Origin: Anaerolineae bacterium
GTDB lineage: Bacteria; Chloroflexota; Anaerolineae; B4-G1; SLSP01
Length of the DNA: 64,000 nt
NCBI GenBank assembly: GCA_034437215.1
Contig: DAOTVC010000106.1
Coordinates: 30,369 to 94,368 of the forward strand
Direction: 5' to 3'
Positions 1 to 64,000 of the stretch are shown here, in pieces. Position 1 is the first letter of the stretch. Each line of letters starts with the position of its first letter. Made by a program: the position numbers and the translations under genes. The notes under the pieces are model-generated. The model was given only the letters and a program-made list of their open reading frames with translations. It did not search any database and was not told the origin of the DNA.

Positions 1-1445
1 CGCACGTTGATGTCCCAGCGGTAGATGGAGAAGGAGACGAAGGGCGGGATCATCTGCGGCACCACAGCGTACATGATGGTCTGGAGCCGCGTCGCCCCTG
101 TTGCTTGGATGGCCTCGATGGGGCCGGGGTCGATGGACTCAATGGCCTCCGAGTAGAGCTTGCCCAGGGCGGCGATGGTGTGCACCGTCAGGGCCAGGAT
201 GCCGGCGAAGGGGCCCAGCCCCACCCACTGGGTGGCGATGACCGCCCAGATGAGGGGCTCGATGGCCCGCACGATGTTGAGGATGCTCCGGGTGACGTAG
301 TAGATCCCCAGGGTCAAGGGGCTGCCCGACATCAGGTTCTTCGCTGCGAGAAAGCTCACCGGCACGGCGAAGACGATGCCGAAGGCGGTCGCCATCATCC
401 CCAGGAAGATGGTCTCGATCATACGCTCGATACTCAGGAGCAGCGGCTCGCTGGGCTGCAGCGGGCCGATTTCCGAGCTCTGCCGGGCGATGACGTGGTG
501 GATCTGCTCACCCTGAGCGCTGGGCGGCAGCAGTCGGTAGGGCATGGTGACGTCCAGCTCGAAGTTGCCCTCTGCGTCCGTCTCCACCCTGACGTACTCC
601 CCGCGTTCGCGAATCTGAAACTCGTTGCCGATGGGATCCGCCCACCAGATCTCCGTCACGGTATTGGGTTCAAAGTTGCGTCCCTCGAGTTGGAGCGTCG
701 TTCCCGGATCCAACTCGTTGTTCTCGTCCAGAACCGACATCTCCCCGCAGGTAGGATCGGACACCAGATAGGGTTCTCCCTCCACCTCCTCGGGAGTGGA
801 GGGGGGAGAGTCATCGCAGGGCGCCTCGATGGGGGCGCGTGCCTGGAGGACCGCCTCCTCCCGGGTGATTGCGGAAGGCCACGGCCAGAGGATCTGGGAG
901 AGGCGGGGCCAGGTGTCGGAGATCTCCGTGACCGCTTTGTAGACGTCGATCCTGCTGATCTGCCAACCCAGGATGAAGAAGAGCAGCATCACGAGGACGA
1001 AGATGACTACGCCTCCACGCCGCTCGGGATGGGCCTGGCGGTAAGCGTCCCAGACGTTCCAGATCCAGAGGGCGAGGGTGCCCAGGAGCACGGCCCCGAT
1101 GAAGAAGGGGCGCCGTTCCAGGGCCCTCAGCAGGATGGGGATGGCGCCCTCCGCGCGGGGCGCCAGGTCCACAGCGCGCCATGCCAGAAGGCCGATAATG
1201 CTGGCAACGGAGCCGAAGAGCAGTAATCCGCGCTGCAGCTGGCGGGCGAGGAGCTGTCCCAAACCGGGCACAATCAGCGATAGGAGGGCCGCAACGGGCG
1301 GGGGGACGAAGCTGGGGGGCAACTTCGGCTTCCTCGTAAAGCGATCTTCGTCCTGCTCCACCGGCGGGGCCGTGCCCTTCTCACTGTCGCGGTGCAGGAC
1401 CTTCTCCTCGGGCTTCTCGCCCCACGCCCACTTCTCGTCGCTCAT
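1..1445 (-). CDS. phnE: Phosphonate ABC transporter permease PhnE-like. Partial: the 3' end runs off the window start. Appears to carry an extra hydrophilic insert of about 200 aa.
   Basis: Reverse-strand translation from the ATG at 1445..1443 (MSDEKWAWGEKPEE...) gives a TM-rich permease ending ...SIYRWDINV at the window edge. Its start overlaps the phnC stop in an ATGA. The listed + ORF 105..1226 is its antisense shadow. Confidence 0.55.
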   Translation of the reverse strand, partial: MSDEKWAWGEKPEEKVLHRDSEKGTAPPVEQDEDRFTRKPKLPPSFVPPPVAALLSLIVPGLGQLLARQLQRGLLLFGSVASIIGLLAWRAVDLAPRAEGAIPILLRALERRPFFIGAVLLGTLALWIWNVWDAYRQAHPERRGGVVIFVLVMLLFFILGWQISRIDVYKAVTEISDTWPRLSQILWPWPSAITREEAVLQARAPIEAPCDDSPPSTPEEVEGEPYLVSDPTCGEMSVLDENNELDPGTTLQLEGRNFEPNTVTEIWWADPIGNEFQIRERGEYVRVETDAEGNFELDVTMPYRLLPPSAQGEQIHHVIARQSSEIGPLQPSEPLLLSIERMIETIFLGMMATAFGIVFAVPVSFLAAKNLMSGSPLTLGIYYVTRSILNIVRAIEPLIWAVIATQWVGLGPFAGILALTVHTIAALGKLYSEAIESIDPGPIEAIQATGATRLQTIMYAVVPQMIPPFVSFSIYRWDINV

Positions 1446-2236
1446 GCCGCACCTCCCAGACTGCCCTCCAGGCCGCCCCCAACGCGTATGGCCTCCTCAC
1501 CGTAGATCTCCTGGAACTCCTTATCCGTCATCGCTCGAATCTGCTCCCGTGTGCCCCGGTAGACGATGCGACCCGCTCGCAACCCGATGACACGGGTGGC
1601 GTAGCGTTGGACCAGGTCGAGGTAGTGGAGGCTGCAGAGGATCGTGATATCGTCCTCCTTATTGAGAGCCTCCAGGTGCTCCAGGATGGAGTGGGCGAGG
1701 ACGGGATCGAGGCTGGCGACGGGCTCGTCGGCCAGAATCATCTCCGGATCCTGCATCAGAGCGCGGGCGATCCCCACCCGCTGCTGCTGTCCTCCGCTCA
1801 GCTCGTCGGCACGCTTGTAGGCTTGATCCGTGATGCCCAGTCTCTCCAGGGCCTCCAGCGCTTTGCGGCGCTCCTTCTGAGGAAAGCGGTGGAGCAGGCT
1901 GCTCCATTGGTTGACGTAGCCCAATCTTCCGGCAAGAACGTTCGTGATCACATTGGAGCGTCTCACCAGATTGAACTGCTGAAAGATCATCCCGATCTTG
2001 CGGCGAATCTTACGCAGTTCAGCGGGATCAGCAGCCGTGATATCCGCTCCATTCCAGAGGATCTGCCCTTCCGTGGGTTCGACGAGGCGATTGATGCAGC
2101 GCAGCAGGGTGGACTTGCCCGAGCCGCTCAAGCCGATGATGACGAGGAATTCACCCTCTTCGACGGTAAAACTGACCTCCCGCACGGCGACCGTCCCATC
2201 ATCGTAGACTTTGGTCAGGTTCTTGACTTCTAGCAT
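1442..2236 (-). CDS. phnC: Phosphonate ABC transporter ATP-binding protein
   Basis: Walker A GLSGSGKST, signature LSGGQQQRV, Walker B ILADEP. PhnC-like N-terminus MLEVKNLTKVYDDG. The likely start is the internal Met, because the longer ORF would read through the REP palindrome. Confidence 0.8.
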   Translation of the reverse strand: MLEVKNLTKVYDDGTVAVREVSFTVEEGEFLVIIGLSGSGKSTLLRCINRLVEPTEGQILWNGADITAADPAELRKIRRKIGMIFQQFNLVRRSNVITNVLAGRLGYVNQWSSLLHRFPQKERRKALEALERLGITDQAYKRADELSGGQQQRVGIARALMQDPEMILADEPVASLDPVLAHSILEHLEALNKEDDITILCSLHYLDLVQRYATRVIGLRAGRIVYRGTREQIRAMTDKEFQEIYGEEAIRVGGGLEGSLGGAA

Positions 2237-2280
2237 GGTCTCCTCAATTCCCTCCCTCACAGGCGCGCAGTCTACGTGCT

Positions 2281-2327
2281 CGTGAAACGTGAAACGTGAA
2301 ACGTATGCCTTCACGTTTCACGTTTCT
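2281..2327. repeat. REP-like palindromic element: three copies of GTGAAACG followed by two copies of the inverted CGTTTCAC
   Basis: Read directly: cgtgaaacgtgaaacgtgaaacg tatgcc ttcacgtttcacgtttc in the phnD-phnC intergenic gap. The same core recurs at 53.2 kb and 59.9 kb. Confidence 0.55.
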
Positions 2328-2368
2328 TAACAGCCCGGGCACGCGTTGAACGCGCTCAGGGCAGTTAC

Positions 2369-3268
2369 CTACTGCAGATCCTCGACGTCCATGCCCGAGG
2401 CCTGCAGCACCTGGCGGAAGGGGTCATAGAACTCGTCCCCTGCCTCGACCAGACCGGCCCACTGGTAGGCGGTGTTCAGCGCCTCCGCGCCCTCTTCCGT
2501 CTCGGCGACCGCGAGCAGACCGTTCACGATGCGCTCCTGAAGCTCCTCGTCCATCCCGGGGATGAACTGGACGCCGTCGTTGGGAATGTCCGTGGTCACG
2601 CCGACGACCACAACCTGCTCCATCACATCGGGGCTTTCCTCTTCCAGGCGGGTGCGAGCATCCACGTAGGTTGCACCGGCATCGCAGTCGCCGTTGTAGA
2701 CGGCGGCGACGACAGCATCGTGGCTGCCGGCATCAACGATCTCCGCCAGATCGGTATCGGTGTTGATCCCCGCCGCGCGCATGGTGAGCATGGGGATGAT
2801 CCAGCCGCTGGTGGAGAGGGGGTCGGGCCGGCAGAAGGTCGCTCCTGCCAGATCCTCGACGCTGGTGATGCCGCTATCGGCCCGGGCGATGATCTGCCCG
2901 TTGTAGGTGGGGCTGCCGAAGCGTACGGAGACCAGCTCGGCCTCGATGCCGCAGGTCTCGTTGGCCAGGACGTAGGCGAAAGTTGCCAGCGAGCCCATGT
3001 GGGCCTCGGGTGGGTCGGCGCACATCGCCTCGATAACGCCGGCGTACTCGGTGGCCACGTTGGTCTCGAAGAAGAGCCCTGTCTCCTCCTGTAGGAGAGT
3101 GGCGACATCTTCTGCACCCGTTGCCACCCGTTCCATCTCCCCTGAGGGAACGAAGGACCAGATGATGGGATTCTCCTCAGTGCCAAGTTCGGCCTCCCGC
3201 TGGCAGGCGCTCAACAGGAGCGCCGACAGCAACAGCAGCCCGACGATCACCAACAGACGCTTTTTCAT
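2369..3268 (-). CDS. phnD: Phosphonate ABC transporter substrate-binding lipoprotein
   Basis: Lipoprotein signal MKKRLLVIVGLLLLSALLLSAC with a lipobox. Periplasmic-binding-protein-like sequence. Adjacent to phnC and phnE. Confidence 0.7.
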   Translation of the reverse strand: MKKRLLVIVGLLLLSALLLSACQREAELGTEENPIIWSFVPSGEMERVATGAEDVATLLQEETGLFFETNVATEYAGVIEAMCADPPEAHMGSLATFAYVLANETCGIEAELVSVRFGSPTYNGQIIARADSGITSVEDLAGATFCRPDPLSTSGWIIPMLTMRAAGINTDTDLAEIVDAGSHDAVVAAVYNGDCDAGATYVDARTRLEEESPDVMEQVVVVGVTTDIPNDGVQFIPGMDEELQERIVNGLLAVAETEEGAEALNTAYQWAGLVEAGDEFYDPFRQVLQASGMDVEDLQ

Positions 3269-3447
3269 GAGATTTCCTCCTTATGGAAATAAACGGGTTA
3301 CGACTCATCTATGATGATAGAGGTGGGTCGCAGAAAAGTCAACCTGAAGTTTTCTTGTCTTCCGCACCTACCGTGCTATCATTGGCTTGATCGCTATACC
3401 GCCATCGATGGGGCAGAAGACCTGCCCATCTTTTGAGGAGACTGCTG

Positions 3448-6400
3448 ATGAAACGAAACACCCTTCGTTCACAAGTTTGGATGCTGGCGTTGGTGTTTCT
3501 GCTCGTATTCCAGGCGTGTACCCAGATCCGGAGCCCTCTGGAGACTGCTACTCCCGAGGGTGAAGCGCAGGACGGGCTGATGCCCGACCTCGATCTTCCG
3601 CCTGCCGTGGTGGAGTTCACCCCACGACCCGGTCAGGAGCTGGCGCCCGATGACGTGGTCGTCAAGGTACGCTTCGATCAGGACATGGATCGGGAGAGCG
3701 TTGAAGACGCTCTCAGCTTCTCCCCGCCCCTCGAGGGCGAGGTGAGCTGGCAGAACGAACGGACCCTCGCCTTCCGTCCTCAAGGGCTGGCGGCCGCGAG
3801 CCGCTATCACGTCTCCCTGAGCCCGGAGGCGCAGTCGGCGGAGGGCCGAGCGCTGGGCCAGCCGTTGGCCTTCACCTTCTCCACGGTGGGGCCTCTGCAG
3901 GTGACGCGCGTCAGCCCTGAAGCGGGAGCCGACGATGTGCGGGTCGACGCCCCCCTGTTCATCGCCTTCAATCGTCCCGTCGTGCCCGTCAACTGTACAG
4001 GGGCCGTTGCCGGCAAGATCGACGAATGTCCGGCGCTGTCCCTGTCCTTCACGCCTCCCATCAACGGTGAGGGCTTCTGGATCAACACCTCCCTCTATCG
4101 CTTCACACCGCGTCTCGGCTGGGACGCCGGACGTGTCTACCGGGTGCAGCTGGCGTCGGGGATCAGCAGTATTGTCGGCGCGACCATGGACGACTCGTAC
4201 ACCTGGTCCTTCTCCGCTGCGCTGCCCCGCATCCTGGACGTTCAGCCGTCTTTCAAGGAAGAGGATGTGCCCCTGGAGACCGGGGTCGTGGTGACCTTCA
4301 ATACTCCCATGGACCCCGAGGCGACGGGCAGTGCCTTCTCTCTCGTCTCGGAGGCCGGAGCGCCCGTGCCCGGTGGGCTCACCTGGCGTGACAACGGCGC
4401 CGTCCTCGTCTTCACCCCCACCCAGCAGCTCGACCTGGGGACGCGTTACCTGCTGCGCTTGGGAGAGCGGGCCCGGGCCCTCACGGGGGCGCCCATCGAA
4501 GCGTCCTTGGACTCCTCCTTCACCACGGTTCCCTATCCCGCTCCGGTCTCCATCGTGCCTGCCGACGATACCTCAGGCGTCCCCCTTTACGACTCGGTGC
4601 GTGTGGCCTTTGCCGGCGCTATCAGCCCGACGACGGTGCTGCCCCACGTTGTGGTGACGCCGTCGGTGGCGCAGAACGATCTCTACACTTACTGGAGTGG
4701 GAACATTCTGAACCTCTCCTGGGACAAGGAGCCCCGTACCGAATACTGCGTCCGCATCGCGCCGGGCATTCAGGACCGTTACGGTAACGAGACGACCTCA
4801 TCGCTGGCCGCCTGCTTCACCACCGGTGATCTGCCCCCCGTCTTCGCCCCCGCTACCGGGGGGAATGCGGCAACTCTGGACGCCGCGCAGCCGGCGGAGC
4901 TCTACGTCGTCTCCCGCAATCTGACCCGCGTCTCCCTGAGCCTGTTGTCGATGAGCGAGCGGGCTTTCATAGGTTCTCAAGAAATTGCAGGGGAAGAGGT
5001 GCGGGGTTGGACGGAGTCGTTGGCCGGAGAGCCCAACGAGGCGCGCATCAGTCCGTTGGTCCTCACCCGGCAGGGAGGCCCTTTGCCTACCGGCTACTAC
5101 GGCCTGCGTTGGAGCGCCCCCCAGGATGGCGGCTGGCGTCAGGATTTGAGAATCGCCGTCGTCGACCGGCACGTCACTTTGAAGGTGGCGACGGAGGAGG
5201 CGCTGGTCTGGGTGACGGATTTGCAGAGCGGTGAGCCGGTCGCCGGGGCCGAGGTCCGCCTGCTCGACGAGCAGGGCACGTTGATCGCCGGTGCGACCAC
5301 CGACAGTCAGGGGATTGCGCGTACTCCCATCGAGGCGCGGAAGAATCTCTGGGATCGCGTCGCCGCTGTGGTCGGTAGACCCGGCGAGGAGGGTTTCGGG
5401 GTCGCCCTCACGGGTTGGAACGCCAACGTGACCCCCTGGGAGTTCGGCATCGATGTGGACTACGGAGGGAAGACGCCCTACTATCTCTACCTCTACTCCG
5501 ACCGGCCCATCTACCGCCCCGGTCAGACGGTGCACGTGCGCGGTATTCTGCGGGAGGAGGCGGACGTCCGCTACTCGCTGCCCGATCTGCAGCAGTCTGT
5601 CGAGGTCCGGCTGCGGGACGTGGACTGGAACGTGGTCACGACGAATACTGTCACGCTTTCGGAGATCGGTGGTTTCGATACGGCCTTCGAGCTCTCTCAG
5701 GGAGCCGCTGTGGGGCTCTACGCCGTGGAGGCCCTGGTGCCCGGCGTGGAGCGGGTCTGGCAGCTGCCTTTCGCGGTGGCTGCCTACCGGAAGCCCGAGT
5801 TCGAGGTCAGCATCACCCCCGAGAGGGATGACGTCCTGCAGGGAGAGACCCTGCGTGCGGTCGTCGACGCTCGCTACTACTTCGGCGGACCGGTGAGCAA
5901 TGCCCGGGTGGCGTGGACGGTGCGTGCGGCGCCGTCCGTCTTTGATCCGCCCGTGGAGGGTTGGTGGAGCTGGGGGCCGAGTGGGGGCAGGGTGTTGAGC
6001 CACGAGCCTATCGCCCGTGGTGAGAAGACGACCGATGGTGAGGGACGGGTGCTGTTGGAGATCCCCGCCGAGCTGGTCGAGCCCGAGAACGGTGAGCCGC
6101 CCTCCTCGCAGGAGTGGGAGATCGAGGTCACCGTCACCGATGAGAGCGGTTTCCCGGTGAGCAACCGGGCCCCGGTGACCGTACATGCAACGCGCTTCTA
6201 TCTGGGCCTCCAGCCCCGGGAGTGGGTGGTCCGGGCCGGGGAGAAGACATCCGTCGACCTCATGGCCCTGGACTGGCAGGGGGCGCCCGTCTCCAATCAG
6301 GAGGTGGAGGTCACCCTCGCCCAGCGGGAGTGGTACCGGGAGCGCTCTGCGGAGCCCTTCAGCTCTCCTCGCTGGGCCTACACGGACACCATCGTCTCCA

Positions 6401-9396
6401 CCCTCAACGTCACCACCGGCGGTGATGGGAGCGCTGAGGCGGTGGTGACACCCCCCAGGGGGGGCTCCCACGTGCTGATCGCCCAGACGACGGACGAGGA
6501 CGGGCGCCCGGTACGCACAGAGGTTGCTCTCTGGGTGAGCGGTCCCGATGCGGCTGCCTGGCAGATGGCGCAGGGCGAAATCACGCCGGTGGCGGATGTC
6601 CAGACCTACCGTCCGGGCGATACCGCCTCCATCCTGCTGCCTACGCCCTTCGAGGCGCCCTTTGAGGTGCTCATGACGCTGGAGCGGGGCGGCATTCTCG
6701 AGGTCCGGCAGTTCGAGGCCACCGAGGCTAACCCTATCGTGGAACTTCCCATCACGGCCCGGCACGCTCCGAATATCTACGTCTCTTTTGTAGTGGTCAA
6801 GGGGGCCGTAGGGGAGGAGGGCGGGACGCCCGACGTACGCGTGGGGATGCTGGAGCTGACGGTGGAGCCCGTGGCGCAGACCCTGCAGGTGGAGCTCACT
6901 GCCGATCAGAGCCGCGCCTATCTCCCCGGGGAGGACGTGACCCTTACTGTGCGCACCGTCGACTCCGCCGGTAGAACGGTGGATGCTGAGGTGGGGCTGG
7001 CGGTGGTGGACAAGGCCGTGTTGGCCCTTCAGGAGCCCAATGCACCTGCGATCCTCGACGGCTTCTACAATGAACGTCCCCTGGGCGTGGTCATGGGCGA
7101 TTCCCTGCTCGTCTCTCTGGATCGGATTGCGGAGGAGCTCGAGCAGGATGCCGAGCGGATGGCGGCGGAGCTCTCCATGGGCGGTATCGGTGGCGGTGGC
7201 GGTGGGGACGGTATGGCGATGCTCGGAGAGATCCGGAAGGAGTTCCCCGATACGGCTCTCTGGCGTGCGCAGGTGCGCACCGGTCCCACCGGCGAGACTC
7301 AAGTGACCTTCGAGCTGCCTGACTCGCTGACGACCTGGGTGGCCGATGCCCGGGCCGTGACCGCCGACACGAAGGTGGGCAGCGAGACGCTGGAGTTCGT
7401 CGTCGCCAAGCCGCTCCTTATCCGTCCGGTGACCCCCCGGTTCTTCGTCGCAGGAGATCGACCGGAGGTGGCGGCCGTCGTCCACAACAACACCGGGGAG
7501 GAACTCGACGTGACGGTCTCCCTGGAGGCCCTGGGGGGCGCCGTGGCAGAAGAGTCCGCACAGGTGGTGACGGTGCCCGCCGGGGGCAGGACCCGGGTGA
7601 CCTGGTCCCTTGCCGTCCCGACGGCCGCGACGGGCGAGGTACTGTTGAACTTCTCCGTCGCAGGGGGTGGGTACGAGGACGCCACCCGTCCGACCCTGGG
7701 GCAGCCGCCCGAACAGGCGTTGCCCGTCTACCGTTTCGAGATCCCCGACGTCATGGGGGTGAGCGGGGTGCTGGACGAGGCCGGGAGCCGCATCGAGGCC
7801 ATCGTCGTCCCCCCCGAAGCGGGACCCGACACCGAGCTCCACGTGCGCCTCGAGCCCTCACTCGCCGCCGGTCTGCTCTCGGAACTGACCTACGTCCAGA
7901 ACGCGTCGTACAACACCACCGAGCAGATCGTCAGCCGCTTCCTGCCGAACGTGCTCACCTACGGGGCGCTGCAGAGCCTCGGTGTGGAGAACGTCGCGCT
8001 CGAGGAGAAGTTGGAGCTCGTCGTACGCGACGGGCTGGACCGCCTCTACGGACGCCAGAACGAGGATGGAGGTTGGGGGTGGTGGAGCAACAGCGAGAGC
8101 GATCCTCAGATCAGCGCCTACGTCGCATTGGGGCTGTTGCGGGCGCAGCAAGCCGGCTTCACCGTTCGAGAGGAGGCGCTGGAGCAGACGCTGGCCTATC
8201 TCGTGGAGGTGCTGCGCGCCGAGCTGCAGCGGGAGCCGCGGGCGTGGGCCCAGGAGCACGCCATGGCGCTCTACGTCTTGACCATCGCTGAGGAGACCTG
8301 GCCCAGCGGCGCGGCCGGAGCCCTCTACGCGGCTCGAAATGACCTGGAAGTCACGGGACGGGCCTATCTGGCGCTGGCTTTTGGATTGGCCGACGACACT
8401 GACCGCCGTACGGTGACGTTGCTCGAGGATCTCCGGGCGGAGGCGGAGGTCACCGCTTCGGGCGCTCATTGGGCGGATGCCGATGCGCGTCGTTGGACCA
8501 CCGACGTGCGGGCGACGGCGGTGGTGCTCGATGCGCTGGTGAACCTGGCCCCGGACGACCCTCTCGTGCCCCAGGCGGTTCGCTGGCTGATGACGGCTCG
8601 TCGAGCCGACCGCCGTACGTCGACGCAGGAGGTCGTCTGGACGCTCATCGCGCTCACCGACTTTATGGCGCAGACGGGGGAGTTGGACGCCGACTACGTC
8701 TGGGGGGTGGGGCTGAACGGCGCCGAACTGGGCGAGGGACAGATTACATCCCGGGAGGTCACGGAGGTGGCGGAGTTCGAGGTGCGCCTCGCGGACAATC
8801 CGGCCGGGGGCTTGGTGCGCAGCGTCACGAATGGCCTGGAAGTGTCGCGCGGCGAGGGCGCCGGGCGTCTCTACTACCGCGCCGACCTCTCTCTCTACCG
8901 CTCCGTGGAGGGCGTGGAGGCCGAGAGCCGGGGGATCATCGTCGAACGCAGCTACTGTGCTGTCGGCGGAGGGGCAGGAGAGAGCGAGGAGTGCCGGCCC
9001 ATCTCCATGGCGAGTGCAGGAGATCTGGTAGAGGTACGGCTGACCCTGACCCTTCCGGAGATGCGCCACTACCTGGTCCTTGAGGATCGGTACCCGGCAG
9101 GGATGGAGCCCGTGGATCCGACGCTGCTGACGGAGCAACAGGATCAGCCGGCGCCCGGCATGTTCGAGGTCGCTTCCACGCGTTGGTGGTGGGACCCCTT
9201 CGATCACCGCGAACTGCGGGATGAAAGGGCGCTCTTCTTTGCCCAGGAGCTGGCGGCGGGTACTTATCAGGTCCGCTATCGCCTGCGGGCTGCCATTCCC
9301 GGTGAATACCGTGTCCTGCCCGCCAGGGCCTCGGAGATGTACTTCCCGGAGGTCTGGGGGAGGACGGGCGGTGCTCTCTTCAGCGTGCAACCCTAG
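3448..9396 (+). CDS. Alpha-2-macroglobulin family lipoprotein (MG domains, YfaS-like). The thioester CxEQ motif is absent.
   Basis: About 1,980 aa. Lipoprotein signal with LVFQAC lipobox. Repeated MG-like beta-sandwich segments. GGWGWW and ...ASYNTTEQIV... stand where a CLEQ thioester would normally be. GAGGAG RBS 8 nt upstream of the ATG at 3448; the track start at 3433 is a TTG. Confidence 0.7.
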   Translation: MKRNTLRSQVWMLALVFLLVFQACTQIRSPLETATPEGEAQDGLMPDLDLPPAVVEFTPRPGQELAPDDVVVKVRFDQDMDRESVEDALSFSPPLEGEVSWQNERTLAFRPQGLAAASRYHVSLSPEAQSAEGRALGQPLAFTFSTVGPLQVTRVSPEAGADDVRVDAPLFIAFNRPVVPVNCTGAVAGKIDECPALSLSFTPPINGEGFWINTSLYRFTPRLGWDAGRVYRVQLASGISSIVGATMDDSYTWSFSAALPRILDVQPSFKEEDVPLETGVVVTFNTPMDPEATGSAFSLVSEAGAPVPGGLTWRDNGAVLVFTPTQQLDLGTRYLLRLGERARALTGAPIEASLDSSFTTVPYPAPVSIVPADDTSGVPLYDSVRVAFAGAISPTTVLPHVVVTPSVAQNDLYTYWSGNILNLSWDKEPRTEYCVRIAPGIQDRYGNETTSSLAACFTTGDLPPVFAPATGGNAATLDAAQPAELYVVSRNLTRVSLSLLSMSERAFIGSQEIAGEEVRGWTESLAGEPNEARISPLVLTRQGGPLPTGYYGLRWSAPQDGGWRQDLRIAVVDRHVTLKVATEEALVWVTDLQSGEPVAGAEVRLLDEQGTLIAGATTDSQGIARTPIEARKNLWDRVAAVVGRPGEEGFGVALTGWNANVTPWEFGIDVDYGGKTPYYLYLYSDRPIYRPGQTVHVRGILREEADVRYSLPDLQQSVEVRLRDVDWNVVTTNTVTLSEIGGFDTAFELSQGAAVGLYAVEALVPGVERVWQLPFAVAAYRKPEFEVSITPERDDVLQGETLRAVVDARYYFGGPVSNARVAWTVRAAPSVFDPPVEGWWSWGPSGGRVLSHEPIARGEKTTDGEGRVLLEIPAELVEPENGEPPSSQEWEIEVTVTDESGFPVSNRAPVTVHATRFYLGLQPREWVVRAGEKTSVDLMALDWQGAPVSNQEVEVTLAQREWYRERSAEPFSSPRWAYTDTIVSTLNVTTGGDGSAEAVVTPPRGGSHVLIAQTTDEDGRPVRTEVALWVSGPDAAAWQMAQGEITPVADVQTYRPGDTASILLPTPFEAPFEVLMTLERGGILEVRQFEATEANPIVELPITARHAPNIYVSFVVVKGAVGEEGGTPDVRVGMLELTVEPVAQTLQVELTADQSRAYLPGEDVTLTVRTVDSAGRTVDAEVGLAVVDKAVLALQEPNAPAILDGFYNERPLGVVMGDSLLVSLDRIAEELEQDAERMAAELSMGGIGGGGGGDGMAMLGEIRKEFPDTALWRAQVRTGPTGETQVTFELPDSLTTWVADARAVTADTKVGSETLEFVVAKPLLIRPVTPRFFVAGDRPEVAAVVHNNTGEELDVTVSLEALGGAVAEESAQVVTVPAGGRTRVTWSLAVPTAATGEVLLNFSVAGGGYEDATRPTLGQPPEQALPVYRFEIPDVMGVSGVLDEAGSRIEAIVVPPEAGPDTELHVRLEPSLAAGLLSELTYVQNASYNTTEQIVSRFLPNVLTYGALQSLGVENVALEEKLELVVRDGLDRLYGRQNEDGGWGWWSNSESDPQISAYVALGLLRAQQAGFTVREEALEQTLAYLVEVLRAELQREPRAWAQEHAMALYVLTIAEETWPSGAAGALYAARNDLEVTGRAYLALAFGLADDTDRRTVTLLEDLRAEAEVTASGAHWADADARRWTTDVRATAVVLDALVNLAPDDPLVPQAVRWLMTARRADRRTSTQEVVWTLIALTDFMAQTGELDADYVWGVGLNGAELGEGQITSREVTEVAEFEVRLADNPAGGLVRSVTNGLEVSRGEGAGRLYYRADLSLYRSVEGVEAESRGIIVERSYCAVGGGAGESEECRPISMASAGDLVEVRLTLTLPEMRHYLVLEDRYPAGMEPVDPTLLTEQQDQPAPGMFEVASTRWWWDPFDHRELRDERALFFAQELAAGTYQVRYRLRAAIPGEYRVLPARASEMYFPEVWGRTGGALFSVQP

Positions 9397-9428
9397 GTGG
9401 ATGAGGGTGATAACCTATTGAGGATTTA

Positions 9429-9457
9429 TTGACTTTTCGAAGTGGCTCTGCTATAGT
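9429..9457 (+). promoter_or_regulatory. Sigma70-like promoter: TTGACT, 17 bp spacer, TATAGT
   Basis: Read directly: ttgacttttcgaagtggctctgctatagt, about 40 nt upstream of the 9496 CDS. Confidence 0.4.
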
Positions 9458-9495
9458 GAAAAGGTCTTGTTTATTACAACGGGGGAGGAGTTCAT

Positions 9496-10044
9496 ATGTC
9501 GGATATTAAACCTGAAGTCGAGCGCTCTGTTACAGAAGAGGTACAGATCAGCCGTCGTCGTCTGTTGAAGGCTCTGGCTGCCGCCGGGGGGGCCGTCGCG
9601 GTCTCCAGCATGTTGCCCAAGAACTGGGAGCAGCCGGTGGTCGAGGGTGGGGTGCTTCCCGCTCACGCTCAGGTCTCGGAAGAGCCGGTGCAATACATTA
9701 TTCGCTGTGACTCTGTCCCCGGTGGGGGGGACATTCTACTCGATAGCGACTATATCGGTCTTCTGGCAGACGTGACGGCTACGGTGGAGGTGTACCAGGG
9801 CAGCGGCCCCGTCGCAGATATCGACGTGACGATGGAGTGCTCGACACCCGAGTGGCCGCAGTTCAATCCATCCCTGCCCCAGGTGGCGACTACGGGCAGT
9901 TCGGGCGTCGCCAGTTTCGGTGATTTCGAGATCACGGGGGAGGGGGGCGAGAGCTTCTTACTGGAGTTTGCCGCCGTCGACCCGGTCAACGGCACGCCCC
10001 TCACTTGTACCTGCGGTGTCTTCCGCCTGGTACAACCGCAGTAG
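9496..10044 (+). CDS. Tat-signal secreted hypothetical protein
   Basis: Twin-arginine motif SRRRLLKALAAAGGAVAVSS. GGGGGAGGAG RBS. No recognizable catalytic motifs. Confidence 0.5.
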   Translation: MSDIKPEVERSVTEEVQISRRRLLKALAAAGGAVAVSSMLPKNWEQPVVEGGVLPAHAQVSEEPVQYIIRCDSVPGGGDILLDSDYIGLLADVTATVEVYQGSGPVADIDVTMECSTPEWPQFNPSLPQVATTGSSGVASFGDFEITGEGGESFLLEFAAVDPVNGTPLTCTCGVFRLVQPQ

Positions 10045-10115
10045 CCAATTCCTGCATAGCCAACGACGGCGCCCTCAGGGCGCCGTCGTTCTGTTATCAA
10101 TCGGTCGCAATCGCT

Positions 10116-11237
10116 TCAGTACTCCGCTTCGGGACGGACCATGCCCTCCATGTCCACGCTCACCTGCTCCGAGAGGTTCTCGAGACTGTCGAAGAGGAGC
10201 TGGAGCACGTACCGGGCGTTGTGGGTGTAGGATCCGGGGTCTTCGTGCTCGTAGTGGTAGTTATAGGCAGCCTTGACCAGGCGCGGGGTCCAGCTCTGGT
10301 AGCGGTTGGGGAAGGCGGCCTCGCCCTCGTCGACCTCCCCGTTGCCGTTGGTGTCGGTGAAGAAGTAGGGGAAGGAGTCGGCGTAGATGATGGGGGTGCC
10401 GATCACCTCCGCGGCGTAGGTCTGGATGGCGGTGTAGAGCGCCTCGTGAAGGGTCTCGATCTCCTGGGCGATGCCCTCCTCGGCGTTGCCGTCACCGTCG
10501 TAGTCCACTCCGGGCTCTTCGCGGATCTCCGCCAGGTCACCGTAATTGACCACGTTGGAGTGACAGGCAGCGCAGGCGTCGGGATCGAGCGCCGTGCTGT
10601 GGGGATCGTGGCACTCGATGCAGGTATCGTACTGCTCGGTGTGGGGGTAGCGCCCCACGTACTCTCGACCCTCGTACTGGTAACCGACCTGCACCCGATC
10701 ACCCATCAGCGTAGCGGCGGCGATGGCGTAGTGCACGTTGATGAAGCCCAGTTCTTCGGAGACCGTGTCGAGCGGGAAGCCGGCGACGGCCTCGTTGACG
10801 CCTTGCGTCGACTGGCGCCCCTGGTGGCAGTCCATGCAGACCGCCGACTCCGTCAGCCCCTCGACCTCCACGCCGGAGGGGAAGACGACCGTGGTCTTCT
10901 CGTCGGCGGCCTCGTTGTGGCAGGTGAGGCAGGAGACGACGGAGCCCACCCGGGCGGCTTCATCCACCACACCGGCCGCCGTGCCATCGGCGCCCACGTA
11001 GTCGAGGTAACCGTAAAGACTGTGGCACTTGGCACAGTTGGTGGGAATTTCGGGCGGCTCGTCCTCGTCCCAATGGACGAAGGATTCGGAATCCCAATCT
11101 GAGTGCCCGGCCCGGTTCCACTTGGCGGTCACCGCTTCTACCGGTTCGCTGCGTAAGGTGAACCAGTAGAGGCCCCCGATGATGAGCATGCCGATCATGA
11201 TGCCGATAAGGATGAGGGGTAAAAGTTTGAGGTTCAT
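10116..11237 (-). CDS. Membrane-anchored pentaheme c-type cytochrome
   Basis: Five CxxCH motifs: CAKCH, CLTCH, CMDCH, CIECH, CAACH. N-terminal TM anchor MNLKLLPLILIGIMIGMLIIGGLYWF. Confidence 0.75.
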   Translation of the reverse strand: MNLKLLPLILIGIMIGMLIIGGLYWFTLRSEPVEAVTAKWNRAGHSDWDSESFVHWDEDEPPEIPTNCAKCHSLYGYLDYVGADGTAAGVVDEAARVGSVVSCLTCHNEAADEKTTVVFPSGVEVEGLTESAVCMDCHQGRQSTQGVNEAVAGFPLDTVSEELGFINVHYAIAAATLMGDRVQVGYQYEGREYVGRYPHTEQYDTCIECHDPHSTALDPDACAACHSNVVNYGDLAEIREEPGVDYDGDGNAEEGIAQEIETLHEALYTAIQTYAAEVIGTPIIYADSFPYFFTDTNGNGEVDEGEAAFPNRYQSWTPRLVKAAYNYHYEHEDPGSYTHNARYVLQLLFDSLENLSEQVSVDMEGMVRPEAEY

Positions 11238-11368
11238 GGTCTCTCCTTTCGTGTTGTGATCCTGTTGTAGTTGCCTGTGTGACGCTGAACGTCCCCCCTA
11301 GCACTATGGTTATTCATCTCTCATTATAGGGGAAAAGAGGATACGCGCAAATCTCTTTTCTCTCTCCG

Positions 11369-11397
11369 TTGACAGGGTCGGCACCTCTATGTATAAT
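11369..11397 (+). promoter_or_regulatory. Consensus sigma70 promoter: TTGACA, 17 bp spacer, TATAAT
   Basis: Read directly: ttgacagggtcggcacctctatgtataat, about 65 nt upstream of the 11461 start, in the divergent region shared with the cytochrome gene. Confidence 0.5.
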
Positions 11398-11460
11398 TTT
11401 TATAACGAAAACGTGTTTAATCACAGACACGTCCTCGCAATTCACGAAGGAGGGTTTTGG

Positions 11461-12795
11461 ATGAAGTCTCGACACAAGGCTGTATTCTGGATCGTTGTCT
11501 ATATGTTTTTGGTGCTCTCGCCCTTTATCATTCTCTTCCTGGCTCCTCGCCCGCCGGGTCGGGAGTTTCTCAGGGAACTGGGTGTGGCCTTCGGCTTCGT
11601 AGGTATCTCGTTGATGGGTATCCAGTTCATTCCCACAGCGCGGCTCCCCTTCCTCGCCGATCTCTTTCCCATGGATACGCTCTACGAGTTTCACCATAAA
11701 CTCTCGTTGTTGGCTTTTGGCTTCACGTTGGCGCATCCGCTGTTGCTGTTGCTCAACAACGTGTACGTCATCAATCTTTTTAATCTCTTTACCGCCCCGG
11801 CTCGGGCCCAGGCCGGCGTCCTGGCTGTGCTGGCACTCATCGTCCTGGTCTTGACCTCGGCGCGGCGTGTGAGTCTCGGACTGGACTACGATGTGTGGCA
11901 TATCTTGCACTTCCTGCTCACCTTGGTCATTATCGGTTTCGGACTCTATCACATGCTCGCCGTCAACTACTATACCTCCGTGCCGGCCCAGCGGGTCCTG
12001 TGGCTCCTGATGGGCGTGTTGTGGGTGGGCATGATCCTCTATACCCGGGTGGTGCACCCCATCATCCTGCTCCGGCGGCCCTACGAGGTCGTGGAGGTCA
12101 CCGAAGAGCGGGCGAATTCTTGGTCCATCCTGCTGGCGCCCCGCGGGCATTCCGGCTTCGAGTTCCGGGCAGGGCAGGTGGCGTGGCTCAAGTTCTGGCG
12201 ATCGCCCTTCTCCCCCCTGGATCATCCCTTCTCCATTGCCACGAGTGAGGAGCGTCAGGAGCACGTCGGATTCCTGATCAAGGAGCTGGGGGACCTCACC
12301 TCCCGGATGGGGGAGTTGGAGGTAGGGCAGACGGTCTACGTTGACGGGCCCTACGGGACCTTTGATCTCGAAGACTGGCGAGATTCCCCCAACGTCTACA
12401 TCGCGGGCGGGATTGGGCTCGCGCCTATCGCCAGCATGTTGCGCACCCTGGCCGACCGGAAAGATGAGCGACCGTTGATTCTCTTCTACGGGAACCCTAC
12501 CTGGGAATCGGTCATCCTGCGGGAGGAGATTGAGGCGCTCCAGGAGCAGCTGAATATGAAGGTCGTGCACATTCTGGAGCGACCGCCGGAGGGATGGGAG
12601 GGAGAAACCGGTTTCATCCGCGAGGAGATTCTGGAGCGCCACATTGATTTCGATTGTAGCGAGTGTAGCTTCTTTGCCTGCGGTCCCCTGCCCATGTTGG
12701 ATGCGGTGGTGGACGCGCTGGAGTCCATGGACGTGCCCGGGGAGCGCTTCAATCGCATGCGCCAGCTCCACATGGAAGAGTACGAGATGGCCTAA
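11461..12795 (+). CDS. NOX/ferric-reductase-like flavocytochrome: a six-TM bis-heme ferric reductase domain fused to an FAD/NAD(P)-binding FNR-like domain
   Basis: His pairs in TM helices (FHHKLS..AHP; WHILHF..YHMLA). HPFSI FAD motif. GGIGLAPI NAD(P) motif. AGGAGG RBS before the MKSRHK start; the track start at 11389 is probably too long. Confidence 0.7.
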   Translation: MKSRHKAVFWIVVYMFLVLSPFIILFLAPRPPGREFLRELGVAFGFVGISLMGIQFIPTARLPFLADLFPMDTLYEFHHKLSLLAFGFTLAHPLLLLLNNVYVINLFNLFTAPARAQAGVLAVLALIVLVLTSARRVSLGLDYDVWHILHFLLTLVIIGFGLYHMLAVNYYTSVPAQRVLWLLMGVLWVGMILYTRVVHPIILLRRPYEVVEVTEERANSWSILLAPRGHSGFEFRAGQVAWLKFWRSPFSPLDHPFSIATSEERQEHVGFLIKELGDLTSRMGELEVGQTVYVDGPYGTFDLEDWRDSPNVYIAGGIGLAPIASMLRTLADRKDERPLILFYGNPTWESVILREEIEALQEQLNMKVVHILERPPEGWEGETGFIREEILERHIDFDCSECSFFACGPLPMLDAVVDALESMDVPGERFNRMRQLHMEEYEMA

Positions 12796-12828
12796 TTCGG
12801 CCACCGGAGGAGGGAAAAGATGGAAAAG

Positions 12829-12921
12829 ATCGTTGCGCAACGGTTGTTGATTGCTACTGTAGTGCTGACGTTGGGACTGTCACTGCTCTTCGCGGCATTA
12901 CAGGCCTTCTAATCGGTTCGT
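12829..12921 (+). CDS. Small 30 aa hydrophobic single-TM peptide (MEKIVAQRLLIATVVLTLGLSLLFAALQAF)
   Basis: Below the track length cutoff. GGAGGAGGG RBS 6-8 nt upstream of the ATG. Lies 33 nt downstream of the flavocytochrome stop. No homology claim made. Confidence 0.3.
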
Positions 12922-13038
12922 TCGGTTGCGCTCAGTGCGAGCGTCCCGAGAGAGCCCTGCGGGTAGAGCTACCTGCGGGGCTCTTCGCTCTTGCTTTCAG
13001 GGAGGTGAGGATGGACGGGCCCGTTGTTCTGGGTGTCA

Positions 13039-13884
13039 ATGCCTGGCCCCGCCGGTGCGAGACCTGCCTCGCAGGGGCGTAGCGAGGAGCGGGCCATCGT
13101 TCACTTCGGCAGGATTGAGCGTGTCGACTACGCTGGGCCTCTCTGGGAGGTGGAGGGCATTCACCCCCGCCTCAAGGTTCACCTGGCGGCCCGCGACCGC
13201 CTCGTCGTGTTGGCTCACGGATCGCCGCCCTACGCCGTCGTCCTGGGTGTGCCCCACCACTCCGCCGTCGGGCACGGGCAGCTCTGCGAGAGGCGTCTCG
13301 ACCGCGAGGGACGGCCCAATCCCCGGGTCTCCGACGAGGCCACGGCCCCCTACGCGTTGGTCGCTTTGGAGGCCCTGCGGCGGGAGGGCGTGCCCGCCCG
13401 GCTCGTGGTCATGGCTCACGCCACCACCCACGATCCTAACAAGCACGCCCGGAGCCCCTACACCTGCGCTCTCTTCGAAGAGCCCGTCGCTCTCCTCTTC
13501 GAGTGCCACGGGTCGGGGCCCCGCCGCGCCCTCCCGCTGGAGCTGAGCGCGGGGAACAATCCCCTCGCCGACCCCCTGCGCTGCGGGCGGGCGCTGGCGG
13601 AGACGTTGGAGCGCCGCTACGCCCTGGGCGTACAGCGGGAACCGGGGACCCGGGAGGCCCTCATCTTCCACCCCGACGGCTCAGAGATGCCGGGCCGGCT
13701 ACAACTCTCGGCGCGCCGCACCCTCTCCCTCGTGGAGGCAGGACGCCTGGGTATCCAGGCCCTGCACCTCGAGGCCAAGCCGCGCTTCCGCACCCCCCGC
13801 GGCAGCGAGTTGGGCCTGACGCCGGAGGGGCGCTTTCTCGGTCAGGCCATCGCCCGTGCCCTCGTGCGGTATCTTGATGGATAA
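13039..13884 (+). CDS. Hypothetical protein, possibly a zinc-hydrolase-like fold; function unknown
   Basis: High-GC3 frame, preferred over the overlapping 12926..13546 frame. His-rich motifs HGSPPY, GVPHHS, HATTHD, ECHGSG. The start is ambiguous: ATG 13039 or TTG 13024. Confidence 0.35.
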   Translation: MPGPAGARPASQGRSEERAIVHFGRIERVDYAGPLWEVEGIHPRLKVHLAARDRLVVLAHGSPPYAVVLGVPHHSAVGHGQLCERRLDREGRPNPRVSDEATAPYALVALEALRREGVPARLVVMAHATTHDPNKHARSPYTCALFEEPVALLFECHGSGPRRALPLELSAGNNPLADPLRCGRALAETLERRYALGVQREPGTREALIFHPDGSEMPGRLQLSARRTLSLVEAGRLGIQALHLEAKPRFRTPRGSELGLTPEGRFLGQAIARALVRYLDG

Positions 13885-13896
13885 GGGAACAGAGAT

Positions 13897-13916
13897 GAGG
13901 GATTGGGGATCAGGGG
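13897..13916 (+). repeat. G-rich GGGATTGGGGATCAGGGG repeat (GGGGATT family)
   Basis: Read directly. The same motif family is at 20163..20209 and 63782..63813. Confidence 0.45.
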
Positions 13917-13937
13917 TATTATCACAAATGGGTCTGT

Positions 13938-13966
13938 TTCAACAAATTGGCTTCCCGCGTTATAAT
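13938..13966 (+). promoter_or_regulatory. Sigma70-like promoter (TTCAAC, 17 bp spacer, TATAAT) for the ccm operon
   Basis: Read directly: ttcaacaaattggcttcccgcgttataat, about 30 nt upstream of ccmE. The -10 lies in the loop of a CCCGC/GCGGG inverted repeat. Confidence 0.4.
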
Positions 13967-13994
13967 AGGCGGGTTGCGCCTGAGAAGGAGGGTT

Positions 13995-14480
13995 ATGCGA
14001 AACAAGGGCACGTTCATGGTCGCCGGTCTGCTCGTCGTCGTCGCCGTCGTCTACCTGATGGTGACGAGCACCGGCAGCACCGCCCGCTACTTCCTCACCA
14101 TCGAGGAGCTGCAGGCGTTGGGGTCGGAGGCGCAGGAGCGGCAGGTGACCGTCTCCGGCGCCGTCCTGGGGGAGAGCATCGACTATGACGCCTCCCGGCC
14201 TCACCTGACCTTCACCATCGTCCAGGTCCCCGCCGATCCCCGGGAGGTGGAGGCGGCGGGCGGCCTCGCCACCGTTTTGCGGGAGGCGGTCAACGATCCC
14301 GACGCCCCCCGGCTGCGGGTGGTCTACGAGGGCATCCGGCCCGAGGCGCTGCAGCACGAGCGCCAGGCCATCGTGCGCGGGCGGCTGACGGAGGAGGGGG
14401 CCTTCCTCGCCGAGGAGCTCCTGCTCAAGTGCCCTTCGCGCTACGAGGCGGCGCCCGCGGAGGGCGAGCCGGGCGGATGA
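13995..14480 (+). CDS. ccmE: Cytochrome c maturation heme chaperone CcmE, CxxxY variant
   Basis: N-terminal TM then an OB-fold-like domain. C-terminal LLLKCPSRYE places Cys where the heme-binding His of canonical HxxxY CcmE sits. GAAGGAGGG RBS. Stop overlaps the ccmF start in an ATGA. Confidence 0.55.
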   Translation: MRNKGTFMVAGLLVVVAVVYLMVTSTGSTARYFLTIEELQALGSEAQERQVTVSGAVLGESIDYDASRPHLTFTIVQVPADPREVEAAGGLATVLREAVNDPDAPRLRVVYEGIRPEALQHERQAIVRGRLTEEGAFLAEELLLKCPSRYEAAPAEGEPGG

Positions 14481-16945
14481 CGGGCGAGGTCGGGACGCTG
14501 CTCGTCGGGCTGGGATTGCTCTCGGCCCTCTACACCGCCGGCGCGACCCTGGTGGGGCTCCACCGGGAGGACGAGCGGTGGCTCGCCAGCGGCAGGAATG
14601 CCGTCGTGGCGACCTCCGTCCTGCTGGGCGGCGCCCTGCTTGCCCTGCTGGTTGCCTTCCTCACCGGCAACTTCTCCCTCGCCTACGTTGCCGACCACGG
14701 CTCCCGCGCCCTGCCCCTCTACCTCAAGGTCTCGGCCCTTTGGGCCGGGCAGGAGGGCTCTCTCCTGCTCTGGAGCTGGATGCAGGCCCTCTTCGCGGTG
14801 CTCACCCTCCATCTCTCGGGGCGCAAGGCCCTGCCTCTCCTGCCCTGGGTGACCGTCTTCCTCGCGCTCATCACGGCCTTCTTCACCGGCGTGACGCTGC
14901 TGACCTCCAACCCCTTCGTGCTTCGGACTCCCGTCCCGCCCGACGGGTTGGGTTTGAACCCCCTGTTGCGTCATCCGGGCATGATCCTGCACCCGCCGGC
15001 GCTCTACGTCGGCTACGTCGGCCTCGCCGTCCCCTTCGCCTTCGCCCTGGCGGCCCTCGTGCGCGGGCGGCTGGCGGCGTGGACGAGGGCCGCGCGCGGC
15101 TGGATCCTCGTCGCCTGGCTGGGGCTGAGCCTGGGCCTGCTGCTGGGGATGCGCTGGGCTTACGACGTCCTGGGGTGGGGCGGCTACTGGGGCTGGGATC
15201 CCGTGGAGAACGCGGGGCTCATGCCCTGGTTCACCGCCACGGCCCTCCTGCACGGTCTCGTCATGCAGGGGGAGCGCCGGGGCTTCCGCCTCTGGAACCT
15301 GCTCCTGGCGATCTTCTCCTTCGCCCTCGTCCTCTTCGGGACCTTCGCCACGCGGAGCGGCGTCATCCAGTCGGTGCACGCCTACGCCCGCTCCGACGTC
15401 GGAACCTACTACGCCGGGGCCATCGTCGTCACCCTCCTCCTCTCCGCCGCCCTGCTGGTCTGGCGCCGGGGTCATCTCCAGGCCGATGGCGAGGGCGAGG
15501 GGCTGCTCTCGCGCGAGGGGCTCTTCTTCCTCACCTTCTTGCTCTTCGTGACGCTCACCGTCTCCGTCTTCGTGGGGAGCACGCTGCCCACGCTCACCGA
15601 GCTCTTCGGCGGGCAGCGCTTCGAGGCAGGGCCGGCGTGGTTCGACCGGGTGACGGGTCCCCAGTTCGCCCTGCTCGTGCTCCTGCTGGGGATCTGTCCG
15701 CTGCTGGGGCGCTCCGCCGCCCTGCTGCGCGCCCGGCGCGGGTGGCGCTGGTCGATCCCGGCGGGGGCGCTTCTCGCCGTGGTGCTGGCGATCTTTGCCG
15801 GTTTCACCCGGCCCCTCTCCCTGATCGGCTTCGGGATCGTGGGGCTGGCGGGGACGACGGCCCTCGTCGAGATCGGCGCGGGCGTCGCTGCCCGTGCCCG
15901 CCGCACCGAGGACGCCCCCCTCAACGCCCTCTGGCACCTCCTGCGCACCCAGCGGCGCAGGTACGGCGGCTACCTCGTCCACCTGGGCGTCGTGCTCATG
16001 GCTCTGGGCGTCATCGGCACGCGCCTCTACGCCCTGGAGGAGGACGTGGTCCTCACCTCGGGCGTCGGTCGGCTGGTGGGCGGCTACACCTTCGTCTACC
16101 AGGAGCTGCGCCAGGAGACGGCACCGGATCGGACTACCCTCTGGGCCGAGGTGGACGTGCGGGAGGCGGGTGACTACCGGGCTACCCTGACGCCCCGCCT
16201 GATTCGCTACACGGGCTACCGGGAGTCCGTGGCCGTCCCCGCCGTGCGCACGGGGTTGCGAGAGGATCTCTACCTCGTCCTCTCCAGCTGGGACGAGGGC
16301 GGGAGGACGGTGACCCTCAGCGTGACTGTCAATCCGCTGATCAATTTTCTCTGGCTGGGAGGACTGCTCTTGATAGCCGGTGGCGCCTTCGCCCTCTGGC
16401 CCCGCACTACCCGCTGGGAGGGCCTGGTCGCCGGGGTGCTGCTCCTCCTCCTCATCGGCGCCGGCTGGGCGATGTGGGGGGCGCCCCACGGGAACCTCCG
16501 GCGGGTCAACCCGCGGCCCACCGTGGGGGAGCCCGCGCCCGACTTCCGCCTCCGGCTCCTCGACGGCACGACCTTCTCCCTCGCCGAGCAGCGGGGGGAG
16601 GTGGTCGTTGTCAATCTCTGGACCTCCTGGTGCGAGCCCTGCCGGGAGGAGCTGCCCGATCTGCAGGCGCTCTGGGAGGTCTACGGGGAGCGGGGCGTCC
16701 GCTTCGTCGGCGTGGCCCACCAGGACGAGCCGGAGGGGGTGCGGGATGCCGTCGCCGACTACGGGCTCACCTATCCCGTGGGCCTCGACGAGGGGCAGCG
16801 GATCGCTGACGCCTACGGGATCACGGGTGTGCCCGAGACCTTCGTCGTCGCCCCCGACGGGCGCGTGGCCTACGTTCACGTCGGCCCGGTGACGGCGGAG
16901 GTGCTGGCGGCAGAGCTGGATGCACTTCTGGAGGAGGCCCCATGA
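14477..16945 (+). CDS. ccmF: CcmF heme lyase fused to a C-terminal TlpA/ResA/CcmG-like thioredoxin domain
   Basis: WWD motif GWGGYWGWDPVENAG and many TM helices over about 650 aa. The C-terminal roughly 170 aa carries a WCEPC thioredoxin motif (VNLWTSWCEPCREELPDLQ). Confidence 0.75.
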   Translation: MTGEVGTLLVGLGLLSALYTAGATLVGLHREDERWLASGRNAVVATSVLLGGALLALLVAFLTGNFSLAYVADHGSRALPLYLKVSALWAGQEGSLLLWSWMQALFAVLTLHLSGRKALPLLPWVTVFLALITAFFTGVTLLTSNPFVLRTPVPPDGLGLNPLLRHPGMILHPPALYVGYVGLAVPFAFALAALVRGRLAAWTRAARGWILVAWLGLSLGLLLGMRWAYDVLGWGGYWGWDPVENAGLMPWFTATALLHGLVMQGERRGFRLWNLLLAIFSFALVLFGTFATRSGVIQSVHAYARSDVGTYYAGAIVVTLLLSAALLVWRRGHLQADGEGEGLLSREGLFFLTFLLFVTLTVSVFVGSTLPTLTELFGGQRFEAGPAWFDRVTGPQFALLVLLLGICPLLGRSAALLRARRGWRWSIPAGALLAVVLAIFAGFTRPLSLIGFGIVGLAGTTALVEIGAGVAARARRTEDAPLNALWHLLRTQRRRYGGYLVHLGVVLMALGVIGTRLYALEEDVVLTSGVGRLVGGYTFVYQELRQETAPDRTTLWAEVDVREAGDYRATLTPRLIRYTGYRESVAVPAVRTGLREDLYLVLSSWDEGGRTVTLSVTVNPLINFLWLGGLLLIAGGAFALWPRTTRWEGLVAGVLLLLLIGAGWAMWGAPHGNLRRVNPRPTVGEPAPDFRLRLLDGTTFSLAEQRGEVVVVNLWTSWCEPCREELPDLQALWEVYGERGVRFVGVAHQDEPEGVRDAVADYGLTYPVGLDEGQRIADAYGITGVPETFVVAPDGRVAYVHVGPVTAEVLAAELDALLEEAP

Positions 16946-17196
16946 GTCTGGCCGCGTTGTTGGTGGGTTTGGGGTTGGTGGTGCTCTGGGGTGTCTACGT
17001 CACCCGCCCCTTCCGCCGTCCCTCGTTGGATGAGCAGATCGAGGTCTGGGTGGCGGAGGTTGACGTGCAGGCTCGCGCCGTGCCCCAGGAGGAGGCGCCC
17101 ACGGTCAGCGCCTGCCCTGCCTGCGGTCGCCCCCTCCGCGAGGACTACAGCTTCTGCCCCGGCTGTGGTACACCTTTGAGGGAGGAGGCGTCATGA
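16942..17196 (+). CDS. Small membrane protein with a C-terminal zinc ribbon (CPACG...CPGCG)
   Basis: Translationally coupled by ATGA overlap with ccmF upstream and the 17193 gene downstream. One TM helix, then a CxxC...CxxC ribbon. Confidence 0.5.
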   Translation: MSLAALLVGLGLVVLWGVYVTRPFRRPSLDEQIEVWVAEVDVQARAVPQEEAPTVSACPACGRPLREDYSFCPGCGTPLREEAS

Positions 17197-18020
17197 GGCT
17201 GCGCGCTCTCCTTGTATGCGCCTTAATAGCCCTGTTGCTCCTGACCGGCACGGCGCGCGCACAGGCGCCGGTCACCATCGAACAGGCCCACCTCTTCATC
17301 CGCTTCGCGGAAGATCGGCTGGAGGTGCAGGAGTTTCACTTGCTGAGCAACGCCGGCGAGGAGCCCTACACGGGTGGGGTGGACCCCGACCTGGGCGTGC
17401 CCATCACGGCTCTCTTTGAGCTGCCGCCCGGCGCCGCGGACCTGAGGTTCGCCGACCCGGCGGCGGGGGAGCGTTTTGTCCTCGCACCGGAGGGCTTTGC
17501 CGATACCCTCCCCATCCCCCCCGGCGAGTCCACGGCCGAGGTGCGCTTCACCTACGCGCTCCCTTACCGTCCCGGCGAGCCCTTCTCCCGCACCTTTTCC
17601 CTGCCGGTGGGGGCCGTCGTCGTCGTGCTCCCCGCCGGGGAGCTGGAGCCGGTGGGCGAGGTACTTGCCTATCAGGGGGAGATGCCCGGTGAGGGGCTGA
17701 ACGTCGACGTCTACGTCGCCGGATCGCTGGCGGCGGGGGAGGCGCTGACCCTCTCCCTCGTCCCCCCGGAAGCGGTGACGCCTGCTCGTCCCCCCGCCGA
17801 GGTGGGGCTGGGCGCGGCGCTCCTGGGGCTCTGCCTGCTGGCGTCCCTCTGGCTCTGGCTCTGGCGTCCCTCTCCGACCGCACCCCCCGAGTCGGTCCGG
17901 CCCCTCCTGGCGGAGGTGGCGGCGCTGGATGCCCGCTTCGAGGCGGGGGCGCTGGCGGAGGAGGTCTACCGGCGGGAGCGGGCGGCGCTGAAGGCGGAGG
18001 TGCGCTCCCGGTGCCTCTGA
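17193..18020 (+). CDS. Secreted or membrane-anchored hypothetical protein embedded in the ccm operon
   Basis: Signal peptide MRLRALLVCALIALLLLTGTARAQA. C-terminal TM followed by a charged helical tail. ATGA-coupled to its neighbours. No CxxC motif. Confidence 0.5.
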   Translation: MRLRALLVCALIALLLLTGTARAQAPVTIEQAHLFIRFAEDRLEVQEFHLLSNAGEEPYTGGVDPDLGVPITALFELPPGAADLRFADPAAGERFVLAPEGFADTLPIPPGESTAEVRFTYALPYRPGEPFSRTFSLPVGAVVVVLPAGELEPVGEVLAYQGEMPGEGLNVDVYVAGSLAAGEALTLSLVPPEAVTPARPPAEVGLGAALLGLCLLASLWLWLWRPSPTAPPESVRPLLAEVAALDARFEAGALAEEVYRRERAALKAEVRSRCL

Positions 18021-19474
18021 TCCCCTCTCCTGCCCCGCCCGCCATCTGGACCGCCGCCCTCGAGAAGCGCTTCGGCCCCACCGTGGCCCTCGACGGCGTG
18101 GACCTGGTGGTGGAGCCGGGGGAGTTCGTCGTCCTCGTAGGCCCCAACGGCGCGGGCAAGACGACACTGCTGCGCACCCTGGCGACCCTGGCCCGCCCCA
18201 CCTCGGGCGAGCTGCGCATCGCCGGTCTCGACCCCGCGGCGGCGGGACGCGCCATCCGCCGGCGCATCGGCTTTCTCTCCCACCGCACCCTGCTCTACGA
18301 GGAGCTGAGCGCCGGGGAGAACCTGGCCCTCTACGCCCGCCTCTACCGCTTGGAGGAGCCCGCCGCCCGCATCGACGAGCTCCTCGACCGCGTCGACCTC
18401 GACTGGCGGCGCAACGACCTCGTCCGAACCCTCTCCCGGGGCATGCAGCAGCGCCTTGCGGTGGCCCGCGCGGTGCTCCACCGCCCCTCCCTCCTCCTCC
18501 TGGACGAGCCCTACACCGGCCTCGATCCCCTGGCGGCGGAGGCGCTGACGGCGCTGCTGGGCGAGCTCGCCGGGGGGGGGAGCACGGTGCTGCTGACTAC
18601 CCACACGCTGGAGGGGCTGGGAGCGGCAGGGCGGCGGGTGGTCGTTCTCAACCGGGGGCGGATCGTCCACGACGGGGTGGTGGCGGAGTGGGGCGCCTTC
18701 CCCGGGCTCTACCGCCGCCTGGTGCTGGAAGAGGCGGAGGTGGTAGCGTCGATCGCTCTGGGCGAGGAGCGACCGCCTGAGGGCCGGGTAGACGAGGAGC
18801 GGGGTGGAACGCTGGCCGCCGTGTTCGCCATCGTGCGCAAGGACTTGGCGGCGGAGCTCCACACGCGGGAGATGGTCAACGCCATGTTCGTCTTCGCCGT
18901 CCTGACGCTCCTCATCTTCAGCTTCGCCCTCGACCTGCGGGGTGCCACCGCCCGGGCGGCGGCGCCGGGCGTCCTCTGGACGGCCGTGGCCTTCGCCGGG
19001 ACGCTGGGGCTGAGCCGCTCGCTGGCCCGCGAGGAGCAGAGCGGCGCCATCGAGGGGCTGCTCCTGGCCCCCGTTGACCGGGTGACCCTCTTCTTCGGCA
19101 AGGCGCTGGGCAACCTGCTCCTGATGCTCTTCGTCGAGGGGGTGCTCCTGCTGCTGGGCAGCGTCCTCTTCGACGTTCCCCTCCTGCAGCCGGCGGTGCT
19201 CCTGGTGATGGTGCTGGGCACGGTGGGCTACGCCGCCGTGGGGACCCTGCTGGCGGCCATGGCGGTCAACACCCGGGCACGGGAGGTGCTGCTGCCCATC
19301 CTGCTCCTGCCCCTGGCGATCCCGCTCTTCATCGGTGCGGTGCGCGCCACGGGCGGACTGCTGGAGGGGCTGGGGCTGGCGGAGGTCAACCCGTGGCTGC
19401 GCCTCGTCGTGGTCTACGACCTGCTGATGGTCGCCGTCTCCATGGTGACCTTCGAGTACGTGATTGCCGAGTGA
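18011..19474 (+). CDS. ccmAB: CcmA-CcmB fusion: heme exporter ABC ATPase fused to the CcmB permease
   Basis: N-terminal Walker A GPNGAGKTT, signature LSRGMQQRL, Walker B LLLDEP. The C-terminal roughly 220 aa is a multi-TM CcmB-like segment (ILLLPLAIPLFIGAV). GTG start overlaps the upstream stop. Confidence 0.65.
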   Translation: MPLIPSPAPPAIWTAALEKRFGPTVALDGVDLVVEPGEFVVLVGPNGAGKTTLLRTLATLARPTSGELRIAGLDPAAAGRAIRRRIGFLSHRTLLYEELSAGENLALYARLYRLEEPAARIDELLDRVDLDWRRNDLVRTLSRGMQQRLAVARAVLHRPSLLLLDEPYTGLDPLAAEALTALLGELAGGGSTVLLTTHTLEGLGAAGRRVVVLNRGRIVHDGVVAEWGAFPGLYRRLVLEEAEVVASIALGEERPPEGRVDEERGGTLAAVFAIVRKDLAAELHTREMVNAMFVFAVLTLLIFSFALDLRGATARAAAPGVLWTAVAFAGTLGLSRSLAREEQSGAIEGLLLAPVDRVTLFFGKALGNLLLMLFVEGVLLLLGSVLFDVPLLQPAVLLVMVLGTVGYAAVGTLLAAMAVNTRAREVLLPILLLPLAIPLFIGAVRATGGLLEGLGLAEVNPWLRLVVVYDLLMVAVSMVTFEYVIAE

Positions 19475-19483
19475 GGAATTAGA

Positions 19484-20170
19484 ATGAAAAACGAGAGAGG
19501 GTTCGGGCCCGTCCTCATCGCCCTGGCGGCGGTCGCCTTTCTGGCGGCCCTGGGCATGGTCTTCTACTACGCGCCCCGCGAGGCGACGATGGGGGAGGTG
19601 CAGCGCATCTTCTACTTCCACGTGGCCTCGGCGTGGGTGGGCTTCTTCGGCTTCTTCGTCACCTTCGTGGGGAGCGCGGGCTACCTCCTGAGCGGGCGGC
19701 GCCCGTGGGACGTCCTGGCTCTCTCCTCGGCAGAGGTGGGGCTAGTCTTCATCACCATGACGCTGCTCACCGGCATGCTCTGGGCGCGCCCCGTCTGGGG
19801 CACCTACTGGACCTGGGAGCCGCGCCTGACCATCTCGGCGGTGCAGTGGCTCATCTACGTGGCCTACGTCATGGTGCGGGGTTCCGTGGAGAGCCGGGAG
19901 CGGAGCGCGCGCTTCGCCGCCGTCTACGGCATCGCCGCCTTCGTCACCGTCCCCCTCTCCTGGTTCGCCATACGCTGGTGGCGGACCATCCACCCGCAGA
20001 TCATCGGCGGCGGGGAGATGGCCCTCACCCCGCAGATGCTCCACACCCTCTTCGCCTCCATCGGCGCCTTCACCCTCCTCTACGCCGCCTTCCTCCTCTA
20101 CCGCGTGCGCCTGGAGCGCGCCCGGGACCGCTTGGCGGCGCTGCGGGGGCGGCGGGGTCGTCGGGGATGA
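19484..20170 (+). CDS. ccmC: Heme exporter protein CcmC
   Basis: Trp-rich WWD motif WGTYWTWEPRLT. Multi-TM. Confidence 0.75.
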   Translation: MKNERGFGPVLIALAAVAFLAALGMVFYYAPREATMGEVQRIFYFHVASAWVGFFGFFVTFVGSAGYLLSGRRPWDVLALSSAEVGLVFITMTLLTGMLWARPVWGTYWTWEPRLTISAVQWLIYVAYVMVRGSVESRERSARFAAVYGIAAFVTVPLSWFAIRWWRTIHPQIIGGGEMALTPQMLHTLFASIGAFTLLYAAFLLYRVRLERARDRLAALRGRRGRRG

Positions 20171-20209
20171 GGGATTGGGGACTGGGGATTGGGGATTGGG
20201 GATCAGGGG
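20101..20209 (+). repeat. Extended G-tract run ending in a (GGGGATT/GGGGACT)n array
   Basis: Read directly: gggggcggcggggtcgtcggggatgagggattggggactggggattggggattggggatcagggg. It overlaps the ccmC 3' end and stop. The complementary CCCTGATCCCT repeat occurs twice at 20294..20327, so a long-range inverted arrangement exists. Confidence 0.5.
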
Positions 20210-20353
20210 CCCTTTCTACTTCCCGATTACTATGTCCTGCCAACACTGGCGCCGAGCGGGTTTAATGACGGGGTCGGAGTGATATACCATGACGCTATTG
20301 CACTCCCTGATCCCTCTTCTCTCTTCCCTGATCCCTATCTTTTAGGAGGTTCC

Positions 20354-20494
20354 ATGCCCAGCTATCTGATCGCCGCTTACGCTATCTTCGTTGCCGTGCC
20401 GCTGCTGCTGGCCCTCTCCCTCTACCTGCGCCACCGCCAGGTGGAGCGCGCCGTCCGGGACCTGCGGCAGGCGGAGCGGGAGGGGCGCGGATAG
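20354..20494 (+). CDS. ccmD: Putative heme exporter protein CcmD (46 aa, single TM)
   Basis: MPSYLIAAYAIFVAVPLLLALSLYLRHRQ... followed by a basic tail. TAGGAGG RBS 5 nt upstream. Position after ccmC matches the usual ccm order. Below the track length cutoff. Confidence 0.4.
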   Translation: MPSYLIAAYAIFVAVPLLLALSLYLRHRQVERAVRDLRQAEREGRG

Positions 20495-20562
20495 ACGCAG
20501 CGCCTCGCTGACTGGCGCCCTTCACCTTTCACGCCGATTCACCTCACGCGACACATGCCCCA

Positions 20563-20590
20563 TTGACTTGTCGCCGTTTGGTGCTATGAT
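20563..20590 (+). promoter_or_regulatory. Sigma70-like promoter (TTGACT, 16 bp spacer, TATGAT) for tRNA-Val
   Basis: Read directly: ttgacttgtcgccgtttggtgctatgat. The -10 ends about 12 nt before tRNA position 1. Confidence 0.4.
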
Positions 20591-20602
20591 GAGCTCCGTC
20601 GT

Positions 20603-20676
20603 GGGCGGTTAGCTCAGTCGGCCAGAGCGCCTTTCTTACACGTAGGAGGTCACAGGTTCAAGTCCTGTACCGCCCA
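20603..20676 (+). tRNA. tRNA-Val (anticodon TAC)
   Basis: Manual cloverleaf fold. Acceptor GGGCGGT/ACCGCCC plus discriminator A. D-arm GCTC/GAGC. Anticodon loop CTTACAC with T33 and A37. T-arm ACAGG/CCTGT with a TTCAAGT loop. One mismatch in the anticodon stem. CCA is not encoded. Confidence 0.8.
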
Positions 20677-20893
20677 CTTGCCCTAGACTTTGCTGTGTCC
20701 CTCATTCTCAGTAGATGTTGTGAGCAGTAGTCCTTTCCCGTCACTCCACCGGTTAACCCCTCCACGTCGGAACAGAGGTCGCGTGCCGCCGCCTTGCCGT
20801 CTCTCAATTTTCAAATAAACTTAGGGAGCAAATCGCAAGGGCGGTCGAGGAAAAGCGACCATCCTCCCTGACCAAAATCTCAATCACTGCCGA

Positions 20894-22693
20894 TTGGGGG
20901 AGGGACCTCAAGACGTGAACTGGGAGTATAATCTGGCTCTGATCCTGCTCGTCGTCGCGGCGGGCATCGCTACGCTGTTGGCCCTTTTTACCCGGCGGCG
21001 ACCGGCACCGGGAGCGCGAAAGTTTGCCCTGTTGATGCTCATGTTGGACGGCTGGTACGTGGGGCTGGCGCTCCAGATAGCAGGGGGCAGTCTCCTGATC
21101 AAGTATCTGGGGCTGCGCATTGAGTACACTGTCACCTTCTTCATCGGCGTGCTCTGGCTGGCCTTTGTCTTGAGTTACACCGGCTCCTCCGATTGGCTGA
21201 CGCGTCCCCGAGCCGCCGCTCTCTGTGCCATCCCGGCCCTGAGCACACTCCTCCTCTGGACCAACGGCCAGCACCATCTCCTTCTGCAGGACGTCCATCT
21301 ACCGTCCCCTGCTCCCTTTGTGCCCCTGGAGTGGACGCCGGGTCCCTTGCTCTGGATCGGTCAGCTCTACGTCTATCTCCTGATGGCGAGCGGAGCGGTC
21401 CTTTTGGGACGCCAGATCCTGCGCCTTCCCCAGATCTACGTAGGGCAGATTGCGGCGCTGCTGGTGGGCCTGGCAGTTCTGGTGGTGACGAGCCTCCTCT
21501 ATCTGTTCGAGATTGTCCCCTCCCACGTCCCACTGGGGGCCTATGCCCTGCTCGCCGCCGCGCTCTCCACCGCTTTCGGTCTCTTCCGGTGGCAGCTGCT
21601 GGATCTGGTTCCCGTCGCCCGCGACGTGGTCGTCGACGAGCTGGCGGACGGGGTGCTCGTCTTGGATCGGCAGCGGCGTCTCGTCGACGTCAACCTGGCC
21701 GCCGAGCGCTGGCTGGGTAGCCCCGCTGACGAAGTGGTCGGCAAGGATCTGGCGCGAGTTGCGCCCCTCCTGGCGGAGGGCCTCTTCCCGCTCCTCACCG
21801 GGGAAGCGGGGGCCGATCCCTTCCTGCAGGAGGTGCAGAGGGAGGGGCGCGTCTATACGCTCCGAGTGAGCCCGCTCTACGGACGTGATGGGCAGCCGAC
21901 CGGTTGGGTGCTGGTGCTGCACGACGTGACGGACCTGCGAACCGCTCTGCTCCAGGCGGAGGCAGCAGCCGAGGCCCAGTCGCGCTTCGTCAGCAACGTG
22001 AGCCACGAGCTGCGTACGCCGTTGACCAACATCACCCTCTACCTCGCGCTTCTGGAGCGGGGCAAGCCGGAGCGCCACGCCTTCTACATGGATACCCTCC
22101 ACCGGGAGACGGAGCGCCTGAAGTTTCTCATCGAGGGGCTGCTGCGCCTCTCCCGGCTCGATCTGCAGGAGGTCACTCCGCAGCCGTGCCTCCTGGACGT
22201 CAACGTCCTGGTCGAGACCCTGGCGCAGGATCGCCGACCTCTCTTTGCCGAGCACGAACTGGAGCTCGGTACGCAGCTGGAGCCCGCGCTCCCCGCCGTG
22301 AGCGCCGATCCCCAGCTGCTCGAGCAGGTCCTCACGAATCTGCTCAGCAACGCGCTCAACTACACGCCTGCCGGGGGGCATGTGTGGGTGCAGACCGACG
22401 AGAGCGCGGAGGAGGGGACGCACTGGGTCACGATCAGCGTTCGGGATACGGGCGTGGGCATCAGCGCCGAGGAGCAGGCCCGGCTCTTCACCCGCTTCTA
22501 CCGGGGCGCAGCCAGCCGCAATCCCGAGACGGCAGCGCCGGGCACGGGGTTGGGCTTGGCCATCTCTCAGGAGATCATGGCCCTGCACGCGGGGCGCATC
22601 ACTGTGGAGAGCGAGGGGGGGGAGGGGAGCACCTTCACCCTCTGGCTGCCCGCCGATGCCAACGGTGCTCCTGATACCCTACGCAACACGTAG
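20894..22693 (+). CDS. Sensor histidine kinase: N-terminal 7TM sensor domain, PAS, HisKA, HATPase_c
   Basis: Multi-TM N-terminus paralogous to those of the HKs at 31991 and 42532. H-box SHELRTPL. HATPase motifs DTGVGI and GTGLGLAI. The start may be the GTG at 20915 rather than the TTG at 20894. Confidence 0.8.
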   Translation: MGEGPQDVNWEYNLALILLVVAAGIATLLALFTRRRPAPGARKFALLMLMLDGWYVGLALQIAGGSLLIKYLGLRIEYTVTFFIGVLWLAFVLSYTGSSDWLTRPRAAALCAIPALSTLLLWTNGQHHLLLQDVHLPSPAPFVPLEWTPGPLLWIGQLYVYLLMASGAVLLGRQILRLPQIYVGQIAALLVGLAVLVVTSLLYLFEIVPSHVPLGAYALLAAALSTAFGLFRWQLLDLVPVARDVVVDELADGVLVLDRQRRLVDVNLAAERWLGSPADEVVGKDLARVAPLLAEGLFPLLTGEAGADPFLQEVQREGRVYTLRVSPLYGRDGQPTGWVLVLHDVTDLRTALLQAEAAAEAQSRFVSNVSHELRTPLTNITLYLALLERGKPERHAFYMDTLHRETERLKFLIEGLLRLSRLDLQEVTPQPCLLDVNVLVETLAQDRRPLFAEHELELGTQLEPALPAVSADPQLLEQVLTNLLSNALNYTPAGGHVWVQTDESAEEGTHWVTISVRDTGVGISAEEQARLFTRFYRGAASRNPETAAPGTGLGLAISQEIMALHAGRITVESEGGEGSTFTLWLPADANGAPDTLRNT

Positions 22694-22758
22694 TACGCAG
22701 CACGCAATCGCTCACACGCAACAGCTACTCACAATCCTACATTTACGAGAGGAGTCTC

Positions 22759-23763
22759 ATGAAAGTCCTATTCATCGGAGGTACGGGGATCATCAGTTCG
22801 GCCTGCTCGGCGTTGGCCGTGGAGCGCGGCATTGACCTGACCCTGCTGAATCGCGGCGAGACGACGCGGCGCCCCGTCCCCGAGGGGGCGCGGGTCCTGC
22901 AGGGCGACATCCGCAAGCCCGCGACGGTCGAGGAGGCGCTGGGGCAGGAGCTCTTCGACGTCGTCGTCGACTGGGTCGCCTACACGCCGGAGCAGATCGA
23001 GACCGACCTGGAGCTCTTCCGCGGGCGGACGGGGCAGTACATCTTCATCAGCTCGGCGTCGGCCTACCGCAAGCCCATCGTGGATCTGCCCATCGTCGAG
23101 TCGACCCAGCTGGACAATCCCTACTGGGAGTACTCGCGTAACAAGATCGCCTGTGAGGAGCGGCTGGTGCGCGCCTTCCGCGAGGAGCGCTTCCCCATGA
23201 CCATCGTCCGCCCCTCCCACACCTACGACCGGACCCTGCTCCCCATGCGCGGCGGCTGGACGGTCATCGACCGCCTGCGCCGGGGCGAGCCGGTGATCGT
23301 CCACGGGGACGGCACCTCCCTCTGGGTGCTCACCCACCACCGGGACTTCGCCCGCGCCTTCGTGGGGCTTCTGAGCAATCCTCATGCCATCGGCGAGCCC
23401 TTCCACATCACCTCCGACGAGTTCCTCACCTGGAACCAGATCTACCGTTTGTTGGCGGAGGCGGCGGGCGTCGCCAGCCCCCAGCTGGTGCACGTCCCTT
23501 CCCGCCTCATCGGTGCCTTCGACCCCGAGTGGGGGGCCGGCCTGGTGGGGGACAAGATGCACAGCGTCATCTTCGACAACACCAAGATCAAGCGGCTGGT
23601 GCCCGATTTCGAGGCGACCATCCCCTACGCGCGGGGCGCCGAGGAGGTCATCGCCTGGTACGACGCCGACCCCGTCCGGCAACAGGTCGACGAGGCCTTC
23701 AACGCGCTCCTCGACCGCATCCTCGAGGCCTACCGCAGGGCGTGGCCCACCACGGGCGGGTGA
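22759..23763 (+). CDS. NAD-dependent epimerase/dehydratase family protein (SDR, Rossmann fold)
   Basis: N-terminal GGTGIISSA glycine motif. Extended-SDR length. Confidence 0.7.
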   Translation: MKVLFIGGTGIISSACSALAVERGIDLTLLNRGETTRRPVPEGARVLQGDIRKPATVEEALGQELFDVVVDWVAYTPEQIETDLELFRGRTGQYIFISSASAYRKPIVDLPIVESTQLDNPYWEYSRNKIACEERLVRAFREERFPMTIVRPSHTYDRTLLPMRGGWTVIDRLRRGEPVIVHGDGTSLWVLTHHRDFARAFVGLLSNPHAIGEPFHITSDEFLTWNQIYRLLAEAAGVASPQLVHVPSRLIGAFDPEWGAGLVGDKMHSVIFDNTKIKRLVPDFEATIPYARGAEEVIAWYDADPVRQQVDEAFNALLDRILEAYRRAWPTTGG

Positions 23764-23788
23764 GGTCGCGCGCAGGCAAAGCCCTTTC

Positions 23789-23826
23789 CTCCGGCAGGGA
23801 GCTCCTCCCTGCCGGAGTTTGTTATC
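23789..23826 (+). terminator. Rho-independent terminator: 13-bp perfect stem CTCCGGCAGGGAG/CTCCCTGCCGGAG with a CTC loop, followed by TTTGTT
   Basis: Read directly, about 25 nt after the epimerase stop. Confidence 0.5.
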
Positions 23827-23924
23827 TACCTTGGTACTCTACGAGATCTCGTGGTTCACACTATTGTGAACGTGAAAATCTTGTTGCCTAGAGCGTTTCG
23901 GGATGTCAGGGGTGTAAATCTTTT

Positions 23925-23990
23925 GCCACGAATTTCACGAATTAGACTAATTGAATGTGCTGTTTTCGTGGTATTAGTGTAATTCGTGGC
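23925..23990. promoter_or_regulatory. Nested inverted repeats: 2x CACGAATT on the left, 2x AATTCGTGG-like on the right
   Basis: Read directly: gccacgaatttcacgaattagactaattgaatgtgctgttttcgtggtattagtgtaattcgtggc. Sits 60-120 bp upstream of the tetR-operon promoter in an AT-rich gap. Confidence 0.3.
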
Positions 23991-24047
23991 TGAGCTTTTT
24001 CAGACGTTTGATAGTCCCGTGTGGGTGCAGCCTGCTTCGATCAGGGA

Positions 24048-24076
24048 TTGACAAGGAGGCGCAGAGGGTATACGAT
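24048..24076 (+). promoter_or_regulatory. Sigma70 promoter: TTGACA, 17 bp spacer, TACGAT
   Basis: Read directly: ttgacaaggaggcgcagagggtatacgat. Confidence 0.45.
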
Positions 24077-24080
24077 GTAA

Positions 24081-24096
24081 GCAAGTGGTTACTTGC
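24081..24096. promoter_or_regulatory. Putative TetR-family operator: perfect palindrome GCAAGTggttACTTGC
   Basis: Read directly, 5 nt downstream of the -10. A TetR-family gene lies in the downstream operon. Confidence 0.4.
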
Positions 24097-24227
24097 ATCT
24101 GTGCTCAGGAGCAGGAGATCATCACCGAGGCGCTGCTCGAGCGGCACGCGAGGCGGATGGAGCGGGCTGCTGAGCGTCCCTGGAAGACGGGTGAGAAGAT
24201 CAAGTTCTGCCGTTAGGAGGATGAGCG

Positions 24228-24983
24228 ATGAAGATCACGGCTGTGATGGGCAGCCCTACCAAGGATGGCAACACCTGCGTTCTGGCGCGGGAGGTGCTGC
24301 GAGGCGCCGCCGACGCCGGGGCCGAGGTCGACGAGATCTTTCTCGCCGAGCACCGGATCGAGTTCTGCCGCGGCTGCATCAGCAGGAACATGACGACGAA
24401 CTGCATGGCCTCGGGAGCGTGCGTCATTCCGGACGACGTGAACGCGCTGCGCCGGCGGCTCTACGAGAGCGACGGCATCGTTCTGGCCTCGCCATCGTAC
24501 GGCATCAAGCCTACGGCGCGCATGAAGAACTTCATCGTCGACCGCATTGGGATGTACACGGCCTACACCTCCGGCCTGGGGGGCAAGTACTTCGTGGGCG
24601 TCTCCACCTGCGGCGGCATCGGCGCCAATCGGGTGGCCCGGGAGCTGGCGGAGGACTTCGTCGCCGGCTTCCACAGACGGGGCTACTCTACGGGCTCCAT
24701 CGGCGTCAAGTTGGGCCGGGACAGGATCGAGGAGCGACCCGAGGAGCTGGCGAAGGCCTACCGCCTGGGCCGGCGCCTCGTCGAGGATATTCAGATGGAG
24801 CGGAAGTACCCTTTCCAGAAGCTCTTCGATCGGGCGATGACGGCCCTCGTCGTCAGGCGTCTCATCCTGCGCAACATCTACCAGAACCGGGAGGGGATGA
24901 TGCGGGCGGTCTACGAGAACCTGCTCGAGCGGGGGTTGATCCGTCCCGCGGGCAACGGGCATGGGGGGAGTCAGTATGTCTGA
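24228..24983 (+). CDS. Flavodoxin-like NAD(P)H-dependent FMN reductase / iron-sulfur flavoprotein family protein
   Basis: N-terminal MKITAVMGSPTKDGNT... motif of the FMN_red family. Cys cluster CRGC...C. RBS TAGGAGGA. Confidence 0.6.
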   Translation: MKITAVMGSPTKDGNTCVLAREVLRGAADAGAEVDEIFLAEHRIEFCRGCISRNMTTNCMASGACVIPDDVNALRRRLYESDGIVLASPSYGIKPTARMKNFIVDRIGMYTAYTSGLGGKYFVGVSTCGGIGANRVARELAEDFVAGFHRRGYSTGSIGVKLGRDRIEERPEELAKAYRLGRRLVEDIQMERKYPFQKLFDRAMTALVVRRLILRNIYQNREGMMRAVYENLLERGLIRPAGNGHGGSQYV

Positions 24984-25644
24984 AACAGGGGAGTACGTCA
25001 CGTCACAGAGCGCACCGACCGGAGTAGAGGAGGACGATCGGGAGTACAGCGAGACCGCCCTGCGCATCATCGAGGCGGCGGCGAAGCTCTTCTCGGAGCA
25101 CGGTTACGATGGGGCGACGACGCGGGCCATCGCCGCCGAGGCGGGCGTCAACGAGGTGACCATCTTCCGCAACTTCGGGAGCAAGGAGAACCTGCTGCTG
25201 GCCGTTGTCGAGCGCTTCTCGGCGCTGCCGCGCCTGGGGGAGGCCTTCGCAGCGCAGGTCAGCGGTGACTACCGCCAGGATCTGCTGCTCATCGGTCGCC
25301 ACTACCTGGAGATGCTGCAGCGCAATCTTCGCCCCATCCTCATGACCATCTTCGAGGCGCAGCGCCTGCCCGAGGTACGGCGGATCATCGCTCGCCCTCC
25401 CGCCCGGCAGCGGCGGATGCTGGGCGAGTACCTGCGCCGGCAGATGGAGCAGGGGGTGGTGCGCGAGCTTCCCGACCCGGAGCTCACCGCCCAGGCCTTC
25501 TTCGGCATGTTCTTCGAGTACAGCCTGGGGCGGAACCTGATCGACGAGGAGGGCACAGACCTCTCGATGGAGGAGGTGGTCGAGCACTTCGTCGACCTCT
25601 TCGTGGGGGGCACGCTTCGCCGGGAGGGCGATGCCTGCTGTTGA
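24976..25644 (+). CDS. TetR/AcrR family transcriptional regulator
   Basis: HTH region ETALRIIEAAAKLFSEHGYDGATTRAIAAEAGVNEVTIFRNFGSKENLL. Overlaps the end of the upstream gene, consistent with an operon. Confidence 0.8.
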   Translation: MSETGEYVTSQSAPTGVEEDDREYSETALRIIEAAAKLFSEHGYDGATTRAIAAEAGVNEVTIFRNFGSKENLLLAVVERFSALPRLGEAFAAQVSGDYRQDLLLIGRHYLEMLQRNLRPILMTIFEAQRLPEVRRIIARPPARQRRMLGEYLRRQMEQGVVRELPDPELTAQAFFGMFFEYSLGRNLIDEEGTDLSMEEVVEHFVDLFVGGTLRREGDACC

Positions 25645-26096
25645 CCTCTCTGCGCGCCGTTCTATACTCTTCGAGAAGGTGGGGTGGGTCAGGGGTGAGG
25701 GAGGTGGGGTGGTGTCGGAACGCCCGGAGTACGGACGTGGAGGCGTCTATCATCTCTATAATCGTGGTGCACATCGGCTCTCTGTCTTCCGTGAGCCGGA
25801 GAACTACTACTTCGTGCTTCGCAAGATGAAACGATACTGCTATCAGTTTGATCTTACTCCACTGGCTTACTGTTTATTGCCCAATCACTATCCCTGTAGT
25901 GCATGGGTTAGTTGATGATCTAGAGAAGTGGCCTTACTCTAACTATTTGGAGTGGATTGGAGAGCGTGACGGCAGTCTTGTGGATCGAGAGTTTATCAAA
26001 AGTTACTTTGAAACATCGGAAGCGTATCGACGTTACGTTAACGATTATCTAGCAAGATGTAGAACACTAGATGGATTGGATTATTTAGATACTTGA
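25631..26096 (+). pseudogene. Frameshifted IS200/IS605-like REP-associated tyrosine transposase (RAYT, Y1 HUH transposase) remnant
   Basis: Frame 1 reads ...GGVYHLYNRGAHRLSVF...LAYCLLPNHY, the HUH region broken after NHY. Frame 2 continues ...WPYSNYLEW..., the catalytic-Tyr region. The frameshift is near 25895. Local GC is far below the genome background. Confidence 0.5.
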
Positions 26097-26106
26097 TGCA
26101 ACAGGC

Positions 26107-26131
26107 GGGACGCACCTTGGAGGTGCGTCCC
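26107..26131 (+). other. Perfect 10-bp hairpin GGGACGCACC ttgga GGTGCGTCCC
   Basis: Read directly. No T-run follows. It sits between the RAYT remnant and the aldolase gene. Confidence 0.3.
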
Positions 26132-26149
26132 ACCTGACAGGAGGCAAGC

Positions 26150-26788
26150 ATGCTAGAGAACGCACGGCAGGAGATCATCCACTTCGGGAAGCAGCTGATC
26201 ACCTCCCACCTGACGACGGGGTCGGGAGGGAATCTGAGCCTCTGTGACCGCGAGCGCGGCCTGGTCGCCATCAGCGCCAGCGGCCTGGACTACTTCGCGA
26301 TGACGCCCGAGGACATCGTCGTCACCGACCTGGAGGGGCAGCCCGTGGAGGGAGAGCGCAAGCCCTCCAGCGAGCTGGGCTTCCACCTGGCCCTCTACCA
26401 CGCCCGGCCCGACGTCGCCGCCGTCGTGCACACCCACTCCGTCTACGCGACGACCATCGCCTGCCTGAACTGGGAGCTGCCCGCCGTGCACTACCTCGTC
26501 GGCTTCTCGGGCAACAAGGTCCCCCTCTGCCCCTACGCCCCTTTCGGCACCCGGGAGCTGGCGGAGAAGATCGCGCGCTCCATCGGGGGGTACAACGCCC
26601 TGCTGATGGCGAATCACGGCCTGGTGACGGTGGGGCCGACCCTCGCCCGGGCCTTCGCCGCCGCCGAGGAGATCGAGCTGGTAGCGCAGATCTACTACCA
26701 GGCCAAGGCCATCGGCGAGCCCGTCATCCTCTCCGACGAGCAGATGGAGGTCGTGCTGGAGAGGTTCAAGTCCTACGGGCAGAAGTAG
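26150..26788 (+). CDS. Class II aldolase/adducin family protein (fuculose-phosphate aldolase / ribulose-5-P 4-epimerase-like)
   Basis: Metal-binding His pattern (HTHSVYAT, ANHG). Length typical of the family. RBS GGAGG. Confidence 0.7.
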   Translation: MLENARQEIIHFGKQLITSHLTTGSGGNLSLCDRERGLVAISASGLDYFAMTPEDIVVTDLEGQPVEGERKPSSELGFHLALYHARPDVAAVVHTHSVYATTIACLNWELPAVHYLVGFSGNKVPLCPYAPFGTRELAEKIARSIGGYNALLMANHGLVTVGPTLARAFAAAEEIELVAQIYYQAKAIGEPVILSDEQMEVVLERFKSYGQK

Positions 26789-26980
26789 GGCTGTGGTCCG
26801 TGTGCCGGTTACTTAGGAACGCGAATTAAACAACTTGAGCAAAAGCAAACTGAAAGCGCTCCCGAAAGTCACCTACAATGCCCGAGTTATTTCGCTTTCA
26901 GTCCTTAACCTCTCGGGCCTTGCGATTCGCCCCTTTCGTGATAGACTTCCTTCTTGCAAGCCATGCTCGAGGAGTGGTGA

Positions 26981-27755
26981 CATGCGTTTAGACAGAATCA
27001 TTGGACTCTTAATTATCTTGATAACTCTGCTCGTCGTGGGGAGTGCTCACGGCGTGCAGGCCGTACCTCCCGGCCAGGATGCCGTGTGGAACATCACCTA
27101 TCCCACCGAGGGCTCGGTGATCAGCGGCGAGGTGGAGATCACCGGGACGGCGACCCATCCCAACTTCGCCGCCTACGGCGTTCTCTACGGGGCCGGCGCC
27201 CGTCCCGCCGCGAATACCGAATGGATCTTTGTCACCTCCGCCCGCGTGCCCAATATGGTCGTGAACGGCACATTGACCACCTGGGATACCACGACGGTTC
27301 CCAACGGGCAGTACACCCTGGCCCTCGCAGTCTACGAGGTGGGGAACGAGTCCCCTCATCTGCACTTCGTCAACAACATCACCGTGCAGAACGAGGAGGC
27401 CACGCCCACACCGACGGCGACGCCCGAGCCCACCACCGATCCCAACGGTGCCCCGGAGACCACCCCTGAGGCAGGAGCGCCGATCATCGCCCCGACCGTC
27501 GAGCAGCCCCCCACGGCGACACCCCGGGCGACGGCGACGCTGGGCGCTGCCGGAGCCGAGGCAGAGGAGCCGGTGGACGGGGAGGCGGGCGCCCTCGGTC
27601 TGGAGAACTTCTCCTTCGATGCCATCGGGGACGCCTTCTGGTCCGGGGTCTCCATCGCGGTCCTGCTCTACGTCTTCGGCGGTCTCTACGTCGCCGGGCG
27701 AGCCGCCCTCCGCTACTATCTGAAACAGCAGCGCACCCAGAAGCCCCAATCGTGA
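26981..27755 (+). CDS. Secreted hypothetical protein with a Pro/Thr-rich linker and a C-terminal TM anchor
   Basis: Signal peptide MRLDRIIGLLIILITLLVVGSAHG. PT-rich linker. C-terminal TM helix VSIAVLLYVFGGLYVAG. Confidence 0.45.
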
Positions 27756-27759
27756 TACG

Positions 27760-28341
27760 ATGACCGATTTCCTACTCCTCGTCGGTTTAGGCAATCCCGG
27801 TCCCCGCTACGCCGGCAACCGCCACAACATCGGCTTTCGCGCCGTGGAGACCCTGGCGGAGGAGTACAACCTCGACTTCTCCCGTACGGAGCACCGGGCT
27901 CTCACCGCTCACGGGACCATCGGAGGCCGGCGGGTGATCCTGGCCAAGCCGCAGACGTGGATGAACGACAGCGGGCAGGCGGTCGCGCCCCTCGCAAACT
28001 TCTACAAGATTCCCTTCGAGGATCTCCTCGTCGTCTACGATGACCTGGACATCCCCCTGGGAACCGTGCGCTTCCGTCAGGAGGGGAGCAGCGGAGGTCA
28101 TCGCGGCGTGGAGTCCGTCATCCAGCGCCTGGGAACGCGCGAGTTTCCGCGTCTGCGGTTGGGCATCGGTCGCCCTCCCGGTCAGATGGACGCCGCGGCC
28201 TACGTACTCCAGGATTTCTCCGCTGAGGAAGAGCCGGTGCTCTGGGAGGTGCTCCGTCTGGCCAAGTCGTTGATGGTAGACTGGATCAAGGGTGAGCCCC
28301 AACTGCTTCGCCAGGGGATGACGTGGCAGGTGGAGGCTTAG
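27760..28341 (+). CDS. pth: Peptidyl-tRNA hydrolase
   Basis: Motifs LLVGLGNPG, YAGNRHNIGF, GGHRGVESV. Upstream of mfd, the conserved order. Confidence 0.85.
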   Translation: MTDFLLLVGLGNPGPRYAGNRHNIGFRAVETLAEEYNLDFSRTEHRALTAHGTIGGRRVILAKPQTWMNDSGQAVAPLANFYKIPFEDLLVVYDDLDIPLGTVRFRQEGSSGGHRGVESVIQRLGTREFPRLRLGIGRPPGQMDAAAYVLQDFSAEEEPVLWEVLRLAKSLMVDWIKGEPQLLRQGMTWQVEA

Positions 28342-28374
28342 CCGCGACGCGATCATAGGGTTCTGAGTCGTGCC

Positions 28375-31300
28375 ATGGACATGATCCTATCGGGTATTCT
28401 CCCCTGGATTCGTGAGCACCCGGCTTACCGAGATCTCCTCCACAAGGTGCAGGCGGGGAGGGCCCTCCCGCCTCAGGAGGTACTGCCTGCCGCGGGTTCG
28501 GCAATTGTGGCCGCCCTGCTGGCGGATCTCGATCTTCCCCTGTTGATTGTGACGCCCACGGTCGATGAGAGCCGCCGCCTTCTGCAGGCGCTCCGCACCT
28601 GGCTCCCGGCGGCCGAGGAGGTCCTGGCCTTCCCGGCCCCACCGGTGCTGCCCTACGAGCGGGCTCCCTGGACGCCGGAGACCATCGGCGATCGTTTGCG
28701 GGTTCTCTCCACGCTCTTCCTGCACCGGGTGGGGGGAGCCGGCGGGACACCCCCTGTGGTCGTGACCTCCGCCCGCGCCCTGCTGCAGCGCCCGCTGCCC
28801 TACCGCCAATTCTACAAGGCGGCCCGCAAGATCGAGGTCGGGGCCGAGGAGTCCCTCACGGCGCTGGCGCGCCACTGCCAGGAGATCGGGTACGAGTCCG
28901 TCACCGTCGTCGAGGTGCCGGGTCAGATCAGTCGCCGGGGCGGCATCCTGGACATCTTCCCGCCCCACGCCCCGGTCCCCTACCGGCTGGACTTCTGGGG
29001 TGACGAGATCGACGCAATCCGCACCTTCGAGCCCGCGACCCAGCGCTCCGTGGCTCGGGTGAGCAGCTTCTGGATCACGCCGGTGCGCGAGGCACTGCCC
29101 CGGGACGGCGAGCGAGCGCTGGCCCCCTTGCAGGCGCTGTTGGCCACGGAGCTGCCCCCCGAGGTACGGGGACCTCTGGAGGACGACGCGCAGTCCTTGG
29201 ACGTCGGCTCTCCCTTCCGCTCGCTGGAGTTCTACCTGCCCTACCTCTACCAGGAGGTGAGTACGCTGCTCAGCTACTTCCCAACGAACGCCCAGATCAT
29301 CCTCTACAACGCCGCGGCTCTGCCGTTGCGCTGGCGCGAGCTGGAGGAGGCGGCGGAGGAGCAGAGGGAGCGCTCGGTGCGGGAGCGCCTTATCCAGCCC
29401 GAGGCCCCTGTGCCCTACGTGGCTTGGTCGCGATGGGAGGCGGCGCTGCAGGGGGAGCGGGTGCTCTCTCTGGAGTATGGGGGGGCGGGTCCCTTGGGAG
29501 AGGCCTTCGATCCGGAGGTGCACTTCGCCGGGAGGCTGGGGGAGGCGCTGGGGCGCCTGCGCCAGTGGGTGGGGCTGGGGGATCAGGTGGTCGTGGTGAG
29601 CCGGCAGGCCGGCCGGTTGGCCGAGCTCTGGCAGCAGTTCACGCCACCGCCTGTCCTCAAGGAGCTGGGCGAGCCGCCCGAGGGGCTGATCACCTTCGTG
29701 CAGGGTGTAGGACCGGCGGGCTGGCAGATCAACGAGGCCCACCGGACCCGCCACCTCATCACCGACGAGGAGCTCTTCGGCTGGCGCCCGCCGGAGCCGC
29801 GGCGCCGGCCCCGGCGCCGGGTCACGGCGCCGGAGTTCCCCTTCGCCGACCTGGAACCGGGCACCTTTGTCGTGCACGAGGACTACGGCATCGGCCTCTT
29901 CCGGGGGCTGGTGCAGCGGAGCATCGACAACATCGAGCGGGAGTACCTGCTCGTGGAGTACTCCGGCAAGGACCGCCTCTTCGTGCCCATCCATCAGGCC
30001 GACCGCCTCACCCGCTACGTCGGCGCCGAGGGGCTGGGCCCCCAGCTTAGCCGTCTGGACTCCCAGGCCTGGGAGGAGACGAAGGCGCGCGTCGAGCGGG
30101 CGACGGAGGCGCTGGCTGCCGACCTGCTCGACCTCTACGCCGAGCGGCAGGTCGTGGAGGGCCACGCCTTCGCATCGGACACTGCCTGGCAGACCGAGTT
30201 GGAGGCCGCTTTCCCCTACGTGGAGACTCAGGATCAGATCGAGGCCATCCAGGCGGTGAAGGCGGACATGGAGCGCTCCCAGCCCATGGACCGCCTTATC
30301 TGTGGGGATGCAGGCTACGGCAAGACCGAGGTCGCTCTGCGTGCGGCCTTCAAGGCCGTGATGGACAACAAGCAGGTGGCGATGCTCGTGCCCACGACGG
30401 TGCTCGCCCAGCAGCACTATCTGACCTTTCAGGAGCGCTTGGACCCCTTCCCGGTGCGGGTCGAACTCCTCTCGCGCTTTCGTACCGACGCCGAGCAGCG
30501 GAAGATCATCGCAAGTCTTACCGAGGGGCAGCTGGATATCGTCATCGGCACCCATCGCCTGCTACAGGATGACGTGCGCTTCGGAGATCTGGGGCTGGTC
30601 ATCATCGACGAGGAGCAGCGCTTCGGCGTGGCGCACAAGGAGACGCTGAAGCAGATGCGCACCGAGGTGGACGTCCTCACCCTCACGGCGACGCCTATCC
30701 CCCGCACCCTCTACATGGCCCTCACCGGTGTGCGGGACGTGAGCATTATCGAGACCCCGCCTCAGGAGCGGTTGCCCCTCTCCACCTACGTCGGTCCCTA
30801 CGACGCGGACGTGGTGCAGCGGGCCATCCGGCGGGAGATGGGCCGGAACGGGCAGACCTTCTACGTCCACAACCGTGTGGAGACTATCCAGTCGGTGGCG
30901 CGACGGCTGGAGAAGCTGGTGCCCGAGGCCCGGGTGGGCGTGGCCCACGGGCAGATGCGGGAGCGGGACCTGGCGCGGGTCATGGAGCGCTTCACGGCGG
31001 GTGAGGTGGACGTTCTGGTGGCGACGACCATCATCGAGAGCGGGCTGGACTTCCCCAACGCCAACACCCTCATCGTGGAGCACGCCGACCACTTCGGTCT
31101 GGCCCAGCTCTATCAGCTGCGGGGACGGGTGGGGCGGGGGACCCGCCGAGGGTACGCCTACCTCTTTCAGAGCCGGCGGTTGCAGGAGGAGGGGCGCTAT
31201 CGCTTGCAGGCCCTGCAGGAGAGCACGGGTCTGGGAGGCGGCTTCTCTATCGCCCTGCGGGACCTCGAGCTGCGCGGAGCCGGGGAGCTCCTGGGCGCTC

Positions 31301-31860
31301 GGCAGCACGGGCACATCGCCGCTGTGGGCTTTACCCTCTACACCCAACTCCTCTCCGGTACCGTCGCCCGCCTCAGCGCCCAACGGGCCGGCGAGCCGGT
31401 GCCCCCGGCTCCCGTAGGCTCCATCACCATCGAACTGCCGCTGGCGGTAGGGCTGCCCGCTGACTACGTCCCCGACGACCAGCTACGCCTCCGTCTCTAC
31501 CGACGTCTGGCCGAACTCACCGACGCGGAGGAGATTGCCCAGCTGGAGGAGGAGCTCCGGGATCGTTTTGGTCCCCTGCCGGCGACGGCGGAGAACCTCA
31601 TCTACCAGCTGCGCTTGAAGGTTCTGGCACGGGACGCCCACATCCCCACCATCGCCGTCGAGAGCGGACAGATTGCGCTCCGCCCGCCCTGGTTAAAGAA
31701 TGTGCCCCCGGAGCGGATCGGTCGGCTGCGACGGCTGCTGGGAGAGCAAGCACGGCTGGGGCGCCGGGAGATCTGGCTGCCCCTCTCGTGGGAGGAGGAG
31801 CACTGGCGGACCAATCTTCAGGAGGTGCTGGAGGCCCTGGCGGGTTGGTGGGCAGAGTAG
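28375..31860 (+). CDS. mfd: Transcription-repair coupling factor Mfd
   Basis: 1,161 aa. Helicase motifs GDAGYGKTEVALRAAF, DEEQRFGV, QLRGRVGRG. UvrB-homology N-terminus and a CarD-like region. Confidence 0.85.
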   Translation: MDMILSGILPWIREHPAYRDLLHKVQAGRALPPQEVLPAAGSAIVAALLADLDLPLLIVTPTVDESRRLLQALRTWLPAAEEVLAFPAPPVLPYERAPWTPETIGDRLRVLSTLFLHRVGGAGGTPPVVVTSARALLQRPLPYRQFYKAARKIEVGAEESLTALARHCQEIGYESVTVVEVPGQISRRGGILDIFPPHAPVPYRLDFWGDEIDAIRTFEPATQRSVARVSSFWITPVREALPRDGERALAPLQALLATELPPEVRGPLEDDAQSLDVGSPFRSLEFYLPYLYQEVSTLLSYFPTNAQIILYNAAALPLRWRELEEAAEEQRERSVRERLIQPEAPVPYVAWSRWEAALQGERVLSLEYGGAGPLGEAFDPEVHFAGRLGEALGRLRQWVGLGDQVVVVSRQAGRLAELWQQFTPPPVLKELGEPPEGLITFVQGVGPAGWQINEAHRTRHLITDEELFGWRPPEPRRRPRRRVTAPEFPFADLEPGTFVVHEDYGIGLFRGLVQRSIDNIEREYLLVEYSGKDRLFVPIHQADRLTRYVGAEGLGPQLSRLDSQAWEETKARVERATEALAADLLDLYAERQVVEGHAFASDTAWQTELEAAFPYVETQDQIEAIQAVKADMERSQPMDRLICGDAGYGKTEVALRAAFKAVMDNKQVAMLVPTTVLAQQHYLTFQERLDPFPVRVELLSRFRTDAEQRKIIASLTEGQLDIVIGTHRLLQDDVRFGDLGLVIIDEEQRFGVAHKETLKQMRTEVDVLTLTATPIPRTLYMALTGVRDVSIIETPPQERLPLSTYVGPYDADVVQRAIRREMGRNGQTFYVHNRVETIQSVARRLEKLVPEARVGVAHGQMRERDLARVMERFTAGEVDVLVATTIIESGLDFPNANTLIVEHADHFGLAQLYQLRGRVGRGTRRGYAYLFQSRRLQEEGRYRLQALQESTGLGGGFSIALRDLELRGAGELLGARQHGHIAAVGFTLYTQLLSGTVARLSAQRAGEPVPPAPVGSITIELPLAVGLPADYVPDDQLRLRLYRRLAELTDAEEIAQLEEELRDRFGPLPATAENLIYQLRLKVLARDAHIPTIAVESGQIALRPPWLKNVPPERIGRLRRLLGEQARLGRREIWLPLSWEEEHWRTNLQEVLEALAGWWAE

Positions 31861-31894
31861 CGGCTCTTCACGCTGCAAGCGTCTGGTTATGCGA

Positions 31895-31923
31895 TTGTCA
31901 CGCTTTCTTTTCGATAGTACAAT
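31895..31923 (+). promoter_or_regulatory. Sigma70-like promoter: TTGTCA, 17 bp spacer, TACAAT
   Basis: Read directly: ttgtcacgctttcttttcgatagtacaat, about 70 nt upstream of the HK at 31991. Confidence 0.35.
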
Positions 31924-31990
31924 GATCCTCGTGCTACTATATAACTGAACTCTAACAGGGGTTGCCGGACTTGTCTCTCGTTTAAACCTT

Positions 31991-34900
31991 ATGAGAATGG
32001 AGATCCCGGTGGATACACCGCAAATCCTGTTTATCATCGCCTCCTTTGTTATTGGTATCGCGCTCGTCGTCTTTGCCGTATTGGCCTGGCGTCGTCGCCA
32101 CGTTCATAGCAGCGCTCAGTTCATCGCCCTGTTGCTCACGGCAGGTGCCGTTTGGGCCATGGCCTACGCCTTCGAGCTGGTGAGCCCCACGCTTCCCCTG
32201 AAGACCTTCTGGACCAAAGCCACCTACCTGGGTTCGGTCCCCATCACCGTCTCCTGGTTCTTCTTCGCCCTCAACTACAGCGGACGCCGCTCGTGGTTGG
32301 AGAGCAAGTGGATCCGGCTTATCTTCATCGTGCCTGTCATCACCTTGCTCGGGGTCTGGACCTATCCTCTGCAGAAACTCTACTGGACCTACGTCACCCT
32401 CGAGCCGGGTGGGGCGTTGTACTCCGTGGATACCGGGCAGGGGCCCCTCTACTGGGTCCATCACTTCTACTCCTATCTGTTGGTCATGGGCGGGATCTTC
32501 CTGATGGCGCAGACCGCCTTTCAGGTCCGCCGCCACTACCGCATCCAGACGTTGGTCATTCTGGGCGCGGTCATCTTCTTCCTGGTACGGAACATCCTCT
32601 TCCTCCTGGGATTCGAGTCGATCCTGGCGCTGCAGCTCTTCTCCGGTGTGCTGACCTTGGGAACGGTCGTGGCAATCTGGGTGATGTACACCCGTCGCTT
32701 CCCCAACGTCGTACCCGTCGCCCGCTCCACGGTGGTGGAGAGCATGGATGACGCCGTGGTCGTCCTCGACGAGCAGGGGCAGGTCGCGGACTTCAACATC
32801 GCGGCGCGGAAGATCTTGAAGCTTACCGATGAGGATCTTGGGCTTCCGGTCGAAGAGATCTTTGCCGATCATCCGCGGTTGCTCGATGCCTGCCGGAAGG
32901 AGAACGAACAGCGTGAGATTCGGCTGGGTGAGACCGGTGAACAGAGATCTTACGAACTGCGGCTCTATCCCTTCTATGGAAGACAGGATCAACGGGCCGG
33001 GCGTCTGATGGTGCTCGACGACATCACCGCTCAGAAGAGGACGGAGATGGCGCTGCGCCGGCAGCTGGAAGAACTGCAGGTGTTACACGGCGTTGCGATA
33101 GCGGGCGCCCAGACCCGCAACGAAGGTCTGCTCATCGAGCAGGCCACAGCTCTAATCGGCGAGACCCTCTATACCGACAGCTTTGGGGTTCTGCTTGTAG
33201 ATGAAGAGGCGCAGGTTCTTCGCGCGCACCCCTCCTACCGCCAGCGCTCCGGGGCAGAGATCGACCCCGTTCCGCTGGGCGAGGGGATTGCCGGCAGCGT
33301 GGCCGTCGACGGTCGGCCCCGGCGCGTGGGCAACGTTCTGGAGGCGCCGAGCTATATCAGCAGTGACCCCGAGACCCGCTCGGAGCTCTCCGTGCCCCTG
33401 CAGACGGGAGAGCGCATCATCGGGATCGTGAACGTGGAGAGTGTGCACCCCAACGCCTTCACAGAAGCGGACGAGCGGTTGCTGATCACCTTTGCCGGCC
33501 AGCTGGCGACGGCTATCGAGAGAGCGCGCCTCTCGGAGGCCGAGCACGACACTTTGGAGCGCATTCGGGCCCTCTACGAGGTCGCCAGCTCCCTCATCGC
33601 GTCGCCCGAACCCCTGCGCGTTTTGGACACCGCGGTAGAGGATGCAGCGCGCGCCCTGGGAGCCGATCACGTAGTCCTTGCCGTCAACAAGGGGGAGTAC
33701 GACCCTCCAGAGCTACGGTTGGGCGGGCAGGGAGGGATGCTGCCTCCCGCCTCGGAGCGTCTGTGGCACGCGCTTCACCAACGGGTACTCCAGACTCTGA
33801 AGCCGGAGCGGGTGATCCGGGAGCGGGATGATCACGGTACGCCTCTGGGATCCATGATCGTCGTCCCCCTCAGCTACCACGGCGCGATGCGGGGCACTCT
33901 CTCGGCCTTGAAGTACTCCGATGAATCCAGTTTCACGCAGGCGGATCAGAATCTCTTGGAGGCGATGGCCAATCAGATCGCGGTTGCCGTGGAGAACGCG
34001 CACCTCTTCAAGACCTTGGAGTATCGCGTGGCCGAGTTACAGATTCTGCAGCAGACAAGTCTGGAGTTGACGGCTTCGCTGGAGCTCTCCGCCGTGCTCG
34101 AGCGGATTGCCGAGCACGCTCTCAGCCTGGTGAAGGCCTACACCTGCAGCCTTTACCTCTTCGATGCCCAGAGCGGGGAGTTCGATTTCGGTCTCTCCCT
34201 GCGTCAGGACGGGTGGCGGGAGCGCGTGGAGCGCGCGCCCCGCTCCGAGGGGTTGACGATGACGGTGGTCCGACAGGGGGAGCCGCTCATCATCAGTGAC
34301 GTCTTTCACCACTTCCTCTTTGCCTCTCCCGAGGCCCAGGCGCTGGGGCTCCGGGCCATCGCCGGCTTCCCGCTTACACGGGGGGAGCGCGTGCTGGGTG
34401 TGCTGACCGTCTCCTATCTGACCCCGCACACCTTCACGGAGGCCGAACTGCGCATCCTCGGTCTGCTCGCCAGTCAGGCTGCCATCGCCATCGAGAATGC
34501 CCACCTCTTTGAGGAGACGGAGCGCCTGAAGCACTTCAACGAGAACATCGTTCAGGGTGTGGCCGAGGCCATCCTGATCGAGAATGCGGAGGGCCACTTC
34601 GTCTTCGCCAATCCTGCGGGTGAGACTCTTCTCGGTTACGGCGAGGAGGATCTCGTGGGGATGCACTGGAAGGATCTCGTGCCGCCCGGGGAGTATGAGA
34701 AGATAGAGAGAGAGTGGCAGAAGCGGGAGAAGGGTGTCGGCAGTCGCTACGAGACGGTGCTGCTGGACCGCTGGGGCCAGGAGGTACCGGTCATCATCAG
34801 TGCTCGCCCGCTCTTCGAGGGCGACGCTTACGCCGGGGTGCTGGTGGCCCTGATGGATATCACGGAGCGCAAGGCCGTGGAGGAGGAGCGCGAGCGCCTG

Positions 34901-35599
34901 ATCCGGGAGCTGGATGCCTTCGCTCACACCGTCGCCCATGACCTCAAGACCCCGCTCAATGCCCTGCTGGGATCGGCGGAGATCCTGCACGACGAGCACA
35001 GATCGCTCTCTCCCAAGGAGATGAAGATCATCACCGGAGGGGTCGAGCAGAGCGTCTCGAAGATGCTCAGCATCATCGACGAGCTCCTGCTGCTAGCCAG
35101 TGTGCGCAAGCAGCAGGAGGTGCAGCTGCGCCCCCTGGAGATGGGGCACATCGTCGGCGATGCCTTGGAGCGGTTGCACTACGTGATCAAGGAGTCGGAC
35201 GCCCGTATCGAGGTGGCGGAGAGCTGGCCCCAGGTCCGCGGTTACGGCCCCTGGGTGGAGGAGGTCTGGGTCAACTACATCAGCAATGCCATCAAGTATG
35301 GGGGGGAGCCTCCCGAGGTTGAGTTGGGATTTGACGCTCTCGAGAACGACGGGGTGCGTTTCTGGGTCCGTGATAACGGGCAGGGCATTGCTGAGGAGGC
35401 GCAGCACGATCTCTTCACCCCCTTTACCCGCCTGGGACAGGTGCACGCTACAGGTTCGGGGTTGGGCCTCTCCATCGCCAGGCGCATCGTGGAGCGCTTG
35501 GGGGGCGAGGTCGGCTTGGAGAGCGCGCCCGGCGAGGGGAGCCGCTTCTGGTTCACTCTGCCCCCAGCATCTGATGACGAGCCCGGGGAGGAGTCCTAA
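31991..35599 (+). CDS. Large sensor histidine kinase: 7TM sensor, PAS, multiple GAF domains, PAS, HisKA, HATPase_c
   Basis: 1,202 aa. N-terminus paralogous to the other two HKs. H-box AHDLKTPLNAL. HATPase motifs DNGQGI and GSGLGLSI. Confidence 0.8.
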   Translation: MRMEIPVDTPQILFIIASFVIGIALVVFAVLAWRRRHVHSSAQFIALLLTAGAVWAMAYAFELVSPTLPLKTFWTKATYLGSVPITVSWFFFALNYSGRRSWLESKWIRLIFIVPVITLLGVWTYPLQKLYWTYVTLEPGGALYSVDTGQGPLYWVHHFYSYLLVMGGIFLMAQTAFQVRRHYRIQTLVILGAVIFFLVRNILFLLGFESILALQLFSGVLTLGTVVAIWVMYTRRFPNVVPVARSTVVESMDDAVVVLDEQGQVADFNIAARKILKLTDEDLGLPVEEIFADHPRLLDACRKENEQREIRLGETGEQRSYELRLYPFYGRQDQRAGRLMVLDDITAQKRTEMALRRQLEELQVLHGVAIAGAQTRNEGLLIEQATALIGETLYTDSFGVLLVDEEAQVLRAHPSYRQRSGAEIDPVPLGEGIAGSVAVDGRPRRVGNVLEAPSYISSDPETRSELSVPLQTGERIIGIVNVESVHPNAFTEADERLLITFAGQLATAIERARLSEAEHDTLERIRALYEVASSLIASPEPLRVLDTAVEDAARALGADHVVLAVNKGEYDPPELRLGGQGGMLPPASERLWHALHQRVLQTLKPERVIRERDDHGTPLGSMIVVPLSYHGAMRGTLSALKYSDESSFTQADQNLLEAMANQIAVAVENAHLFKTLEYRVAELQILQQTSLELTASLELSAVLERIAEHALSLVKAYTCSLYLFDAQSGEFDFGLSLRQDGWRERVERAPRSEGLTMTVVRQGEPLIISDVFHHFLFASPEAQALGLRAIAGFPLTRGERVLGVLTVSYLTPHTFTEAELRILGLLASQAAIAIENAHLFEETERLKHFNENIVQGVAEAILIENAEGHFVFANPAGETLLGYGEEDLVGMHWKDLVPPGEYEKIEREWQKREKGVGSRYETVLLDRWGQEVPVIISARPLFEGDAYAGVLVALMDITERKAVEEERERLIRELDAFAHTVAHDLKTPLNALLGSAEILHDEHRSLSPKEMKIITGGVEQSVSKMLSIIDELLLLASVRKQQEVQLRPLEMGHIVGDALERLHYVIKESDARIEVAESWPQVRGYGPWVEEVWVNYISNAIKYGGEPPEVELGFDALENDGVRFWVRDNGQGIAEEAQHDLFTPFTRLGQVHATGSGLGLSIARRIVERLGGEVGLESAPGEGSRFWFTLPPASDDEPGEES

Positions 35600-35766
35600 T
35601 CTCGGCTGCACTGAAAAATAGGAGTTTTAGCACACTGTTCTACTACATGTCGACTTCATATTAGCTTCGAGCGCTATATTTAGTGGCACGCTCTGAAACT
35701 CCGATGGTTTCGACCTTCTTTCAGGAGAGCCAATCTTCGGTCGCCGTGTTGCTTGATCTGGTTTAC

Positions 35767-35804
35767 AACCGCGGGGGGCCTCCGTTGGTCCTCCGCGGTT
35801 TTCC
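35767..35804 (+). terminator. Terminator-like hairpin: AACCGCGG, 18-nt loop, CCGCGGTT, then TTCCTG
   Basis: Read directly, about 170 nt after the HK stop in an AT-rich gap. Confidence 0.35.
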
Positions 35805-35875
35805 TGTATGGTAAAGTGAGTGTCTGACCAGGTGACGATTGGACCAACGACTATCAGACTAATTGAGGAGAGAAC

Positions 35876-37135
35876 GTGAGCGAGATTCGACGGTTAACCG
35901 CCCAAGGTATCGAAGAGTACGTCGACATTGTCATCGACGCTTATCCGGGCTTCAAGATCTCCTCGGAGGAGGACCGGCGGCGTCTGATCGAGCGGCTGCA
36001 GAAGGTTCAGGAGGAGGTTCCCCCGCTGCACCTCTACGGTCTCTACCGGGAGGACCGGCTCTTGGGCGGGATGCGTCTGCACGACTTTTGGTTGAACGTG
36101 CTGGGGACGGAGGTCTCGGCCGGAGGGGTGGGTATGGTCGCCGTCGATCTGCTCCACAAGAAGGAGCACGTCGCCAAGGAGCTGCTCCTCTTCTTCCTCG
36201 AGCACTACCGGCGCCGGGGAGCCCGGATGGCGCTCCTCTACCCCTTCCGCCCCGATTTCTACTACGCCATGCACTTCGGCTACGGCGCAAAGATCAGCCA
36301 GTATCGCTTCCGCCCTGCGGCCCTGCGTAGAGGGCCGTCGAAGGCGGAGGTGCGCTCTCTCAGTGCCGAGGATCGGTCCGCTCTGGCTGCCTGCTACGAT
36401 CGCTACCAGGCTCAGACCCATGGGATGATCGTGCGCCACGCCCACGAGTGGGATCCTTGGTTCAGGAACCTGGGTCTGGAGAACCGGATTGCGGGCTGCG
36501 TGCTCGACGACCGGTTGGAGGGCTATCTCATCTTCGGCTTCAAGGCGCGCCCGGTGGAGAGTCCCCTGCGCAACGACCTCGTGGTCAAGGAGCTCGTCTA
36601 TACCAGCCGGGAGGCCCTCGCTGAACTCCTCACCTTCCTGCACTCCCAGGCCGATCAGGTCGAGCGCATCATCTTGGCTACCCATGATGCGTCCTTCCAC
36701 CACCTGCTCCTCGATCCGCGCGACGAGTGTGAGACCCTCATTCCTTCCGTCTACCACGAGAGCAACGTCCAGGGGGTGGGGTTGATGTACCGGATCATCG
36801 ACGTTCCCGGTATCTTCGACGATCTGCGCGACCACGACTTCAACGGGCAGAGCTGTCGCCTGAAGTTGACGGTGAGCGACTCCTTCCTCCCTGGGAACGC
36901 CGGCAGCACGCTCCTGCACTTCGAGGCGGGGCGGGTGACGCTGCCGGGGTCCGGAGAGCACGAGGTCGAGCTGGCGTTGAACGTCGCCGAGCTCTCGTCG
37001 CTCCTCATGGGGGTCGTCGATCTGCGAAGCCTTCACACTTACGGTCTTGCCGAACTCTCGGAGGCAGCCTATCTGGAGACATTGAACCGGCTCTTTGCCG
37101 TGGAGCAGAAGCCGGTCTGCCTCACCGCCTTTTAA
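35876..37135 (+). CDS. Eis-like GNAT N-acetyltransferase: GNAT domain plus an SCP2-like C-terminal domain
   Basis: About 419 aa. GNAT core with GVGMVAV...KKEHVAKELLLFF. Length and architecture match Eis-type acetyltransferases. GTG start with a GAGGAG RBS. Confidence 0.6.
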   Translation: MSEIRRLTAQGIEEYVDIVIDAYPGFKISSEEDRRRLIERLQKVQEEVPPLHLYGLYREDRLLGGMRLHDFWLNVLGTEVSAGGVGMVAVDLLHKKEHVAKELLLFFLEHYRRRGARMALLYPFRPDFYYAMHFGYGAKISQYRFRPAALRRGPSKAEVRSLSAEDRSALAACYDRYQAQTHGMIVRHAHEWDPWFRNLGLENRIAGCVLDDRLEGYLIFGFKARPVESPLRNDLVVKELVYTSREALAELLTFLHSQADQVERIILATHDASFHHLLLDPRDECETLIPSVYHESNVQGVGLMYRIIDVPGIFDDLRDHDFNGQSCRLKLTVSDSFLPGNAGSTLLHFEAGRVTLPGSGEHEVELALNVAELSSLLMGVVDLRSLHTYGLAELSEAAYLETLNRLFAVEQKPVCLTAF

Positions 37136-37156
37136 CCTCACTCAGGAGCGTGCGCT

Positions 37157-38284
37157 ATGCAGAAACTTTCGATTGGCTTCCCTCGCATGCACAAGGAAGC
37201 GGGGGAGGTGCGGGACTTCCTCCCGCGCTTGATGCACCGCCTGGCACCGTTAGCGCGGCAGATCGTTGTCGAGGAGGGCAGCGGTGCGGGGATGGGGATC
37301 CTGCCCGAGAAGTACCTCGGCGCGGGCGACAACGTGCGCTTCGGCACCAACGCCGACTGCTACCATCAGGAGATCGTCGTCCAGGTGCGCTCTCCCGAGG
37401 ATCGCGAGCTGCCCCGGATGCAACCGGGGACGGTGCTCTTCTCCATGCTTCACTACAACACCCATCCGTGGCGGGTGCGCCTGCTCCAGGAGTTGGGGAT
37501 ACGCCCGCTCTCCATGGATAGCATCGTCGACGACGACGGTGTGCGCCTCGTCGAGAACATTCAGGGGACGAGCTGGAATGCCATCTGGGCCGGTTTTCGC
37601 GCGCTGCGCAAGACCTACCCGGACTTCGAGCGACCGGGGCGCCGGCCCATCCGCGTCCTCATCGTAGGGGCCGGCGCGGTCGGGCGCTTCGCCGCCGAGG
37701 CCGCGGCGAAGTACGGCGACGAGCAGCTCGCTCAGGGTCTTCGCGCCCAACACCTCACTCCCGTCATCGCCTCCCTCATCGAGCGGAGTGTCACCGCCAA
37801 TGAGCCGGTGCTGATCGAGGAGCTGGCCCGCGCCGACGTGTTCGTCGACGCTACCTCGCGGCGTGATCCCACCCAGTATATCTTCCGCAACGAGCTCCTC
37901 GGTTACCTCCCGGAGCACGCGGTCGTGGTGGACCTGGCCGCCGATCCCTACATCAACCTCAGCGCTACGGAGCCCCTCCAGGTGAAGGCCATCGAGGGCA
38001 TCCCCACGGGCGATCTGGACGAGTACGAGTTCCCGCGAGATCATCCCGCCTTCAACCGGCTCCCCGACGGCGTGGATACCCGGCAGCGGCGCAGGACGGT
38101 GAGCTGCTACTCCTGGCCCGGGCTCAAGCCCCTGAAGTGTATGAAGCGCTACGGTCGTCAGGTGCAGCCCTTCCTGGAGCTGCTCTTCACGAAGCCCTGG
38201 GATGACTTCTGCCCCCAGGACAGCAACTACTTCGAGCGGGCGCTCTGCCGGGGTAAGTTGCATGGCTCGGTAGAGAGGAGGTAG
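37157..38284 (+). CDS. AlaDH/PNT-like NAD(P)-binding dehydrogenase (alanine dehydrogenase / CEOS / saccharopine dehydrogenase superfamily), paralog 1
   Basis: N-terminal SIGFPRMHKEAGEVRDFLP resembles the AlaDH N-terminal signature. Rossmann motif VLIVGAGAVGRFAAEAA. A paralog sits at 41203..42381. Confidence 0.45.
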   Translation: MQKLSIGFPRMHKEAGEVRDFLPRLMHRLAPLARQIVVEEGSGAGMGILPEKYLGAGDNVRFGTNADCYHQEIVVQVRSPEDRELPRMQPGTVLFSMLHYNTHPWRVRLLQELGIRPLSMDSIVDDDGVRLVENIQGTSWNAIWAGFRALRKTYPDFERPGRRPIRVLIVGAGAVGRFAAEAAAKYGDEQLAQGLRAQHLTPVIASLIERSVTANEPVLIEELARADVFVDATSRRDPTQYIFRNELLGYLPEHAVVVDLAADPYINLSATEPLQVKAIEGIPTGDLDEYEFPRDHPAFNRLPDGVDTRQRRRTVSCYSWPGLKPLKCMKRYGRQVQPFLELLFTKPWDDFCPQDSNYFERALCRGKLHGSVERR

Positions 38285-38287
38285 GAC

Positions 38288-38851
38288 GTGAGGTCCTCAA
38301 CGGATCCTACGAACGGAACCGCTTTTCTCGTCGGCGAACGCATCTACCTCCGCCCTCTCGAGAGGGCGGATCTGGCTCACATCCGCCGGTGGTCCAACGA
38401 CCCCGAGATCCGGCGCCTGACGGGCGAGGTGCATCCCATGACGGAGGGGGACGCGGAGGCCTTCTATGAGAAGGTGCAGCAGGAGGAGAGCCGCGTCTGG
38501 TTCATCATTGCCCTTCAGGAGGACGACCGGCCCGTCGGCGAGTGCGGGCTGCTGCGCCTCTTCCCCGCCTGGCGCACCACCGATCTCAGCATCATCCTCG
38601 GGGAGAGGGACGCGTGGGGCCGGGGATACGGGACCGAGGCCATCCGGCTGCTCCTCGACTACGCTTTCGGAGCGCTCAACCTCCACCGGGTCGCCATCGG
38701 CGTGGTCGGCTTCAACGAGCGCGCCCTCCGCTTCTACGAGAAGGTGGGCTTCCGGAGGGAGGGCGTGCAGCGCGACGGCTACTTCTACGACCACGCCTAC
38801 CACGACTTCGTGATGATGAGCATCCTCGAGGCGGAGTTTCGACGACCGTAG
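38288..38851 (+). CDS. GNAT family N-acetyltransferase (RimJ/RimL-like)
   Basis: YLRPLERADLAHIRRWSNDPEI... GNAT core with RGYGTEA and a C-terminal YEKVGFRREG, the pattern of Acetyltransf_3-type GNATs. Confidence 0.7.
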   Translation: MRSSTDPTNGTAFLVGERIYLRPLERADLAHIRRWSNDPEIRRLTGEVHPMTEGDAEAFYEKVQQEESRVWFIIALQEDDRPVGECGLLRLFPAWRTTDLSIILGERDAWGRGYGTEAIRLLLDYAFGALNLHRVAIGVVGFNERALRFYEKVGFRREGVQRDGYFYDHAYHDFVMMSILEAEFRRP

Positions 38852-38864
38852 AGCTCTGCTCTTC

Positions 38865-39854
38865 CTACGCCTCCGCGCGCCTCTGCACCCGCAGCGCCAG
38901 GAAGGTGAGCCACGGCGAGGGCTGCTTCTTGTCGGCAAAGGACCAGCCTTTCCAGGCCCGGAACATGGAGCCGGCGGTGTAGCGCCCCTCTTCGTCGCCC
39001 TGCTCGGTGAGGGTGGCGAGCAGCTCCCCGAAGCGCGGGTCGTCGCGGGCGAAGGGGAAGCGACTGAGCACACCGGTCACGTGGAGGAGGTCGTACCAGA
39101 CGAAGGGGTACTTGAGCCTGCGGAAGTGGGTGCCCATGGCGAAGAGGTAGATCTTGCGCTCCTTCTGGTGCTCCCAGTGATCCAGCAGCATCTCGACCCC
39201 CGCACGTGTCGCCGGGCCGTCCACGAACTGCGGCACCAGAGCCAGTGCTTTGAGGGCGTAGACGTTGACGATGGGACAGGGATCCTCGCGCCGTCCGGGT
39301 CCGTGGAACTTGCCGAAGACCGGGGCGGCTTCACAGCGCCAGCCATTCTCCTTCACCTGGGCGGCCAGATGCTCCACCGCTCGTTGCACCCGCGCATCCT
39401 CGCCTAAACCGTAGGCCAGCAGGGCGTAGAGGAGGGTGGGGGTGTCGCAGAGCATCCAGCCCCAGGTGTCCTCACCGCTGCCCCCGAAGGCCTTGGGGAT
39501 GTTGATCAGGGACTCGAAGGGGCCCTCGGGCGCTTGGTGGGCCAGCACCGCTGCGATAGGGGCTGCCATCTCGGGATCGGAGGCGCGCAATCCGAAGTCC
39601 GCCAGCGTGCTGAGGGCGTAGATAGGGTGGGCGGCATCGTTGTGGCGCTTGAAGACGTAGCCGGGCCAGCTCGCCGCCTGCTCGATGAGTGCTTGCACCC
39701 GGGGGTGCGCGATCATCTCTCGGCGCGCGGCGGCTACCTCCGGAGCCTCCTCCGGCACATCGAGGAGATCCACCAGGGTGCGGTAGCGGGTCCAGGGTTC
39801 ATCGGAGTTCAGAAGCCAGTCGAGGGTCGTGTCGTTCTTCAGCTTATCAGTCAT
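38865..39854 (-). CDS. Trp-rich uncharacterized protein, probably operonic with the WYL regulator
   Basis: 329 aa with no clear catalytic motif. Begins 10 nt downstream of the WYL gene stop on the same strand. Confidence 0.45.
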   Translation of the reverse strand: MTDKLKNDTTLDWLLNSDEPWTRYRTLVDLLDVPEEAPEVAAARREMIAHPRVQALIEQAASWPGYVFKRHNDAAHPIYALSTLADFGLRASDPEMAAPIAAVLAHQAPEGPFESLINIPKAFGGSGEDTWGWMLCDTPTLLYALLAYGLGEDARVQRAVEHLAAQVKENGWRCEAAPVFGKFHGPGRREDPCPIVNVYALKALALVPQFVDGPATRAGVEMLLDHWEHQKERKIYLFAMGTHFRRLKYPFVWYDLLHVTGVLSRFPFARDDPRFGELLATLTEQGDEEGRYTAGSMFRAWKGWSFADKKQPSPWLTFLALRVQRRAEA

Positions 39855-39863
39855 GAGTCTCTC

Positions 39864-40829
39864 CTAGAGTGATGATTTGGTGTGCTCCTCGAGGAGCGCC
39901 TGCGCCCGCTCCCGTACGGCTCGGTACAGCTCCGGCGGCTCGAGAACTACGGCGTGCGAGGCGTAGCTCAGCGCGGTGCGTATTGCCAACTCCAGTTCCG
40001 GGACTTTGAAGGAGACGATGACGGCACCGTCTGGCTGTTCCTCCAGGCGCTCCCAGAGGCCCCGCTCATCGAGCGCCACGAGCGCCGACTCCGGGTGAAA
40101 GCGTAGTCGTACCTCGAACTGCGGTCGCGTGTGGGGCTCGTCCTCGAGGTAGGCGTGGACATCGAAGTCGGCGGGTTGATGGAAGCAGGTGTCGAGGAGG
40201 GTGAGCGCCTCCATGCGATCCACGCGGAAGGTGCGCACGTCCTGGCGCAGATGGCAGTAGGCCACGACGTACCACCAGCCCCAGCGGTGGACGAGGACGT
40301 AGGGATCGACCACGCGCTGCAGGGGATCGCGGCGTCCTCGGGAGCGGTAGGTCACCTCCACGCTGCGGTGCTCACGGGTGGCGCGGCGCAGCGTCTCCAG
40401 GCGCGGGATGAGGGGGGCGTTGGCGGCGCGGTGCATGTTCGTCGCCACGAAGGTGCGCCGGGCCCAGCTGACCTCGTGGCACTGCTCGTCAGGGAGCAGG
40501 TTCTCCAGCTTCGCCAGCGCGCCCCTTGCCGCCTCCCGGTAGAGCTCGCCCCAGAGGGCCTCCACCAGCCCCGTTCCCAGGGTCACCGCCACGGCCTCCT
40601 CCGGCGTCAAAACCAGCGGCGGCATTCGGTAGCCCCGCACGAGAGAGAAGCCGCCGTGAGGTCCGCGTTCCGAGTAGACGGGGATGCCCAACTCGTCCAG
40701 CATGCCGATGTAGCGGTGGACGGTGCGTACAGAGACGTCGAGCGCTTCGGCCAGCGCCGCCGCCTTCTGGTTGGGGCGGCGCTGCAGGAGCATGATCAGC
40801 GAGATGAGACGGACCGCCGTGTTGGTCAT
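39864..40829 (-). CDS. WYL-domain transcriptional regulator: wHTH, WYL, WCX-like C-terminus (PafBC/BrxR/CapW architecture)
   Basis: N-terminal HTH AAALAEALDVSVRTVHRYIGMLDELGIPV. WYL core YVLVHRWGWWYVVAYCHLRQDVRTFRVDRM. Confidence 0.75.
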   Translation of the reverse strand: MTNTAVRLISLIMLLQRRPNQKAAALAEALDVSVRTVHRYIGMLDELGIPVYSERGPHGGFSLVRGYRMPPLVLTPEEAVAVTLGTGLVEALWGELYREAARGALAKLENLLPDEQCHEVSWARRTFVATNMHRAANAPLIPRLETLRRATREHRSVEVTYRSRGRRDPLQRVVDPYVLVHRWGWWYVVAYCHLRQDVRTFRVDRMEALTLLDTCFHQPADFDVHAYLEDEPHTRPQFEVRLRFHPESALVALDERGLWERLEEQPDGAVIVSFKVPELELAIRTALSYASHAVVLEPPELYRAVRERAQALLEEHTKSSL

Positions 40830-41002
40830 GGTCTGTTTTCTCCTTCTCCCCGCAGGGCACTGTCCCCACTGTAGTCGAGGTTCATGTCAATGTATGTCAT
40901 AATTATACTCTGTTGTGGTGGATAAAGGGAACTGGAGAGACTTTTTTCACTCTATGATGTGTAGCGCTGAGGGGGTTGCCGCGGCTCAGGGGTTCTCTCA
41001 AG

Positions 41003-41043
41003 TGTGAAAATTGGGGGCGGCATAGCCGCCCCCAATTTTCACA
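41003..41043. promoter_or_regulatory. Perfect 18-bp-arm hairpin TGTGAAAATTGGGGGCGG catag CCGCCCCCAATTTTCACA
   Basis: Read directly, in the divergent region between the WYL regulator and dehydrogenase paralog 2. The arm contains GTGAAAA, reminiscent of the REP core. Confidence 0.4.
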
Positions 41044-41051
41044 AAAAACTT

Positions 41052-41087
41052 AGCCGTCTTCCGGTGCTGGGACACCGGAAGACGGCT
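41052..41087. promoter_or_regulatory. Perfect 15-bp-arm hairpin AGCCGTCTTCCGGTG ctggga CACCGGAAGACGGCT
   Basis: Read directly, 8 nt after the first hairpin. No T-run follows. Confidence 0.4.
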
Positions 41088-41202
41088 TCACCATTGCTCG
41101 AGGATAGAGAAAGAAGCGGGGCCTTCGCCTTTCACCTGCTCGCACTCGAAGTGTGATAGAATGGGGGAAGACAATCGCTCTCACCCTCAGGAGGTGTTTA
41201 TG

Positions 41203-42381
41203 AATTCACTCTCGGTCGGTTTTCCCCGCATGCACAAGGAGCCCGGTGAGGTACGGGACTTCCTGCCCCGCCTGATCCACCGGCTGTCGCCGCTGGCCCG
41301 CGAGGTCGTGGTGGAGGAGGGAAGCGGTGCGGGGGTGGGGATCGACCCTCAGAAGTACGTCCGCGGCTGCGACAACGTGCACTTCGGCACCCATCAGGAG
41401 TGCTACGATCAGGATATCGTCGTCCAGGTGCGCTCCCCCGAGGACGAGGAGTTGGAGCGCATGAAGCCCGGCACCATCCTCTTCGCCATGCTGCACTACC
41501 CTACCCATCCGAGCCGCGTGCGCCGGATGCACGACCTGGGGCTCCTGCCCATCTCCATGGACAGTGTGGTGGACGAGGACGGGACGCGCCTCATCGAGAA
41601 CATTCGCGGTACCAGCTGGAACGCCGTCTGGGCCGGTTTTCGCGCCCTCCGCAAGACCTATCCGGCTCTGGAATCCCCGGAGCGCGAACCCCTCAGGGCA
41701 GTCGTGATGGGCACCGGGCCCGTCGGTCGCTACGCAGCGGAGTCCGCGACCAAGTACGGCGACGTGGCCCTGCACCTCGATCTGCTGGCGCACGACGTGC
41801 CTGGCGTCGTCGTGAACCTGATCGGACGCAACGTGACCCGGCACCAGCGCCACTTGCGGGCGTTGCTGGAGAGGGCCGACGTCTTCGTGGATGCCACCTT
41901 CCGCGCCGACCCTACGCGCTTCATCGTGCCCAACGCGCTGGTGGGCGCTCTGCCGCAGCACGCCGTCGTCGTGGACGCCACTGCCGATCCCTACATCACC
42001 GATACCGACCCCATCCAGGTGAAGGCCATCGAGGGTATCCCCACCGGTGATCTCGACGACTACGAGTTCTCTCCCGACCACCCCGCCTTCGATCGGCTGC
42101 CCCCTGCCGTGAGCACGGAGAACCGGCGCCTGACCGTCAGCTGCTACTCCTGGCCCGGTCTCAAGCCCGTGGAGTGCATGCGGCGCTACGGACGGCAGCT
42201 CTACCCCTTTCTCCAGATCCTGCTGCGCCGCCCCTTTGAGACCTTGGTGGACAGCCAAAGCTACTTCGAGGCGGCCCTCTATCGCGGAACCCTCAACCAC
42301 TATCTCGAGGAGGAGCAGCGGGGCTTTTACCATCGCGCCGCCGCCACAGGGGCGATCTTCAGAGAAGGGGAGGGGTCCTGA
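41203..42381 (+). CDS. AlaDH/PNT-like NAD(P)-binding dehydrogenase, paralog 2
   Basis: About 60% amino-acid identity with 37157..38284, and long identical nucleotide runs (for example atcgtcgtccaggtgcgctc). AGGAGG RBS before the MNSLSVGFPRMHKE start. Confidence 0.45.
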   Translation, partial: NSLSVGFPRMHKEPGEVRDFLPRLIHRLSPLAREVVVEEGSGAGVGIDPQKYVRGCDNVHFGTHQECYDQDIVVQVRSPEDEELERMKPGTILFAMLHYPTHPSRVRRMHDLGLLPISMDSVVDEDGTRLIENIRGTSWNAVWAGFRALRKTYPALESPEREPLRAVVMGTGPVGRYAAESATKYGDVALHLDLLAHDVPGVVVNLIGRNVTRHQRHLRALLERADVFVDATFRADPTRFIVPNALVGALPQHAVVVDATADPYITDTDPIQVKAIEGIPTGDLDDYEFSPDHPAFDRLPPAVSTENRRLTVSCYSWPGLKPVECMRRYGRQLYPFLQILLRRPFETLVDSQSYFEAALYRGTLNHYLEEEQRGFYHRAAATGAIFREGEGS

Positions 42382-42531
42382 CGAAGAGCTCTCCCCTGCA
42401 GTTGGCATCCTCGCTCTTCTCTGCTACAATGTCGCTTGCGACGGTTTTTGCTCGACTCTCTTTACCGACAAGGGAGAAGTGGTGCGGGCCGGTAGGCGGC
42501 CCCTTGAAATCTCCGTCCGGAAGGCAATAGC

Positions 42532-45500
42532 GTGCCCTGGCAGTTCAATCCCTATAGCCTCTTCTTGATTGTGACGGCTGCCCTGGCTGCGGGCCTGGTG
42601 GTGGCCTGTTGGCGCCGCCGACCTCTGCCCGGCGCCGCGGCCTTCAGCGTGGTCATGCTGGCCCTGCTCGTCTGGTCCCTTGCCTACGGGATGGCTCTCG
42701 CTCACTCCACTCCTGAGGTGAAGGAGCGCCTCATCCGCCTACAGTACCTGGGCGTCGTTACGGCTCCGATCGCCTGGTTCCTCTTCGCGTTGGGATATAC
42801 CCGGCAGGATCTGTGGCTCTCCCCGCGTATCTACATCCTGCTGGCCGTGGAGCCCCTCCTCTTCCTCCTGTTGTTGGCGACGAACGACAGCCACGCCTTG
42901 GTCTACGAGGGGGTGATTCTCACCGACATGGGCAGCTTTTCCACGCTGCAGTGGGACGAAGTAGGCTGGGCCTTCTGGATGCACTCTGTGTACTCCTACG
43001 GTCTGTTGACCGTGACCAGCTACCTTATCATCCGGGCCTTCATTCTTTCGCCAGGGCTCTACCAGGGGCAGATCCTGCTGCTCATCGTCGCTGCCTTCGC
43101 TCCCTGGATCGGAAACGCTCTCTACCTCTTTGGCGTCAGCCCCTACGTCGATCCTACCTCCTTCGCCTTCCTCCTGACGGGTATCCTGGTGACCCTGGCT
43201 CTCTACCGCTTCCGTCTGCTGGATATCGTCCCGGTGGCCCGCCATGCGGTGATGGAAGATCTGAGCGACGGGATCATCGTGCTCGATAGTCGCAACCGCG
43301 TCGTGGACCTCAATCCGGCGGCGGAGGAGATGATCGGGGTGAGCGCCGGCGAGGCCATCGGGCAGCGGGGGATGCACGTGCTGGCTGCCTGGCCCCAGTT
43401 GGTGGACAAGTACCGGGAGCGAAAGCATGCGCACGACGAGATCCTCGTGGAGCGCCAGGGGGAGGTGCGGGCCTACGATCTGCGCATCTCTCCCCTGCGT
43501 CGTGGAGGAGGTCGGATCGAGGGGCGTCTCGTCGGGCTGCGCGACATCACCGAGCGCAAGCTGGCGGAGGAGGCCCTGCGGACCCGGGAGCACTTCCTGG
43601 CCTCCCTCAGTGAGATCACCGAAGCTGCTCTCGAGACACCTGATCTGCAGACCATGGTCCAGACCTTGGCGGACCGCCTGGGCGAGCTCTTCGGCGCCGA
43701 TGGCTGCTATTTGGTGCTCTGGGATGAGGAGAGGCGCCAACCCCGGCCCGCCGCAGCCTTGGATATCCCTCAGGAGGTCTACCGGACGAGGACGATGGAG
43801 ATCGGAGAGGTGGCGTTGATTTCTAAGACGCTGGCGGAGGAGCGTCCCCTCGTCATCGAGGACACCACCCGGATCTCTTATCTCGTGGAACGGGAGACCC
43901 CCCTTTTCCCCGGTCACTCTCTGCTGGGACTGCCCTTGATCGCTGACGGGCGTAAGCTGGGCGCCGCTATCATTGCCTTTGAGCGCCCCCGTTCTTTCAA
44001 GGCCGAGGAGGTAGCGCAGGCGGGGCAGGTCTCCCGGCACCTCGCCCTGGCCCTGGCGAAGGTCAAGATGCTGGATTCCGAGCGCTTCGCCCGGGAGCGG
44101 ACGGAGGCCCTCTACCAGTTCACGAGCTCCCTGCTCACCCACGAGGATCTGACGCAGGCCCTGCAGACGGTGGCGCGCGAGATGGCCGAGCTGCTTCTGG
44201 CGGATCGGGTCCTCATCGTCACCCTCGATCTGGAGGGGCGGCGGATTCTGAAAGCGGTGCTGGAGGGCAGGGGAGCCACGCCCCTCGTCCCCTTCTCCTT
44301 CGAGGAGTTGGAGGAGGGGTTGGTGGGCTGGGTGCTCCGGGAGCGGGAGGCGACCCTCTCGCCGAAGGGACGACCGGATGCTCGGGAGAGTGCCGCTGTG
44401 CGGCGGCGGAGGGCCGAGTTCAAGTTGGGGGCGCTGATGGTCGCGCCCCTGCGTTACCGCGGACGGAGCCTGGGGGCCGTCGTCGCCATAAATAGGCTGC
44501 AGGACCCCGACTTCACCGAGCACGATCTGGCACTGCTCGCCGCCGTCAGCAACCAGGCTGCCGTCGTTATCGACGATATACGGCTCTACGAGGAGACGGC
44601 CCGGCTCAAGGTCTTCAACGAGAACATCCTCCAGAGCGTGGGGGAGATTATCCTGCTGGAGGACGAGAACGGGCGTTTCACCTTCGTCAATCCTGCTATT
44701 GAGGAGGTGCTGGGCTACGTGCCCGAGTCCCTGCTGGGCCAGAGTTGGGAGCTCCTCCTCCCCAAGCGGGAGTGGGCGCGTGTTCGAGAGGAGTCCAGGC
44801 GGCGGGAGCAGGGGCTGGCGGGCCGTTACGAAACCCTGGCTTGCGCCAGCGACGGGCGCGAGGTGCCCCTGATCGTCAGCGCTCGTCCGCTCTTCCAGGA
44901 GGGGCGCTTTGCCGGCACCATCTCCGCCGTCACCGACATCACCGAGCGCAAGCGGGTGGAGGAGGAGCGCGAACAGTTGATCGAGGACCTGGACGCCTTC
45001 GCCCACACCGTGGCTCACGACCTCAAGACCCCTCTCACGCTCATCGTCGGCGCGGCCCGTCTTCTGCAGAAGAACATCGACCTCGAGAACCGGACCCTCC
45101 ACTATCTGACCGACTCCGTCGTCCGCGGGGGCAACAAGATGAGCAACATCATCGACGAGCTCCTCTTGCTCTCGAGCGTGCGGGAAAAGGCGGATATCAC
45201 CTTCGAGACCTTGCAGATGGACGCCATCGTCGCCGAGAGCCTGGATCGCCTGCAGGGGCTCATCGAGGAGCGCGGCGCTCAGATTCAGCTGCCGGAGAGC
45301 TGGCCTGTGGCGCGTGGATACGGCCCCTGGGTAGAGGAGATCTGGGCCAACTACATCAGCAACGCCATCAAATATGGAGGGGATCCGCCCGTGGTGGAAC
45401 TGGGGGGCTCTCTCTGCAACGGGGAGGGAGCGGCAGGCGCCCGCTCTTACGCACGCTTCTGGGTGCGGGACAATGGGAAGGGGATCAGCGAGGAGGAACG

Positions 45501-45687
45501 CCAACGGCTCTTCACCCCCTTTACTCGTCTGGGACAGGTGAACGTCAGCGGGCACGGTCTGGGCCTCTCCATCGTTCAACGCATCGTCCAGCGCCTCAAC
45601 GGACAGGTCGAAGTCCGCAGCGAGCCCGGTGTGGGGGCGGAGTTCAGTTTCATCCTTCCCGCAGACGAGGCGGTACTCTCGCGGTAG
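42532..45687 (+). CDS. Sensor histidine kinase: 7TM sensor, PAS, GAF, GAF, PAS, HisKA, HATPase_c
   Basis: 1,051 aa. GTG start. H-box AHDLKTPLTLI. HATPase motifs DNGKGI and GHGLGLSI. The C-terminal third closely parallels the HK at 31991. Confidence 0.8.
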   Translation: MPWQFNPYSLFLIVTAALAAGLVVACWRRRPLPGAAAFSVVMLALLVWSLAYGMALAHSTPEVKERLIRLQYLGVVTAPIAWFLFALGYTRQDLWLSPRIYILLAVEPLLFLLLLATNDSHALVYEGVILTDMGSFSTLQWDEVGWAFWMHSVYSYGLLTVTSYLIIRAFILSPGLYQGQILLLIVAAFAPWIGNALYLFGVSPYVDPTSFAFLLTGILVTLALYRFRLLDIVPVARHAVMEDLSDGIIVLDSRNRVVDLNPAAEEMIGVSAGEAIGQRGMHVLAAWPQLVDKYRERKHAHDEILVERQGEVRAYDLRISPLRRGGGRIEGRLVGLRDITERKLAEEALRTREHFLASLSEITEAALETPDLQTMVQTLADRLGELFGADGCYLVLWDEERRQPRPAAALDIPQEVYRTRTMEIGEVALISKTLAEERPLVIEDTTRISYLVERETPLFPGHSLLGLPLIADGRKLGAAIIAFERPRSFKAEEVAQAGQVSRHLALALAKVKMLDSERFARERTEALYQFTSSLLTHEDLTQALQTVAREMAELLLADRVLIVTLDLEGRRILKAVLEGRGATPLVPFSFEELEEGLVGWVLREREATLSPKGRPDARESAAVRRRRAEFKLGALMVAPLRYRGRSLGAVVAINRLQDPDFTEHDLALLAAVSNQAAVVIDDIRLYEETARLKVFNENILQSVGEIILLEDENGRFTFVNPAIEEVLGYVPESLLGQSWELLLPKREWARVREESRRREQGLAGRYETLACASDGREVPLIVSARPLFQEGRFAGTISAVTDITERKRVEEEREQLIEDLDAFAHTVAHDLKTPLTLIVGAARLLQKNIDLENRTLHYLTDSVVRGGNKMSNIIDELLLLSSVREKADITFETLQMDAIVAESLDRLQGLIEERGAQIQLPESWPVARGYGPWVEEIWANYISNAIKYGGDPPVVELGGSLCNGEGAAGARSYARFWVRDNGKGISEEERQRLFTPFTRLGQVNVSGHGLGLSIVQRIVQRLNGQVEVRSEPGVGAEFSFILPADEAVLSR

Positions 45688-45723
45688 TCGTAGGGTCTGC
45701 TTTCGTGAGGTGGCTGGAGTCCG

Positions 45724-46562
45724 TCACCGGATGGGGAGGCGGAGCTGCACCTCCGGATAGTGCTCGCCCCGGGTGGGTACGGTGGTGTAGCGTTCCACCG
45801 CGACCGGATAGCCAAGGGGGTGCTCCGACTTCGCCAGCCACGTGTGGTGAACGTAGGCCAAGCTCTGGGGCAGGGTGCGGTAGGGACTCCGATGGGAGAA
45901 GCAGGCCCAGGTCAGGGGTGGGAGCCACTTGACGACTAACGTGGGGGGTGTCTCTTCGGGGCGTTCAATCTCGACGCCCGCCAGGTAGAAGGGATCGCCC
46001 TTCTCGGGATAGCAGGTGAGGCCGCAGCAGGCAGGCGGGCTTCTTCGCTCCATGCCCTCTTTCAGAAGCCTCTGCCAGAGAGCCGGGATTCTCTCCCTGC
46101 TTCCGGCTTCCAAAGCGATCATGAGTCCGGCCACGTACAGTCCGTCCCTCTTTTCCAGCGCCTCGAAGCGGCAGCCCCCCTCCACGAGGTGGTACAGGTA
46201 GGCCTCGTCCAGCGGCGGCAGCAGGCGCCGGCGGTCGAGGCGGCCCTCGCGCCGTGCCTGGCTGGGTTGCAGGTCGAACATCCTTTTGAACGCACGGGAG
46301 AAGGTTTCGGGGCTGTTGAATTGGTGGTTGAAGGCGATCTCGATGAGCGGGCGGTCGCTCCCCAGCACCTCCTGCGCTGCCTCCGACAGCCGGCGGCGCA
46401 TGAGGTAGTCGTAGGGGGTGTGGTGGGTGGCGGCGTTGAAGAGGCGGCAGAAGTGGTAGACGGAGTAGCCTGCGGCTCCGGCGATCGCTTCCAGGGCCAC
46501 CTCGGTGCGCAGGTGCCGCTCGACGAAGTCGAGGGCTCGCAGGATCGGTGCGAGGTCGGGCA
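45724..46562 (-). CDS. AraC/XylS family transcriptional regulator with a GyrI-like effector-binding domain
   Basis: HTH_AraC region YSVYHFCRLFNAATHHTPYDYLMRRRL...FNSPETFSRAFKRMF. The true start is probably the MPDLAPILRALDF Met, because the longer track ORF has a low-complexity N-terminus. Confidence 0.65.
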
Positions 46563-46568
46563 TCGGCT

Positions 46569-47078
46569 CTACTCGGGGTTGACGGGCACGTAGACGTCGA
46601 GCACCGACTCGGCGATCCGGTCCATGCCCTTGAAGCGGGCGTCGTACTGCTGGAAGGTGTAGGCGTGGGTCGGAACGTAACCCGAGTCCGGTAGCCACTC
46701 TCCGTAGATCACTTGAGGCCAGTCGGAGGTGATCTCCTCTCCGTGAAGGGTGAAGACGGCGTAGAGGCTGGGAGGAAGCGCCTTGATCAACAGCTCCACG
46801 GGCAGGTCGCCCACCCGCGGAACCTCCATGCCCACGAAGACCTGGAAGTTGCCCGTCTGCCGGGTCTCCTCGTCGTAGGTGTGTACCTCGTAGGCGACCT
46901 CGTCCACCAAGAGGGGCTCCAGGAGCTCCCGGCGCGCTTCGAGGTAGCGCATAAAGCGCTTCCACAGCCTCCCGATCTCGTTCTCCTCCATCCAGTCGCC
47001 GGCCAGGGAGAAGGGGTCCCCGAAGAAGCTGAAGCCGGCGAGCAGTAGGCGGTCCCGTTCCACGATTTTGGTTTCCAT
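46569..47078 (-). CDS. GyrI-like small-molecule-binding domain protein
   Basis: About 169 aa. Adjacent to the AraC/GyrI regulator. Fold-family call made from length and sequence pattern only. Confidence 0.5.
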   Translation of the reverse strand: METKIVERDRLLLAGFSFFGDPFSLAGDWMEENEIGRLWKRFMRYLEARRELLEPLLVDEVAYEVHTYDEETRQTGNFQVFVGMEVPRVGDLPVELLIKALPPSLYAVFTLHGEEITSDWPQVIYGEWLPDSGYVPTHAYTFQQYDARFKGMDRIAESVLDVYVPVNPE

Positions 47079-47117
47079 GCTCTGGTCCTCACAGGTGTAG
47101 GCGATCTATAGAGAGAA

Positions 47118-47146
47118 GCGGATAGCTTCCAGGAGAGACTATCCGC
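47118..47146 (-). terminator. Hairpin GCGGATAG, 13-nt loop, CTATCCGC, downstream of trmO
   Basis: Read directly. On the minus strand it is followed by a pyrimidine-rich ttctctcta tract. Confidence 0.25.
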
Positions 47147-47166
47147 AACGCTCCGCTTGTCAAATG

Positions 47167-47646
47167 CTAGTCGGCTTCGTAGATCTCGGGCTCCAGCCCC
47201 TGATCGGGCATCCACTCGGGCCACCCCTCGAGCCAGTCGGGGATCGAGACCTCCCGCACCCGGTCGCAGACGGGGAAGTAGGCCTTGAGGTCGACGACCG
47301 GTGTGCCTTCGACCGCGTCGATGTTGGCGACGTGGAGCCTTCCTGCCTCCTCATCCACGCCGAGCAGGGGACAGGTAGTGAGGGCGATGGGGTTGGGTCG
47401 GTACTCGGCGCGGGTGGCGAAGACGCCGGTCACCCGCTCCCCCGCGTAGGGCGGGCGGGTCTGGAGAATCTTGCGGTACTCCTCATCGTCGAGCCGGTCG
47501 GCCCACCAGAGGACGATGACGTGGCTGAAGTGCTGCAGCTGGGCGAGGGCCGGGCGGAAGGCCTCGTCGATCTCGATGTGGACCCCGTCGTCGTCCCGTA
47601 GGACGCGACCGATGGGGTTGAGGGTGTAGGACTGTTTCTCGTTCAT
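47167..47646 (-). CDS. trmO: tRNA (adenine37-N6)-methyltransferase TrmO/TsaA family
   Basis: Motifs PIGRV, SHVIVLWW, RPNPIALT, EGTPVVDLKAY, as expected for TsaA-like methyltransferases. Confidence 0.7.
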   Translation of the reverse strand: MNEKQSYTLNPIGRVLRDDDGVHIEIDEAFRPALAQLQHFSHVIVLWWADRLDDEEYRKILQTRPPYAGERVTGVFATRAEYRPNPIALTTCPLLGVDEEAGRLHVANIDAVEGTPVVDLKAYFPVCDRVREVSIPDWLEGWPEWMPDQGLEPEIYEAD

Positions 47647-47955
47647 TCTTTGCTCCCTTTCGGCTATGATTTATCCTGCACCTCCTATCATAATGCCTGC
47701 GTCCCTCTCTGTCTTGACGCAGGTTGCTCGAAGGGGCGGCGAAATCGGGCCTCCGCCGCCCCCACTTGACGCTCCTTGCGAATGGCTACTGTCGCAGCAC
47801 CAGGGGCAGGAGAACCTCGTAGCGGGCCAGGCCGCACCAGAAGCCGGCGCAGAGATCGTAGCTGCCGCTCGGCACTTTTCGTTCGAGAATGCTATGGTAA
47901 GGTCAACGTTCATAGCGCTAGGTTCATTCACCAAGTCTCTCGGCCCAGTAGGCGG

Positions 47956-48543
47956 TCAGGCGCCGGGCCTCCCCTCCAAGAAATGCCCACGCTCGAGGAC
48001 CCTGGGGGTGAAGAAGCCCCGTTCGAGGGCCGCGACGAGCGCCAGCAGGAGCCAGAAGAGGGTCGCCGTTGCCGTGGTCTCGAAGCTGAACTGGAGGTCG
48101 AGAAGGTGTCCCGTCAGGGCCACGGTGAGGGCGATCCAGGCAGGGAGCTCCTTTCCGCGTCGCAGCCCCAGGTTGAGTAGGGTGAAGAGCAGGGGGTAGG
48201 CGAAGAGGGTCAGCAGCCCCTGCTGTCGCTCGTGGGAGCCCCAGATGCTGGCGTGCGGGTTCACTGAGGTCAGAGAGGTCAGGAAGTAGACGAGGCTGAG
48301 GATTACGGCCGGGAGGAAGAGGGGGAGCCCCTGCCGTAGGTCGCGGTCCCGCACCCCCGTCATCAGGATCGCGACGCCGAGGAGAAGCACCAGCGCCCGG
48401 AGGAGGGCGACCTTGGGGAGCTCGAAGGCGCTCGCTCCCCGGGGGTTGAAGACCCAGGGGATCAGGAAGGCCGCCGCCAGCCAGAGAGTCTCGGCAGCGG
48501 TGATGGCTCTCGTTGCTGAACCGGTGTTGGGTTTCGTGTGCAT
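47956..48543 (-). CDS. Hypothetical polytopic membrane protein
   Basis: About 196 aa from the MHTKPNTG Met, with 5-6 hydrophobic helices. The longer track ORF has an implausible N-terminus. Confidence 0.4.
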   Translation of the reverse strand: MHTKPNTGSATRAITAAETLWLAAAFLIPWVFNPRGASAFELPKVALLRALVLLLGVAILMTGVRDRDLRQGLPLFLPAVILSLVYFLTSLTSVNPHASIWGSHERQQGLLTLFAYPLLFTLLNLGLRRGKELPAWIALTVALTGHLLDLQFSFETTATATLFWLLLALVAALERGFFTPRVLERGHFLEGRPGA

Positions 48544-49117
48544 GCGACACTCCTGGAAAGAATGGTCGACTGCGAATGGAAGCAGGGAGAAGCAGCTGCC
48601 CTCATAGCCACACAGAATGGAGGGCAAAGGTAGGGATGGCTCTCGCCTGACGAACTGCCCCCTGCTGCTCGTCACGTGACCGGGCTTGCAGCCCGCTGCG
48701 GTACTTCACTCCTATTGCTCCATCTCCTGTGATCGTGCTATAATTAAACAGTTAGGAATATTCTGTCGCAGTAAGCCCATGGTTAAATAACGGTTAGTAT
48801 GCCGTGGAGAAGTCCGGCAAATTTGCGTGTTGTACCTCGGTGCGTGATTCTAGAAATCCAGCTGACCTATCGGCTACCTCGTGTGGATCTGGATTCCTCA
48901 AGCTGTGTTGCTCACCGACCCCTTTGAGCATGCGGAAACGACAGATGAGCTGTGAGGAGCGGTTGGCTTATGGGCTACAGAGCTGCTCCGTGACAGTTGT
49001 GGATATGTTTGGGCTCCCAGGAGGTGGCATATAAGCTGACCTGTTCCCTAACGAACACCTGGAGAACATTGTGTATTCCATTAGACCCATGATCGCACTA
49101 CGCATAGGAGGATTCGT

Positions 49118-52100
49118 ATGCTGAATTATCTACAAGTTGGTCTCTTCTCTCCACCAAGGGGCGATAGAAGGTTGGGCAACCTCATCCTTTCTCTGCTGTT
49201 GCTCACCGTCTTGGTGACGGGGAGGGGCCCGGTTCCGATGAGGGCGGGCACGGTTTACTCGACACCCTCCGGCCCTCAGGGGCGATCCGCGACCCCCTTT
49301 CCGGGAAGTCCCGCCGAGACCGTGACCGCCCACAGCACGCTCATGCTACCCGCCGTCCCCGGCACGCCCGGCATCTCCGGGGCCGCCGACTGGCTTCTGG
49401 CCCAGCAGGATGCATCCGGGGGCTATCCCTGGACCCCGGGGGGCTCGGTGACGACGAACACCCAGGGACCCTCGGCGCGCGGGGCGCTCTGGGCTTACCA
49501 ACACACGACTGATCCCAGCTACCTGACCTCTGCCCTCGCCACGGGCGACTATCTGGTACCCGTCTATCCCCGCACCTACGGAGATGGAGATCCGCGTTTC
49601 GCCGCTCACGACCCTCTCTTCCTAGAAGAACTCAGCGAGGTCAGCGGTGATACTGACTATGCCGCCTTCGTGCAGACCTACTTCTGGGACCTGTTGAGCG
49701 CCGGCACCTACGGGGCTGCGAATGACATGGACGCGGCTGAGTTCGGAGCCTATATCGTCGATGCTCGGGATGGTCAGGGGTACGTTGCCCTCTCCCCCTG
49801 GGATCTCTCTGCGACGGCGATTGCCGCTCACCTGGCGGGGGAGACGACGATTCGGGACGCCCTCATGGGGGCCATCCTGGAGGGCCTCAACCGGACCGGC
49901 GCGGGGGATACCTTCGACGTCCTTGGTCTGGCGGGCGCGGTATGGGCCGCGGCCGCGACCGGGACCGAGCTCGATCCCACCAGCGGCGCCTACGCCGCCG
50001 ACGATTCCACCGCCGACCTGGCGGCCCGGCTCGCCGGCTGGCAGCAGCCGGTGGGGAGCGACATCGACGGCGCCTGGCTCTGGAACGCCACGGTCGATCC
50101 CACCGATAGTACGAACGCCGACCTGCAGTCGACCGCCTTCGCGGTTCTGGCGCTGCACGCCCAGGATCCGGTGCTCTACGCTGACAACATCGCCCGCGGT
50201 GCGGGCTTCTTGCGCGCCCTGCAGCAGAGCTCGGGTCAATTCCTCGGTTATCCTGGGGGTGACCCGAATGATAATGGTGGTGTGGAAGTTCACGCCGAGG
50301 CGTTGACTGCTCTCGTCACCGTCGCTCCCGACGTCGTCTACGTCGACGACGATTGGGCCACCGGGCTGGACTGGAGCGGGGATCCGGACGGAACGGGGCC
50401 GGCGACGGCCTTCGGCTACGACGCCTTCGCCACCGTGAGCAACGGCATCGACGGCGTGGCCCCTGCGGGCACGGTCCACGTGGCGGCGGGTATCTATTCT
50501 GAAGCCGTGACAGTGGATAAGGCGTTGACCCTCCTCGGGGCCCAAGCCGGGATCGAGCCCGTTGCGGGTGGTCGACCGGGAGGGGAGAGCACGATTATGA
50601 GCGACTACGCCTTGACCCTCCGGGCCGATAACGTGGAGGTCAATGGCTTCGAGGTCGCGGACTTTAGGTACGGCATCAACGTGCAGGGACCTGCGGATGC
50701 AACTCGAGAGAGTGTAGTGGTGAGCCACAACTACCTGCATTCCACCACCGCCTGGGTCGGCATTCTCGTTGGAGAGGACAATGGCGGCGGTGTCGATGCA
50801 CCGGGCACCGGCTACTTCAGGGACGTCTTGCTGACGCGCAACCGTGTCAGCGTCAGTGCGAGTGCGGGCAGCGATCCCTACGCGTTGTCGGCTGTGGGGT
50901 TCACGAGCGGCTTCACGGACTCCGTGACCTTCGAGAATGTGGAGCTCTCCCACAACGACCTTCAGAATCTCGATGACTCCTACGGCGTCTTCTGTGGCGC
51001 TGATCCGGCTAAGTTCGAGTTCCTCAACCCTCTGATAACCGGCAACCACATCCACGACTGCAGCACCGGCATGAACCTCTACAATCTGATCAATGCCGAG
51101 GTATCGAATAACCTTTTCGAAGATTGCAGCTACCAGGGCGCTCAGATCAACGTCCGTGGGGGGAGCGTGATAAGCAACACCTTCCGCAACATCGGACCCT
51201 CACCCTACTGGCCCTACAACGGCAGCTACTATCCGTCCTATGGACTGGCCCTGTGGGGGACGCAGTACGGGCCTGTGGGCTCGCACGACGTGCAGGTCGT
51301 GAGCAACAACTTCTACTACAACGACTTCTCGCCTCAGTTGGAGAATGGCGCGCGCGTGCTCTCCGGCTCGGATGCCGGCACCATCGAGTTTCACTATAAC
51401 AATTTCCACGACGGCGGTGCGGCTGCAGGGGCCTTCGCTGTGGTCAACTACGCGACCGGTGTCGTGGACACCGAGAACAACTGGTGGGGCTGCAACGAAG
51501 GTCCCAGTAACAGTGCAGAGTGTGGGACCTACACCGGCACCGTGGATGCCGATCCCTGGCTCGTGCTGGATCTCACGGCCAATCCCCTCTCTCTCCCTCC
51601 TGGTGGCACGTCTGACCTGACCGCTTCTCTCCGGGAGAATTCCGCCGGACAGGATACCTCTGCCGGCGGCTACGTGCCCGATGACATCACGACCACCTTC
51701 GCGGCGGCTGTAGGCAGCGTGAGCCCGGTGATCACCGGCACGCTGCAGGGCTTAGCCCTCTCGACCTACACGGCTCCAGCGACGCCGGGTGCTGAGATCA
51801 TCTCCACCACCGTCCACAATGAGACTGTAACCCTGACCTTGAGCATCGCTGCGCCGACGGTCAAGGTCTACCTGCCCCTGATCCTGAACAACTACGCCAC
51901 GGCCCCCGACCTGCTGGTCGAAGCCGTGCAGACCGGCGGCGAGCTCGCTGTGGTGATCGCCAACCGGGGTACCGCGCCCGTACAGGAAGCCTTCTGGGTC
52001 GATCTCTACGTCAATCCCGATTCGCCACCCACCGGCGTCAACCAGGTCTGGCAGTCCCTGAGCGACCACGGAATCGCCTGGGGGGTGACGCAGGCACTGG

Positions 52101-52372
52101 ACGTCGACGAGGTACTCACTTTGACGGTGGGCGGACCCTACTACAGCGCCGCCTACTCGGACTTCGTGGGCCTGACCACCGGCGACACGGTCTACGCCCA
52201 GGTCGATTCGGCCTACGAGGGTCGCGTCTACGGTGGTGTGCAGGAGCTGCACGAGATTCTGGGCCAACCCTACAACAACGTCTTCGGTCCTGTGATTCTC
52301 TCTGCTCAGGTGGAGAGGACGCCCGGGCCACAGAGCCAGGGCCTCAGATGGGCAGTACTACCCCCTCGCTGA
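49118..52372 (+). CDS. Large secreted protein: N-terminal prenyltransferase/squalene-cyclase-like alpha-alpha toroid repeats, then right-handed parallel beta-helix repeats
   Basis: Signal-like N-terminus. Repeats of the Q..(D/S)GG(Y/W) type (LLAQQDASGGYPW, ALQQSSGQFLGYPGG). Beta-helix-like repeats (NHIHDCSTGMNLYN, NNLFEDCSYQGAQINVRGGSVISNTF). Preceded by a 440 bp AT-rich non-coding gap. Confidence 0.5.
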   Translation: MLNYLQVGLFSPPRGDRRLGNLILSLLLLTVLVTGRGPVPMRAGTVYSTPSGPQGRSATPFPGSPAETVTAHSTLMLPAVPGTPGISGAADWLLAQQDASGGYPWTPGGSVTTNTQGPSARGALWAYQHTTDPSYLTSALATGDYLVPVYPRTYGDGDPRFAAHDPLFLEELSEVSGDTDYAAFVQTYFWDLLSAGTYGAANDMDAAEFGAYIVDARDGQGYVALSPWDLSATAIAAHLAGETTIRDALMGAILEGLNRTGAGDTFDVLGLAGAVWAAAATGTELDPTSGAYAADDSTADLAARLAGWQQPVGSDIDGAWLWNATVDPTDSTNADLQSTAFAVLALHAQDPVLYADNIARGAGFLRALQQSSGQFLGYPGGDPNDNGGVEVHAEALTALVTVAPDVVYVDDDWATGLDWSGDPDGTGPATAFGYDAFATVSNGIDGVAPAGTVHVAAGIYSEAVTVDKALTLLGAQAGIEPVAGGRPGGESTIMSDYALTLRADNVEVNGFEVADFRYGINVQGPADATRESVVVSHNYLHSTTAWVGILVGEDNGGGVDAPGTGYFRDVLLTRNRVSVSASAGSDPYALSAVGFTSGFTDSVTFENVELSHNDLQNLDDSYGVFCGADPAKFEFLNPLITGNHIHDCSTGMNLYNLINAEVSNNLFEDCSYQGAQINVRGGSVISNTFRNIGPSPYWPYNGSYYPSYGLALWGTQYGPVGSHDVQVVSNNFYYNDFSPQLENGARVLSGSDAGTIEFHYNNFHDGGAAAGAFAVVNYATGVVDTENNWWGCNEGPSNSAECGTYTGTVDADPWLVLDLTANPLSLPPGGTSDLTASLRENSAGQDTSAGGYVPDDITTTFAAAVGSVSPVITGTLQGLALSTYTAPATPGAEIISTTVHNETVTLTLSIAAPTVKVYLPLILNNYATAPDLLVEAVQTGGELAVVIANRGTAPVQEAFWVDLYVNPDSPPTGVNQVWQSLSDHGIAWGVTQALDVDEVLTLTVGGPYYSAAYSDFVGLTTGDTVYAQVDSAYEGRVYGGVQELHEILGQPYNNVFGPVILSAQVERTPGPQSQGLRWAVLPPR

Positions 52373-52404
52373 GCGAGGATAGAGGAATGAAAAGGAGGCA
52401 TGGA

Positions 52405-52869
52405 ATGCAAGAGCGCAAGCTGAAGTTCGGAATTGGGTTGGGGGTTCTGGTGGGGTTGATGCTGCTGGCGAGCTATTCGCTCGTGGTAGCGGCGCCTACG
52501 CTGCCGCCGCGCCCCGACCCCACCGCCACAGCCATCGTTGTGCCTGGCGGTGGTGATGCGGAACCGGGGTCCATCGTCCTACAGGTCGCGGTGCCGGCTG
52601 ACGAAAGCCGCCCGCCCGCGGATCTCTGGAGTGAGGTGGAGTGGGTGGACGCCCAGGGAGACTGGCACGTCGTCGAGGGCTGGCGCGCGCCCCTGGAGAG
52701 GGGTTACCGGCGGTCGTGGGGCGTCCTGCCCCGGGACTTCGGGAAGGGCCCCTTTCGCTGGGCTCTCTACGAGGGATCTGAAGGCGAGCTCTTGGACGTG
52801 AGCGCGCCCTTCCATCTCCCCGGGTCACGGAGCGAGAGCGTCGGTTCGGTGATCGCGCTCCTTCCCTGA
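52405..52869 (+). CDS. Small secreted hypothetical protein
   Basis: AGGAGG RBS before MQERKLKF. Signal or TM segment GIGLGVLVGLMLLASYSLVVAAP. Confidence 0.45.
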   Translation: MQERKLKFGIGLGVLVGLMLLASYSLVVAAPTLPPRPDPTATAIVVPGGGDAEPGSIVLQVAVPADESRPPADLWSEVEWVDAQGDWHVVEGWRAPLERGYRRSWGVLPRDFGKGPFRWALYEGSEGELLDVSAPFHLPGSRSESVGSVIALLP

Positions 52870-53010
52870 ATAACGAGAATCCTTACTCCTCACGAGGACG
52901 GTGCGCAGGCGCCGTCCTCGTTTCGCGTCCTCAGGTGAGAGCCTTCCACGGTAACAGAGCTGACTTCGCAGGTGGGCAGGTAAGGCAGGCGGAGTATAAT
53001 GGTGATACCA

Positions 53011-53290
53011 ATATCGCTTGGGTGTGTTTCAAAAGTTGGCTCTACTGAAATAACTCTATTTCACCACGGAGGACACAGAGAACACTGAGAAAATCATGGA
53101 GATTCTTATGAAAGTTAAACCTAAAGTGCATTTCGTAGAGTTTAACATCAAAAAATCTCCGTGGTCTCCGTGGTAAGAGATCTTTTTTCAGCGGAGTCAA
53201 AGTTATGAGCTATCATGGCTGAAACGTCAGGCGTGAAACGGAGGGCTTCACGCTTTACGCTTCACGTTTCACGCTGCGGTTCACTTCTCA
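53011..53290. repeat. Decayed copy of the GTGAAACG-core element seen at 59820: left end intact, about 170 bp AT-rich internal insertion, right terminal repeat deleted
   Basis: Read directly. Left end ttgggtgtgtttcaa. Core gctgaaacgtcaggcgtgaaacg...cacgtttcacgc is collinear with 59866..59925. The junction ggtt|cac lacks the 30-nt right-end segment present at 59.9 kb. Confidence 0.45.
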
Positions 53291-53314
53291 CTGTTACTTT
53301 TTAGGAGGCCTTGC

Positions 53315-54466
53315 ATGGACTACGACTTCGACCGCGTCGTTCCCCGGCGACAGACCGAGAGCATCAAGTGGAACTGGTGCGAGGAGGACGAGCTGCCCAT
53401 GTGGGTGGCGGACATGGACTTCCGCTCCCCCAAAGCGGTGATCGAGGCGCTCCACGCCCGCGTCGAGCACGGGGTCTTCGGTTACGGGCAGTGCAGCGAC
53501 GACCTGCGCCGGGCCATCGTCGAGCGCCTTGAACGCCTCTACGCCTGGTCGGTAGCGCCCGAGGCCCTCGTCTTCCTGCCCGGCGTCGTCCCTGGCTTCA
53601 ACATGGCGGCCCAGGCCTTCTGCCAACCCGGCGACGGCCTGCTGGTGCAGACGCCCGTCTATCCGCCCATGCTGCACGCGGCGGAGAACGCCGACCTCAT
53701 CTCCCGCGAGATGGAGCTGACCCGGAGGGCGGACGGGGAGTACAAGATCGATCTCGACCGCTTCGCGACGCTCGCTCGGGAGAGCCGTATCTTCCTGCTC
53801 TGCAACCCCCATAACCCGGTGGGGCGGGTCTTCCGCCGCACGGAGCTGGAGCGCATGGCGGAGGTCTGCCTGCGCCACGACGTCGTTATCTGCTCCGACG
53901 AGATCCACTGCGATCTGATCTTCAGCGGCTACGAGCACCTGCCCATCGCCGCCCTGGCTCCCGAGATCGAGGCGCGGACCGTCACCCTCATGGCGCCCAG
54001 TAAGACCTTCAACATCGCCGGTCTCTCCTGCGCCTTCGCCGTCGTTCCCGACGCCGAACTGCGCGCCCGCTTCAAGGAGGGCCGGCTGGGGCTGGTGGGC
54101 CATCCCAACGTCCTCGGTTACACGGCGGCCCTAGCCGCCTACCAGGAGGGCGGACCCTGGCTGGAGGCGCTGCTGACCTACCTGGAGGCCAACCGTGACT
54201 TCACCCACGAGTACGTCGAGGCGGAGCTGCCGGGTATCGACATGGCCTCTCCCGAGGGGACCTACCTGGCGTGGCTGGACTGCCGGAACGCGGAGATTCC
54301 CGGCAATCCCTACGACTTCTTCCGCGAGGAGGCCCGCGTCATGCTCAACGACGGGGCCGCCTTTGGCCCCGGGGGGCAGGGCTTTGTGCGCCTGAACTTC
54401 GGCACACCCCGCGCTCTCCTGGAGGAGGGGCTGGGCCGGATGCGCCAGGCGCTCCTGGAATTGTAG
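53315..54466 (+). CDS. PLP-dependent aminotransferase class I/II, MalY/PatB-type C-S lyase
   Basis: N-terminal MDYDFDRVVPRRQTESIKWN typical of the PatB/MalY family. PLP-Lys region SKTFNIAGL. RBS TAGGAGG. Confidence 0.8.
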   Translation: MDYDFDRVVPRRQTESIKWNWCEEDELPMWVADMDFRSPKAVIEALHARVEHGVFGYGQCSDDLRRAIVERLERLYAWSVAPEALVFLPGVVPGFNMAAQAFCQPGDGLLVQTPVYPPMLHAAENADLISREMELTRRADGEYKIDLDRFATLARESRIFLLCNPHNPVGRVFRRTELERMAEVCLRHDVVICSDEIHCDLIFSGYEHLPIAALAPEIEARTVTLMAPSKTFNIAGLSCAFAVVPDAELRARFKEGRLGLVGHPNVLGYTAALAAYQEGGPWLEALLTYLEANRDFTHEYVEAELPGIDMASPEGTYLAWLDCRNAEIPGNPYDFFREEARVMLNDGAAFGPGGQGFVRLNFGTPRALLEEGLGRMRQALLEL

Positions 54467-54498
54467 GAACCGTTCTCACGATGGCTCTTTTTGGTATA

Positions 54499-54577
54499 CC
54501 GTATTGCGTATTCCGTATTGCGTACTGTGTGTCTGGTGAACAGCGCGACTACGCGACTATCTGACTGCCCGACTATC
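54499..54577. promoter_or_regulatory. Tandem repeat 2x CCGTATTGCGTAYT, followed by four CGACTA(T/C)C-like direct repeats
   Basis: Read directly: ccgtattgcgtattccgtattgcgtact ... gcgactacgcgactatctgactgcccgactatc. Lies immediately upstream of the M20 peptidase RBS. Confidence 0.35.
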
Positions 54578-54592
54578 TTTTGGAGGTGACCA

Positions 54593-55972
54593 ATGAAGGC
54601 AATTGAGTACACTCGATCGAGAAAATCGCGTTTTCTAGCCGAATTGAAGGACTTCCTGCGCATTCCCAGCGTCAGCACCCAGGTGCAGCACCGGGAGGAC
54701 GTGGTGCGAGCGGCGGAGTGGCTGCGGGACCGACTCCTCGAGGCGGGCTTCCCGCGCGCCGAGGTCATGTCCACCCAGGGCCATCCCGTCGTCTACGCCG
54801 AGTGGCTGGAGGCGGGCGAGGAGGCGCCCACGGTGCTCCTCTACGGGCACTATGACGTCCAGCCCCCTGATCCTGTCGACCTCTGGCGGACGCCGCCCTT
54901 CGAGCCGACGGAGGTGGGGGACGACCTCTATGCGCGCGGCGTCTCCGACGACAAGGGGCAGCTCTACGCTCACGTCAAGGCCGTCGAGGCCTTCAAGGAG
55001 ACGGCGGGGCACCCGCCCGTCAACCTGAAGTGCATCTTCGAGGGGGAGGAGGAGATCGGCAGCCCCAGCCTCAACCCCTTCATCGAGACCCACCAGGAGC
55101 TCCTCGCCGCCGACGTGGCCCTCATCTCCGACTCCCACATCCTGGGCAAGGAGCTCCCCTCCATCATCTACGCCCTGCGGGGGTTGGCCTATCTCGAGGT
55201 CGAGGTGACCGGTCCGGCCCACGACCTGCACTCAGGCATCTTCGGCGGGGCGGTGCTCAATCCCATCAATGCTCTCTGCAAGATGATCGCCGGCCTCCAC
55301 GACGATGCGGGCCGGATCACCGTCCCCGGCTTCTACGACAACGTCCGCGCCCTGACGCCCGAGGAGCGCGAGGCCCTCTCTGAGATCCCCTTCGAGCGGG
55401 AGGGGTGGCTGCGGGAGGCGTCCGTGACCCGGGAGTGGGGCGAGCAGGGGTACACCATCATCGAGCGGACGAGCGCCCGCCCGACCCTGGACGTCAATGG
55501 CATCTGGGGGGGCTACACGGAGCCGGGAGCCAAGACGGTGCTGCCCAGCAAGGCTCACGCCAAGATCTCCATGCGGCTGGTGCCCGATCAGAGACCCGAG
55601 CGGATCAGCGAGGTCGTCACCCGTCACCTCGAGAGCATCGCCCCGGCGGGCGTCAGCGTGGAGGTGCAGGATCTCCACGGCGGTGAGGGGGCCATCGTCG
55701 ATCGCGACAGCCCCGCCATGCGGGCCGCCGTCGAGGCCTACACCGCGACCTTCGGGCGGCAGCCCGTCTTCACCCGCGAGGGGGGCTCCATCCCCGTCGT
55801 CGCGGCCTTCCAACGCACCCTTGGAATCGAGACTATCCTCATGGGCTTCGGCCTGCCCGACGACAACCTCCACGCTCCCAACGAGAAGTTTCACCTCCCG
55901 ATGTTCTACCGGGCCATCGAGACGGCGATTCATTTCTACGAGAAGCTGGCCGAGAGGGAGGTGGTCTCATGA
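54593..55972 (+). CDS. M20 family dipeptidase
   Basis: M20 metal-binding motifs [17 protein letters not shown] and the EGEEEIGS region. About 459 aa, the dipeptidase subfamily length. Confidence 0.8.
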
Positions 55973-56949
55973 AGGTCCTGGTGACCGGTGGGGCAGGCTA
56001 TATCGGCAGTGTCGTGACAGAAGAGCTGATCGAGGCGGGGGACGAGGTCGTCGTGCTGGACAACCTCTCCCAGGGCCATCGCGCCGCCGTTCATCCCGAC
56101 GCGATCTTCGCCTACGGCGATCTGGCGGATCAGCGCTTCGTCAACCGCGTCTTCGACGAGCATCAACCCGAGGCGGTGATGCACTTTGCCTCGCACACCC
56201 TGGTGGGAGAGTCGATGGTGGAGCCCTTCAAGTACCTGGGGGACAATGTCACTCACGCCTTGAACCTCCTGCGGAGCGTGATCTACCACGACGTCCGGCG
56301 CTTCATCCTCTCCTCCACCGCCAACCTCTTCGACGAGCCCGAGGAGATCCCCATCACCGAGGACGAGCGCATCGTGCCGGGCAGCCCCTACGGGGAGTCC
56401 AAGCAGATCCTCGAGCGCTACCTCCACTGGCTGGACCGCATCTACGACCTCCGCTACGCGGCGCTGCGCTACTTCAACGCCGCGGGCGCGACGCCGACGC
56501 GGGGGGAGGACCACGATCCCGAGACCCACCTCATCCCCTTGGTGCTGCAGGTGCCGCTGGGACAGCGGGAGAAGATCCAGATCTACGGTGACGACTATCC
56601 GACGCGCGACGGGACCTGCGTCCGGGACTACGTCCACGTCCTCGACCTGGCTCAGGCCCACATCTTGGCCCTCCGCGCGCTGGACGAGGGGAGCCGTACC
56701 TACAACCTCGGAAACGGCGAGGGCTTCACCGTCAAGGAGGTCGTCGAGACGGCGCGGGAGGTGACCGGACACCCCATCCCCGCCGAGGTGACCGCCCGGC
56801 GCCCCGGTGATCCGCCCGTGCTCATCGCCGGCAGCGAGCGCATTCGGGAGGAGCTGGGCTGGGAGCCCCGCTATCCAGAGCTGCGAGAGATCATCGCGAG
56901 CGCCTGGGAGTGGCACCAGGCCCATCCCCAGGGCTACGGGGGAAGATGA
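55969..56949 (+). CDS. galE: UDP-glucose 4-epimerase
   Basis: [12 protein letters not shown] Rossmann motif. YGESK catalytic motif. GalE-like throughout. Confidence 0.85.
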
Positions 56950-56956
56950 GCATCAC

Positions 56957-56990
56957 GGCCCTGCTCGCGGAGCGGGGCCGTTTCTTGTTG
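56957..56990 (+). terminator. Rho-independent terminator: GGCCCTGCTC, gcg loop, GAGCGGGGCC, then GTTTCTTGTTGG
   Basis: Read directly, 8 nt after the galE stop. A 10-bp stem with one G-U pair, followed by a T-rich tract. Confidence 0.5.
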
Positions 56991-57189
56991 GAGGGACCCC
57001 TCCATTTCCCACAGAGCCAACTCGTTGCTATAATAAGCATAGGGTAATCGTAAGAAGGTAGGGTAACCGTCGTACTGTCACTGTTCTGTCGTGCACCGGC
57101 GTTCATAAGCTCCCTCTCAACACCTTTGTGGACTGCTCTCGAGAGCGTCGGGCGCATCCGTCGGACTATTCCCAAGAAAGGAGAGTTTC

Positions 57190-58941
57190 ATGCTCGAGAA
57201 CGAGATAACCATCATGATTGCCGGCGAGGCGGGGATGGGGGTGGAGTCGAGCGGCGTGGGCTTCTGCCGCGCCCTGACCCGGGGCGGGCGCTACGTCTTC
57301 GGCTATCCCAGCTTCTACTCCCGCATCCGCGGCGGTCACAACTACTTCACTATCCGCACGGCCCTCGAACCCGTCCACGCCCTGGGTGAGGAGGGGATCG
57401 ATCTCCTCCTGGCGCTGGACCTGCAGAGCATCCGCGAGCACGTCGACGAGATGGTTGAAGGTGGGGCCATCGTCTACGACTCCAAGGACGAGCTTCCCGA
57501 GGATCTCAAGCGGGAGGGCGTCACCTTCATCCCCATGGCGCTGACCGAGGAGGCGGGGGCGGCAGGCGCCGTCATCATGCGGAACACGATGGCCCTGGGC
57601 GCTGCCGCCGAGATTATCGGCTTCGACGTCGTCTACGACGAGGAGATCATCCGCCAGAACTTCGCCGCGAAGGGCGAGAAGATCGTACAGGCCAACCTCA
57701 AGGTGCACGCCGGCGGCGTTCGTGCTGCAGCAGCCTTCGCCGAGGACTTCCCTTACCGGATGGGCGAGTCTCCGGAGGACGTGCCCGAACGCCTGCTCGT
57801 CAATGGGAGCCAGGCCTTCGGTATGGGTGCCCTGGCGGGGGGCTGCCGTTTCGTCTCCGGCTACCCCATGACCCCCGGTTCGCCGGTTCTCCAGTGGCTC
57901 ACTCTCCACTCGGAGCGCTTCAACGTCGTTTCCAAACACGCTGAGGACGAGATTGCTGCCATCTGCATGGCGATCGGGGCCGGCGTGATGGGGGCGCGGG
58001 CCCTGGTGCCCACCTCCGGGGGCGGCTTTGCCCTCATGGTGGAGGCGATGGGGCTGGCGGGTATCACCGAGACGCCCGTCGTTATCTACAACGCCCAGCG
58101 CCCCGGCCCGGCGACGGGTCTGGCCACGCGCACAGAGCAGGCGGACCTGCTCTTCATGCTGCACGCGCCGCAGGGCGAGTTCCCGCGCATGATGTGCGCG
58201 CCGGGCACCCACGAGGAGGCCTTCAAGGTGGGGTGGCAGGTCTTCAACTGGGCCGAGCGCTACCAGACGCCCATCCTGGTGCTCGGCGACCAGTATCTCG
58301 CCGACAGCTTCAAGACCCTCGAGAAGGATGCGTTTGATTTCGACGCCGTGGAGATCGACCGGGGCGAGCTCCTGACGGCGGAGGATTTGGAGGCCTACGG
58401 GGAGGAGGAGCGCTACCTGCGCTACAAGATCACCGAGTCGGGTATCTCCCCCCGCGCGCTCCCCGGTCATCCCAATGCCATCTGGGTGACGACGGGTAAT
58501 GAGCACTGGGAGGACGGGGCCATCACCGAGGAGCCCGAGATGCGGGTGGCGCAGGTGGAGAAGCGCTTCCGCAAGCAGGAGGGCATGCGCGAGGAGATCC
58601 CCGCGCCGACGACTTATGGTCCCGAGGGGGCCGCGATTACCCTCGTCTGCTGGGGCTCCCTCTTCGGACCCGTGCGGGAGGCGGTGGACCGGCTCAACGC
58701 CGCCCAGGAGGGGCGGGCGAACCTGCTCCACTTCTGCGGGCTGGAGCCCTTCCCGCCCGGTGCGGAGGCGCTGCTGCGGGCGGCCAACCGGCTCATCGCC
58801 GTGGAACAGAACTTCACGGGGCAGCTGGAGACGCTCATCCAGGCCCGCACCGGCATTTCCATGGACGGCAGGATTCGCAAGTACGACGGTCGGCCTGTGC
58901 GTCCCCCGTACATCGTCGAGCAGCTTTCGGAGGAGGTGTAA
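57190..58941 (+). CDS. korA: 2-oxoacid:ferredoxin oxidoreductase alpha subunit
   Basis: OFOR alpha-like throughout (GEAGMGVESSG...). Followed by the TPP-binding beta subunit 2 nt downstream. Confidence 0.8.
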   Translation: MLENEITIMIAGEAGMGVESSGVGFCRALTRGGRYVFGYPSFYSRIRGGHNYFTIRTALEPVHALGEEGIDLLLALDLQSIREHVDEMVEGGAIVYDSKDELPEDLKREGVTFIPMALTEEAGAAGAVIMRNTMALGAAAEIIGFDVVYDEEIIRQNFAAKGEKIVQANLKVHAGGVRAAAAFAEDFPYRMGESPEDVPERLLVNGSQAFGMGALAGGCRFVSGYPMTPGSPVLQWLTLHSERFNVVSKHAEDEIAAICMAIGAGVMGARALVPTSGGGFALMVEAMGLAGITETPVVIYNAQRPGPATGLATRTEQADLLFMLHAPQGEFPRMMCAPGTHEEAFKVGWQVFNWAERYQTPILVLGDQYLADSFKTLEKDAFDFDAVEIDRGELLTAEDLEAYGEEERYLRYKITESGISPRALPGHPNAIWVTTGNEHWEDGAITEEPEMRVAQVEKRFRKQEGMREEIPAPTTYGPEGAAITLVCWGSLFGPVREAVDRLNAAQEGRANLLHFCGLEPFPPGAEALLRAANRLIAVEQNFTGQLETLIQARTGISMDGRIRKYDGRPVRPPYIVEQLSEEV

Positions 58942-58943
58942 CC

Positions 58944-59816
58944 ATGGCTAAGAGTTCAGACTACAAGAGCGGACACGTCATCACCTGGTGCCCCGGTTGC
59001 GGTAACTTTGCCATTCTCAACGCCGTGAAGCGGGCCCTCCAAGACCGGGGGATCGCGCCCCACGAGATCATCGTCGCCACGGGCATCGGCTGCGGGAGCA
59101 AGCTGCACCACTACATGACCATCAACGGCATCCACACCCTCCACGGGCGCCCCGTGCCTGTCGCGCAGGGGGCCAAGTTGGCCAATCATGCCATGAAGGT
59201 GGCGGTCATTCACGGTGACGGCGACGGCTACGGTGAGGGGCTGGGCCACTTCGCCCACGTCACCCGCCGCAACCCCGGCATCACGGAGATCGTGCAGAAC
59301 AACAAGATCTACGGGCTGACGAAGGGCCAGTACTCGCCGACCAGTGACCGTGGCAAGCGCACGCCTACCTCTCCCGAAGGGGTGATCGAGTATGGCGTGC
59401 AGCCGCTGGCTCTGGCCATCACCCACGGTGCGACCTTCGTCGCCCGCGGTTACTCCGGCGATCTCAAAGAGCTCCAGTGGCTCATCGGGGAGGCGATGGA
59501 GCACCACGGCTACGCCCTGGTGGACGTGCTGCAGCCCTGCGTCACCTTCAACAGCGAGCGGGCCTACGACTTCTACAACGAACGGGTCTACAAGCTGGAG
59601 GACGAGGAGGGCTATGACCCCGCCGACCGTGCCGCGGCGTGGCAGAAGGCTCAGGAGTGGGGCGAGCGCATCCCCACGGGCATCTTCTACCGTGTCGATC
59701 CCATCCCCACCTACGAAGATCAGCTTCCGGCCCTGAAGGAGCGGCCGCTCGTCGAGCAGCCGCTGGAGAAGCTCACGGCGGAGGAGATCGAGCTCCTGCT
59801 GGACGAACTGCGCTAG
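58944..59816 (+). CDS. korB: 2-oxoacid:ferredoxin oxidoreductase beta subunit (TPP-binding)
   Basis: WCPGCGNF Cys motif. TPP-binding GDGDGYGEG. Confidence 0.85.
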   Translation: MAKSSDYKSGHVITWCPGCGNFAILNAVKRALQDRGIAPHEIIVATGIGCGSKLHHYMTINGIHTLHGRPVPVAQGAKLANHAMKVAVIHGDGDGYGEGLGHFAHVTRRNPGITEIVQNNKIYGLTKGQYSPTSDRGKRTPTSPEGVIEYGVQPLALAITHGATFVARGYSGDLKELQWLIGEAMEHHGYALVDVLQPCVTFNSERAYDFYNERVYKLEDEEGYDPADRAAAWQKAQEWGERIPTGIFYRVDPIPTYEDQLPALKERPLVEQPLEKLTAEEIELLLDELR

Positions 59817-59819
59817 CCA

Positions 59820-59958
59820 AATTCAGTTGGGTGTGTTTCAATCCAGTTGTGAGCTATCCGTAGCTGAAACGTAAAGCGTGAAACGTGAGGGCCTCACGGT
59901 TTACGTTTCACGTTTCACGCCTCGGTTTAACTCAAGTGAAACACACCCAATTCAGTTC
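59820..59958. mobile_element. MITE-like / REP-doublet element: about 14-bp terminal inverted repeats TTGGGTGTGTTTCA/TGAAACACACCCAA, flanked by an ATTCAGT direct repeat, with internal GTGAAACG palindromes
   Basis: Read directly: aattcagttgggtgtgtttca...gtgaaacgtgagggcctcacggtttacgtttcacgtttcacgc...tgaaacacacccaattcagtt. No ORF. Sits 4 nt after the korB stop. Confidence 0.55.
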
Positions 59959-60042
59959 ACCCTCTCGGCGCAACGTTCTCCCTCCTTGCGGGGGGAGAGC
60001 GTTGCGCCTCTTGTTGGGTTGGGACTCGCGGTGGATGTCAGG

Positions 60043-60147
60043 CAAGATGCCTGTTCTAGATTCGCGAGCGCTCCTAACCCAGGGCGCCGGATGCTCCCGA
60101 TAGGTCTCCGGCACAGCAAGATGCCTGTTCTAGATTCGCGAGCGCTC

Positions 60148-60154
<7 letters not shown>
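60043..60154. repeat. Two exact 38-bp direct repeats (CAAGATGCCTGTTCTAGATTCGCGAGCGCTCCTAACCC) separated by a 36-bp spacer
   Basis: Read directly. Copy 1 is 60043..60080 and copy 2 is 60117..60154. Copy 2 overlaps the stop codon of the minus-strand S9 peptidase gene. Confidence 0.5.
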
Positions 60155-62304
<2,150 letters not shown>

Positions 62305-62398
62305 CCTCCTTGTGTGCGATTGCAATGTGGGTAGTCTATCGCAAGAGCGCCAGGACGCCAGCCCTTTGCGGGATCGGGCGTCCTGGCGGAAGCCGGGG

Positions 62399-63724
62399 TC
62401 AGTGGCGCAGCAGCGGGGCCTGGAACTCCTCCAGCGGTACGGGGGCGCCGTAACGCAGAATGGCGGCGACCTCGGGCAGGCGCATGCGCCCACCCTCGAC
62501 CGCTACCGGCTCCCCGCCCAGCAGCTCCTCGTAACTGCCGTCGGGCAGCTGGACACCGACTTCGCCCTGTTCGCCGGTGACGTTGAAGACCCCGTAGAGG
62601 CTCTCCGTGGGGTGCTCCCACGCTGCCTGGATGGTGCCCTCACTCTCCAGGAGCAGCCGCCGGCCCTCCAGCAGGGCCGGCTCCTTCTTGAGGTGTGCGA
62701 GTTTCGTGTAGTAAGCCTGCAGCGGGTAGTCGCCCCACTCGATCTTGTCGATCTCGAAGAGGGAGGGGGTGTGGTCGGCGCCCGCCTGCTGACCGGCGTA
62801 GATGAGGAAGGAGCCCTTGTTGAAGGCCTCGAAGGCGGCCCAGGCCAGGGCCTGCTCGCGGGTGGGGGCGTAGGCCAGGATGCGCGGCTGGTCGTGGTTC
62901 TCGACGCAGCGCATCTTGACGTAGTTCTCGGGGTAGATGCAGTCCTGGAAGCGGACCATCTCCAGGTAGCGGGAGGTGGGAACCTCGTGCCTGACGGCGG
63001 CCTGCCAGACGGGCCAGATGTCGTAGTCGTAGGTCATGTCGAAGGCGCGGTAGAGTTGTGCGTCGGCGACGCCCGTCAGCCCCGCCTCCCGCCGCTCGGC
63101 GACGAAGATGGCGTGCACCGATTCGGCGAGCCAGATGACGCCGGGGCGCACCTCGGCGACGGCCTCCCGCGCCCGCAGCCAGAAGTCGAGGGGGACGAGG
63201 GAGGCGACGTCACAGCGGAAGCCGTCGACGCCGAACTCCACCCAGCCCCGGAGGGTCTCGATGAGGTAGTCGGCGAGCTCCGAGTTGGGGTGCTGCAGGT
63301 CGATGACGTCGCTCCAGACGGGGACGGTGGTGTAGGGCCGGCCCGCTTCGTCCTGGTGGTACCAGTCGGGGTGGCGCGCTACCATCACCGAGTCGTGGGC
63401 GGTGTGATTGAAGACGACGTCGATCATCACCTGCAGGCCCAGGTCATGAGCCCTCTCCACGAGCCGCTTGAAGTCCTCCCGGGTGCCGTACTCGGGATTG
63501 ACCTCCCGGTAGTCGACGATGGAGTAGGGGGAGCCCAGGGACCCCTTGCGATGCTCCTTGCCGATGGGGTGGATGGGCATGAACCATATCACGTCGACGC
63601 CCATTTCGCGAATGCGGGCCAGGTCCGCCTCCACGTCTGCGAAGGTGCCGTTCGGCCCGTGGTTGCGAACGTAGATCTCGTAGAGAACAAGATTGCGATA
63701 GTGCCGGGGCGTATCCTCGGCCAT
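62399..63724 (-). CDS. Alpha-amylase family glycoside hydrolase (GH13)
   Basis: GH13 conserved regions [35 protein letters not shown] and FVENHDQPR-like. Confidence 0.8.
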
Positions 63725-63781
63725 GGTTATCCTCCTTTCAAAAACTGGTGAGCAGTGAGAGGTGAACGGAGAGAAAGGCTC

Positions 63782-63813
63782 AGGGATTAGGGAGCCGGGA
63801 CTGGGGATTAGGG
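63782..63813 (+). repeat. G-rich GGGATTAGGG-type repeat (same family as 13897 and 20163), followed by a CT-rich TTCTCAC tract
   Basis: Read directly: cagggattagggagccgggactggggattaggg, then ...ctctctctcctctcttctcacttctgacttctcac. Confidence 0.4.
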
Positions 63814-63904
63814 CTTAACACCGCAGCCTTGCTCCTCACACCGGGCCTCTCACGAGTGTCACCTCTCTCTCCTCTCTTCTCACTTCTGACTTCTCACTAC
63901 TCCG

Positions 63905-64000
63905 CTAGCGGCTCGATGCACTGGGGCAGGTCGTTGGCCGGGTTGTTGACCATCTGCGAGACGGGATAGGCGACCATAGCGTCGGCAGGGTAGGGGGCGA
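63905..64000 (-). CDS. 3' end of an unidentified minus-strand gene running off the window
   Basis: Open high-GC3 frame ending at a TAG (63905..63907 on the complement). Too short to name. Confidence 0.25.
   Translation of the reverse strand, partial: SPPTLPTLWSPIPSRRWSTTRPTTCPSASSR

Follow-up and report, generated by a model that had tools for sequence, protein, structure and literature searches.

The 120-bp non-coding segment at positions 59829–59948 of the 64,000-nt stretch of DNA analysed here (the window) is very probably a non-autonomous transposon (MITE) of the ISKra4 family, a reading to which we assign a probability of about 0.9. This assignment draws on the anatomy of the element itself, on ends and target duplications that recur throughout a family of related elements, on the sharing of those ends with transposase-bearing insertion sequences (ISs), and on a relative in which the corresponding site is empty. 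The initial annotation had described an intact MITE just after the korB stop codon, bounded by terminal inverted repeats and an apparent target-site duplication. That core description is borne out, as related elements share the ends and the relative has an empty site; its suggestions of a partner transposase and of a role in ending transcription fared less well.

Anatomy of the element and its relatives in the window

The inverted repeats of the element begin with GGGTGTGTTTCA and extend for about 21 nt, enclosing a subfamily-specific interior (Table 1). The 14-mer TTGGGTGTGTTTCA at 59827–59840 has its exact reverse complement at 59937–59950, giving a perfect 14-nt inverted repeat, and it finds four matches in the window at up to two mismatches versus 0.07 expected from shuffles. 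The inverted repeats first proposed are therein present, but their outermost TT/AA pair is not part of the element, whose true ends are GGG...CCC and whose boundaries lie 2 nt inside those proposed earlier. In the comparison of family members this outer TT/AA is assigned to the duplicated target, because the bases directly outside GGG/CCC vary among related elements, those before GGG differing among about 20 of them. The direct repeat ATTCAGT reported on both flanks is likewise there (59821–59827 and 59950–59956), though as part of a longer, perfect duplication of AATTCAGTT on the two sides of the element, so that the full duplication is 9 bp, not 7 nt. Ends that failed to coincide with the proposed repeats had been named at the outset as grounds for abandoning the reading; in the related copies, ends and repeats coincide.

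In the centre of the element lie two imperfect hairpin arms, 59865–59890 and 59892–59917, built of GTGAAAC(G) heptamers. The 144-nt stretch has a predicted fold of −64.5 kcal/mol on the plus strand (z = −9.0 versus shuffles) and of −59.8 kcal/mol on the minus strand (z = −6.3), and the heptamer hairpin together with the plus-strand fold upholds the earlier remark on internal palindromes and extensive secondary structure. Across the element, G+C falls from about 0.65–0.70 to 0.52. The 120 bp have no coding capacity, and no transposase similarity was found in or near them. Rfam returned no match at its gathering threshold and, at a lenient threshold, only far-sub-threshold matches to miRNA-like hairpins.

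Table 1. Coordinates of the MITE and neighbouring features in the window, and of full-length insertion sequences with the same ends (L-numbered rows, positions within each locus)
Feature	Positions	Strand	Remarks
Left target-site duplication copy	59820–59828	.	AATTCAGTT; same 9-mer on the other flank; fits R-A-W-T-S-A-W-T-Y with central C
Left terminal inverted repeat	59829–59849	+	GGGTGTGTTTCAATCCAGTTG; invariant core 59829–59840
Interior, non-coding	59850–59927	+	Subfamily-specific TGAGCTATCC box and imperfect GTGAAAC(G) heptamer hairpin
Right terminal inverted repeat	59928–59948	-	Minus-strand reading GGGTGTGTTTCACTTGAGTTA; agrees with family consensus
Right target-site duplication copy	59949–59957	.	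AATTCAGTT
Degenerate, rearranged relative of the same subfamily	53020–53285	+	Left inverted repeat, extra inverted-repeat module, homologous heptamer hairpin
Possible solo end remnant	13929–13952	+	TGGGTCTGTTTCAACAAATTGGCT; 2 mismatches in 14-mer; likeness runs on into TTGGCT
korB-like 2-oxoacid:ferredoxin oxidoreductase beta subunit	58944–59816	+	ORF; Pfam TPP_enzyme_C PF02775 and PFO_beta_C PF12367
Native intrinsic-terminator-like hairpin of kor operon	59967–60015	+	19-pair stem, 13 G-C pairs, loop TTGC, tail TCTTGTT
Full-length IS, L020	185–1817		1633 bp
Full-length IS, L034	1593–3184		1592 bp
Full-length IS, L042	1612–3187		1576 bp
Full-length IS, L045	5903–7584		1682 bp

The window contains, besides this one intact copy, a second that is degenerate and what may be a solo end. 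The degenerate copy carries an extra module at 53063–53174, itself a separate inverted repeat with 19-nt arms, and a heptamer hairpin at 53220–53274; its right inverted repeat and a target duplication are both absent. Homology between the two hairpins (53218–53274 versus 59863–59920) reaches 89.7% identity over 58 nt, within window region 53205–53280. This copy immediately precedes an aminotransferase gene, whose ribosome-binding site and start codon (53316) follow it directly. A TATAAT box stands at 52996–53001, about 18 nt before the left end of the copy, and the copy may lie within the 5′ leader of that gene. The solo end resembles, with low confidence, the left end of the degenerate copy. 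An ISKra4 transposase is not encoded in the 64-kb window, as judged by tblastn with three transposases (best E = 0.03).

The GTGAAAC unit of the MITE core also recurs in a heptamer hairpin at 2281–2326 that is devoid of transposon ends. More broadly, tandem arrays of heptamers abound in the intergenic DNA of the window, in many cases as inverted sets that face each other, at 2281–2326, at 20163–20203 with 20304–20336, at 54494–54524, and at 63752–63814 with 63859–63902. Their units are CGTGAAA (×3.4) with TTCACGT (×2.4), GGGGATT (×5.9) facing TCCCTCA (×4.7), CGTATTG (×3.6), and GGGATTA-type repeats facing TCACTTC (×6.3). These arrays recall the STRR heptamers of cyanobacteria.

The locus itself is found in identical form in the MAG GCA_046541445.1 (L001) and in a Logan contig of SRR19844289 (L002). 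The latter ends exactly 30 nt past the TT preceding GGG, which is where an assembler with k = 31, the value we take Logan to use, would halt on entering a repeat; this is suggestive, and only suggestive, of a repeat-induced assembly break. A look-up of where the Logan assembly resumes beyond the element found no record for the downstream S9 peptidase.

Related elements, their targets and their transposase

A scan of the genome collection with the pattern TTGGGTGTGTTTCAMTYSAG produced seven loci, in two Anaerolineae MAGs, in Candidatus Aquidulcis (Limnocylindria), at three contig ends of one Armatimonadota MAG, and on one Pseudomonas contig. The Pseudomonas match is probably a product of chance: about nine chance matches are expected for this pattern, and its high-G+C flanks are unlike those of the other matches. 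A metagenome scan with GGGTGTGTTTCACTTGAGT, from which the leading TT was dropped to locate the true element end, produced 33 loci. About 20 further short elements with the same 12-nt termini were thereby found in Chloroflexota and Armatimonadota MAGs and metagenomes, and de-duplication gave a set of 19 short elements of 89–436 bp, the window's included. Because the query itself selects one end of every retrieved element, it is the opposite end and the flanks that constitute independent evidence. Over 44 ends of 22 elements, among them ends not selected by the search pattern, the first 12 nt, GGGTGTGTTTCA, are nearly invariant, with G at positions 1–3 in 43–44 of the 44; the consensus that follows is YYYGWGTT-R. 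The flanks carry 9-bp duplications that are perfect in 13 of the 19 short elements and match at 8/9 positions in three more.

These 16 perfect or near-perfect duplications (L006, L010, L011, L014, L017–L019, L021, L024, L026, L030, L032, L037, L038, L040, and the window) conform to a palindromic consensus, R-A-W-T-S-A-W-T-Y. The central base is G or C in 15 of the 16, and A/T makes up 82% of the remaining eight positions; the G+C of the elements themselves is mostly 0.5–0.66. The window target, AATT-C-AGTT, fits this consensus. Such a preference was not found stated for ISKra4 elements in Guerillot et al. 2014 (PMC3942029), and the consensus is a small new descriptive result, drawn from a small sample (n = 16).

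From one unrelated locus to another, the same ends enclose interiors that are not related to each other. A complete 124-bp element (L006, 2610–2733) encloses a different heptamer hairpin between the same ends and is flanked by the repeat AAATCATTT, and an element from an unrelated locus in another metagenome (L013) belongs to the window element's own subfamily, with its TGAGCTATCC box and GTGAAAC hairpin. The heptamer hairpins differ among same-ended MITEs of different organisms, the units being ACGTCAA in L005 (~2945–3010), GTGTTGC/GTATTGC in L006, and GTGAAAC in the window (59865–59917), and CGT recurs every 7 nt in each. Other subfamilies have a GC-rich hairpin, ccccctctcccgcgcacgggagaggggg, in place of heptamers; a further same-ended MITE in this comparison lies at locus L027 (~530–640). 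Compared side by side, the MITE interiors look modular and host-specific. A 436-bp non-autonomous derivative (L040, 1018–1453) with a perfect 9-bp duplication, AAATCAATA, falls in size between the ~100-bp MITEs and the 1.6-kb ISs, and the subterminal sequence of one of its ends is that of the Armatimonadota MAG contig ends L004 and L007.

The ends GGGTGTGTTTCA and YYYGWGTT-R are common to four distinct full-length ISs (Table 1) and to four assembled copies of a fifth (L046–L049). The IS proteins are 480–517 aa long (482–517 aa in the four distinct ISs) and score 267–281 bits on NCBIfam NF033572 (ISKra4 family transposase), for which the cut-off is 205 bits; their other matches are only weak, to the related ISLre2 and ISH6 models, and no IS1 or IS256 match was found for the proteins of the full-length elements recovered with these ends. 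The transposase family is large, with 4122 proteins at E ≤ 1e-20 among the 8000 candidates scored. Many of these matches lie on contigs of 1.6–2 kb, about IS-sized, and one source record names its protein ‘ISKra4 family transposase [Chloroflexota bacterium]’.

Among the full-length ISs, L045 has a perfect 9-bp duplication, AAATCATTC. Matching flanking repeats are absent in L020, L034, and L042, that is, in three of the four distinct full-length ISs, and in all four assembled copies of the fifth. The unmatched flanks are best explained by chimeric metagenome assembly across IS copies, because the right flank of L046 (5928–5936) is identical to the left flank of L047 (416–424), both reading AGATCAATT and joined to opposite IS ends. 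IS and MITE repeats of this kind disturb metagenome assemblies, and many contigs end within some 20–140 nt of a repeat end, including L004, L007, L009, L012, L022, and L031; some break off inside the repeat. The longest contig of P0176 and the MITE-bearing L014 share a length of 11770, and an IS and a MITE were therefore suspected to reside on one contig; BLAST showed the two contigs to be different.

The korB 3′ region and alternative readings

The korB-like gene, whose Pfam domains were read on the identical gene in L001, ends in a TAG stop at 59814–59816, three bases before the duplicated target. Its best named homologues are Chloroflexota/Anaerolineae MAG proteins of 66–69% identity, named 2-oxoglutarate ferredoxin oxidoreductase subunit beta; Chloroflexota is the probable phylum of the host. 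A locus from a JGI metagenome (3300037830; L043) encodes a KorB that is 92% identical, and its gene arrangement is that of the window: korA-korB with an S9 peptidase gene converging on them. This locus is an empty site: the stop codon is followed by 11 nt and then directly by CACCCT... and the conserved terminator hairpin. L043 reads TAG-tcaatctggat-CACCCTTGCGGTGCAACGCTCTCCCTCC...GGAGGGCGTTGCACC-TTTTGAT, and the window reads TAG-cca-[AATTCAGTT-MITE-AATTCAGTT]-CACCCTCTCGGCGCAACGTTCTCCCTCC...GAGAGCGTTGCGCC-TCTTGTT.

The GC-rich hairpin and its T-run are thus conserved in the MITE-free relative, and in the window this hairpin starts 19 nt downstream of the MITE. Because L043 keeps the downstream hairpin and T-run without any MITE, the comparison of the two loci identifies the MITE as an insertion that separates the korB stop codon from the native terminator, not as the terminator itself. 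The proposal that the element terminates transcription consequently finds no support: its full stem is followed by AATTCAGTTCACC and no T-run, and the G+C-rich stem-loop with a succeeding T-run that defines a Rho-independent terminator is not found in the element, whereas the hairpin with TCTTGTT 19 nt downstream has both parts and persists in the relative. For annotation, the correction is that the hairpin directly after korB is parasitic DNA and the operon terminator is the next hairpin. In the interval from that terminator to where the convergent S9 peptidase gene ends, the 39-nt sequence GCAAGATGCCTGTTCTAGATTCGCGAGCGCTCCTAACCC is repeated perfectly in direct orientation at 60042–60080 and 60116–60154, with a 74-nt spacing; L043 has only loosely similar, single-copy sequence at this position, and the repeat is probably a local 74-bp tandem duplication.

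A broader form of the host-function argument would regard the whole segment as a structured RNA or korB transcription terminator evolved by the host, not as mobile DNA. It can appeal to the very stable fold (−64.5 kcal/mol, z = −9), to the position 3 nt after the stop codon, and to a weak internal candidate, a hairpin at 59884–59898 followed by GTTTACGTTT, that a loose consensus scan flagged as terminator-like. The segment is nonetheless absent at the orthologous site of a relative with a 92%-identical KorB, which keeps its downstream GC hairpin and T-run; the full stem has no T-run, no Rfam family comes near threshold, and the same ends surround unrelated interiors at unrelated loci. We consider this reading very improbable. 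A softer variant, compatible with the MITE assignment, is that the element is a MITE by origin and has since been co-opted, its 3′-UTR hairpin shielding the kor mRNA from 3′ exonucleases or providing an RNase III site. The element is probably co-transcribed as a long 3′-UTR hairpin, because its insertion point lies 3 nt past the korB stop codon but still before the native terminator of the operon, and an effect of that hairpin on the kor mRNA is possible. Its location inside the probable transcript, between stop codon and terminator, and the very stable sense-strand fold would suit co-option; there is no sign of selection, however, and the relative L043 manages without the element, so that co-option appears unlikely, if clearly less so than a purely host-derived origin.

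Other mobile-element affiliations have to be weighed against the ISKra4 assignment as well. The initial annotation had called the element REP-like and pointed to RAYT (an IS200/IS605-like Y1 transposase) or to an IS630/Tc1-like enzyme as its partner; the same-ended full-length elements instead encode ISKra4-family transposases. An extragenic palindrome of the REP/BIME type spread by RAYT would, like the window element, be intergenic, strongly palindromic, and located just after a stop codon. According to PMC3733652, however, REPs are palindromes of 20–40 bp with GTAG or CGTC at one end, make no target duplication, and depend on a Y1 transposase. The window element is 120 bp long and starts with GGGT, 9-bp duplications are present in 16 of the 19 short elements, and its ends are those of ISs with DDE transposases. 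This affiliation is refuted because of the duplications and of the ends common with ISKra4-type ISs, and we regard what chance it retains as negligible.

Descent from another DDE family, whether IS630/Tc1-mariner, IS1, or IS256, is also highly unlikely, if a shade more conceivable than the REP/BIME origin. Elements of the IS630/Tc1-mariner group duplicate TA only, in conflict with the 9-bp duplications found across the family. IS1 elements have GGnnnTG ends, 8–9 bp repeats, and the InsAB′ transposase, and IS256 likewise makes 8–9 bp duplications (ISfinder tables). GGGTGTG accordingly fits the IS1 end rule, and a 9-bp duplication fits both IS1 and IS256. Against this, the full-length elements recovered with these ends all encode proteins of the ISKra4 family that exceed the curated cut-off; an IS1-family lead, which the ends and the 8–9 bp repeats fitted superficially, was dropped once the full-length partners matched ISKra4.

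Proposed transposition and comparison with known systems

As a MITE of the ISKra4 family, the element would be mobilised in trans. Bereft of coding capacity, it would keep only the ~21-nt inverted repeats that are recognised by the transposase of full-length ISs, and an ISKra4-family (Mutator-like DDE) transposase encoded elsewhere would bind both ends. The element would then be excised or copied, probably via a circular intermediate of the kind reported for TnGBS and ISLre2 (PMC3942029), and inserted at cuts with a 9-bp stagger, in a target that is AT-rich and palindromic around a central G/C (here AATT-C-AGTT); repair of the staggered cuts would leave the 9-bp duplication. The transposition chemistry in this scheme is presumed by analogy with IS256, ISLre2, and TnGBS.

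A bolder proposal is that the short elements make up a superfamily of ISKra4-derived MITEs, so far undescribed, that spans two phyla, Chloroflexota (Anaerolineae and Limnocylindria) and Armatimonadota, and is marked by hyper-conserved 12-nt termini, a strict palindromic target, and interchangeable hairpin modules. Some of these modules consist of heptamer arrays particular to their host, in which CGT recurs at 7-nt intervals, and others are GC-rich, REP-like hairpins. No description of ISKra4-derived or Chloroflexota MITEs was found in the literature searched. We advance the superfamily tentatively and lean against it at present, while granting it better prospects than co-option; if it were real, either a hairpin would be mechanistically required between the ends, or MITEs would repeatedly capture and spread the intergenic hairpin repeats of their hosts. 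Independently of this proposal, GGGTGTGTTTCA ends, a 9-bp duplication, and R-A-W-T-S-A-W-T-Y supply a clean signature by which MITEs of this Mutator-like IS family, itself little studied, can be searched for in phyla with few cultured members, and the target consensus and modular hairpin interiors add modestly, and in a testable way, to the knowledge of ISKra4-type transposition. The element itself is ordinary selfish DNA, and no general concept is changed by it.

Among known systems, the closest are the ISKra4-group ISs, which belong to the prokaryotic Mutator-like transposases as clade p-MULT 4 (Guerillot et al. 2014, PMC3942029). In Mutator-like prokaryotic transposons the inverted repeats measure 18–39 bp and have a conserved C at the terminus, and the direct repeats are 8 or 9 bp long (PMC3942029). 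Within the ISKra4 group, the inverted repeats of ISAcas3 and ISAcce1 end in ...CCC and are accompanied by a 9-bp direct repeat, and ISAzba1-group elements have ends in ...CTC and no direct repeat (PMC3942029 supplementary table). Judged by its sequence, the window element has each of the published ISKra4-group traits, namely the inverted repeats, the terminal C, and the 9-bp repeat; it shares the GGG...CCC termini and 9-bp direct repeats of these ISs, and the ISs with its ends score above the NF033572 cut-off. It differs from them in being only 120 bp long without a transposase gene and in having a heptamer-hairpin interior unrelated to IS interiors. For some ISKra4-group members, oriented insertion upstream of sigma-A promoters has been reported (PMC3942029). 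Promoter targeting was considered for the window element too and set aside: no promoter-like site was found around it, its site lies between convergent genes, and, unlike in those members, promoter-proximal oriented insertion is not evident there.

With REP/BIME sequences the element has in common that it is an intergenic palindromic repeat, of a type often located just after stop codons, and it departs from them in size, end motif, target duplication, and partner enzyme. Bacterial MITEs, such as the Correia elements of Neisseria and the cyanobacterial Nezha, offer a nearer parallel. Like them, the window element is short and non-coding, bears the inverted repeats of a parental IS and a target duplication, is intergenic with strong hairpin potential, and differs in presence or absence between relatives; unlike Correia and Nezha, its putative parental family is the Mutator-like ISKra4, with a 9-bp duplication, and its hosts are Chloroflexota and Armatimonadota. 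A more distant kinship extends to the eukaryotic MULEs and their MITE derivatives, which employ a related transposase superfamily and typically make 8–9 bp duplications (PMC3942029). The present elements differ from MULEs in their prokaryotic hosts and much shorter inverted repeats, the relation between the two being as stated in PMC3942029.
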